Source of the DNA: Anaeramoeba ignava BMAN
Taxonomy: Eukaryota; Protista; Anaeramoebae
DNA length: 64,000 nucleotides
Direction: 5' to 3'
Assembly (NCBI GenBank): GCA_028826165.1
Contig: JAPDFW010000068.1
Coordinates: 62,001-126,000, forward strand
The position numbers and the translations under genes were made by a program. Positions 1 through 64,000 of the stretch are shown piece after piece (positions within the stretch are counted from its first letter, which is position 1; each line of letters starts with the position of its first letter). The notes below the pieces were generated by a model. That model was not told where the DNA came from. It saw only the letters and a program-made list of their open reading frames with translations, and did no database searches.

Positions 1-1431
1 TCACTATATCCTCCAAATATTGATATTTTATTGTCAAATTTTGATTTGAATCAGAACCAAAGTTTGTCCTTGTTTATCGCAAATGGAATGGAATTTTTTT
101 GGTTCTTTTGAATTTGAAAGAATTTTAACAGCATTTTTCATGAAAATTGGATCATTGATCCATTCCTCTAAATACATTTTATAATTGTAAATTTTTTCAA
201 TATAATTTAGGTTTTGGGAATTGCTTGGACTTTTGTTTTTTCTTTTGTTTTTGTTTTGCTTTTCTCTGTTGGATTTTTTTCTGTTTTTTGGACTTTGTTT
301 CGGTTTTTCTTTTTGTTGGAGTGAATCTTCTTGATCCTTAAATATATTTTGTGATTGTAATATTGTTGAATCCCAAGGACAAGAAATCCATTTCAATAGA
401 ATTTTTTCTGAAGGAAAATATGTTTTGTTTTGTTTATAACGTTCCACAAAACCCTCTTCATGAATTCTATATTTTGATTCTATTTCCTTGAAAACTGGAT
501 GATCTTCAATATCTAAATATTTGTTTTTGATATTAATTAAAGAATCTAAAGGTCGGAAAAGTTCATTTTGCTTGATTTTTTCTGGGTTGATTGAATGGGT
601 TGCAATCATTGAATTTATGAAGGAACTTTCTTGCGGATCTTTGTAATCTTGTGGGATGTATATTATCTGATTGTTGATTTGATTTTTTTCTTGGGATTTG
701 AATTCATGCTCGTAATTTTTAATCCATTTTTTAAAAAATTCTTGCTGCTTTTCAATCAATACATGTCTTTCAAGAAACTCTAACAAAGTTCCTTTTGATA
801 AAATGGGTGGAATTTCTTTGAAATATGGGATCCAAAAAAAGTTATTTGATATAAAACTAAGAAAATAATTAAAGCTTTTTGGGAATTGATTTTTGAAAAG
901 GGAAATTTTTTCTGGGAAATCCTTGATAATATTGAACAATTTAATCAATTTAAGATATGGTTGGAACAATTCTTTTGAAAGAATAATGTTGTTGTGATCT
1001 TTTTCCAAATCAATATTTATATTTTTTTCAAAATCAACACTTGGTTTTTTTTCCAAATTAATTTTTGTTTGATTTTCCGAATCAATATTTGCTTCGTTTT
1101 CAAAATGATTCCAAATTGGTATTAATATTTCAGGATAAATATAGTTTTTGTTTTTTTGAAAGAAATCAATGATTTCATTTTCAATTTCTTTGAAATTTGG
1201 ATGAAGTTTTTTGTTATAAATAAAATAAAGAATATTTTTGAAAATTTCTTCTGGAATTTCAATTTTTATTTTGTGATTGTTTTTCTGTTTTTTTAATATA
1301 TTGATTATAAATGGCCAGCCAGAAAATGTAAGAAGATGTTTATGAGATAAAAATTGTTGATTTGATAAAATAAATTTTATATCTGAAAATTTTTGAATTG
1401 GTTGATCTTTATTTTGATCCCAAACAAACAT
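1..1431 (-). CDS. BTB/POZ-like plus TLDc domain protein; runs off the window start, with a +1 frameshift near 40-48
   Basis: N-terminal FSDIKFIL..FLSHKHLL..EEIFKNILYFIY is BTB-like. C-terminal FHSICDKQGQTLVLIQ continues, after removing one A, as SKFDNKISIFGGYS, the TLDc signature. Confidence 0.7.
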
Positions 1432-1588
1432 AATTTTTTTTTAATTTTAAAAAAAAAAGAAAAAATGAAAATTAAATTTTTTTTCATTTTTTCCTTTTTT
1501 TTCTAATAAACAATTCAATTTAAAAAAATTTCAGTTTAAAAATTTAAAACAAAATTAATTTAAAAAAAAATTTTTTTTTATGTGATAA

Positions 1589-4500
1589 ATGGATCAAAAC
1601 GAAGCACAACTTTTTGAAGAAATTTTAATTAATATTTTATCACCAAATAATTTTTTAAGAGGAGAAGCTGAAGAAAAATATAAAAGTCTTTTAGAAAACA
1701 ATTCAGAATTATGTCTTTTTTCTTTAATAGATCGATTAGAAAATTCAAATCAACAAAAAGTATTTTTATTTTAAAAAAAAAAAATTAATTAATTTATAAA
1801 AAATAAAAAAAAAATTTTTTTCATAAATAAAAAAAAAAGAAACCAAAATTTAACAGAAAAATATTTAATTTAATTTAATTTTAATTTTATTTAATTTATT
1901 ATTTATTTTAATTTTATTATTTATTTAGGTTAAAGATTTATCAATGATTTTATTAAGACAATCTGTTATTCATAATTTTTTAGATGGTGAAAAATTATTC
2001 AATTTAATTCCTAAAGAATCTCAAGAATTAATTAAAAAAAAATTACTTGAGAATATAATGATTCAAACTACAAAATCTACACAAAAAAAAGTATGTGATG
2101 TTATTGCAGCAATTGGAGCAAATCAAACAAAAGAAGGTAATTTTTTAATCAAACAAAATAATCAGAAATTTAAATTTAAAACAAATTTAAATTCAAAACA
2201 AATTTAAAACAAATTTAATTGAAAACAAATTTAAATTGAAAACAAATTTAAATTGAAAACAAATTTAAATTGAAAACAAATTTAAAACAAATTTAAATTG
2301 AAAACAAATTTAAAACAAATTTAATCAGAAATTTAAATTGAAAACAAATTTAATTTAAAACAAATTTAAATTGAAAACAAATTTAAAACAAATTAATCAG
2401 AAATTTAAATTGAAAACAACTTAAATTCCAAATTAAATTGAAAACAAAATAATCAGAAATTTAAATTTAAAACAAATTTAATTGAAAACAAATTAAATTA
2501 CAAATTAAATTGAAAACAAATTTAATTGAAAACAAATTAAATTACAAATTAAATTACAAATTAAATTACAAATTAAATTAAAAACAAATTTAATTACAAA
2601 TTAAATTAAAAACAAATTAAATTACAAATTAAATTACAAATTAAATTACAAATTTAAAACAAATTTAAAACAAATTTAAATTTAAAACAAATTTAAAACA
2701 AATTTAAATTGAAAACAAATTTAAAACAAATTTAATTGAAAACAAATTTAAAACAAATTTAAATTGAAAACAAATTAAATTTAAAACAAATTTAAAACAA
2801 ATTAAATTGAAAACAAAATAATCACAAATTTAAATTACAAACAAATTTAAATTGAAAACAAATTAAATTCAAAACAAATTAAATTAAAAACAAATTTAAA
2901 ACAAATTTAAAACAAATTTAAAACAAATTTAAAACAAATTTAAAACAAATTTAAAACAAATTTAAAACAAATTGAAATTGAAAACAAATTTAAATTTAAA
3001 ACAAATTTAAATTAAATTACAAAAATTAAATTAATTACAAATTTAAAACAAATTAAATTTAAAACAAATTAAATTGAAAACAAATTAAATTACAATTTAA
3101 ATTTAAATTTAAATTAAATTAATTACAAATTAAATTAAATTCAAAAAAATTATAAAAAATTTTTTATTCCTTTGTCTCTTTAAAAGATCGTTGGCCGGAA
3201 TTAATTCCTTATTTGATGAAAATATTTCAAGATTCACAAGATTCTGTTAAAGAAAATATTTTTTATATTATTGAACAATTATCAATATGTTCAGGACCAA
3301 TTGTTGATAAATATGATGTTGATTTTTTTCCTTTATTTGAGGAATTTATGAAATCACAATATTCTGTTGGAATTCGAGTAGCAAATTTTAAAGCAATTTC
3401 AAGTTTTATTATTCTTATTCCTAAATCTGCTCGAATTAAATATCAAAATTTAATTCCTTCTATGTTTGAATTATTACAAGAATGTATTAATCTTGGTGAT
3501 TTTGATATTTGTGAACAAATTATACAAGAATTAATTGATTCTGCTGAATTAATTCCAAAGTTTTTTTTACCTCATATTTCTACAGTTGTTGATTATGTTA
3601 TTTCAATTACAACTTTGAATGATATTGATGAAAATATCCTTTTCCTTTTAAAATTCAAAATTCAACATTTATTTAAATAATTCAACATTTAAAATTCATT
3701 TAAATAATTCAACATCCAAAATTTATTATTTTCATTCATATTTATTTTCTTTGACTTAAAATAATTTTGTCAATTTTGACTTTTTAATGAATTTTTTTTT
3801 AATTACGTATTAGAAGGCTTGCATTAGAATTTTTAATCACAATTACACAAAAAGGAAAACCAATGATTAAAGGGATACCTAATTTCTTAGAAAGAATAAT
3901 ACCTATTACACTTGAAATCATGACTGATATAGAAGATGATGATAATTGGCAAAATTCATTTGTAAGCAATTAATTAAAATTTAATTAAAATTAAAATTAA
4001 AATTAAAATTAAAATTAAAATTAAAATTTAAATTAAAATTCATTTATAAAATTAAAATTTATTTATAAAATTAAAATTATAATTAAAATTAAAATTAAAA
4101 TTAAAATTAAAATTCAAAATTAAAATTAAAATTAAAAGAAAAATGAAACTGAAGTTTCTAATATTGATGTTGGAGAAAGTTTTCTTGATAGATTATCATT
4201 ATCATTAGGAGGAGAAAAAGTAGTACCAATAGCATTTCCACATATATCTACATTATTAGACTCGAATGATTGGAAACACAATTATGCAGGATTATATGCA
4301 ATAAGTTCAATAGGGGAAGGTAGTAAGGAAACAATAAGAGAGCATTTAGAATCAGTTATAAACAAAATAATCCCATTTTTCCAACATGAAAATCCACGAA
4401 TCAGATTTGTAGCATCAACAACAATTGCGCAAATGAGTATTGATTTTGAACCATATATTCAGAATGATTATCATGATTTAATTATTCCGGCTATTTTCCA

Positions 4501-6655
4501 AGTTTTACAAGATTCAGATTTCCCAGTTCTTCAAGCTCGTGGTGCGACTACTCTTATTAATTTCTCTACTAATTGTCCAACTGATATTTTGGAACCTTAT
4601 GCTGAAGATCTTTTGAAAAAACTTGTGGAGTTGTTGCAAATTGATCAAATTATTGTTCAACAAGAAGTTGTTACTGCAATTGCTTCTATTGCAAATTCAT
4701 GCACAAATATTTTCACAATTGTATAAAAATTGATTTATAAAATTAAAATTTATTTATAAAATTTATTTATAAAATTTAATTTATAAAATCAAAATTCATT
4801 TATAAAATTAAAATTCATATTAAATTAAATTTATAAAATTAAAATTCATTTATAAAATTAAAATTCATTTATAAAATTAAAATTCATATTAAATTTATAA
4901 AATTAAAATTCATTTATAAAATTTAAAAAGTATTACGACGAATTAATGAAATACCTCAAAAGTATCCTTATAAACGCAACAGATGAAAAATACTTAGTTC
5001 TTCGAGGAAAAACATTTGAATGTGTATCATTTATTGCACTTGCAGTAGGAAAAGAAATATTTATAAAAGATGCATTTGAAATATTAAATTTAATGGTTGA
5101 AACAGAAAAAAATATTAGCAAAGAAGATCCTCAACTGGATTATTTCGTGCACTCTTACACAAACATATCGCAAGTGCTGAAGCAATCATTTGCACCTTAT
5201 CTTGAGAACATACTTCCGAAGATCCTTGAGCAAGCAGGACAAGCTATTGACCAATATTTTTTAGATGAAATTGATGAAGATGACGATATTGATTTTGATG
5301 ATTTCACTGTGGTTGTTTCTGTGGACAAGCAGTTCGGAATCAAGACATCAATTCTTGAGGAGAAAGCTTCAGCAATATCATTACTTTATAACTTCGCGTC
5401 TGAAGTTGAAGAGGAATATTTTCCGTTTGTGGAAACAACTTACCAGACAGTGTCACCAATGCTGGATTTCACTGTTGACTCCAATATCAGAACACTTTCA
5501 ACAGTATGTATCACCGAGCTTGCTAAGTGTGTTATTGCGGCGTTTGAAGCTAAGTCACCAAATGCCGATCGGCAATATGTTAATAACTTCGTGGCGCTTG
5601 TGTGCGATCGATTCTGCGAAATTTTGAAAAAAGAAAATCAAACGATCGTTATTGCAGAAATTATTGATGGCATCGGTCAAATCTTCCAGACAGCAAAAGG
5701 CATTGTTGATTCCGCAAGAATCACGCAGGTCTTCGAAATCCTTCCCTTTGTTCTCGAGGCTAGCTACAAAAGGCAGCTCAATATCGAGCAGGAAACACAA
5801 AATGAAGACTCAGAAGACGATGATTACGAAGATGATGATGTCGAAACTCAAATGAAGAAAAAAGAAACCATTGAGAAGGAGATTAATCTCAACATCCTTG
5901 ATATTATTACACAGTCGTTTCTTTTCCACAAAGACACGTTTCTCGGGTTTTTTGATGCGAAAATTTATGAATACTATCGCGGACTTTCAGAGTCCCAAAA
6001 TAACTTCCACATCCATCTTTCAATCTGTGTGTTTGTCGATATTGTCGAGACAGGCGACTTGAACGCCTTTGCGAACTACTGGCAACATTTCGGCCCCATT
6101 GTCCTGAATTCCATCTCTTCAGAAGATCCACAATTGCGTCAATCTTCGGTTTACTCAGCAGGCGCCTGCGCAAAGTTTGGAGCTGATCTGTTTGCCCCAT
6201 CTGCTCCTCAGTTTCTTCAAGCGCTTGCAGACGTTATACAGGCTCAAGACTCCCGCGAAGAGCCCTTTGCAACTGCAACAGATAACGCTATTGGAGCATT
6301 TGGCAAAATTTGCTTTTTTCAACCGCAAAATATTCCTCTTCAAAATTCGTTGAATCTCTGGCTCTCCTTTCTTCCTGTTCAAAACGATCCTGATGAATCC
6401 GTTGCTACTTACTCTCTTCTTTGCGATTTTATCGAACAAAAATCTTCCCTTGTTTTTGGTAGGAATAATAAAAATGTTCCCCATGTTTTGGCTATTATTG
6501 CTCAAGTTATTGATACTGATCTTGTTGATAAAGTAGTTGCTCAACGAATGACAAAGATTGTTACTTCAATTAAATCAACTTTTGGTCAGAAATTTAATAC
6601 TTTTTTGAGAATGATAAAACCAAGAAAACTTGCTAATCGTTTAACTAAATTTTAA
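1589..6655 (+). CDS. IPO5: Importin-5 / karyopherin beta-3 (Kap121/Pse1 family). Exons 1589-1759, 1929-2136, 3187-3633, 3807-3961, 4139-4720, 4931-6655
   Basis: HEAT-repeat protein with LRGKTFECVSFIALAVGKE, GIKTSILEEKASA, ATDNAIGA, WPEL and DRLSLSLGG. Exon phases join in frame with four GT-AG introns and one AT-AC intron. Confidence 0.92.
2160..3150 (+). repeat. Intronic minisatellite (AAATTTAAAAC / AAATTGAAAAC / AAATTAC variants) filling importin-5 intron 2
   Basis: Visible tandem array inside GT-AG intron 2137-3186. Confidence 0.9.
3634..3806 (+). other. AT-AC (U12-type, minor spliceosome) intron in importin-5
   Basis: Starts ATATCCTTTT and ends TTAATTAC. Removal gives in-frame DIDES-IRRLALEFLIT, matching the importin-5 HEAT repeat. 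Confidence 0.8.
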
Positions 6656-8130
6656 ATTCAAATTTAATCAGAAAACAATTTAATGAATAAATTTAATCAG
6701 AAAACAATTTAATTATCAAATTTAATCAGAAAACAATTTAATTAACAAATTTAATCAACAAATTTAATTAACAAATTTAATTAACAATTTAATTAACAAA
6801 TTTAATTAACAAATTTAATTAACAATTTAATAAACAAATTTAATTATCAAATTTAATTATCAAATTTAATTATCAAATTTAATTATCAAATTTAATGAAA
6901 AAATTTAATCAGAAAACAATTTAATTATCAAATTTAATTATCAAATTTAATTATCAAATTTAATTAACAAATTTAATTAACAAATTTAATTATCAAATTT
7001 AATTATCAAATTTAATTAACAAATTTAATGAAAAAATTTAATCAGAAAACAATTTAATTAACAAATTTAATTAACAAATTTAATTAACAAATTTAATCAG
7101 AAAACAATTTAATTAACAATTTAATTATCAAATTTAATTATCAAATTTAATTAACAATTTAATCAGAAAACAATTTAATTAACAAATTTAATTAACAATT
7201 TAATTAACAAATTTAATTAACAAATTTAATCAGAAAACAATTTAATTATCAAATTTAATTAACAAATTTAATTAACAAATTTAATCAGAAAACAATTTAA
7301 TTAACAAATTTAATCAGAAAACAATTTAATTAACAAATTTAATTAACAAATTTAATTATCAAATTTAATCAATTTAATTATCAAATTTAATTAACAAATT
7401 TAATTAACAAATTTAATCAGAAAACAATTTAATTAACAAATTTAATTAACAAATTTAATCAACAAATTTAATCAGAAAACAATTTAATGAACAATTTTAA
7501 TTAACAAATTTAATTAACAAATTTAATTATCAAATTTAATTAACAATTTAATTATCAAATTTAATCAGAAAACAATTTAATTATCAAATTTAATTAACAA
7601 TTTAATTATCGAATTTAATTATCAAATTTAATCAACAAATTTAATTATCAAATTTAATTATCGAATTTAATTAACAAATTTAATTAACAAATTTAATTAA
7701 CAAATTTAATTAACAATTTAATTAACAAATTTAATCAGAAAACAATTTAATTAACAAATTTAATTAACAAATTTAATCAGAAAACAATTTAATTAACAAA
7801 TTTAATTATCAAATTTAATTAACAAATTTAATCAGAAAACAATTTAATCAGAGAACAAATTTAATTATCAAATTTAATTATCAAATTTAATTAACAAATT
7901 TAATTATCAAATTTAATTAACAAATTTAATTATCAAATTTAATTAACAATTTAATCAGAAAACAATTTAATTAACAAATTTAATCAGAAAACAATTTAAT
8001 TAACAAATTTAATTAACAAATTTAATCAGAAAACAATTTAATTAACAAATTTAATTAACAATTTAATTATCGAATTTAATCATCAATTTAATTATCAATT
8101 TTAATTATCAAATTTAATGAAACAATTTAA
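6655..8130. repeat. Intergenic minisatellite of ~13-bp units AAATTTAATTAAC / AAATTTAATTATC interspersed with AATCAGAAAAC
   Basis: Direct tandem repeats between the importin-5 stop and the next gene. Confidence 0.9.
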
Positions 8131-8230
8131 TCTTTTCTCTCTTTTTTTTAGAAATAAAATTTAAAAATTAAAAATAAAATTTCGAATTTTTTAATTTTCA
8201 TTTTTTTAATTTTCATTTTTTTTTAAAAAA

Positions 8231-10034
8231 ATGCAAAACTCAAAAATTGATCCAAAACAACAACAATTACAATTAAGTTTAAAAGAACTTGCAAGAGTAA
8301 ATATTGAGCATAAAAAACTTCTTAAACAATTAGAAATTGAAGAAGTAGCGAAAACACAAATGCTTCAAGAAAAACAAAAACTCCAAAAACAAAACTCAGA
8401 TCTTCAAAAAGAAATTAAAAATTTAACAGAAAAAAATGAAAAACTTGAAAATCAATTAAAAGAAAATCAAAATCAAAATCAAAATCAAAATCAAGATCAA
8501 GAATATGTTATTGAACAGAATTTACTTGATAAAATAGAGAGCTTTAATATCTCAATTGAAAATACTGATGCTAATTCTGTTGTTTATGTTTTATTGGAGC
8601 AATTATCACAACAAACTGAAAATTTTTCAAGTTTAAAATCTTTAAATGAATCTCTTCAACAAACACTTCAACAAAAAGAAGAGAAAATTGAAAAATATAA
8701 AAATAAATCAAAATCAATGAAATCAGAAATCCTAAAAGAAAAGGAATCTTTTAATCAAATCCAAAATGAAAAAATTCAATTAGAAAATCAAATCAAATTA
8801 TTAGAAAATCAAATTCAAAATCAAAATCAAAATCAAAATCAAGAAAACCAAACAAAATCTCCAAATCAAAATCAAATTGAAATTCATAATATTAAAGAAA
8901 AATACAAGAAATTAAAAAAGGAAAATAAATTGATTCTTGAGCAAAAAAACAAACTCGAAAATCAAGTTTCTCTTCTTAATTCAGAAAAATCTAAGATCGA
9001 ATCAAAATATCAAAAATATCAAAATAAATCTCAATCTGTTAAATCAGAACTCAAAAAAGAAAAGGAATCTTTTATTCAAATCCAAAATGAAAAAATTCAA
9101 TTAGAAAACCAAATCAAATTATTACAAACTCAAAACCAAGAAAACCAAACAAAACTTCCAAATCAAATTCAAGATACTTCAAAGCTTCATAACATTAAAG
9201 AAAAATACAAGAAAATTAAAAAAGGAAAATAAATTGATTCTTGAGCAAAAAAACAAACTTGAAACTCAAGTTATGTTTCTTAACTCAGAAAAAAGCAAAC
9301 AAGAAGAAAAATATCAAAAATATCGTAAAAAATTTGAAAATTTAGATAAATCAATTGAAAAGGAAAGAAAAATTGAGAAAAATTTCACAACAGAAAATAT
9401 TGAAAATAAAGTAATTCAACAAAATAAGATTTCTATTCTTGAAGAACAAATTAAAAACCTTAAAAATGAAAAGCAAACTCAAATTGAAAAAAAGAAGCAA
9501 TATAAGAAAACAATTAATCAAAATAAGGAAGAACTTGAGCAAATTAAATTGCAATTAGAAGAATCAAAAAAGGAAGTTGAAGAATTAAAAAATCAACTTA
9601 AATCATATTCAGAAAATTCAAACCAAAATCAATTTGAAGAAAATCAAAATCAATTTGAAGAAAATCAAAATCAATTTGAAGAAAATCAAAATCAATTTGA
9701 AGAAAAAGAAAATCAAATTAAAGAACAACAAATTCAAATTAAAGAAAAAGAAAATCAAATTGAAGAAAAAGAAAAGCAAATTGAAGAAAAAGAAAAGCAA
9801 ATCAAAGAACAACAAATTCAAATTGAAAAACAACAATTTCAAATTGAACAACAAAAACAAATTGAAAAACAATCACAAGAAATGGAAACAGCTTCTAAAA
9901 TAATTTCCGAAAATAATCAACTTAAATTAAAAATTAAAGAATTAATGATCCAAATTCAAATAAATCGATTAAATCTTCCTAAATTAAAAGAAAAGTTTGA
10001 GAATTTTGAATCTTTTCAACTTTATCGAAAATAA
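8231..10034 (+). CDS. Coiled-coil protein of unknown function with an internal ~100-aa duplication; frameshift near 9214
   Basis: ORFs 8231-9232 and 9234-10034 join if one A is removed. The upstream repeat copy reads AAG AAA TTA AAA AAG GAA AAT in frame. Confidence 0.65.
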
Positions 10035-10229
10035 TAAAAACATTTCAATTTAAATTTCAATTTAAAAAAAAAATCCTTTTTGTTTTGTTTTGTTTTTGTT
10101 TTGTTTTTTTTGAATGGAAAAATTTATTTTGATTGAAAAAAAAAAATTGGTTTTTTTTGTTATTTAAAAAAAAATCAAATCTTATTTGGAAAAAAAGAAA
10201 AGAAGAGAAAAAAATGAATATGAAAAGAT

Positions 10230-13200
10230 TTAAACACCAAAAGGTAATTGAGTAATATCAGCTTGTTGAATTTTCTGAGAACCATTAATTATGTATTCAA
10301 AACGAACACGAATAACAGAAGGATTTTGACCATAAAATTCATTAACAACTTGAACAACTTGATTGATAAAACCTGATTGATTTGCAGGAACTATAGATCC
10401 TGAAGGTTGAGACATTTTCAAGCTTCATATATTTAGGAACTGCAGCTTGAAATTTAAATTGTTCTAACGGAAATGAATTGCTGTTAAAAAAAACAAAGTT
10501 AATTAAAGTTGCTTTGGAATTCTGATCCTTTTTGAAATCCATTTTCACAGTTAATCCTTCTCCTTCAAACCCAATCATGCTTGGAATTGATTGTTGTGAA
10601 TTGCCTTGATTTGTTGTTGGATTCTGTTCTTGTTTTGTTTTGCTTTTTTGATTTGGATTTTTTTTGTCAAATTGTTTATGAAGTTGTTCATATGGATCTT
10701 GAACTGGAATTTTTAATTGATTTTCATTCATAAAAGATATTTTGATTTTGATTTTGATTTTGATTTTGATTTTGATTCATAAATAAATTTGGATTTGGAT
10801 TTGGATTTGGATTTGGATTTGGATTTAAATTTGGATTTGGATTTGATTGAAAAATATCCTTTAATAAATCAAGATCATTTGCTTTAGGTTGCTCCTTTAA
10901 TTCTTCCTTTTTTTCATTCACAATTTTTTTCACTTCTTGTGTCTGTTCTGTTTTTTGATCTTGAATTGGTTCATCGAAAACAATAAGCTCATCATTTTCT
11001 TTTTCTTGAGTTTTTTGATTTTTGATTTTGATTTTGATTTTGTTGTTTTGATTTTTGTTGTTGTTTTTTTGATTTTTTTGGTTCTTGAACAAGTTTCTTT
11101 TGTTGTAATTTTGACGATTTCTGATCTTCTTTTATAACTTCACTTTGAGATTCTGTTTGTGAATCAGTTTGTGAATCAGTTTCTGTTTCATTTGATTCAT
11201 CCAAAAGAGCAGAAATGGGGGGAATTTTATCCAAAACAGAAATACTGAAATCGCCATATTTAAAGAATTCATAAAATTCGCATGATCTTTGTTGAATTTC
11301 AATATCGACATTAGTTCGATATCGAGAAAAAATATCTTGAATTTTTGGAGCTTGATCAGGAAATCTTGTTGTTAGCTTAATTAAGCTTGTAATTAAATAA
11401 TATTTAATGTATTCCACATTTGTGTTTACAAGTAAAAATTCAAGTAAATCCACAACTTGTTCTGATGGTATTGCTTCGAAATGTTCAATTTCTTCTGTTA
11501 ATAAATCTCCAAATTCTCCAATACACCAAACTGCTACTTGTATTAATTTTTGTGGTCGATCTCTTTCTACATTTAGTAATGAAAAGAATTTGTGAACAAC
11601 AAATGATTGAAGTTCAGAGTATTCAATAATTAAATTGATAGTTTTTGCTGCGATTTCTTCACTAACATATTGACCAGCCTTTGATATTTTTTTTTTTTGA
11701 TTTTTTTAATTATTCAATTTTTTTCAATTTTCTTAAATTTATATTTATTCATTTATTTACAACTTCAAGAACTTCAATTAATGTTTCAAGTTGCCATTGC
11801 TTATCCCCATTTAGTTTTTCTATTGCCAAACAAATTTTAGAAGTTAAATCATTTCTAAGTTCTTGATTTGATTCCAGCATATAATTCATTAATTCTTTTA
11901 TTAAAGTTTTAGCATTTTTCTGGTTAACTAATGAAAATACAAGATCCAAAGCTCTTCTTCGAATTGAGATATCTGAATCATGTAAACAATTCACAATAGT
12001 TTTTCTTTGTCTTTGAATAGCATTTGGCACTTTATCAACAACTCTGGAAAGTGTATTTAATGCTACATATCTCAAATTGTTAGAATTTTTCGATAAAAAT
12101 TTACTGAGAATTGAAATTGCCATTAATTGGGATCTTTTTTCTGATTCAATTAAAAGAATTGTCATTACAGTTTCATATAAAACTGCATTACCAACATTAC
12201 TTGATTGAACTGAATTTGCAATCTTATATAAAATATTTTAAATTTCAAAATGAATTTTTAATTTTTAAAATGAATTTTAATTTTAAATTGAATTTTAATT
12301 TTAAATTGAATTTTAATTTCAAATTGAATTTTAATTTTAAATTGAATTTTAATTTCAAATCGAATTTTAATTTCAAAATGAATTTTAATTTCAAATTGAA
12401 TTTTAAATTTCAAATTGAATTTTAATTTCAAATCGAATTTTAATTTTAAAATGAATTTTAATTTTAAATCGAATTTTAATTTTAAATTGAATTTTAATTT
12501 CAAATTGAATTTTAATTTCAAATTGAATTTTAATTTTAAATTGAATTTTAATTTCAAAATGAATTTTAATTTCAAAATGAATTTTAATTTCAAAATCAAT
12601 TTTAATTTCAAATCGAAATTTTAATTTCAAAATGAATTTTAATTTCAAAATGAATTTTAATTTCAAATTGAATTTTAATTTTAAATTGAATTTTAATTTC
12701 AAAATCAATTTTAATTTCAAATCGAAATTTTAATTTTAAATCGAATTTTAATTTTAAATTGAATTTTAATTTCAAATTGAATTTTAATTTTAAATTGAAT
12801 TTTAATTTCAAAATGAATTTTAATTTCAAATTGAATTTTAAATTCAAAATGAATTTTAATTTTAAATCGAATTTTAAATTTCAAAATGAATTTTAATTTT
12901 AAATTGAATTTTAATTTTAAATTGAATTTTAATTTCAAATTGAATTTTAATTTTAAATTGAATTTTAATTTCAAATCGAATTTTAATTTCAAAATGAATT
13001 TTAATTTCAAATTGAATTTTAAATTTCAAATTGAATTTTAATTTCAAATCGAATTTTAATTTTTAAATTGAATTTTAATTTCAAAATGAATTTTAATTTC
13101 AAAATGAATTTTAATTTCAAATTGAATTTTAAATTTCAAAATGAATTTTTATTTTAAAATGAATTTTAAATTTTAAATCGAATTTTAATTTCAAATTGAA

Positions 13201-14194
13201 TTTTAAATTTCAAAATGAATTTTTAATTTTAAATTGAATTTTAATTATTATTCAATTTTTACTTTTGCTAAAATATCAGTCATTAATTGAGTTTTTTCTT
13301 TATCATCTTTTCCGAAAATTTGGAGAAGTTGAAGAATACTAATTTGTAGATAAGGATCTACAATTCCTGCAACATTGTATTCTGGTGAATGTGCAGTTTC
13401 TGAAAGTGTTTGCAAGATTTTACAAAGACCTTTTGTGAACTAAATATTATAAATTTGATTTTAATTTATTTTGAATTTTGAATTTTAATTATTTTAATTT
13501 TAATTTTGATTTTTATTTTGAATTTTGATTTAATTTTAATTTTAATTTGATTAATTACTTTCTTAAACTTTTCAATAGTTTCAGGATCAACTTCAATCAT
13601 AGATTTCATTAAAGATAAAGTAGCCAAAACAACAGCATGACTTTTATCAGTTAAAAGATTTCTAACACAACCAATAAATCTATCAAGAGTATCTGGGACT
13701 TTTCGAATAATTCTTCCAGCAGTTAAAATGGATTTTTTTCTAATAAAAGCGTCTTTATGATGAATAAGTTTTTCGACTTCTGGAGCCAAGTCTCTAGCCA
13801 TATCTTCAGTAGCAAGATTACCAAGCGCAGTAAGAGCAAGAGAAATAAAGAGACTATTACCCGAAATCAAATCATTACGCATCACATTTGTTGCAAGAAC
13901 AAGAATATCACTTTCTTCTTCTAATAGCATCGATAATCCTAAATATCCGATTTTTTTGCAAATAAATGATTCGGTTGCTATTAATTTCAGGCATTCTAAC
14001 TGCGCAAAGCTTGATGGAAACCCAATCATATGCATATAAAGCGCTTTTATTACATTTCTTGGTCGATATTTTGTGTCTTCGTTTCGGAAAAATGTTCGGA
14101 TTTTTGCACTTTCTGTTGCTATTAATTCCCGAATTTGTGCAGCTGTTTTACAAGCTCTAACTCCTCTTATTAAATCTTTTAAAGTTAATGACAT
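10230..14194 (-). CDS. AP1G1: AP-1 adaptor complex gamma subunit. Exons 14194-13559, 13439-13263, 12222-11761, 11678-10230; last exon has apparent frameshifts
   Basis: LKDLIRGVRACKTAA, NLRYVALNTL, DISIRRRALDL, VAVWCIGEFGD, DIEIQQRSCEF and ear-domain FQAAVPKYMKL; GT-AG introns in phase. Confidence 0.93.
12250..13245. repeat. ~18-bp minisatellite (AAATTGAATTTTAATTTY) filling AP-1 gamma intron 2 (12223-13262)
   Basis: Visible tandem array; source of the spurious NFKLNF / KLKF ORFs. Confidence 0.9.
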
Positions 14195-14534
14195 TTAATT
14201 TTGTTTAAAAAAAATGAAAAATGAAAAATGAAAAATGAAAAATGAAAAAAAAATATTGTTTAAATTTTGTTTAAATTTTGTTTTTTTTAAAATTTAAAAC
14301 ATTTTGACATTTTCATTTTGTAATTTTTTTAATTTGTAAATTTTAAATTTTTTTTTAAAAAAAAAATGAAAAAAAGAATTTAGAAGGAAAAAAAAAAGAG
14401 TTTTCTTTTTGTTTGAAGAGGAAAGAAATGAATTGTAAAGAAAAAAAAAAGAAAGGAAATTTTAAAAAGAAAAGAAAGGAAGCAAAAAAAAAAAAAAGTA
14501 TTATTATTAGTATTATTTGAAATTTGAAAAAGAT

Positions 14535-16279
14535 TTAATTATCAGGATCTTCAATAATAATTTCTTTATTCTTAATTTTTCTTGTAATTTCTTTTGGACT
14601 TTGTCCATCAACAGTAGCTCCAATAGCCAAACAAGTACCTAAAATTTGAAGAACTGTTCCTTCGAACTTTTTTGATAAACTTCGAGGTCTCATTATTGTT
14701 GCCATTTCTTTAATTTGATCTAATGTTAAATTTCCCTTATGTTTAAATGGAATTTTTTTTCTTCTTTCTCTTGGTGGTTCATTTAAAGCTTTGATTATCA
14801 AATTTGCTGCTGATGGTATAACTTCAATCTCAGCTTGTCTATTACGTATAGTTAATCTACAAGAAACTTTCATTCCTTTCCATTCTGCTGTTGCAGCCAT
14901 AATATCATCTCCAATTTTTTTTGGTGACTTTATAATTTTAATTATAATTTAAATTTTAATTTTAATTTTAATTTTAATTTTAATTTTAATTTTAATTTTA
15001 ATTTTAATTTTAATTTTAATTTTAATTTTAATTTTAATTTTAATTATAATTTTAATTTTAATTTTGATTTTAATTTTAATTTTAATTTTAATTTTAATTT
15101 TAATTTTAATTTTAATTTTAATTTTAATTTTAATTTTAATTTTAAATTTTAATTTTAATTTTTAATTTTAATTTTAATTTTTATTAATTTTAAATTTTAA
15201 TTTTAATTTTTGATTTAATTTTAATTTTAATTTTAATTTTTAATTTTAATTTTAATTTTAATTTTTAATTTTAATTTTAATTTTAATTTTAATTTTAATT
15301 TTAATTTTAATTTTAATTTTTAATTTTAATTTTAATTTTAATTTTAATTTTAATTTTAATTTTAATTTTAATTTTTAATTTTAATTTTAATTTTAATTTT
15401 AATTTTTTAATTTTTTAATTTTAATTTTAATTTTAATTTTAATTTTAATTTTAATTTTAATTTTAATTTTAATTTTAATTTTAATTTTAATTTTAATTTT
15501 TTAATTTTAATTTTAATTTTTAATTTTAATTTTAATTTTAATTTTAATTTTTAATTTTAATTTTAATTTTAATTTTAATTTTAATTTTAATTTTAAATTT
15601 TAATTTTAATTTTAATTTTAATATTAATTTTAATTTTAATTTTATAAATGAATTTTAATTTTAATTTTGATTTAAATTTTAATATTAATTTTAATTTGAT
15701 TTGATTTTAATTTTAATGAATTTTAATTTTAATTTTTAATTTTAATTTTAATTTTAATTTTAATTTTAATTTTAATTTTAATTTTAATTTTAATTTTAAT
15801 TTTTAATTTTAATTTTAATTTTAATTTTAATTTTAATTTTTAATTTTAATTTTTAATTTTTAATTTTAATTTTTAATTTTAATTTTAATTTTAATTTTAA
15901 ATTTAATTTTAATTTTAATTTTAATTTTAATTTTAATTTTAATTTTAATTTTAAATTTTAATTTTAATTTTAATTTTAATTTTAATTTTAATTTTAATTT
16001 TGATTTTAATTTTAATTTGAATTTTAATTTTAATTTTAATTTTAATTTTAATTTTAATTTTAATTTTGATTTTAATTTTAATTTTAATTTTTAATTTTAA
16101 TTTTAATTTTAATTTTAATTTTAATTTTAATTTTAATTTTAATTTTAATTTTAATTTTAAATTACCAATCCAAGTGGCCCAATTTTTGGTGCAAGAGATG
16201 ATAATCCGCTTGGATCTCCTGCAAGAACTCTAACTGTAATAACTGTAGCTTCTCCTCCTTGATCTGCTTTTGGTGGCAT
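14535..16279 (-). CDS. RPL12: 60S ribosomal protein L12 (uL11). Exons 16279-16166 and 14927-14535
   Basis: MPPK..SSLAPKIGPLGL|SPKKIGDDI..WKGMKV..NRQA..PSAA..IKALNEPPRER..RSLS..ILGTC; GT-AG intron. Confidence 0.96.
14930..16160. repeat. (TTTTAA)n microsatellite filling the RPL12 intron
   Basis: About 1.2 kb hexamer array. Confidence 0.92.
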
Positions 16280-16757
16280 TCTATCTATATATTAATAAAT
16301 AATTTTAATTTTTAATTTTGAATTTTAATAAATTAAAGAGAGTAATTGAATTAAATTTAATTAAATTCAATTAAATTAAATTTTGTTGTTTTGTTTTATT
16401 TTCTTCATTCTTTCTGTGTTTATATTTATATTTCTGTGTTTATTTTATATTTCTGTGTTTATTTTATAAATTTTTTTTTAATTCAAACCTTTTTTTTTTT
16501 GTTTATATTTTTTTTTTTTAAAAAGAAAAAGAAAAAAAATGAAAATAAAAATTAAAAAAAAAATTTTTTTTTCTTTTTTTTTTATTTAATTTTATTTAAT
16601 TTCATATAAAAATATATAGCTAAAAAAAAATATTATGAAATGATGTAATAAGTTAATATTATTTTATATATATAATAATTAATATTATTATTTATTTTTA
16701 TTTTTATTTTTCATTTTTTTTCATTTTTTTTTCATTAAAATTAATAAAAAATAATAA

Positions 16758-19700
16758 ATGGTTCGTTTTGTTCAAGATAGAAATAAAATAATTCAAGCAA
16801 ATGAACATGTAATTAAAGCTTTTATTGAAATGGGATTTGAAAGAGAAGCAATAATTAAAGCAATTAATGCAGTTGGAAGTATTCATGAAAATATTTTAAA
16901 TTATCTTTTTGAACATCCTGGTTTGTTTTTTTTTTAAATTATTTCAAACAAAATTCTTAATTTTAATTTTAATTTTAATTTTAATTATAATTTTAATTTT
17001 AATTTAATATTAATTTTAATTATAATAATTTTAATTATAATATTAATTATAATTATAATAATTTTAATATCAATATTAATTATAATTTTAATTTTAATAT
17101 TAATTATAATTTTAATATCAATATTAATTTTAATTTTAATTATAATTATAATTTTAATATTAATTATAATTTTAATATTAATTGTAATTCTAATATTAAT
17201 TTTAATTATAATTTTAGATAATCAAGAAGATGATGAAAAACCTAAAGTTGAAACTGGTGATGCTGATATTGGTTTAAGTTATTCAAATCAAGATGAAGAA
17301 TCTTCTTTAAGAAATTCTGATATGCAAAGAAAACCAGATTTTGAACCTGCAGGAAAAGTTTGTTATATCTACTTCTTTTAAAGCTAGATTTTTTATAATT
17401 ATTTCATTTCTAATTTTAATTTTTGATTGAAATTCAAAATTCAAAATTCAAAATTCAAAATTCAAAATTCAAATTAAAATTCAAAATTCAAAATTCAAAA
17501 TTCAAATTCAAAATTCAAAATTCAAAATTCAAAATTCAAAATTCAAAATTCAAATTAAAATTAAAATTAAAATTAAAATTAAAAATTAAAATTAAAATTA
17601 AAATCAAAATTAAAAATTAAAATTAAAATTAAAATTAAAATTAAAATTAAAATTAAAATTAAAATTAAAATTAAAATGAAAATCAAAATCCAAAATTAAA
17701 ATCAAAATTAAAATTAAAATTAAAATTAAAATCAAAAATTAAAATTAAAATTAAAATCAAAATCAAATCAAATCAAAATTTAAAATAAAAATCAAAATTA
17801 AATTAAAAATGTTACAGATTAATCAAACTAGATCATTCGATACTGACGTTGATATAAATAAAGCAATAGAAGAATCATTAAAAGATCAACAATATCAAGA
17901 AGTGGTGAATCCATTTGAAAAGGAACGAGATAAAAATCTTCCAGTTTCTTTAATTCGAGGAAATTCTTTAATTAATAATTTCTTACTTGCTTTTTTCTAT
18001 ATCCCTCAATTTCGAAATTCTATTCTTTCTATTTCACAAGGTTCTGAATGTAAACAATTTTTTCTCTTTTATTTTATTATTCTTTATTCAAATTAAATTA
18101 TAAAATTTTGAATGAAATTTTTTTTTAAAAAATTATTTTCAATTTAGTTTTGAAACAACTTCAAATATTATTTGGCAAACTTTTATTAACGCAAAAAAAA
18201 TATATTGATTCTTCATCAGCTATTCAAGAAATTTATGGAAAAATGTCTCAAATTCCAAAACATCAAGATAGTATTGAATTTTTACTTTTGTTTTTTGATC
18301 ATCTTCTATCATCTCCAAATGAACAATCCAATTATTTAATAAATCAAAAAGAAGAAACAAAAGAAGAAACAAAAGAAGAAATAAATCAAAATCAAGAAAT
18401 AAATCAAAATCAAGAAATAAATCAAAATCAAGAAATAAAAGAAGAAATAAATCAAAATCAAGAAATAAAAGAAAATCAAGAAATAAATCAAAATCAAGAA
18501 ATAAAAGAAAATAAAGAAATAAATCAAAATCAAGAAACAAAAGAAAATCAAGAAATAAATCAAAATCAAGAAATAAAAGAAAATCAAGAAATAAATCAAA
18601 ATCAAGAAACAAAAGAAAATCAAGAAATAAATCAAAATCAAGAAATAAAAGAAGAAATAAAAGAAGAAATAAAAGAAGAAATAAATCAAAATCAAGAAAT
18701 AAAAGAAAATCAAGAAATAAATCAAAATCAAGAAATAAATCAAAATCAAGAAATAAAAGAAGAAATAAATCAAAATCAAAATCAAGAAATAAAAGAAAAT
18801 CAAGAAATAAAAGAAGAAATAAAAGAAGAAATAAAAGAAGAAATAAAAGAAGAAATAAAAGAAGAAATAAATCAAAATCAAGAAATAAAAGAAGAAATAA
18901 AAAGAAAAATAAAAGAAAATAAAAAGAAGAAATAAAAGAAGAAACAAAAGAAAATCAAGAAATAAAAGAAAATCAAGAAACAAAAGAAAATCAAGAAATA
19001 GATCAAAATCAAAATCAAGAAATAAATCAAAATCAAGAAATAAAAGAAAATCAAGAAATAAAAGAAGAAATAAAAGAAGAAACAAAAGAAAATCAAGAAA
19101 TAAATCAAAATCAAGAAACAAAAGAAAATCAAGAAATAAATCAAAATCAAGAAATAAATCAAAATCAAAATCAAGAAATCAAAATCAAAATCAAGAAATA
19201 AAAGAAATAAAAGAAGAAATAAAAGAAAATAAAGAAATAAAAGAAGAAATAAATCAGGATCAAGAAGATTTGGAAGTCGAACAAATTTTAAGAAAAGAAT
19301 TTATAGAAATTGGAGAAGATATTATCAAAATTGACAGAGAAAATAAAAATGACGACTCAAATGAAAAAAAACAAATTGAAGATTTATTTACAGTATATTC
19401 TTCTGTCATTTCTCAAGAAAAAGATAATAAATCAAACGAAGAACCACTTGGAAATAAAATATCTTCAGAAAAATATATTATGCTTCATTCCACAACAGAA
19501 AAAACAATTTATGGATATTTAGACCAATATACAAAAATGGAACCAACTGAACATGGAATTTTATTCTCAAATTTGCCACCAGTATTAATAATCTTGATTA
19601 AGTCTTCTGTAAATGACCAAGACAAGCCATTCATTTTGGATGAAACCATTTTTATGGATCGTTATCTTTATTCAAATTTAGATGAAATTCAAAAAGAAAG

Positions 19701-21590
19701 AAAAAGTCTTTCAAATACTCAAAATAGTATCAAAACAAAAGTTGAAACACAAAAGAAACTTATTAATTTCAATAATACTGATATTGCACTTGATGCTTGC
19801 TTGCAAAATTCTCTTCATTATTTCACTAGAAATATAGGAGAGCGTAAAACTGAAAAACATTCAATATTACTTAATACACTTCAAGTTGAATATGAAAAGG
19901 TTAAGCAAGAAATCCAAGAAGTTTCAACAGAATTGGGAAATTTAAACGAATTATCAAGCAATGCCTTTCAGAACTTCAAAGACAAACCTTATCATTTACA
20001 ATCATTTATGCTTCAGAAAAGAAAGAAAGGAATTGATAAGCAGATGGTTTATATTAAAAACTTTGCAAATAAGAAATGGATTTGTTTTGAGGAAGGAACT
20101 AGTAGTGTTGTTGATCAAGAAGAAGCATTTAAAGAGGCATTTGGAGTTTATTCATTGATTTATATTGATGACAAGTTAATCAATAATGAAAAATTTACAT
20201 TTGAAAATAAAATTTCAGAATTTGTTTATGAAATTGTCGACAAAGATAACCAAGATTTTGAAAAAGAAAAGGAATTGTGGCAACAAAAATCATTACAAAA
20301 GGATTCCTTAATAAGATTTTCTACTTTTTCTGCTGAATTTAATAATAGCATTTATAAAATAGAAGATGAATGTAACGAAAAAACAAAGAAAAATAACGAA
20401 AATCCTCGCTTAATTAGTCAAATTCATTTTGAGTGGTGCCAAAAAAGGGTTCAAAATGCAAGATTCTTTCTTAGCAAAAAATATGTATGCAAAATATTTT
20501 GAAGGAGGAATTTTAGAACAAGATGAAAATGATGGTATTTTATTTGCAAAAGAAGTTTATGAAAAAGTTTTGGATACAAAATTTGTGAATATTCATCAGA
20601 TTGATACAATTTGCAATCCTGAATGGGAAGAATATCAAAGATTAGCGAAAATTGTATAAGAATATTAAATTAAAAATTAAAAATTAAATTAAATATTAAA
20701 TTAAAAATTAAATATTAAATTAAATATTAAATATTAAATTAAATATTAAATTAAAAATAAAATATTAAATTAAAAATTAAATATTAAATATTAAATTAAA
20801 TATTAAATTAAATATTAAATATTAAAATTAAAATTAAATTAAATTAAATATTAAAAATTAAATTAAAAATAAAATTAAATATTAAATATTAAATATTAAA
20901 TTAAAAATTAATATTTTATATATTAAATATTAAATTAAAATTAAAATTAAATTAAATATAAAATTAAAAATTAAATATTTTATATATTCATGTTTATATT
21001 GATTATAGTTCATTTCAGCATTGATTTCCGCTATCCAAAAAGATTTTTTTCACGCTTCTTATTCCATTCTTTATGTTTACAGATATAGAAGCAAATTTTC
21101 AACATATTTTTTCTCTTCTTTAATGAGATTTTTCGTATTTCAATTCTTTGAATCAATTGAAAAAAAACTCAAATCAAATGAAAGAAATGAAAATGAAAAA
21201 AATGAACTACTTAATCAAGGTGAACAAATTGCAAAAATAGTTAGAGCATTATTATCAGGAAAAACATCACTATTTTCTTTAAAAACATCTTCAGATCCAT
21301 TATTAACAGTTTTGAAACCAAGATGGGAAAAATTTGTTCACGATTCACAAGTTTATTTTGATTCTTATTCAATGAGTTTTGAACAACTTCAAAAATTAAG
21401 TGAAATTCGAGAAATTTTTGAAAAATCTCCAAATAGTCAAGATTATCAAATTTCTGATCCACAAATTTTTGATTCTGAAATTTCTAAATATAATTCAATT
21501 TATGAAGCTTATCAGATAATTTTGGATCAAATTTTTTCTTTATATGAAACTTCTTTTCATTCTTTTGAATTTCAAGATCTTGTTTTATAA
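16758..21590 (+). CDS. USP25/USP28/Ubp2-like UBA-UIM-USP protein, apparently catalytically inactive. Five exons (approx. 16758-16920, 17218-17357, 17818-18050, 18148-20653, 21009-21590) with frameshifts
   Basis: UBA (FIEMGFEREAIIKAI), UIM (DINKAIEESL) and USP-fold motifs LQILFGKLLLTQKKYIDSS, HQDSIEFL, FSNLPPVLII, IFMDRYL, PYHLQSF and KWICFEE. Confidence 0.75.
18340..19260 (+). repeat. Coding low-complexity repeat (EINQNQ / EIKE) inserted in the USP domain
   Basis: Tandem GAAATAAATCAAAATCAA / GAAATAAAAGAA units; no GT donor at the start, so probably exonic. Confidence 0.75.
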
Positions 21591-22109
21591 AAAGAAAAGA
21601 AAAGAAAAGAAAAGAAAAGAAGAAAATTTCTATTTTAAAAAAGAAAAAATAAAAAGGAGAAAAAAAAGTTTTTTTAATTGAAATTTTTAATTGAAATTTA
21701 AAATTGGAAAAAAAATGATGACGTAGTTTAGTTTAATTTAGTTTAAGTTAATTTAGTTTAATTTAGATTTAATTTAATTTAATTTAATTTAATTTAAAAA
21801 AAAATTTAATTTAAAAAATTCAAAAATCATTTTTTTTTCTTTCTTTTTATTATTTTTTCCTTTTATTGTTTTTATTTCTGAATTAAATTTTTTTTCTTAC
21901 TTTTATTCTTTTATTCTTTTTTCACTTTTTTTTTTTATATTTTTTTGTTCAGAAATTAATTTAGATTTTGAACCTTCAAAATTTTAATTTACAAACAAAT
22001 AAATAACAAACTACCAAAAAAAAAACAAAACAAAAAAACCGTAAATAAGTGATATTTATAATTGTACATAACAAAAATAACTGTAAAACCATTGATAAAA
22101 ATAAATAAA

Positions 22110-24818
22110 ATGAAACAAGAAACAACAAATCAATCAAGATTTTTAAGAAATCATCAAAATAACTCATCTCCAAATTCTTCAAATTATGCATGGAATAGTG
22201 ATCGGAATTACCATAACAATCACTATAATTCAAATCGAAAACAATATAAACAAAGAAATTACAATCGAGCTTTCAAATCAAATCAAAATCAAAATGAAAA
22301 TGAAAATGAAAATGAAAATAAAAATAATAGAAATAAAAATAAAAGAAATAAAAATGAAATTAAAAATGAAAATGAAATTAAAAATGAAAATGAAAATGAA
22401 AATGAAAATGAAAATGAAAATAAAATTCAAAATGAAATTCAAAATGAAATTCAAAATGAAGTTCAAAGTGAAAATCTGATACGTTATTCAAAATCTGCTT
22501 TAATCCAAATTGGCTTATCACAACCGTTACGCAAACCACTCAAAAAATTAGTTTCATTTCTTCAAAAATACCCTGAATTAAGTCTCTCTTTACCACAAAA
22601 AGCTCATCCACAATGGAATCAAAGCAAGCAAACAAATGGATTTTCAAATTATGAAGAAAAATTTGTAGAAAATGGAGAAAAATTACAAAAAACAAAAGCA
22701 AATGAAATAGAAAATACAAATTTAACTCAAAGAAATGAAAGATTAGAATTTCTCAGAAATATAGCAAGCCCACAAAGTTCATTTTCAAGTGTTATGACAA
22801 GAACAAGCAAAGAAAATTTGAGAAATGATAAAAATTTGGAATTTGGGAATAATAGTATGAATAATAGTAATAATATTAATAACAATAATATGAACAGAGA
22901 AGTCAATTTGAATTTGAATATGAACTTGAATATGAACTTGAATTTGAATTTGAATGGTAAAAACAAACCAATTCAGGATAGTATTATTGAAAGTCAAAAT
23001 GATAAAAGTCGTGATATTAATAATATTCCCAAAAATTCACACATTTTCAATGAGCAAAAAACAAAACAAAGTTTTGAAACTTTGAACAATCATTCGAATT
23101 CACCAAATTTATTTTTCACGAAAATGAATCATTTTGAGCAGAAATTAAGCGAAGCTACAAAATTTCCAGAATCACAACAAAAACCCCAAATAACATCAAC
23201 AACAAGTGCATTTTCAGAAATGTCATTTTTTGAGAAGAATAAAGAGAAAAATGATCAGAATTTGAAAGGAAATTATGGAAATTTTCTGAACAGTTTCCAA
23301 GAAAGCAAACTAGATAGTGTTGAAGATTCATTTAGAAGATTAGAAGATAATTTCCAACAAGAATTTTTGATGAATACAAAAAAAAGTCCAAAGTCAAATT
23401 TGCAAATTAATACCAATACCAATACCAATACCAATACCAATACCAATAACAATAACAATAACAATAATAATTTGCCAAAATGGGTTCAAAATATTATTAC
23501 AGAAATTTCACCGCAAAAATTAAATCAAACTAAAGAAGATAATCAGCCACAAATGGATACAGCAAATCAATCTTTCAAAAAGGAAACATTTGAAAACAAA
23601 TCATCAAACATTGAAAATCAAGAAAAATATCAATTTAGTCAGACATTAAATTCTTTTTCAGCAAACCATACTTATGAACCAGATTATTCAACGTTTTCAT
23701 TTCATCAATCAAAATCTGAATATGAATATCAAACAAAATCAACTTTTTCAATGATTCCTAATAATTCTCAACAACACAATATTAATAATAATATTATTGA
23801 TAATAATATTCGTTCCGGTTTGAATAATTCTTTTTTTAATCCAAATCCAAATCCAAATTTGAATTATTTAAATTCAAGTCATTTAAATCAAAATTATTTA
23901 AATCAAAATCATTTAAATCCAAATCATTCAAATCCAAATCCAAATTCAAATCAAAATTATTCAAATCCAAATCAAAATTATTTAAATCAAAATCATTTAA
24001 ATCAAAATCATTCAAATCAAAATCATTTAAATCCAAATCATTTAAATCCAAATCAAAATCCAAATCATTTAAATCCAAATCCAAATTCAAATCATTTAAA
24101 TCCAAATCCAAATTCAAATCAAAATTATTTAAATCAAAATCATTCAAATCCAAATCAAAATCCAAATCATTTAAATCAAAATCATTTAAATCCAAATTTG
24201 AATTATTTAAATCAAAATCATTCAAATCCAAATCATTTCAATCAAAATCAAAACCCAAATCATTTAAATCAAAATTATTTAAATCAAAATCAAAATTCAA
24301 ATCATTTAAATCAAAATCAAAATCATTTAAATCAAAATCATTTAAATCAAAATTATTTAAATCAAAACCAAAATCAAAATTATTTAAATCCAAGCCATTT
24401 AAATCAAAACCAAAACCCAAATCAAAATGAAAATCATTTTAATTTAAATCCAAAACATTTTAATTTAAATCACTTGGATTATTTAAATCAAAATCAAAAC
24501 CCAAATCAAAATGAAAATGAAAATCATTTTAATTTAAATCAAAACGAAAATCAAAATCAAAATGAAAATGAAAATCATTTTAATTTAAATCAAAATGAAA
24601 ATCAAAATCAAAATCAAAATCAAAATCATTTTAATTTAAATCTTAATCAAAATTTCAATTTCAACCAAAGACTCAATAATTTCCAAAATTCTTTTTTTAA
24701 TTCCAATAATCCTTTTTATTCTAATATTCAAAATCAAGAAGAAGAAGAACAAAAAATCCCAACAAACAAATCTTCTTTTAATTCAACTCAAAAATTTGCT
24801 CATTTATGGCAAAATTAA
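22110..24818 (+). CDS. Asn/Gln/His-rich low-complexity protein with a candidate eIF4E-binding motif
   Basis: Long uninterrupted ORF with first ATG at 22110, RYSKSALIQI and (NQNHLN)n repeats. Confidence 0.7.
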   Translation: MKQETTNQSRFLRNHQNNSSPNSSNYAWNSDRNYHNNHYNSNRKQYKQRNYNRAFKSNQNQNENENENENKNNRNKNKRNKNEIKNENEIKNENENENENENENKIQNEIQNEIQNEVQSENLIRYSKSALIQIGLSQPLRKPLKKLVSFLQKYPELSLSLPQKAHPQWNQSKQTNGFSNYEEKFVENGEKLQKTKANEIENTNLTQRNERLEFLRNIASPQSSFSSVMTRTSKENLRNDKNLEFGNNSMNNSNNINNNNMNREVNLNLNMNLNMNLNLNLNGKNKPIQDSIIESQNDKSRDINNIPKNSHIFNEQKTKQSFETLNNHSNSPNLFFTKMNHFEQKLSEATKFPESQQKPQITSTTSAFSEMSFFEKNKEKNDQNLKGNYGNFLNSFQESKLDSVEDSFRRLEDNFQQEFLMNTKKSPKSNLQINTNTNTNTNTNTNNNNNNNNNLPKWVQNIITEISPQKLNQTKEDNQPQMDTANQSFKKETFENKSSNIENQEKYQFSQTLNSFSANHTYEPDYSTFSFHQSKSEYEYQTKSTFSMIPNNSQQHNINNNIIDNNIRSGLNNSFFNPNPNPNLNYLNSSHLNQNYLNQNHLNPNHSNPNPNSNQNYSNPNQNYLNQNHLNQNHSNQNHLNPNHLNPNQNPNHLNPNPNSNHLNPNPNSNQNYLNQNHSNPNQNPNHLNQNHLNPNLNYLNQNHSNPNHFNQNQNPNHLNQNYLNQNQNSNHLNQNQNHLNQNHLNQNYLNQNQNQNYLNPSHLNQNQNPNQNENHFNLNPKHFNLNHLDYLNQNQNPNQNENENHFNLNQNENQNQNENENHFNLNQNENQNQNQNQNHFNLNLNQNFNFNQRLNNFQNSFFNSNNPFYSNIQNQEEEEQKIPTNKSSFNSTQKFAHLWQN

Positions 24819-25052
24819 ATTTACAAAAACAAAAACAAAAACAAAAACAAAAACAAAAACAAAAACAAAAACAAAAACAAAAACAAAAGCAAAGCTTCTT
24901 TTCTTTTCTTTTCTTTTCTTTCATTTTTTTTTTTAATTTGAAATTTGATAAAAAAAAAAGCAAAAAAAAAAGTGAATTATTTTTGAATTATTTTTGAATT
25001 ATTTTTGAATTATTTTTGAATTTCGTTTTTAAATTTTGTTTTTGTTTTTAAA

Positions 25053-28000
25053 TTATTTTCTGAAACTTCTTTGGCTTTGATTCAAAAATTTCAATTCTCC
25101 TTCAAGATTATCAATATTCTTATTAACAATCTGAAGAAGTCTTTCCTTTTCTCTTTGTTTACGAAGAATTTCTTCTTGCATTCTTCTTTGATTTTCAGTC
25201 AAATTTTGATGAAGTCGTTTGAACCCATTTCTTTCATTTTCCAAATCTTCTTTGAGTTTTTTTGCAGTAGCTTCTGCAGCTCTTCTTCTCCTTTCAGCTT
25301 CTTCATCAGGAACAACAACAAATTTCTCACGAACAGGAGTAAGAATATTTTTAATGATATTTCGAGGAAGATTTGAATTTGAAGGTGAATTAGAATTAGA
25401 ATTAGAATTATCAACAAGATCAACATTTTTGCCATTTGGTTTTTGAGGCGTTGAATTTGAATCATTGTGAGGTTGTGAAGATTTCAGAATTGAGGACTTT
25501 GGTTGCAGTGTTGAGGAGAACAGATTAGGTGAGCTTGGAAATCTCTTTCGGTTTTGAGACGTCGAAAAGGGAAGTGTTTGCGTATTGTAGAAATTCATGT
25601 CATCGGCACTTCGACTTGTTTTTGATTTAAATGAAAATTTAGTTGAATCAGGTATCACTTTTTTTCTCAGACTATCTGCAAACATAACAATGTGGGATAG
25701 AGACCGCAGCTGAGAACCTTGTTCTGTATAAGAGGGTGAAGATTCATCAAATTCAGGAATGTTATTTTGATGGTGAAGAAGTTGTATATATTCGGGCAAA
25801 TTCTCTGTTGAAAATGGTTGGTTCAGGATCGTTCTTGCTACGTCTCTGCCGTACAACAGTGGGATTCCAAGCATCACTTCGAGCACTGAGCGTTCCATGA
25901 TGATATAATTTTTGAGTTGCTTTTTGAGTAGATTGTTCTGGAAGGTCAGTGATTCGAGTTGGGGTTTGATGTCTGAGATTTCTGTCGTGAGCTCCAGAAT
26001 GGTTCTGGAGTTTTGGTCGGGTGAGGAAGTAATGTACTTCTCAACCGCATTGCGAAGATTATGCAAGTCTTTTTTTGTTACGGGATTGTATGCTTGGGAT
26101 GGTTTGATCTTGAAGAAAAGAGTTTGTGCCCAATTTTCCCAGTCAAAATCAGGATCCACAGTTTGATTTCCCATTCCTTGACGAGAAAAGCGAGCTGCAA
26201 ATGAGGGATTGGAGTTTATGTGCCGGATAAGATCTGTGAGGTATCTTTGGATATAAACAACGGGGGATGATCGGAAGGAAGCGGATGAAAAAGTTGTTTG
26301 TGGATCGATTAATTTTGCAAGAGCAACAAGAGGATCCCTGAGTCGTTCCATTTCGGATAAGGGAATGTTTGAGTCCATTTCATTGGGTTGTTTGTTTATC
26401 AGATACTCGAGTTGATCCTGGAGATCGTTAACGTTTTTATCCTGCTGATGGAGATTGTCTTCCAGAATGTTTATTTTTTCTAGAAGTTGTTTTTTTTCAG
26501 AGTCAGGCATTGCGTTGTCTGATGTGAGCTGGTTTTTCTTTGCAGACAACTCGTGGAGGAAGGCTTGTTGTTGGCGCATTTGACTTGCAAGTTCTGTGTT
26601 CTGTTTTTTCAAGTTCTGGAGAAACTCCTGTCGTTGCTTGATGATGTCGTCGATGTGGAGTCTTTCTCTGAAATTGGCGCTTCTTTGCACAAGTTTTGAG
26701 AAGGGATTGCCCTGTTTTTCTTTTGGTGAGCTCATATGGGGTTGATGTTGTTGAGTACGTACGTTTTTGAACTCGATGTTTCCGCGTTTTCGATCTTCAT
26801 CCAAATTTTTTGATATTTTTTCAAGTTCGTTTTTAAGATGATCGTTTATTAGTGAAAGTTGTTTATTGTCATTCTCGAATTTGCGGAGGTTTTTGGCATT
26901 CTCTTCGTTTTGTGCCTGAAGTTGGATAATCGTCTCAACTTGGTTATTGAGGTTTTGCTGGTTTTTGTCTTTTAATTCGTTCAAAAACCCGATTTGCTGT
27001 TGATCGTTTTTGGATTTTGCCTTGAGTTTCTCATTCTCGCTGGCAATCTCATTGGCGTTCTGGTTGGCTTGTTTCAGCTGTTCGAAGAGATTGTTGAATT
27101 GCTCGGCGTTGTTGTTGAGTTTTTCTTTGTCCTCTTGAGCTTGTTGTTCCAAAAACGCGATTTTTTGATGTGCTTTTTTGAGTTCTGCCAATTGTTTATC
27201 GATTTGATCAGCATTTTGTGCGAGTTTTTGTATCATGTTATCAATCTGATTTTTTCTTTTTTCAGCAAGTTGAGTGAGGGCTTGATTTTGCTTTGTGAGC
27301 TGGTCATTATTGTATTCGAGTTGGTTATTTTTTGTGTTGAATTGAGTGTTTTGAGCTGTGAGTTCGTGTATTTTGTTCTGCATTGGTTCGATCTGTGCGA
27401 CTTGTGCCTCTAACGGTTTGCGTTGTGCCTGGAGCTTGACGACCTGTTGTTGAAGTTCGTATGCCTGAGCCTGCAAGGAGATCTTGTCTTTTTCGTTTTT
27501 GTTTTGGGTTGTTTCAAGATCTTCTATTCTCTTTTTTAAATTTTTATTTTCAGCATTTTCACTTTCGAGTTTATAGTTGAGAATATTAGCTTGACCAGAA
27601 ACACTTGCAAGATCATTCTCGGCGTTCTTAAGCTTGATTTGGCTCTCTTGTGCTTGTTGTTGCAGGAAGGCGTTTTCGTTTTTAAGGGATTGGATCTGCT
27701 TATCCTGTGAGCCAAACTGCTGGTAAATGCGGTCGATCTCAGCAAGTTTTTGCTCTGTTTGCTTTGTAAGAGCCTGGCACTGCTTCTGGTACTTCAAAGA
27801 GTTGTGCGCGTGTGTGTTCTGTTAATGTGTCCATTTGGTCTTGGAGGATTTTGTTCTGTTGGGAAAGGATCTTTGCCTGATCTGATGCAATTTTGGCGTT
27901 TTGTTTTTCGTTTTCAAGTTGAGTTTCGAGTTCGTTGATTTTCTGCATCTGTAGAAACTCTTCTTGGGTCTTTTCCTGGAGCTTCTTGTTCAGTTTTGTG

Positions 28001-31000
28001 TTCTCGTCTTTCATCCGTTCCTCGTTGAATTTGTTCAATTGCTCGTTGTTTTTTTTCTGTTGAAGCTCTTGCTCGAGACCAAATATCTTCGCGTTTAACT
28101 CCTTTTTGTCGTTGCTTGCCTGTCCCAATTTCCCGTACAAATCCTGGAGATCCTTCTCCATTTTCTTGTTCTGCAACCTCAAGGTTTCATTCTCATTTTT
28201 CAATTGATTCTTCTCATTCTCGCTGTTTTGCAGATCGAACTGATGCTTCTTCGTTTTCTGTCGCTCCTCTTCCATCTGCTGCTCAAGTTCCTGGTTTCTC
28301 TGATTCAACTGCGAGTTATTTTGAGCGAGGAATTGGAGCTCCTTGTCTTTGTCTTCGATACTACGCCGCCATTCATCCGCCAATTTTGCGGTTTGCTCCA
28401 TTTGCTTCTTTTCTCTTCTCGCGTTTTTAAGATCCTTTTGAAGATCCTTGAGCTGAGAACCCTGTTTCTCGATATGATCCTCGAGCGCTTTCTTTTCTCC
28501 CTCGAGTTTGCTGTTTTCTCTTTTGAGTTCGTTATTTTCCCGGCTCAATTTTTCGTTTTCCTGTTCTTTTTGTTTGAGTTTTCTGTTTTTTTGTTCGTGT
28601 AAGTTTTTCTGACTCTCCATGTCCTTCAGCGAGTTCTGCATCTCATCAGACCCGAATTTAAGCTGTTGGTTTTCCAACCGCACTTCTTGGTTCTCTGTCT
28701 TCAATCCTTCATTTTCTCTGTTGAGTCTCTCATTCTCGTTTTTCAATGCATTGATTTTTCCCTCGTTCTCGATTTGCTTTTGTTTTAGCTCCTTGTTTGC
28801 CTTGCGATCCTTTTTCGCCTGATTTCGCAATCTCTCCATCTCTTGCTCCTGTTGTTGCTGTTGCTGGAGCTGTCCGTCCTGTTTGCGCTTGTTGAGATCC
28901 ATTTCCTTCAATTTTTGATCCAATTCTTGATTTTTTTTTTTCATCCCGAAATTTTTCTTGTTTGCTTCTTCGTACATTTTCTGGATCCGCTCCAAATCTT
29001 GGTCCTTTTGTTTGCTTTCGTTCTTCAGGCTCTGGTTCTCCAGTCGCAACTTCCTGATCTCATCGTCATCCTTACGTTTTTGTTTCTGCAAGTTTTCGTT
29101 TTCTTTATTTAAATTTTCTATTTGATTCTGCATTGTTTTTAATGCTTCTTCATAATTCTGTTGTTTTTGTTGTGTTTCCTTCTTTGACTGCTCAGCGTTT
29201 CTTCTCAGTGCATCATCGCGAGCTCGCTCCGCTTCTGCAACCTTATTTCGCATTCCTTCCAATTCGTTCTGCAACCGAATATTTTCGTTTTGCAATTCTT
29301 CGTTCTTTTTGTTAGCTTCCCAAAGTTGCTTTTCTTGATCTCCTCCTTTTCCCTTTTTCTCCTTCAATTTCAGTATCTTCTCGTCTCGTGATTTGAGTTC
29401 TCCGTTAAGTCGCAAGTTTTCCTGGTTGATGATCAAGTTTTGTGATTGAAGTGATTCAACTGCTCCTTTTAAATTACTTATTTCTTTATTATCTTGGTTT
29501 GTGTTTGGGTTTTCTGGGTTATCTTGCACTCTTTGTAATGTTTGTTTCAGGTTTTGGATCAGATCCGTTTGTTCTTCGTTTTCGTTTTCAAGCCGTTCGT
29601 TTTCGTTTTGTGTATGAATTAGATATGCTTTAAGGTATGTGATTAGTTCTTTATGTGTTTGGAGTGAATTTGAGCCTTGATTTATTTGTTCGTTCTTAAT
29701 TTCAAAATTTATAATTTTATAAATAAATTTATATTTAATTTAATATTTAATTTTATATTTAATTTTATAAATAATTTTATATTTAAATTTATTAATAATT
29801 TTATAAATAATTTTATAAATAATTTTATAAATAATTTTATAAATAATTTTATAAATAATTTTATATTTAATTTTATAAATAATTTTATAAATAATTTTAT
29901 AAATAATTTTATAAATAATTTTATAAATAATTTTATAAATAATTTTATAAATAATTTTATAACTAATTTTATAAATAATTTTATATTTAATTTTATAAAT
30001 AATTTTATAAATAATTTTATATTTAATTTTATAAATCATTTTATATTTAATTTTATAAATAATTTTATAAATAATTTTATAATTAATTTTATATTTAATT
30101 TTATAAATAATTTTATATTTAATTTTATAAATAATTTTATAAATAATTTTATAAATAATTTTATAAATAATTTTATAAATAATTTTATATTTAATTTTAT
30201 AAATAATTTTATAAATAATTTTATATTTAATTTTATAAATAATTTTATAAATAATTTTATAAATAATTTTATATTTAATTTTATAAATAATTTTATATTT
30301 AATTTTATAAATAATTTTATATTTAATTTTATAAATAATTTTATTAATAATTTTATAAATAATTTTATAAATAATTTTATAAATAATTTTATAAATAATT
30401 TTATAAATAATTTTATAAATAATTTTATATTTAATTTTATATTTAATTTTATAAATAATTTTATAATTAATTTTATAATTAATTTTATATTTAATTTTAT
30501 AAATAATTTTATAAATAATTTTATAAATAATTTTATATTTAATTTTATAAATAATTTTATAAATAATTTTATAAATAATTTTATAAATAATTTTATAAAT
30601 AATTTAATAAATAATTTTATAATTAATTTTATAAATAATTTTATAAATAATTTTATAAATAATTTTATATTTAATTTTATAAATAATTTTATAAATAATT
30701 TTATAAATAATTTTATAAATAATTTTATTTATAAATAATTTTATAAATAATTTTATAAATAATTTTATAAATAATTTTATAAATAATTTTATAAATAATT
30801 TTATATTTAATTTTATATTTAATTTTATAAATAATTTTATAATTGATTTTATAAATAATTTTAATAAATAATTTAATATATAATTTTATAAATAATTTTA
30901 TAAATAATTTTATAAATAATTTTATAATTAATTTTATATTTAATTTTATAATTAATTTTTATAATTAATTTTATAAATAATTTTATAAATAATTTTATAT

Positions 31001-34000
31001 TTAATTTTTATAAATAATTTTATAAATAATTTTATAAATAATTTAATAATTAATTTTTATATTTAATTTTTATTAATTTTATAAATAATTTTATAAATAA
31101 TTTTATAAATAATTTTTATAAATAATTTTTATATAATTTTTAAATAATTTTATATTTAATTTTATATTTATTTTTTAATTAATTTTATATTTAATTTTAT
31201 AAATAATTTTATAAATAATTTTATAAATAATTTTATATTTAATTTTATAATTAATTTTATAAATAATTTTTATAAATAATTTTATAAATAATTTTTATAT
31301 TTAATTTTATATTTAATTTTATAAATAATTTTATAAATAATTTTATAATTAATTTTATAAATAATTTTATAAATAATTTTATAATTAATTTTATAAATAA
31401 TTTTATAAATAATTTTATAATTAATTTTATAATTAATTTTATAAATAATTTTATAAATAATTTTATATTTAATTTTATAAATAATTTTATATTTAATTTT
31501 ATAAATAATTTTATAAATAATTTTATAAATAATTTTATAAATAATTTTATAAATAATTTTATAATTAATTTTATAAATAATTTTATAAATAATTTTATAA
31601 ATAATTTTATAAATAATTTTTAATTTTATAATTAATTTTATAAATAATTTTATAAATAATTTTATAAATAATTTTATAATTAATTTTATAATTAATTTTA
31701 TAAATAATTTTATAAATAATTTTATAAATAATTTTATAAATAATTTTATAATTAATTTTATAATTAATTTTATAAATAATTTTATAAATAATTTTATAAA
31801 TAATTTTATAAATAATTTTATAATTAATTTTATAAATAATTTTATAAATAATTTTATAAATTAATTTTATAAATAATTTTTATAAATAATTTTATAAATA
31901 ATTTTATAAATAATTTTATAAATAATTTTATAAATAATTTTATAAATAATTTTATAAATAATTTAATAAATAATTTTATAAATAATTTAATAAATAATTT
32001 TATAAATAATTTTATAAATAATTTTATATTTAATTTTATAAATAATTTTATAAATAATTTTATATTTAATTTTATAAATAATTTTATAAATAATTTTATA
32101 AATAATTTTATAAATAATTTTATAAATAATTTTATAAATAATTTTATAAATAATTTTATAAATAAATTTTTTAAATAATTTTATAAATAATTTTATAAAT
32201 AATTTTATAAATAATTTTATAAATAATTTTATAAATAATTTAATAAATAAATAATTTTATAAATAATTTTATAAATAATTTTATAATTAATTTTATAAAT
32301 AATTTTATATTTAATTTTATAAATAATTTTATATATTTAATTTTATATTTAATTTTATATTTAATTTCATAAATAATTTTATATTTAATTTTTATATTTA
32401 ATTTTATAAATAATTTTATAAATAATTTAATAAATAATTTTATAAATAATTTTATAAATAATTTTATAAATAATTTTATAATTAATTTTTAAATAATTTT
32501 ATAAATAATTTTATAAATAATTTTATATTTAATTTTATATTTAATTTTATAAATAATTTTATAAATAATTTAATAAATAATTTTATATATAATTTTATAA
32601 ATAATTTTATAAATAATTTTATAATTAATTTAATAAATAATTTTATAAATAATTTAATAAATAATTTTATAATTAATTTTTATATATAATTTTATAAATA
32701 ATTTTATAAATAATTTAATAATTAATTTTATCAATAATTTTATAAATAATTTTATATTTAATTTTATAATTAATTTTATATTTAATTTTATATTTAATTT
32801 TATATTTAATTTTATAAATAATTTTATAAATAATTTTATATCTAATTTTATAAATAATTTTTAAATAATTTTATAAATAATTTTATAATTAATTTTATAT
32901 TTAATTTTATAAATAATTTTTATAAATAATTTTATAAATAATTTTATAAAATAATTTTTATATTTAATTTTATATTTAATTTAATAAATAATTTTATAAA
33001 TAATTTTATAAATAATTTTATATTTAATTTTATAAATAAATTTTATAAATAATTTTATATATAATTTTATAAATAATTTTATAAATAATTTTTATATATA
33101 ATTTTATAAATAATTTTATAAATAATTTTATAAATAATTTTATATATAATTTTATAAATAATTTTATAAATAATTTTTATAAATAATTTTATAAATAATT
33201 TTATAAATAATTTTATAAATAATTTTATAAATAATTTTATAATTAATTTTATAAATAATTTTATAAATAATTTTATATATAATTTTATATTTAATTTTAT
33301 ATTTAATTTTATATTTAATTTTTATTTAATTTTATAAATAATTTTATAAATAATTTTATAAATAATTTTATAAATAATTTTATAAATAATTTTATAAATA
33401 ATTTTATAAATAATTTTATAAAATAATTTTATAAATATTTTTTATAAATAATTTTATAAATAATTTTATAAATAATTTTATAAATAATTTTATATATATA
33501 ATTTTTATAAATAATTTTATATATAATTTTATAAAATAATTTTATGAATAATTTTATAAATAAATTAATAAATAATTTTATAAATAATTTTATAATTAAT
33601 TTTATAAATAATTTAATAAATAATTTTATATTTAATTTTATAAATAATTTTATAAATAATTTTATATTTAATTTTATAAATAATTTTATAAATAATTTTA
33701 TATTTAATTTTATCAATAATTTTATAAATAATTTTATTAATAATTTTTATATATTTAATTTTATAAATAATTTTATAAATAATTTTATATTTAATTTTAT
33801 CAATAATTTTATATTTAATTTTATAAATAATTTTATAAATAATTTTATAAATAATTTTATAAATAATTTAATAAATAATTTTTATATTTAATTTTATATT
33901 TAATTTTATAAATAATTTTATAAATAATTTTATAAATAATTTTATATTTAATTTTATAAATAATTTTATAAATAATTTTATAAATAATTTTATAAATAAT

Positions 34001-37000
34001 TTTATAATTAATTTTATAATTAATTTTATATTTAATTTTATAAAATAATTTAATAAATAATTTTATTAATAATTTTATAAATAATTTTATAATTAATTTT
34101 ATAAATAATTTTATAAATAATTTTATAAATAATTTTATAAATAATTTTATAAATAATTTTATAAATAATTTTATAAATAATTTTATAAATAATTTTATAA
34201 TTAATTTTATATATAATTTTATATATAATTTTATAAATAATTTTATGAATAATTTTATAAATAAATTAATAAATAATTTTATAAATAATTTTTATAATTA
34301 ATTTTATAAATAATTTAATAAATAATTTTATATTTAATTTTATAAATAATTTTATAAATAATTTTATATTTAATTTTATAAATAATTTTATAAATAATTT
34401 TATATTTAATTTTATCAATAATTTTATAAATAATTTTTATAAATAATTTTATATTTAATTTTATAAATAATTTTATAAATAATTTTATATTTAATTTTAT
34501 CAATAATTTTATATTTAATTTTATAAATAATTTTATAAATAATTTTATAAATAATTTTATCAATAATTTTATAAATAATTTTATATATATATTTTTATAT
34601 TTAATTTTATAAATAATTTTATAAATAATTTTATAAATAATTTTATATTTAATTTTATAAATAATTTTATAAATAATTTTATAAATAATTTTATAAATAA
34701 TTTTATAATTAATTTTATAATTAATTTTATATTTAATTTTTATAAATAATTTAATAAATAATTTTATTAATAATTTTATAAATAATTTTATAATTAATTT
34801 TATAAATAATTTTATAAATAATTTTATAAATAATTTTTATAAATAATTTTATAAATAATTTTATAAATAATTTTATAAAATAATTTTATAAATAATTTTA
34901 TAATTAATTTTATATATAATTTTATAAATAATTTTATAAATAATTTTATATTTAATTTTATAAATAATTTTTATAAATAATTTTATAAATAATTTTATAT
35001 TTAATTTTATATTTAATTTTATAAATAATTTTATAAATAATTTATAAATAATTTTATATTTAATTTTATATTTAATTTTATATTTAATTTCATAAATAAT
35101 TTTATAAATAATTTTATATTTAATTTTATAAATAATTTTATAAATAATTTTATAAATAATTTTATAAATAATTTTATAAATAATTTAATAAATAATTTTA
35201 TATTTAATTTTATAAATAATTTTATAAATAATTTTATATTTAATTTTATAAATAATTTTATAAATAATTTTATAAATAATTTTATAAATAATTTTATAAA
35301 TAATTTTATATATAATTTTATAAATAATTTTATAAATAATTTTATAAATAATTTTATAAATAATTTTATAATTAATTTTATTAATAATTTTATAAATAAT
35401 TTTATAAATAATTTTATATTTAATTTTATAAATAATTTTATAATTAATTTTATAAATAATTTTTATAAATAATTTTATAAATAATTTTATAAATAATTTT
35501 TATAAATAATTTAATAAATAATTTTATATTTAATTTTATTAATAATTTTATAAATAATTTTATAAATAATTTTATATTTAATTTTATAATTAATTTTATA
35601 AATAATTTTATAAATAATTTAATAAATAATTTTATAAATAATTTTATATATAATTTTATAAATAATTTTATATTTAATTTTATAAATAATTTTATAAATA
35701 ATTTTATAATTAATTTTATAAATAATTTTATAATTAATTTTATAAATAATTTTATAATTAATTTTTATAAATAATTTTATAAATAATTTTGTAATTAATT
35801 TTTATATTTAATTTAATAAATAATTTTATAAATAATTTTATAAATAATTTTATATTTAATTTTATAAATAATTTTATAAATAATTTTATAATTAATTTAA
35901 TAATTAATTTTATAATTAATTTTATATATAATTTTATAATTAATTTTATAAATAATTTTATAAATAATTTTTATAAATAATTTTATAAATAATTTTATAT
36001 TTAATTTTATAAATAATTTTATAAATAATTTTATATTTAATTTTATCAATAATTTTATATTTAATTTTATAAATAATTTTTATAAATAATTTTATAAATA
36101 ATTTTATCAATAATTTTATAAATAATTTTATATATAATTTTATATTTAATTTTATAAATAATTTTATAAATAATTTTATAAATAATTTTATATTTAATTT
36201 TATAAATAATTTTATATATAATTTTATATTTAATTTAATAAATAATTTTATAAATAATTTAATAAATAATTTTATATTTAATTTTATAAATAATTTTATA
36301 TTTAATTTTATATTTAATTTTATAAATAATTTTATAAATAATTTTATAAATAATTTTTATAAATAATTTTATAAATAATTTTATAATTAATTTTATAATT
36401 AATTTTATAAATAATTTTATAAATAATTTTATAAATAATTTTATAATTAATTTTATAAATAATTTAATAAATAATTTTATATTTAATTTAATATATAATT
36501 TTATAAATAATTTAATAAATAATTTTATAAATAATTTTATAATTAATTTTATATTTAATTTTTATATTTAATTTAATAAATAATTTTATATTTAATTTTA
36601 TATTTAATTTTATATCTAATTTTATAAATAATTTTTAAATAATTTTATAAATAATTTTATAATTAATTTTATAAATAATTTTATAAATAATTTTATAAAT
36701 AATTTTATAAATAATTTATAAATAATTTTATAAATAATTTTATAAATAATTTTATAAATAATTTATAAATAATTTTATATTTAATTTTATATTTAATTTT
36801 ATATTTAATTTTATATTTAATTTTATATTTAATTTTATAAATAATTTTATAAATAATTTTATAAATAATTTTATAAATAATTTTATATTTAATTTTATTA
36901 ATAATTTTATAATTAATTTTATAATTAATTTTATAATTAATTTTATATTTAATTTTATAATTAATTTTATAAATAATTTTATAAATAATTTAATTAAAAA

Positions 37001-37136
37001 CGTTAATTTTATATTTTATAATTTTATATTTAATTTTATATTTTATAATTTTATATTTTCTTTTTTTGTTTTAATAAATTGAAAAACATACAAGAGTTTC
37101 AATTTTTTCTTGTAACTCTTCTTCTGAAAGATTCAT
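25053..37136 (-). CDS. Very long coiled-coil protein. Exon 1 37136-37092, 7.4-kb intron, exon 2 29694-25053 with a frameshift near 27800
   Basis: MNLSEEELQEKIETL|GTATGT ... TTAAG|NEQINQG.. is in frame with ORF 27739-29529. ORF 25053-27797 continues the heptad-rich sequence. Confidence 0.75.
29700..37000. repeat. Nearly G/C-free 12-bp minisatellite (ATAAATAATTTT, variants ATATTTAATTTT and ATAATTAATTTT), about 7.3 kb
   Basis: Direct reading of the sequence. Confidence 0.97.
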
Positions 37137-37411
37137 ATTTTAATTTTAAATTTAATTTTAAAATTTTTGAATATTTTTTTTTTTTAACAGAAAGTAAGAA
37201 AGAAAAATTATAAAAAAAATAAAAAAGAGAAAATAAAAAAAATGAAAAAAAATGAAAAAAAAAAATAAACTAAATTTTTTTTATTGTGGGCAAATAAAAA
37301 TAAAATAAATCATATAAATTACTATATATAATAAATAATATTTATAATTTATTTTTTATTTTTTTTTATTTTTCCATTTTTTTCATTTTCCAAAAATAAA
37401 AATACAAAGAA

Positions 37412-38569
37412 ATGCATAAAACAGAAACAATTTTGCTTTCTTTGCTATTTCTACCAATAATAATTCTAACAGCATTTACAGGAAAACCACAAATACAAAT
37501 AATAATCACAATTACATCAATAATAGCAATTATAGTTTATTTTTTCACAACAAAAATAATTCAAAAATGCATTCCGTTAATTGAAAAAGTGGGGATAACA
37601 GGAAAAGACCTTAACAAACTTTCAGACAAACCAATACCAGAAGCAATGGGCATAGTGCCTGGTATTGCCTACCTTGTATTTACGATTCTAATCCAATTAA
37701 TCCACCCCATAACATTGCAAGAGTACAACGCCGTCTTGACATCAATTTGCTTCATGATCCTTCTCGGTTTTGCAGATGATGTTCTCAACTTAAGATGGCG
37801 CGTTAAGATCTATCTCTCTTTGGTGGCAACACTGCCTATGGTTGTCTCATATTCCGGATCAACCCATATTTTGATTCCTGAATTTGCCAAAAAAATTCTT
37901 TCGCAAATTCCTGGAATTCCAGACCTTCCCACATTGATAGACATCGGGATCGGCTACAAACTTTACATGGTGCTTTTTACCGCGTTCTGCACAAACTCAA
38001 TCAACATCCTTGCGGGTGTAAACGGTCTCGAAGTCGGACAGTCAGTGGTCATCGGCTTTGGTGTTTTGGCTTACTCGATCCTCAAGATCATCGAGACGCC
38101 CGCATCTTCCGCGCTCACAATAGAGTACCACACTGTTTCTATTCTTCTTGTCATACCCTTCATCTCTGTGTGCTTAGCTCTGCTCAAATTTAATTGGTAT
38201 CCTTCTCGCGTTTTTGTGGGTGACACTTTTACTTATTTCTCTGGAATGGCTCTGGCTGTTATTGGAATCATCGGCCACTTCCCAGAAATGATGTCGTTGT
38301 TCTTCCTCCCCCAAATATTAAACTTTCTCTTATCTCTTCCTCAAATTCTCGGTATCTTCCCCTGTCCAAGACACCGTTTGGCTAAATATAATCCTAAAGA
38401 CGGTCTTCTTTATGGCGTTAAAGAACACCATAATTTGCTTAATTTTTGGCTCAGAATATTCGGTCCGAAAAATGAAAGAGTGCTTACTATACATCTTATG
38501 GTTTTCCAGTTTGTTTGTATTTTGCTCGCTTTCGCCATTCGTTATTTTTATGCTTTTCTTTTGAATTGA
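37412..38569 (+). CDS. DPAGT1: UDP-GlcNAc:dolichyl-phosphate GlcNAc-1-phosphate transferase (ALG7/GPT)
   Basis: GKDLNK, LGFADDVLNLRWR, FCTNSINILAGVNGLEVGQ, FNWYPSRVFVGDTF and CPRHRL; intronless multipass membrane protein. Confidence 0.97.
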   Translation: MHKTETILLSLLFLPIIILTAFTGKPQIQIIITITSIIAIIVYFFTTKIIQKCIPLIEKVGITGKDLNKLSDKPIPEAMGIVPGIAYLVFTILIQLIHPITLQEYNAVLTSICFMILLGFADDVLNLRWRVKIYLSLVATLPMVVSYSGSTHILIPEFAKKILSQIPGIPDLPTLIDIGIGYKLYMVLFTAFCTNSINILAGVNGLEVGQSVVIGFGVLAYSILKIIETPASSALTIEYHTVSILLVIPFISVCLALLKFNWYPSRVFVGDTFTYFSGMALAVIGIIGHFPEMMSLFFLPQILNFLLSLPQILGIFPCPRHRLAKYNPKDGLLYGVKEHHNLLNFWLRIFGPKNERVLTIHLMVFQFVCILLAFAIRYFYAFLLN

Positions 38570-38721
38570 ATTTTTGTTTTTTTTTTATTTGGGAAATTCC
38601 TAAAAGATCTATTCCATTCATTTTAACAAAAAAAAAAATTAAAGAAAATTCAATTCCACAAAACAAAACAAAACAACAATTTTAAATTTTAAATTTTAAA
38701 TTATAAATTATAAATTATAAA

Positions 38722-41421
38722 TTATATTATTAAATCTTCAAAAACTAAATCTATTATTGAATTTTGATTTAATTGATAATAATCTTTGAAATCTTTCATT
38801 TCTTCTATAACTCCTTTTTTCAATCCAGATTTCACATCCTCAAATTCATCGTGATAAAGAAAATAAACAAATTGATTTATTGCTTCAAAAGATTTTCCTG
38901 AATAATCATGAACCTTATTTGTTTTGTCTGCAACATTTAGTTCAAACATACCTTTAAATAATTCACTTCTTATTATCAATATCAACTTATGGACTTTAAT
39001 TTCTTTTTCATTCTCGTTTTCTGAGCAAATTATTGTGAAATCCTTTTTGGAATCATCTTGTCTAGACAATTCATCCAAATCTCTTAATATTCCTCTTCTT
39101 CCTTTTTTTGATTTAATCCAATTCAAATCCAATCCAACTTCCTTAAATAATTCCCTCAATTTTCTTTTTTTATTACTTCTTTCTATCATAAGTTGCTCTT
39201 TCTGTTTTTTTAAAGAAAGAAACTTTGAGCTTTTCCCAAACTTGAAATTATCCATAAAAATATCATATTCGAGAGAAATTTGCTCTTTAAATTGCTCAAA
39301 ATCAGGGAAGCCTGTATAAATAAAATTCAGGGCAATTTGAACATCATCTTTTGCTTTTTGTTGACAAACATTAACAAATTTCTGTAAAACCGATGGATCA
39401 TTATTACTGCCACTTAATCTTATAGATAAAATTTCCTTATTTACAAGAAAACATGAAGAATCATTGCTTTCGATCCGATAATCTGAAAAAGTACTTGAAT
39501 CTAATAATTTCTTCATGTCTTCGATAATTGAATAAATTTGTAGCATCAAAGATTGAAATTTGAGTGAAAATACACTTTCTACTAAATTAAGAAATTTCGC
39601 ATCATTTCTCAACAATAATTCAAACAATTTTTCATTATGCTCCCTTTTTGCAATTAAAAGTGGCACTTTTTTGGATCTGATTTTACTATTCACACTTATC
39701 CCATTTTTGATCAACAACTTTGCAATTTTAACAGAATCTCCATGAAGTGCTTTTCTATATTTGCAAACATAATCCAAGGCTGTTTTTTCATATTTATTTT
39801 TGGCAGTGACATCTACTCCTTTCCCAATTAAATACTCGATAAATTTAAACGAATTTTGATTTTGGCAAGCCATGATTAATGGTGTATTTTGTTCTTTTGT
39901 CATTATGTTAATGTCAGCCCCATTCTCAATCAAATATTCTGTGACTGTCACTAAATTATTCTGAAATGCAAAATATAAAGGCGTTTCTTCGTTTTTTGTC
40001 TTGGCATTGACATCAGCTCCCTTTTCAACAAGAGTCTTGACAATTTGAAACGAAATTGATTTCTTGCAAGCAAAATGCAAAGGTGTTTCTTCATATTTTG
40101 TCTTGGCATTGACATCAGCTCCCTTTTCAATAAGATAATTCAAAATATCAATTGATTTATTATACTGACAAACATAGTGTAAAGGTGTTTCTCGATAATC
40201 AATTTTGTGATTAGGATCTGCTCCATGCTCAACAAGAACTTTCACAATTTCAAAAGAATTTTGTTGGCATGCAATATATAACGGTGATTCGCTATATCCT
40301 GTTTTGGCATTGACATTGACATTAGCTCCATGCTCAACAAGAATTCTCACAATTTCAACAGAATTTTGTTGACAAGCTATAATAAGTGGCTTTTCAAAAC
40401 GAATAGATTTGACATTAGCATCTGCTCCATGCTCAACAAGAATTCTCACAATTTCAACAGAATTTTTTTGACATGCAATAACCAATGGTATTTCTTTATA
40501 TTCTTCTTTGTCATTGACACTAACATTAGCTCCATTCTCAACAAGAATTTTCACAATTTCATAAGATTTTTGTTGACATGCAAAAATCAAAGGTGTTTCT
40601 TCATTGATTGACTCGACATTAACATCTGCTTTTTTTTCAATAAGAGTTTTCACAATTTCATAAGAGTTTTGTTGACATGCAAAAATCAAAGCCGTTTCTT
40701 CTTTGTTTGTTTCGAAATTAACGTTTGCTTTTTTTTCAACAAGATATTTGACAGTTTCAATTGAATTTTGTTGGCAAGCAAAATGCAAAGGTGTTTGATT
40801 ATTCTTATTCAAAACATTAATTTCTTCTCCTTTTTCAACAAGATATTTGACAGTTTCAAACGAGTTATTTTGTTGACAAGCAAAGTGTAAAGGTGTTTGA
40901 TTTGTTTTTGTTTTGACATTAATTTCAGCTCCTTTTTCAACAAGATATTTGACAGTTTCAAACGAGTTATTATGTTGACAAGCAAAATGTAAAGGTGTTT
41001 GATTTGTTTTTGTTTTGACATTAATTTCAGCTCCTTTTTCAACAAGATATTTGACAGTTTCAAACGAGTTATTTTGTTGACAAGCAAAATGTAAAGGTGT
41101 TTGTTTACTTTTTGTTTTGACATTGACTTCTGCTCCTTTTTCAACAAGATATCCAACACTCTCAAATGAATTTTGTTGACAAGCAAAGTGTAAAGGTGTT
41201 TGATTATTCTTTGTTTTGACATTAACATCTGCTTTTTTTGCAATAAGATATTTAATAATTTCAAGTGCATTATTTTGTTTACAAGCAAAATGCAAAGGTG
41301 TTTGGTTTAATGAGTTTCTATCATTAATATTCGCACCTTTTTTAATAAGATCTTTTACATCTTCTATAGAATTTCTTTCACAAGCAGTAAATAAATTTTT
41401 ACTTTTTGTTAAATGTGACAT
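38722..41421 (-). CDS. Ankyrin-repeat protein with C-terminal BTB-like domain(s)
   Basis: Many TPLHFAC..YLVEKGA.IN ankyrin repeats, followed by FSDYRI..NKEILSIR and KDFTI..IKVHKLILIIRSELFKGMF..FVYFLY. Confidence 0.9.
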   Translation of the reverse strand: MSHLTKSKNLFTACERNSIEDVKDLIKKGANINDRNSLNQTPLHFACKQNNALEIIKYLIAKKADVNVKTKNNQTPLHFACQQNSFESVGYLVEKGAEVNVKTKSKQTPLHFACQQNNSFETVKYLVEKGAEINVKTKTNQTPLHFACQHNNSFETVKYLVEKGAEINVKTKTNQTPLHFACQQNNSFETVKYLVEKGEEINVLNKNNQTPLHFACQQNSIETVKYLVEKKANVNFETNKEETALIFACQQNSYEIVKTLIEKKADVNVESINEETPLIFACQQKSYEIVKILVENGANVSVNDKEEYKEIPLVIACQKNSVEIVRILVEHGADANVKSIRFEKPLIIACQQNSVEIVRILVEHGANVNVNAKTGYSESPLYIACQQNSFEIVKVLVEHGADPNHKIDYRETPLHYVCQYNKSIDILNYLIEKGADVNAKTKYEETPLHFACKKSISFQIVKTLVEKGADVNAKTKNEETPLYFAFQNNLVTVTEYLIENGADINIMTKEQNTPLIMACQNQNSFKFIEYLIGKGVDVTAKNKYEKTALDYVCKYRKALHGDSVKIAKLLIKNGISVNSKIRSKKVPLLIAKREHNEKLFELLLRNDAKFLNLVESVFSLKFQSLMLQIYSIIEDMKKLLDSSTFSDYRIESNDSSCFLVNKEILSIRLSGSNNDPSVLQKFVNVCQQKAKDDVQIALNFIYTGFPDFEQFKEQISLEYDIFMDNFKFGKSSKFLSLKKQKEQLMIERSNKKRKLRELFKEVGLDLNWIKSKKGRRGILRDLDELSRQDDSKKDFTIICSENENEKEIKVHKLILIIRSELFKGMFELNVADKTNKVHDYSGKSFEAINQFVYFLYHDEFEDVKSGLKKGVIEEMKDFKDYYQLNQNSIIDLVFEDLII

Positions 41422-41496
41422 TTTTATCAAAATACAAAATGAAAAATGAAAAATGAAAAAAATGTTTTATGTTTTATTTATGTTTTATTTTTATGT

Positions 41497-42636
41497 TTAA
41501 TTCTTCAGTTCATGCATTTTAAAACTTTTTAAAACATTTCTCATTAACATTGCAATTGTCATTGGACCTAAACCACCAGGAACTGGAGTAATAAATCCAT
41601 CTTCACCTAATGAAACCTTTGCATTTTCAAAATCAACATCACCAACAATTCGAAATCCACTTTTTTGAGTTTTGTCCGGAATTTGATTAATTCCAACGTC
41701 AAGAACAACTGCTCCTTTCTTAAGCCAACTTCCCTGAATAAATTCTGGTTTTTGGATTGCTGCGACTAAAATGTCAGCTTGTGAAATTTTCTCGTGAATA
41801 TCAGTTGTTTTGGAATGAACAATTGTCACTGTCGCGTTTCTGTTCAACAACAACATGGAAGTTGGAAGACCAACAAGATTTGAACGTCCAACAACAACCG
41901 CATGTTTTGATTCAATAGGGATGTTGTATCTGTCAAGTAATTCAATACATCCAAGTGGAGTGCATCCACTAAAAAGTGGATCTCTATCTTTCATTGCCAA
42001 TTTTCCCACAGATTGTGGAGTAAATCCATCAACGTCTTTTTTTTCATCAATCATATCCTTTTATTTATTTATTTTTTTATTTATTTTTCCCAAACAAAAA
42101 AAAGAGAAGTGTCAGATGTTTTTGTTTTTGTTTTTGTTTTTAGAATGAGATCAAAAACATATCAAAAAGAAAAAAATTTTTTTTTCTCATTTTTTTTTTG
42201 GAAATTTATTGATTACCAGAATTTGTGCTTGATTTATATGTATTGGTAATGGTAATTCAACAAGAATCCCATGAATATTGGTATCTTGATTGTATTTTTG
42301 TATAACTTTTTCAATTTCTTCTTGAGTTGTATTTTCTGGAAAAATTGTTTCGAAAATTTTGATTCCAACTTCTTCTGCACTTTTTTTCTTCATACGGAAA
42401 TAAATTTGCGAATCTTTTCTTTCTCCAACTAGAATTGCCGCAAGACCCGGAGTTTTATGCGTCACTTCTTTAAGTTGAGAAAGTTCATTTTTGACTTCTT
42501 GTTTTATATTTTGTGCAATTTTCTATTTCCGTTTAAAAGAAAAAAAAATGTGTTTGTTTTTTTAAATTTTTTTAAGAGAAGTTGTGAAAAAAAAATTTTG
42601 TTTAATATTAACTCGCCCATTAAAAACTGTTGCCAT
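41497..42636 (-). CDS. folD: Methylenetetrahydrofolate dehydrogenase/cyclohydrolase (FolD type). Exons 42636-42613, 42522-42217, 42057-41497
   Basis: PGLAAILVG, KDVDG, CTPLG, VVGRSNLVGLP, ATVTIVHS, DVGIN, GDVDF and ITPVPGGLGPMT. Confidence 0.95.
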
Positions 42637-43130
42637 TTAAATTTAAATTTAAATTTAAATTTAATTCTTTTTTCTTTTATCAGATTAAAAAAAAAGAAAT
42701 GAAAGAAAAATGAAAAAAAAAATTTTAGATTTGAAAAAAAATTTTTTCTTTTAAACAAAAAGACTCGTCAGCAAAAAAAATAATTGTTTTTTTAAGAGAT
42801 TAATATAAAAAGCACAATCAAATAAAAAGATCTAATTAATTTAATTATTTAATTTCATTCATTTCAATATTCAAAACACAAGACATAACTTAAAAACAAA
42901 AATACAATTTTGATCTTTCTTTTCTTTTCTTTTTCTTTTCTTTTTAAATTTGATCAATTTGTTCCATTTTTTAAATTTGTTCCATTTGTTCCATTTTTTA
43001 AATTTGTTCAATTTGATCAATTTGTTCAATTTGTTCCATTTCTTTCAAAATCCAAAATTTAAAAAATTAAAAAATTCCATTTTTTTTAAAATTCATTTTT
43101 TTTCTTTTTTTTTAAAATTTAAAATTTAAA

Positions 43131-44210
<1,080 letters not shown>

Positions 44211-44269
44211 ATTATTCAAATTATATTTATAACAACTTTTGGATTAGATTTTGGATTTTTAATTTAATA

Positions 44270-44700
44270 GAATTTAATTTTGATTTTGAATTTGAATTTG
44301 AATTTGATTTTGATTTTGAATTTGAATTTGAATTTGATTTTGATTTTGAATTTGAATTTGATTTTCAATTTTGATTTTGAATTTGAATTTGAATTTGAAT
44401 TTGAATTTGATTTGAATTTTGATTTTGATTTTGATTTTGAATTTGAATTTGAATTTGATTTTGAATTTGAATTTGAATTTGAATTTGAATTTGATTTTGA
44501 ATTTTGAATTTGAATTTTGATTTTGATTTTGATTTTGATTTTGAATTTGAATTTGAATTTGATTTTGATTTTGAATTTGAATTTGATTTTGATTTTGATT
44601 TTGATTTTGAATTTGAATTTGATTTTGATTTTGATTTTGATTTTGATTTTGAATTTGAATTTGATTTTGATTTTGATTTTGATTTTGATTTTGATTTTGG
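44270..44700. repeat. (TTTGAA / TTTTGA)n intergenic microsatellite; shorter paralogous copy at ~46170-46380
   Basis: Visible hexamer arrays downstream of Rab copies 1 and 2. Confidence 0.85.
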
Positions 44701-44931
44701 AAATAAATTTTATATTGAAAAAAAGAAAAATTTTTTAATTAAAAAATTCTTGATTGAAATTAAATTTTCAATTCAATTCAATTCTATTATTATTTATTAT
44801 TAAAAATAAATATTATTTCCAAAATAATAAAACCAATTAAAATTCAAAAATTAAAAATTAAATTAAAAAATTCCATTTTTTTTAAAATTCATTTTTTTTC
44901 TTTTTTTTTTTAAAATTTAAAATTTAAAAAA

Positions 44932-46107
<1,176 letters not shown>

Positions 46108-46592
46108 ATTATTCAAATTATATTTATAACAACTTTTGGATTAGATTTTGGATTTTTAATTTAATAGAATTTGATTTTGATTTTGATTTTGATTTTGAAT
46201 TTGAATTTGAATTTGATTTTGATTTTGATTTTGAATTTAATTTTGAATTTGAATTTGAATTTGATTTTGAATTTGAATTTGAATTTGAATTTGAATTTGA
46301 ATTTGATTTTGATTTTGATTTTGATTTTGATTTTGATTTTGATTTTGATTTTGATTTTGAATTTGAATTTTGAATTTGGATTTTGGAAATAAATTTTATA
46401 TTGAAAAAAAGAAAAATTTTTTAATTAAAAAATTCTTGATTGAAATTAAATTTTCAATTCAATTCAATTCTATTATTATTTATTATTAAAAATAAATATT
46501 ATTTCCAAAATAATAAAACCAATTAAAATTCAAAAATTCAAATTTTTTTAAAATTCATTTTTTTCCTTTTTTTTTAAAATTTAAAATTTAAA

Positions 46593-47528
<936 letters not shown>

Positions 47529-47782
47529 ATTATTCAAATTCTATTTTATAATAATTATTTGGAATTTTAATTTGATTTGATTTAATTTAATTTGATTTGA
47601 TTTGATTTAATTGGAATTTTTTGATTATTTTTTTATTGTTAAAAAAAAAATATTTCTTAAATAAAAAGAAAAAAAAAAGAAAAATTTTTTTTGACTTTTT
47701 TTTTTTGAAAATCATTTTTTCCCTTTTCAAATTTAATATAATTTAATATAATTTAATTTAATTTAATTTAATTTAATTCAAA

Positions 47783-48806
<1,024 letters not shown>

Positions 48807-49032
48807 ATGAAAATTGGAATTTTGTTTTTATTTCAAATGTTTATTTGCAAAACAAGAAAAAACTTTGATTAACCAAAAAAAAAAAATTGAATAAAACTTT
48901 CTGAAATTTGTAAAAAGCAAAAAAAAATTTTTAAAATGTTTAAAAAAAAAAAAAAAGTGGAACAAAAAAAAAATTTTTTTTTTCTTTTTTTTTTCAAAAT
49001 TGAAATTAAAACAAAAACAAAGTTTCTTTTCT

Positions 49033-50268
49033 CTAATTATTTTCTAAAGATTGATTTTTTACCAAAGTTTCAATAATTTTATCTTTTTCTTGAATTTTTT
49101 GGTTCAAATCCTCAGAATTCTTTTTAAGTTTTACAATTTTTGCATCTCTTTTTTTCAAAATGGAAATTAATCGATTAACTTTTTGGCGAAGTTTCAAGTT
49201 TTCTTCTTGAAAAATTAAGTTTTGTTCATTAATTTTAGATTGAATTTGATCAAGTTTTGTTTTTGAATCTTCAACAACAAAACTGAGTTCTTTGTTTACT
49301 TGAAGCAATTTAACAATATTAAGTTCATCTTCTTTTCGTTTTTCTTGTTCAAGTTGGTATAATTGTTGGAAGTCCATTTGATCCACATTTTTGATTTGTT
49401 TATTTTCTGTTTTATTTTTTTGATTTTTTTGATTTTTTTGCTTTTTATCTTCTTTTTTATCTTCTTTTTTTTGTGTTTGTTTTTCTTGATTTTGAGAAGT
49501 AAATTCATGAGATAAAGAAGATCTTGAAACTTTTGGATTTTTTCCAATTGGTCTTATATTATAAATGGGTTTTTTCTTAATTGGAATAATTTTTTCATTT
49601 TGATCAACATTTTTTGGTTTATTGATTAAATGAGGAGGAGATTTATTTTTGGGGGTGTCTTTATTATCTTTATTGTCTTTATTGTCTTTATTGTCTTTAT
49701 TGTCTTTATTATCTTTATTATCTTTATTTGCTTTATTATCTTTATTTGCTTTATTTGCTTTATTTGAATTTGCCATACTAAATGAACGGTTAAAATTCCG
49801 AGATATTTTGATATGATGTCGTTTTGGTTTTTCTTCTGATTGTGGATTTTCTTTTGGTTTTTTTATCTTGATTCTTTTCTTATGTATATTTGTTGATTCT
49901 GGATTATTTTTGTTTGGCAAATTTCTTGAATTTTGATGAGGATTATTTTGAGGTTCATCAATTTTTTGTTTTTGTGAAATTTGGTTTTCATGATTTTTTG
50001 TTGGTTCTTTGTCTTTTAAAATAGAAAATATTTGAAAATGAGAAATTTTTAAATATAAAAAAATTTTTTTTTTTTGATTTTTTTTTTTACTTTTTGATTT
50101 AGAAGTTGTTTCTAATAATTTATCTAATTCTTTTTTTTGTTGTTCTAATTGTTTTTGATAATATGAAAGACTGTCACTTTTTGATTCAACACTTTCTAAT
50201 AAATTTTGCATTTGTTCTAATTGTTGAATCTTTTTAGTTCTTTGTTCAATTTCTAATTCCAAATCCAT
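49033..50268 (-). CDS. Low-complexity coiled-coil protein, possibly with a short intron near 50014-50090
   Basis: 411-aa ORF with N- and C-terminal heptads and a (KDN)n tract; no recognisable domain. Confidence 0.55.
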   Translation of the reverse strand: MDLELEIEQRTKKIQQLEQMQNLLESVESKSDSLSYYQKQLEQQKKELDKLLETTSKSKSKKKNQKKKIFLYLKISHFQIFSILKDKEPTKNHENQISQKQKIDEPQNNPHQNSRNLPNKNNPESTNIHKKRIKIKKPKENPQSEEKPKRHHIKISRNFNRSFSMANSNKANKANKDNKANKDNKDNKDNKDNKDNKDNKDNKDTPKNKSPPHLINKPKNVDQNEKIIPIKKKPIYNIRPIGKNPKVSRSSLSHEFTSQNQEKQTQKKEDKKEDKKQKNQKNQKNKTENKQIKNVDQMDFQQLYQLEQEKRKEDELNIVKLLQVNKELSFVVEDSKTKLDQIQSKINEQNLIFQEENLKLRQKVNRLISILKKRDAKIVKLKKNSEDLNQKIQEKDKIIETLVKNQSLENN

Positions 50269-50525
50269 TTAAACAAAAAAAAGTGAAAAAAATGAAAAAA
50301 AAAATGAAAAAAAAATAAGAAAAAAATAAGAAAAAATTGCGAAAATTAATCAAAATCTTTTTTAAATTAAATTGAAATTTATTTATTTATTTATTAATTA
50401 AAATCTTTTTTAAATTAAATTGAAATTTATTTATTTATTTATTTATTGATTAAAAAAAAAAGTTTGCTTTTTTTTGTTCCACTTTTTTTTTTTTTAAACA
50501 TTTTAAAAATAAAATAAAAAACAAA

Positions 50526-53500
50526 TCAAATTTTAAAATTTCCTTTTAAAAGAATCCATTCAATAACATCAATTAATAAATCAAACTTAAATTTTTTTGC
50601 AACTTGAAGAACTTGAAGAAACTTATCAACAAAAAATTGCCTATCAAAAGAGAGAACAAAATGGGAATTGTCTTCACACAAATTTGAAAGAAGACGACTT
50701 TTAGGCTTTTTACATTTGGCACACTTAAGATCCTGTATTTGGAAAGCGAGAAATTGATTCTGAACTTGGTTGAGCAAATTACTTTCAATTTGGAAATTAT
50801 TATATTGATTTCCGCAGCTTGGACAAGACCAGAAACCATCGGAATCTTGGGGTTCTCTGCTTAGATCGAGATCTCGACACATTGAGCAGGATAGACAAAA
50901 GAGATCATGAACAAGAAGAGGAGTTGCAGGATTTCGAAATTTTGTTTCAGGTGAAAAATCACTGAATGAAATTGTCTGAAGTAAATTGCGCTTGAGTAAA
51001 CCCGCTGCGTCTTCAGCATCTCGCAGCATGGAAAGCGTGTGGCATAGATACACAATGAACGAAAGAATCGATCCTGTTTTTTCGTTTTCTTGAGCCAAAT
51101 GAGCCGATGTTTTGAACTGTGATATTGCATGAAAGGCTTGCTCTGTTATTTGTGTCTTAATGAGATTCTCTGAGAAGTTATTGACTGGATTCGTTTCTGT
51201 TCGCTTCTTGTGTTTGCTCTTCTTGTGGTTGCGTTTGTTTGATTGCAAAATTTCTTCAGGAATCGAAAGTGGATCTTCGCGACATTTGTAAATGAACATT
51301 CGTGTTTCCACAAGGAAAGAGTTGAATGATTGAAAGGAAGGAGTCTTTCAGAATAGGTGGGAGATGATCCGCAATTTGCCAAGACGAGGTTGGACTGTTT
51401 GTGTTTTCAATGCTGATATATGATGGGGAATTTTGTGAGGAATTTGGCTGTTCTTGAAAACCAGAAAAATTGAATTCGTCTAAAAAAAGCAGATGAGACC
51501 AAGTTTGGACAGGAAGAAAATCAAGATAACGGAACTCATCTTTTAAATGAACCGTTTTGATAAGCGAATCGATATAACTGCGGGTTTCTTCAGGAGATGT
51601 TCTTGGACAATTAATGAGCACTTTGTAGAAATTTGCAAAAAGAATTTTTGCATCAAGAGCTTCGAATTCTTGGACAAGCATGTGGAAATTCTTGTGGATA
51701 AGATCTGATACAAAACGAAGAAGCGAGGGATCATGAAGAGAGGATTGAGTGGATTTGAGCCAACGATAAAAATTGTTCAGAAGAAGATCAGAATATTTGG
51801 AAAATGGTGAATTTGAGTCTTCAAGCCAGCTGATCAACAAATTGCGCAGTATAGAAAGAGTGGAGACATGGGCTTGTTTCTGCTGATCAAATACGCCTCG
51901 ATTAACTATTTGAGGTGTGTCAGGCAGATTCTGTGTTTTCGAATTTGCGGATGTGAAAACAACGGAATTTGACTCTGGTCCAGCACTGATTATTGAAACA
52001 ACGGGGAAATAAAGAATAGAAAGCTCTACACTATTTGTGGAGTACATCCCTTCGCCAACCATTTTGTCTGGGACATGATACTTCTCGTCCATAAATAGAG
52101 CCAAATGGTCATCGTTTTCGATCCCACCTAAAGAAGGCTTTCCTGTCCCAGAAAACCACAACAAATGGCTGCTCTTCTGCAATGCGCGTGCAAAGAGAAT
52201 GTCCATGAGAAGAATCATGTGGTCGCTGGATGAATTGCTCTGCAGATTGAGCAAAGGAACTTGGGCGTATTGTGCAAGAAAAGCGCGTTCTTCGCGGAGA
52301 GTTCTCATCTGTACAAGTTTTCCAAGAGCAGTTTGAACAGCTTCGGGCTGCCATGTTGTTCTCTTAAAAACACAAGCATCACGAGCGGAAAAGGGAGAGA
52401 ATATGCAGGGGTTTTTGGAGACGAAGGGAAGAGACTCGTAAATTGTACTTTGTTGGAGATTTTGTGAAGATATTATTCCAAGTACAGATGATTTGAGAGC
52501 TCTGAAACGTTTAGATAGGATCTTATCCGCCAAACCAAGACCAGACTCTCTTTTTTTAGCATGATGCAAGTGAAAAACGGGATTAATGTTATTGAGATTT
52601 GTGTGCGTTTTTTCCATAAGAACGCTCAAATTTTGTTGCGAAATTGTTGGTTTCGATGCTGTGATAAGGATTATATGGAAATCTGAGTCGAAAGAAACTC
52701 CTATTACTCCAACAGATCTCTCCGTGTTCTCATAAACGCAAAACATCTGCAGCTGAGATATTGTATTTGCATATCCAGTATTTGAGGAGAGACGAGCAAC
52801 AGGTGACACATCGACAGATTCTAATTCTTCGAGATCAAAGTTGGTCATATTGGTTCGTGCGCTGTGGACTCTCGATTGACGCGCCGCTCTTTTCACGCGA
52901 CAACAATTCCCAAGAGCTAAAATGCACCGAGTCTCTGCTGTGACCTCGAGCTCGAAAACACCTACAACCTCGGGACGAAGTAAACATCGCGAGATCGCCC
53001 GAAAATGGTGAATATAGTCTTCCTCAGAAATACTGCACTTGTAAACATTATGTCGCTGTTGATTACGAGGAAGAACCATTTGCGGAGATGGCTCCATCTT
53101 CATCTGTTCTGGAAATTGGTTGGGCTGTAAATTTCCTATTAGATTTAAGTAAAAAACACGAGGACATTTTATTTGAACAAACGAAATGGAATTTTGGATT
53201 GAAATCCAAACATCGACTTTTCCAGGAACATTTGACTTTAGCAAACCAAGAACAATCCAATCAGAAAAAAGTAACGCTTGTCGCGAGTCTCGTAGATGTA
53301 GTTGTCCAGAAAGACCTTTGAGGCACTGCCCCTTCAATGTACCGCTCAATACGTAATATGAGCGCTTGTGTTTTCTGATGCTCTTCTTCGGTTGTGCTTT
53401 TTGTTGTGGAATCCCAAGAAATTAATTTTTTGCAAACAAACTGGAGTTTCCAAGAATTTTGACAAAAAAGCAAAAATTCAGAATATTTTTTTTTTCGATT

Positions 53501-56500
53501 TGGGATTTTTTCGGGCATTTTCTGTAGAAGATCTTCAACAAATCTCTCTGCAGAAGAGAACGATCTAATGCTACCAAGAAGAGAAAGTGGATTTTTCTTT
53601 CCAAAAGATAATGTTGCTTGAGAACGATGAGTTGAAGATTGTGTTATTGTGGAGTTGTGATCCCAAGCTTGGGGAGATTGGACAGAATCTTCAATATCAG
53701 GAACAGTATCTTTAGAAGGAGCACGAATATAGCTGAGCATGGATCTCTGTGTAGATTTAGCCTGTGCGATGCGTCTTTTGATCCATTCAGGATGTTCAAC
53801 CTGTGGAACAGGGTTTGTGATGCCTTGAAGCGCAGCAGGGATCGTTATTATTTTCTGGATCACACTTGCAAGCCGCTGGAAATAATAATCCCAATCAACT
53901 ATAGAACGCAAATCAAAGTGGGTCATGTGCGGATTCTTGCACCAACGAGCCAAGAAATTGTTACGGATCGAAATTTCAGATTGGAATATCAAAATCGGGA
54001 TTGCTCTTTCAGCAACAGACCCGTCTTTTGGAAAGCGAGAGATAATGAATGAGCAAGATATTCCGCCTCGGTTTGTTGATGACTGCAAGATTTCCTGACC
54101 AACAAACTCAGCAAGTCTTTTCGCAGTGGTTATTGCTGTTGATTTTGACACATCATAATCTTCCAATGATCTTGAAAGGTTTCTTGTTTCGCTAATGTAA
54201 CCCAGTAGTTCTGAGTCTTCCAACCCTTCTCCGTGGGAGTAAAGAAGATCGAGCCAGGAAAGAGCAACTTCACCAACTGTGCGATAGCATTCAATCAACG
54301 TTTTACCGCGCAAAAAACTGCGAAAAATTTGGGATTGGAAAATTTTGATCAATTTAATTTCCCCGCGTCTCTTGACTTCGAATCCCTTAAGCTCAGCAAG
54401 GCTTCCATCTTGGTTAAACACTGCATACCGTTTTTTCAAGGACTCGTTTTCTTTTTTTGAAGCAGGAAGCACCATAGCTCTATAAGGTCCATCCACTTCA
54501 AAAAATATACTGCATTCTTCAGTTTTGGAATATTTATTTTCAGACTTTTTTAGTGTCTGGTATTGTCTGTTAGAGAAATTGCGCCATACATCGTAGTTCA
54601 ACATCATTCCAGGATACAATCCCCGGTGCTTCTTTGGTGGTTTCTGTTCGTTTTGTTCTGTAAACCAGAGCACTTCTGGAAAAGAGTTAGGCAATGCGCA
54701 CCAGATTCCATCCGTATTGTGGCACAATAATCCCCCAAATCCGCATACAAAATTGTTGTTCTTCTCAACACTCAAATCATATACATATTCTCCGTGTTTT
54801 TTCACCTCTTTTTTTGCTTGATATTTTGATCCAAAAGTTTCCCCAATTTTGTTCTGTTCTGTTTTTTTGTTTTTTCCTTCAATAAATTCTACGCAATAAC
54901 TTTTCCGATCTTCTTGAATGTTTTGTTTTTCAATTGATACTTGGAATCCTTGTTGCATTCCAATGACAAAGAGGTCGCAACAAAGTCCAATATTTGGAAT
55001 TTTTGTGATTTGGAAATTTTGATAATTTTTATCGTAATTTTCCAAACATCCACATTTCAAGCAAAATTTACGATAGTTTTGAATGAATATATTTTTGATT
55101 TTAGCGGTTGATGAGATGATTTCAGAAGGAATACGAAATTGTTGTGTATTTTTTTCTGATAGAATATTGAAGAAAATAGATGCAAAGAATTTGGTTTGAT
55201 TTTTATCTTGCAGAATATTAGAAAATGCTTCCTCTAATTCACTAATTTCTTCAACAGTTCTTTCTTTAAATAAATTCTCAATCACTCCACAATTTTTTTT
55301 TGGTTCTAATTTTCTTGCATTTCCAAAAGCTATTATCCAAGCTATTATTTTTGCCACATTTCCATCTACATCAATACACATTGGAATTGTGATATCTTCA
55401 TCTTTCCCGATTCTCAATCCTTCAAATTGATCCTCTGAAAAATTAATTTGATCTGTATTATAACCATTGAAATTTAAACTAAAATCACGAAGTAATAAAC
55501 AATCATAAAAACTGTCATTTTTGACAGCTCTAACGATTTTTAAGAAGAAACACTTGAGTTTTGATCGAAGTTTTTGGAATTTGGGTTCAATTTTTGGAAT
55601 TAACACAAGAAGGTTGTTTTGCGATTTGTATAACTTGGTTAAATATGGAAATAAATTGATTTTCAATAATTTTTTTTCAATAGCAGGAATTTTTTGTATG
55701 TGAGTTAATAAATGATGCTGTTTCATCTCTTTGACAATTAAATTAGAGATTGAGTGATTTTTAGGGTTATTATGGAAAATGGAATGGGAATCCGTGACAC
55801 GAACAGAGCCGAAAGATGTTTTAATCTTAGTAACTTTTCTGGAAGTTTTTTGTCTGATCACACATTTTATTTTCTGCCATTCAATTTTTCCATTTCTATC
55901 AACAGAAAGAGCAGACCAACCACCAATATCCAAACAGTATTGAACTTTTCTGTTTTGATCCAAAACAGAAACACCGAATTTATCAAAGAATTGATCGACA
56001 AATTGGCCGATCTGCAAAATGTGGATCATGTTATTTGGTGATTTTAAGATTATATTTTCTCGCCAATCGAGAGAGTCAAGTTCAAGAGGTATACCAATTC
56101 TTTCGACAAGTTGTCTTGCCTGTGTGATTATATTAGCGCCTGTTAAAGTAACTATACCAGCCATCTCCATTGAATGCCAACGAGCACCAGTTCTCATTAC
56201 ATATCCATAAAAGGAATTCAAAATGCATTTGTGTGCAAGTTGAAGTGAGTCGTATAATACAATTGATTTTGCGCATTCTTCAATCTCAATCGCTGTTCCA
56301 TGTTCAACTGCATTTCTATATTTTGATAGTGCTTGTTTAAGTTTTTCTTTGTAAATGTATCTTCGATCTCTGAATAATTTTACTGTATCAACATAAAATG
56401 GATTTTCTCTTTGACAAACAATCTCACTTTTTTGTTTTGTTACAATTTTGTGACTTTTTGAATAAACTTTTTTAGAGTAATCTGTAAGTCTTTGTCTAAT

Positions 56501-59500
56501 AATTCTAGCTTTTTCAGTCTTTATTAAGAAAATATTTATTTTTATATTAATTTTAATTTTAATTTTTTAATTTTGATTTTGATTTAATTTTAAATTGATT
56601 TTGATTTTAATTTTAATTTTAATTTTAATTTTAAATTGATTTTAATTTTTTGAATTGATTTTAATTTTAATTTTAATTTTAATTTTTAATTTTAATTTTG
56701 ATTTTAATTTTAATTTTTTAAATTGATTTTTAATTTTAATTTTGATTTTAATTTTAATTTTAATTTTAATTTTAATTTTAATTTTGATTTTAATTTTAAT
56801 TTTAATTTTGATATTGTGTTACTTCATTTAAATCTTCAAAATAAACAATCTTTTTTTCACCAGGAACATTGCTTGGAAATTTCTCTTCTTCTAATTGAGA
56901 AACAATCTGTTTATATTCTCCTTTATTTGGGAGATAAACATCGCCTCTCCAAATCCAGTCCATTTTGCGTTTACATTCATTTCTAGGATCATTATAAATA
57001 CAACCAGCACATCTCTTTTCATTTGTAATTGAAGAAGGTTGAAGTCTGTTTGTTAAAATGATATTAGGATACATAGCAGCAACGTCAAGATGATAAATAA
57101 TCGGTTTTTCTGTTCTTTTTGGATTATCCCTAAGATTCTCCAGTTTTTGGATCACATCTTCACGAACTTTTTGATAATTTTCAACTGATTCAAAAGGAAT
57201 TCTGACTTCTTTTTCAATTGAAAATTTCAGTGTGTGATCTAAATTATCAATTAAATATTGAAAAGCAGAAGGATCGAGATTAAATGAATATTCGAGATCA
57301 TTCCTGTAAATTCCACTTGAAATTGCTTCAACATGACCACCTATATATGTTTCACTCTTAAGAAGTTTTCCATCAACAAAATTCATCAGTTGTTTTTTCT
57401 TCTTGTTTGGAAATACAATTTCTGCTTCAAATCCTTTAACCATTAAAAGAGTTTCACATAATGTTCCACTCCCTTTTCGAAGAACATCATCTGGATTCAT
57501 TGGGATAATTGAACATAACGAAAAGATAAAAGGATGAACATATTTTAGATATAAATAATAAGTTGCAACTGCATCAGATACTGAGTAATTTGCTAATGTT
57601 TGTGGTTGTTCGTGTGCAAATTTTGTCATATCTTCTGGATCAATTTCAAGTGGTTCATATCCTAGTTTTGCTTTAGTAACAGCTTTTAAACCTAATTTAT
57701 TTTTATATTTGATTTTAATTTTGAATTTGATTTTAATTTTGATTTAAATTTAAATTTTAATTTTAATTTTGATTTTGATTTTGATTTTAATTTTATTTTA
57801 ATTTTGATTTTGATTTTAATTTTGATTTTAAATTTGATTTTAATTTTGATTTTAATTTTAATTTTAATTTTAATTTTGATTTTAATTTTGATTTTGATTT
57901 TGATTTTAATTTTGTTTTTGATTTTGATTTTGATTTTTAATTTTAATTTTGAATTTAATTTTAATTTTTAATTTTAATTTTAATTTTAAATTTGATTTTA
58001 ATTTTAATTTTGATTTTGATTTTAATTTTGATTTTTGATTTTGATTTTGATTTTGATTTTGATTTTGATTTTGATTTTGATTTTGATTTTGATTTTGATT
58101 TTGATTTTGATTTTGATTTTGATTTTGATTTTTGAATTTTGATTTTGATTTTGATTTTGATTTTGATTTTAATTTTAATTTTAATTTTAATTTTAATTTT
58201 AATTTTTAATTTTAATTTTGATTTTAATTTTGATTTTGATTTTATATTTTGATTTTAATTTTAATTTTAATTTTAATTTTAATTTTAATTTTAATTTTGA
58301 TTTTGATTTTGATTTTGATTTTAATTTTGATTTTAATTTTGATTTTAATTTTGATTTTGATTTTGATTTTAATTTTGATTTTGATTTTAATTTTAATTTT
58401 GATTTTAATTTTGATTTTGATTTTGATTTTGATTTTGAATTTTAATTTTGATTTTATATTTTGATTTTAATTTACCTTGACTTCCCATTGGAAGATAAGA
58501 ATCTCTTTTAACCCAACGAAAAATATCCAAATGAGGACAAAATTTACATTTAAATTCTTCTTTCAAATCTTTATAATAACCAATTTCCTGAAACATATCA
58601 ATTCCATGAAAATGTGCTCGAGATTGAACAAAAGGCCAATCAAAAAAATCACCATTAAAAGTAACAATAACATTTGGTTTAACTTGGCGAATATGGAAAA
58701 AAAATCTTTTGAGAAGGTCTTTTTCATTTTTCTCATTAAAAATATGGAATTTGCCTTCAAATTCAGGTTTTGGAGTATATTCCAAATTTTTGATATCAGT
58801 TGAAACAATCTCACGATTAACAATCAAGTAACCTTTTCCAGAAAGCATATAAGAAATCATCATAACTTGGTCTACTTGAGGATCAGGAAATTTTAAAGGA
58901 CTTTTAGTTGTTTCTATATCAAAAGCTAATATTTGCAATTCGGGTCTGTCTTCGAATTCAGAAACATGAGTTAGTATTGAATTTCCTTCAAAATAACGAA
59001 CATTGTACCAATATCCTACTCTTATTCCTGTGTCAATTGCTACCCGAATGTAGTACGGTATATCATATTCTCGAATTTCAGTTATGAAATCTAATCCTTC
59101 AATTCGGATTTTTGTTGAACTAGTTTTTTCTATTTTTTTTTGCAATTCATTCCGCACAAAAACTAAATCTTCTACAACTCTAAAGCTTATTTTAATGCAT
59201 TTTCTTCTGATTCCTGATAGATGATTTTTCTTCATTTTTCGAATTTATTTATTTTTTTTTTTTCCAATTTATAATTTCAAAAATTTTTATTTAGGGTTTT
59301 TCAGTTAAAAATTTCTTTCAGTTTTTGATTTTCAAACCAAATCAAGATCTTCTTTTTCAAGAACAACCATTTTCGATATTTTTGTTTCATATATTCTTCT
59401 AAGTGAACTTTCAACTTCGATCATTCTATCATTTTCAAATAAAACTAAAAAATATGGTTCAAATTGTAATGTTGATTTAAAAGTGCTTCCATTCTATTAA

Positions 59501-60496
59501 ATTTTTAAATTGATTTTTATTATTTTGATTTTGATTTTGATTTTAATTTTGATTTTAATTTTGATTTTGATTTTGATTTTGATTTTAATTTTGATTTTGA
59601 TTTTGATTTTGATTTTGATTTTGATTTTGATTTTGATTTTAATTTTAATTTTGATTTTGATTTTGATTTTGATTTTGATTTTGATTTTGATTTTGATTTT
59701 GATTTTGATTTTGAAATTGATTTTGAATTTGATTTTGATTTTGAAATTGATTTTGATTTTGATTTTGATTTGAATTTTGATTTTGATTTTAATTTTGAAA
59801 TTGATTTTGATTTTGATTTTAATTTTGAAATTGATTTTAATTTTGATTTTGATTTTGATTTTGATTTTGATTTTGATTTGAATTTTGATTTTGATTTTAA
59901 TTTTGATTTTGATTTTTGAAATTGATTTTGATTTTTGATTTTGATTTTGATTTTAATTTTGAAATTGATTTTGATTTTGATTTTGATTTTGATTTTGATT
60001 TTAATTTTCATTTTAATTTTAATTTTGATTTTGATTTTGATTTTGATTTTGATTTTGATTTTGATTTTGATTTTGAAATTGATTTTCATTTTCATTTTCA
60101 TTTTGATATTAAATTAGGGAATTGAAAATTGAAAATTGAAAATACTTGTTCAATAAAATAAAGATCAACTGCACTTTTTAAAATTCCTGTTTCATTTTCC
60201 TCAATAGTTGTCTTGAATATTTTTTTTTTAAATGAAAGAAAAAAGGAAGATTTAAAAATAATCTTACTAGAAATTTTATTTAAAAAATTTATTACAGGTT
60301 GAAAATTGAAAAGCCAAGCCAATCTTGGATTATAATCTTTATATTCTTCAAAACCAAAAAGAAATTCTGTTTGTTGTTCTATTTGTTTTCTAAGTTTTCG
60401 ATTTTCAGATAAATTTGTTTTATTTTTATTTTTAAATTTATTTTTAAATTGATTTTTAAATTGATTTTTATTTTTTTTTGAATAAGTTGGAAACAT
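50526..60496 (-). CDS. POLE: DNA polymerase epsilon catalytic subunit, intein-containing; about six exons, frameshifts near 53300 and 51318
   Basis: LAFDIETTK (ExoI), TFNGDFFDWPF, WVKRDSYLP, YSVSDAVATY, YHLDVAAMYPNIILTNRLQP, KCILNSFYGY, ELD/TDG, FEVDGPY, ELKGFEVKRRGE and C-terminal Cys clusters. Confidence 0.97.
54716..56074 (-). mobile_element. Intein (453 aa) in Pol epsilon at the ELD|TDG active-site motif, with a degenerate LAGLIDADG endonuclease region
   Basis: In-frame insert begins Ser (SLDWRENIIL) and has block B VRVTDSHSIF, block F YVYDLSVEKNNNF and block G LLCHN followed by Thr+1. Confidence 0.95.
57700..58470. repeat. (TTTTGA / TTTTAA)n microsatellite filling a POLE intron; similar arrays at ~56550-56810 and ~59510-60110
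   Basis: Visible arrays inside GT-AG introns of POLE. Confidence 0.9.
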
Positions 60497-60567
60497 TATT
60501 TTAAAAAAGAAAAAGAAAAAATTAAATTTCATTTTTTAATTTAAAAAAATTTTTTTTTATAGTTTTT

Positions 60568-60581
60568 TGTTTTTAACGGTT
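60568..60581. promoter_or_regulatory. Candidate MYB/MSA-like element TGTTTTTAACGGTT upstream of POLE
   Basis: Identical 14-mer at 61887-61900; about 70-85 bp upstream of the ATG. Confidence 0.45.
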
Positions 60582-60632
60582 TTAATTAATTAATTAATTA
60601 AAAAAAAAAATTATTTAATTTGTTTTTTATTT

Positions 60633-61823
60633 TCATTTCCTAAATAAACGTGGAATAAATTGATTTTGAACTTCAAATGTTTGAATATCTTTTAAAGAGA
60701 TTGTAAATTCAGTTTTTTCTTGTTCTTCTTCTTGTTTTAACTAAATAATAATAATAAAAAAAAAAGTGGAACAAAATTATTAAACAAATTTTTGTTTTTT
60801 AAATTAATTAATTAATTAATTAATTAATTTTTACATCTCTTAATAAATTATATTCAATAATTGCACTTTCCCAATTCTTTCCAAAAAACTTATAAATTTT
60901 TTGTAATTCATTTTCTTGTTCGGTATTTTTCTTCATCAAATTCTTTCCAATTTTTTGTATTTTTTGAATAAAATTTTCACAATCAATAATTTCATTTTCC
61001 AAATCTTCAATTTTTTGGTCTTTTGTTTCTAATTGATTATGATATTTATCAACAAAAATTTGAGAATTCTCTTTTAAATTTGACATTTGATTTCCAAAAA
61101 ATTGGAAAAATGCCAAAAAATCTTTTTGAAGATCAAAAAGTTGTTTTTTTGTTTCAAGAATTTTTTGTTGAACATCTTTGAGAATATCATAATTCGGGAG
61201 ATTTTCCTTAGATGTTTGTGATAAATCAGTTGATTCTTTGATTTGGATTTTGGAAATATTAAAAATAAGAGATTTATTGTGAGTTTGTGTTTTTGGTTTA
61301 ATTCCCAATAAAGAGAAAAAATTTCTACGAAAATTTTTCTTTGAGCGAGTATATTTGATTCTTTTTACTTGTTTTGGAAATGATTGAATTTTTGAGATAT
61401 ATTTAGGAAAAGTAATTTCTTTTGGTTGAGTATTTTTAAATAAATCAATAACAGGTTTTTTGTCTTTTAATTTTTGATTTTGATTTGATTTTCTTTTTTT
61501 TGATTTTTGATTTTTGATTTTGAATTTGAATTGATTTATGTTTTTGATTTTGAATTGATTTTTGATTTTGAATTTGAATTGATTTTTGATTTTGATTTTG
61601 ATTTTGAATTGATTTTTGATTTTGATTTTGAATTGATTTATGTTTTTGATTTTGAATTGATTTTTGATTTTGAATTGATTTTTGATTTTGAATTGATTTT
61701 TGATTTTGATTTTGAATTGATTTTTGATTTTGATTTGATTTTTGATTTTGAATTTGATTTTTGATTTTGAATTGATTTTGGAATAGAATTATTTAAAGGT
61801 TGAAGAGCAATTCTTGTTGTCAT
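60633..61823 (-). CDS. Coiled-coil protein with an N-terminal D-box-like motif; intron near 60740-60835 and a frameshifted repeat region at 61500-61770
   Basis: MTTRIALQPLNN start, ORF 60820-61308 extends upstream in frame, and a last exon LKQEEEQ..RLFRK*. Confidence 0.55.
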
Positions 61824-61886
61824 TTTAGAAAAGAAAAAGGAAAAAAATGATAAAAAAAATTTTGTTTTCTTTTTAATTTTGTTTTA

Positions 61887-61900
61887 TGTTTTTAACGGTT
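61887..61900. promoter_or_regulatory. Candidate MYB/MSA-like element TGTTTTTAACGGTT upstream of the D-box gene
   Basis: Identical to 60568-60581, with the same orientation and similar distance to the ATG. Confidence 0.45.
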
Positions 61901-62068
61901 ATTTAACAAATAGAAAAAATAAAAAGAAAAATTAATTTTGATTTTCTTTAATTTTCTTTAATTTTTTTTAATTGAAAAAAGTTGTATTTTTGTTTTTTTG
62001 GAAAGTTGATATTCAATTATCAAAAAATAATTGGATTAAAAAAAAATTGAAACAGATCAAGAGAAAAA

Positions 62069-63470
62069 TTAATCTTTTTTAGGAGAATAACTTGGAGTTC
62101 TTAAGTTTCTTGGAGCAGGACTTTGTGATCTGTTTAAAGGAGAAGCAGATCTTGAATTTGGAGCAGCTCTTTGAGGAGAAGGAGTATTAGAACCAGATTT
62201 ACGAGGAGGAGATCTTGAATTATGATTTAATGAACCATCTCTAACTGGTGATCTTGAAGGTGATCTTGATGGTGTTCTTGGTTTTCTTTCCATTGATGGT
62301 GTTCTTGATTTTCTTTCTCTTGATAATGATCTTGATGGTGTTCTTGGTTTTCTTTCTCTTGATGGTGTTCTTGATCTTCTTCTTCTTGGTGGTGATCTAG
62401 ATCTTCTTGGTGGTGATCTTGATCTTCTTGGTGGTGATCTAGATCTTCTTCTTCTTGGTGGTGATCTTGATCTTCTTCTTGGTGGTGATCTAGATCTAAA
62501 TAATTTATTATATTTGATTTATATTATTTAATTTATAATATTTAATTTATATTATTTAATTTATAATATTTGATTTATAATATTTGATTTATAATATTTA
62601 ATTTATAATATTTAATTTATATTATTTAATTTATAATATTTAATTTATAATATTTAATTTATAATATTTAATTTATATTATTTAATTTATAATATTTAAT
62701 TTATAATATTTAATTTATAATATTTAATTTATAATATTTAATTTATATTATTTAATTTTATATATTTAATTTATATTATTTAATTTATAATATTTAATTT
62801 ATAATATTTAATTTATAATATTTAATTTATAATATTTAATTTATATTATTTAATTTATAATATTTGATTTATAATATTTGATTTATAATATTTAATTTAT
62901 AATATTTAATTTATAATATTTAATTTATAATATTTAATTTATATTATTTAATTTATAATATTTAATTTATAATATTTAATTTATAATATTTAATTTATAA
63001 TATTTGATTTATAATATTTGATTTAAAATATTTAATATATAATATTTGATTTATAATTTTTAATTTATATTATTTAATTTATAATACCTAAATGAACCTC
63101 TTCCTCTTGGTGGGAATCGACTTTTTCTTTCAAGACCTTCATCATAATCTAATTTAAGTCTTCTTCCTTCAAAAGAATATCCTTGAAATCTATGATAAGC
63201 ATCTTCTGCATCTCTTTTATCCACAAATGTAACAAAACCCCAACCTTTATTTAAAAAATGAAATTAATTTTTTTTTTGACAAAACAATAAAATAAAAAAT
63301 TATTCAAAAAAAGAAGGAGTAACTTACCTCTACTTCTTCCTGTTCTAAAATCTTTTCCAATCATTACACGTTGAAGTTCTCCACATTTTAAAAATAAATG
63401 TTCTAAATCTTTTTCATCAACAAAGAAAGGAAGATTGCCAACATATAAGCATCTTGAAGGTTCTTTTTCC
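62069..63470 (-). CDS. SR-family RRM splicing factor (SRSF2/SRSF10/Tra2-like); 5' part not located in the window
   Basis: RNP2 LYVGNL, RNP1 RGWGFVTF, EGRRLKLDY and an RSRSPPRR-rich tail; introns 62496-63087 and ~63245-63328. Confidence 0.88.
62500..63085. repeat. 14-bp minisatellite (ATTTATAATATTTA) filling an SR gene intron
   Basis: Visible tandem array. Confidence 0.88.
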
Positions 63471-64000
63471 CTGATTAATATTTTACAGTTAAATTATTCA
63501 AAATCAAAAATCAAAGAAAATCAAAAAAAAGTTTTTTTGTAAAATGAATATATTTATAAATTTATGAAGTCAAAATCAATTTAAAATCGAATTAAAAATT
63601 AAATCAAAATCAAATCAATCTAAAATCAAATCAAGTCAAAATCAATTTAAATCAAGTCAAAATCAATTTAAATCAAGTCAAATTCAAGTCAAATCAAAAC
63701 CAAGTCAAAATTAATTAGAATCAATTTAAATTAAAATCAAGTCAAAATCAAATAGAATCAGCAAATCAAATGACAACCAAAAAAAAAAGAAAATCAAAAG
63801 AAATCAAAAAATTCATCTTGCATTTAAGCAAATAAATTTCAAGACAAAGAGCATAAAGATAAAGGATCATAAAAAAAAGGTTTTTGATTTGTTAATTAAG
63901 TATATCAACATGAATTGAATAAAAATAATCAATCCAATCAAAACCAAAACCAAAACCAAAATCAAAACCAAAACCAAAACCAAAATTAAAATATCAATCC

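What the first reader, a model, noticed from the sequence alone, without database searches (positions are those of the whole stretch)
54716..56074. Intein inserted in the catalytic D-T-D motif of nuclear DNA polymerase epsilon
Seen: a 1359-nt in-frame, intron-free insert separates PLELD from TDGIW. It starts with Ser, has a TxxH block B (VTDSH) and block F (YVYDLSV..NF), and ends His-Asn before Thr. Established: these are class-1 intein splicing motifs, and motif C (YxD|TD, the pol-c site) is where Ser1/Thr+1 inteins sit in archaeal and giant-virus family-B polymerases. Nuclear inteins are rare in eukaryotes, although Anaeramoeba is reported to be intein-rich. Inference: the essential leading-strand replicase depends on protein splicing, and the element may have arrived from a viral or prokaryotic PolB.
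Basis: partly seen in the sequence, partly recalled or inferred. Interest (0 to 1): 0.88.

Follow-up and report, generated by a model that had tools for sequence, protein, structure and literature searches.

The report
Known Pol epsilon intein, Asgard-type relatives
The main DNA-copying enzyme of the amoeba Anaeramoeba ignava carries a real, already published self-splicing protein insert; what seems unreported is that its nearest relatives sit at the identical spot in similar polymerases of Asgard archaea and of unassigned mobile-element-like DNA, which points to a later jump into the nucleus.

Summary
Confirmed, on the minus strand: 56074..54716 encodes a 453-aa class-1 intein (S1, TDSH, block-F Asp, His-Asn, Thr+1) splitting ELD|TDG of the single Pol epsilon gene. 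It stays in spliced RNA: one contig skips the upstream intron but keeps the insert. It is already known: the genome is Anaeramoeba ignava, the intein equals residues 831-1283 of GenBank KAJ5074812.1, and Gallot-Lavallee 2023 lists Pol epsilon as an intein host. The scan also noted other inteins in this genome. The endonuclease is full length but lacks both catalytic motifs.

The intein is not a classical archaeal or giant-virus pol-c type, nor a copy of the Pol alpha intein. It forms a 100/96 clade with inteins at the same site in Pol-epsilon-like polymerases of Hodarchaeales (3 of 23 genomes) and of unbinned, element-like contigs. Splicing domains are 45% identical where host proteins are 26-28%, and A. 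flamelloides is empty, so homing after the hosts diverged is likelier than inheritance. The donor is unresolved. I found no paper on this link but could not read the 2023 supplement. Side lead: the unbinned polymerases branch closer to eukaryotic Pol epsilon than Hodarchaeales do.

The parts
50526..60496 (-). Pol epsilon catalytic subunit gene (single copy); AT-repeat introns in the 5' part, one long last exon
   Evidence: tblastn of KAJ5074812.1 onto the window; Pfam domains; one match in the genome
54716..56074 (-). Intein, 453 aa, class 1, residues 831-1283 of the precursor
56075..56083 (-). N-extein end of motif C (Glu-Leu-Asp)
   Evidence: sequence; same motif in all eukaryotic Pol epsilon rows used
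54707..54715 (-). C-extein start Thr-Asp-Gly; Thr+1 is the splicing nucleophile, Asp+2 is the motif-C catalytic Asp (own knowledge of family-B polymerases)
   Evidence: sequence
55784..55795 (-). Block B T94-D-S-H97
   Evidence: T94, S96, H97 invariant in six allelic inteins
55322..55363 (-). Degenerate first LAGLIDADG motif (block C): Phe250 where most relatives have the catalytic Glu (AEG)
   Evidence: no LAGLIDADG Pfam hit here, hits in relatives
55049..55099 (-). Degenerate second LAGLIDADG motif (block E): the GDG of relatives is replaced and a 3-residue insertion is present
54716..54787 (-). Blocks F and G: YVYD433LSV..NF ... His452-Asn453
56519..56822 (-). GT-AG spliceosomal intron upstream of the intein exon; internal control that run X2 is spliced RNA
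   Evidence: table 7: X2 loose end at 56518 reads the exon from 56823
53315..53317 (.). One extra base in the assembly (apparent frameshift, assembly error)
   Evidence: table 4: all four runs lack one base here
51316..51319 (.). One extra base in the assembly (apparent frameshift, assembly error)
   Evidence: table 4: the three runs covering it lack one base

Best explanation
A canonical class-1 cis-splicing intein in the only Pol epsilon gene of A. ignava. The mRNA is translated into a precursor of about 2,650 aa. Ser1 makes an N-O acyl shift helped by T94/H97, Thr+1 attacks, Asn453 cyclises (His452, Asp433), and motif C (ELD-TDG) is rejoined. The motifs, frame and RNA retention are shown; the chemistry is inferred from the family. 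The element is a selfish passenger that cannot be lost imprecisely because it splits the active site. It arrived horizontally, after A. ignava's line split from A. flamelloides or shortly before, by allelic homing from a pool of endonuclease-bearing inteins that circulate among Pol-epsilon-like genes: Hodarchaeales chromosomes and unbinned element-like contigs (group M). The short ELD|TDG(I/V/L)W target is conserved across these hosts. Its endonuclease has since decayed, so it is now immobile.
For: Motifs and Pfam/TIGR hits. Kept in spliced RNA, no empty allele. One gene copy. Of 1.84 billion representatives, the five hits at E<1e-30 are all at this site in Pol-epsilon-like PolBs. Clade 100/96 in the splicing-domain tree and 98/98 full length. 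Identity to Hodarchaeales/M: extein 26-28%, splicing domain 45%; within Hodarchaeales the order is reversed, extein 74% and intein 57-60%; ML distances agree. Patchy: 3 of 23 Hodarchaeales-type genes have it, 20 are empty; A. flamelloides and the other 118 top eukaryotic hits lack an intein domain. Host parts upstream, downstream and C-terminal all group with A. flamelloides, 98-100. Target DNA matches at 17-20 of 24 bases in 7 of 8 relatives. Relatives keep LAGLIDADG motifs, this one does not.
Against: Splicing not shown for this intein. The A. ignava branch is long, and its place inside the clade is unresolved: AU tests reject none of the placements (p 0.08-0.35). Identity of splicing domains has a floor, and within-Hodarchaeales rates are inflated by homing among them, so the rate comparison is rough. 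An unsampled eukaryote or eukaryotic virus could be the immediate donor. How archaeal-type DNA reached the nucleus is not shown.
Confidence: 0.72

Rival explanations
1. Indirect route: the intein belongs to the same family but reached A. ignava through another eukaryote or a eukaryotic large DNA virus not yet sampled, as the 2023 paper proposes for many Anaeramoeba inteins.
For: PMC10710043 finds virus-linked clusters for many Anaeramoeba inteins. The A. ignava intein is the most diverged member and may lie outside Hodarchaeales+M (84/46). The hosts of group M are unknown.
Against: No viral contig in IMG/VR carried a relative of the intein or an M-type polymerase (only weak generic PolB hits). 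Giant-virus RNA-polymerase-type inteins and classical pol-c inteins fall far away in the tree. M contigs are gene-dense and intron-free like prokaryotic DNA.
Confidence: 0.15
2. Vertical relic: the intein was in the archaeal or element-borne ancestor of Pol epsilon before the last eukaryotic common ancestor and survived only in A. ignava.
For: The intein clade is confined to Pol-epsilon-like hosts; a position outside Hodarchaeales+M is not rejected (p-AU 0.35).
Against: Needs precise loss in every other sampled eukaryote including A. flamelloides. Inteins are more alike than their hosts between groups and less alike within Hodarchaeales. The dead endonuclease is still full length and alignable (453 against 441-449 aa), which suggests recent decay. 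The intein tree does not follow the host tree even inside Hodarchaeales.
Confidence: 0.06
3. Within-genome or classical pol-c origin: copied from this genome's Pol alpha intein at the same motif, or from an archaeal/giant-virus YGD|TDS intein.
For: Pol alpha has a Ser1/Thr+1 intein at the homologous site; the 2023 paper reports transfers between paralogues.
Against: The two inteins share only one 34-residue block-B stretch and lie on opposite sides of the tree; the genome search with this intein did not list the Pol alpha intein. The nearest YGD|TDS inteins (P0033, P0191) score 70-88 bits against 138-187 for the allelic ones.
Confidence: 0.03
4. Not functional: an RNA-level intron, an assembly artefact, or a pseudogene.
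For: Two frameshifts lie downstream in the assembly.
Against: Both are one-base assembly errors absent from the runs; the insert is present in DNA contigs and in a spliced transcript contig. All splicing residues are intact while the endonuclease has decayed, as expected if splicing is under selection.
Confidence: 0.02

Closest known systems
A. ignava Pol epsilon intein (KAJ5074812.1; Gallot-Lavallee et al. 2023, PMC10710043)
   Same: It is this element: exact 453-aa match at residues 831-1283; the paper lists DNApol epsilon as a host and maps it in Fig. 5B.
   Different: The main text never mentions Asgard, Heimdall, Hodarch or Loki and names only Nucleocytoviricota homologues for the polymerase hosts. 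Its supplement and Dataset S1 were not available.
Pol-c (motif C) inteins of archaeal, phage and giant-virus family-B polymerases, and A. ignava Pol alpha intein
   Same: Same insertion point before the Thr-Asp of motif C; Ser1 and Thr+1; class 1; LAGLIDADG-type middle.
   Different: A different sequence family: separate clade, flanks ELD|TDG rather than YGD|TDS.
Inteins of Hodarchaeales Pol-epsilon-like PolB (e.g. MHA2174775.1 cluster; contigs JAHQWW010000004, JAEOTQ010000162, JBHLMN010000002) and of group M contigs
   Same: Same site, same length (441-449 aa), 27-35% identity over the whole length, 45% in the splicing domain; one clade.
   Different: They keep the LAGLIDADG catalytic motifs (one or two M members have a change in the first motif). 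Hosts lack the C-terminal half of eukaryotic Pol epsilon. The host polymerases of Hodarchaeales are described (PMC12680538, PMC12198294); I found no description of their inteins.
Chloropicon primus Pol delta and Pol zeta inteins
   Same: Nuclear family-B polymerases with inteins, reported in PMC10710043.
   Different: Other paralogues; relation to this intein not tested.

Membership tests
Class-1 intein (Hint) | In-frame insert whose removal restores a conserved host motif | tested here: met
   ELD|TDG is contiguous in 16 eukaryotic and 20 Hodarchaeales-type empty alleles
Class-1 intein (Hint) | Ser/Cys at 1, TxxH block B, block-F Asp, His-Asn end, Ser/Thr/Cys at +1 | tested here: met
   S1, T94/H97, D433, H452-N453, T+1; not class 3, as block F4 is Asp and residue 1 is Ser
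Class-1 intein (Hint) | Hint domain by profile and fold | tested here: met
   PF14890 and TIGR01443 over cut-off; fold hits are inteins, rmsd 2.4 A over 124 columns to 5o9i
Class-1 intein (Hint) | Retained in mature mRNA | tested here: met
   X2 contig joins 56823 to 56518 (intron removed) and runs unbroken through 56074-54716
Class-1 intein (Hint) | Protein splicing demonstrated | not testable with these tools
   Shown for three other Anaeramoeba inteins in PMC10710043, not for this one in the main text
LAGLIDADG homing intein (active) | Two LAGLIDADG motifs with catalytic acidic residues | tested here: not met
   Phe250 for Glu; second motif lacks GDG; no PF14528 hit, whereas relatives hit. 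It is a degenerate remnant.
Classical pol-c intein family (YGD|TDS) | Insertion just before Thr-Asp of motif C | tested here: met
Classical pol-c intein family (YGD|TDS) | Sequence clusters with other pol-c inteins | tested here: not met
   Separate clade from the main pol-c group and from Pol alpha's intein
Pol-epsilon-like ELD|TDG intein clade (Hodarchaeales + M) | Same site and one supported clade | tested here: met
   100/96 and 98/98
Pol-epsilon-like ELD|TDG intein clade (Hodarchaeales + M) | Nested within a named donor lineage | tested here: inconclusive
   AU tests reject no placement
Eukaryotic Pol epsilon catalytic subunit (host) | Exonuclease + PolB + POL2 thumb + DUF1744 + C-terminal Zn fingers; groups with eukaryotes | tested here: met

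The most novel reading that the evidence does not exclude
The intein homed directly from an Asgard archaeon or one of its large mobile elements into a eukaryote's nuclear Pol epsilon long after eukaryogenesis, and the element-like contigs that share it encode an undescribed clade of Pol-epsilon-like polymerases that is the closest prokaryote-type sister of eukaryotic Pol epsilon. That would show gene flow from the Asgard mobilome to a modern nucleus and support a mobile-element source for the leading-strand polymerase.
Probability: 0.3. Interest if true: 0.75.

Novelty: already known. Interest (0 to 1): 0.4.

Why it matters
The intein is a published item in a published list, so on its own it is ordinary for this genome. 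The added value is its provenance. An intein shared at one active-site codon by a eukaryote's Pol epsilon, Hodarchaeales polymerases and element-like contigs is a marker of DNA exchange among lineages whose host proteins are only about 27% identical. It makes cross-domain allelic homing testable, because intact endonucleases and many empty target alleles exist on the archaeal side. It also led to group M, which bears on an open dispute: whether the Hodarchaeales Pol-epsilon-like gene is inherited from the eukaryote ancestor or came from a mobile element (PMC12395588, PMC12680538).

Tried and rejected
Word-index search with the intein alone found nothing, because of the length filter. IMG/VR scans with the intein alignment and the M extein alignment found no true relative. 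The JGI metagenome scan gave one more distant intein, at LEVD|TDG of a divergent PolB next to a primase-like gene. M-type polymerases were not found in 400 Asgard genomes with a single protein or a profile; the profile did pick up the Hodarchaeales genes weakly. PHROGs and Pfam on 19 neighbours of M polymerases gave no capsid or terminase, so 'virus' is not shown. Atlas searches of an M-linked TBP and an M polymerase were uninformative on host. The GC3 step at the intein (0.15-0.17 upstream, 0.25 inside, 0.35 downstream) suggested a co-converted or chimeric 3' half; rejected, since all host parts group with A. flamelloides and GC3 varies 0.11-0.47 among genes here. The two downstream frameshifts are assembly errors. 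Origin from Pol alpha's intein rejected. Primate and other mammal-like Pol epsilon hits were left out of every comparison. The M+Hodarchaeales AU test did not finish.

Full report
Observation. The insert is real and its coordinates are exact, on the minus strand. Reading 56074 down to 54716 gives 453 codons without a stop between PLELD and TDGIW. It has Ser1, T94-D-S-H97, block F with Asp433, His452-Asn453 and Thr at +1. It passes the curated cut-offs of Pfam Intein_splicing (47.8 against 35.8 bits) and TIGR01443. Its best solved relatives by sequence and by predicted fold are inteins; the model is reliable only in the Hint part. The host has the exonuclease, PolB, POL2 thumb and DUF1744 domains of Pol epsilon, and there is one copy in the genome.

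RNA and DNA check. Four public runs were laid on 50600-56560. Run X3 has one contig across the whole stretch. Run X2, guessed as DNA by the tool, has a 7.2-kb contig whose loose end at 56518 reads the upstream exon from 56823. It therefore lacks the GT-AG intron 56519-56822 and is spliced RNA, yet it runs unbroken through the insert. No joint for an empty allele was seen, though contigs drop rare variants. The two frame breaks downstream (about 53315 and 51316) are single extra bases in the assembly that the runs lack.

It is already known. The genome has 42.8 Mb in 147 contigs. Pol alpha has an intein at YGD|TDS and Pol delta has an intron three bases after that site, the pattern described for Anaeramoeba ignava BMAN in Gallot-Lavallee et al. 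2023 (PMC10710043). That paper names DNApol epsilon among intein hosts and maps it in Fig. 5B. GenBank KAJ5074812.1 is titled 'intein-containing DNA polymerase epsilon catalytic subunit a precursor [Anaeramoeba ignava]' and holds this intein letter for letter at residues 831-1283. Earlier notes of this scan record other inteins in the same genome.

How it works. By family knowledge, a class-1 intein splices in four steps: N-O shift at Ser1, transesterification by Thr+1, Asn cyclisation, O-N shift. All residues needed are present; the reaction itself was not tested. The junction lies immediately before the Thr-Asp of motif C, so the unspliced precursor should have no polymerase activity (inference). 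From my own knowledge of yeast, the catalytic half of Pol epsilon can be deleted at a heavy cost while a catalytically dead point mutant is lethal, so dependence on splicing is likely but not proven here. The middle of the intein aligns with a LAGLIDADG endonuclease, but Phe250 replaces the first catalytic Glu and the second GDG motif is gone. Pfam finds LAGLIDADG_3 in the relatives and not here. The element is therefore probably immobile.

Where it came from. In an exhaustive search of 1.84 billion representatives, five proteins scored E<1e-30 and the next 8e-18. All five carry the intein at the same E(L/V)D|TDG site of Pol-epsilon-like polymerases. One cluster is named Candidatus Hodarchaeales in NCBI, and the GTDB scan returned two Hodarchaeota contigs and one Promethearchaeota contig as the only strong hits. 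Among 400 Asgard genomes, 23 had this polymerase: 3 with the intein and 20 with a clean empty site. The other carriers (group M: P0001, P0002, P0003, P0005, P0163, P0166, partial P0070) lie on unbinned, gene-dense contigs of 1.5-242 kb with mostly unknown genes plus TBP, RNase H, SMC-like ATPase and methylases. They were not found in the 400 genomes or in IMG/VR. I read them as large mobile elements or viruses of archaea; this is inference, as no virion gene was seen in the parts I could read.

Trees. In a 63-intein splicing-domain tree the A. ignava intein joins Hodarchaeales and M inteins at 100/96; the main pol-c group, with this genome's Pol alpha intein, lies elsewhere. Full-length inteins give 98/98. 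Its place inside the clade is unresolved, and AU tests reject no placement. The host protein is native: upstream, downstream and C-terminal parts each group with A. flamelloides, whose gene is empty at this site.

Horizontal or inherited. Within Hodarchaeales the host region is 74% identical and the intein 57-60%. Between A. ignava and Hodarchaeales or M the host region is 26-28% identical but the splicing domain 45%, and the whole intein 32% despite its decayed middle. Between M and Hodarchaeales the figures are 26% and 46-50%. ML distances show the same reversal. With the patchy distribution, the absence of an intein domain from the other 119 top eukaryotic hits and the still full-length endonuclease remnant, this favours homing after the hosts diverged. 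The target is suitable: 17-20 of 24 bases around the site match in seven of eight relatives. The intact endonucleases are on the prokaryotic side, which suggests but does not prove the direction. Caveats: long A. ignava branch, an identity floor for Hint domains, homing among Hodarchaeales that blurs the calibration, and possible unsampled intermediates.

Comparison with the literature. Hodarchaeales Pol-epsilon-like polymerases are known (PMC12680538, PMC12198294), and one author argues that they came from a mobile element or by transfer (PMC12395588). The 2023 intein paper's main text does not mention Asgard archaea. No paper in my searches held both 'Hodarchaeales' and 'intein', and related searches showed no title on this link. 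I could not read the 2023 supplement, so the link may be recorded there.

Side lead. In a 26-row, 388-column extein tree, group M is sister to eukaryotic Pol epsilon (98/96) and eukaryotes+Hodarchaeales is rejected at p-AU 0.022; a larger quick tree gave the same grouping at 87 with a long-branch warning. M proteins also hit Pfam POL2_thumb while the Hodarchaeales ones do not. The sample is small and biased to intein carriers, so this is a lead only.

Verdict. Real feature, already known; interest 0.40, raised from a low base by an apparently unreported and testable origin. Mammal-like hits were excluded from all comparisons, and no self-built spliced model was searched.

Noticed in passing
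P0001, P0002, P0003, P0005, P0163, P0166, P0070; L009, L010, L051, L052: Group M: Pol-epsilon-like polymerases on unbinned, gene-dense, mostly hypothetical contigs (one of 242 kb, Ga0393283_0000005). Sister to eukaryotic Pol epsilon at 98/96, eukaryotes+Hodarchaeales rejected at p-AU 0.022; not found in 400 Asgard genomes or IMG/VR. Possibly an undescribed group of large archaeal elements.
   Followed up: partly
window:53315-53317 and window:51316-51319: Single-base assembly errors; the GenBank model KAJ5074812.1 appears to step over both with short false introns (gaps near 53398-53458 and 51231-51295), so its sequence is probably wrong at two places in the C-terminal half.
   Followed up: yes
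window:50526-56518: GC3 steps from 0.15-0.17 in the intron-rich 5' exons to about 0.35 in the 4.2 kb after the intein; the last exon is 6 kb with no intron. Not a chimera by trees; the intron-free Pol alpha gene also has high GC3 (0.37-0.46).
   Followed up: partly
L002 (G000:C1:476151-479408): Largest subunit of an RNA polymerase with two inteins only three residues apart (QM|S..HN|TLN|S..YD|TFH); the second ends in Asp and groups with similar inteins from giant-virus-like RNA polymerases.
   Followed up: partly
L006/L007 (G000:C71, about 1012350-1013549) and L004: Pol alpha intein (395 aa, ends Lys-Asn instead of His-Asn) at YGD|TDS; Pol delta has an intron 3 nt after the same site. Both are in PMC10710043.
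   Followed up: yes
L003 (G000:C77:230571-233885): 519-aa Ser1 intein in a DEAD-box helicase (Prp5-like) at LIAT|SVAG; groups with an intein at the same motif in an archaeal-type helicase (P0051) at 100/98.
   Followed up: partly
P0164, P0165, P0169, L021-L043: Within Hodarchaeales the intein tree disagrees with the polymerase tree, and two genomes (G065, G075) plus P0003 carry another insert at motif B: homing appears active among Asgard Pol-epsilon-like genes.
   Followed up: partly
L020 (Ga0209777_10041268): Divergent PolB with a related intein at ALEVD|TDG next to a primase-like gene on a 4-kb contig; nearest outgroup of the clade.
   Followed up: no
window:50940-56231: About 24 single-base differences segregate among runs of the same sample, suggesting heterozygosity or mixed haplotypes, including inside the intein.
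   Followed up: no
window:29695-37091: About 7 kb with almost no G or C; already noted by the scan as an AT-only minisatellite intron.
   Followed up: no
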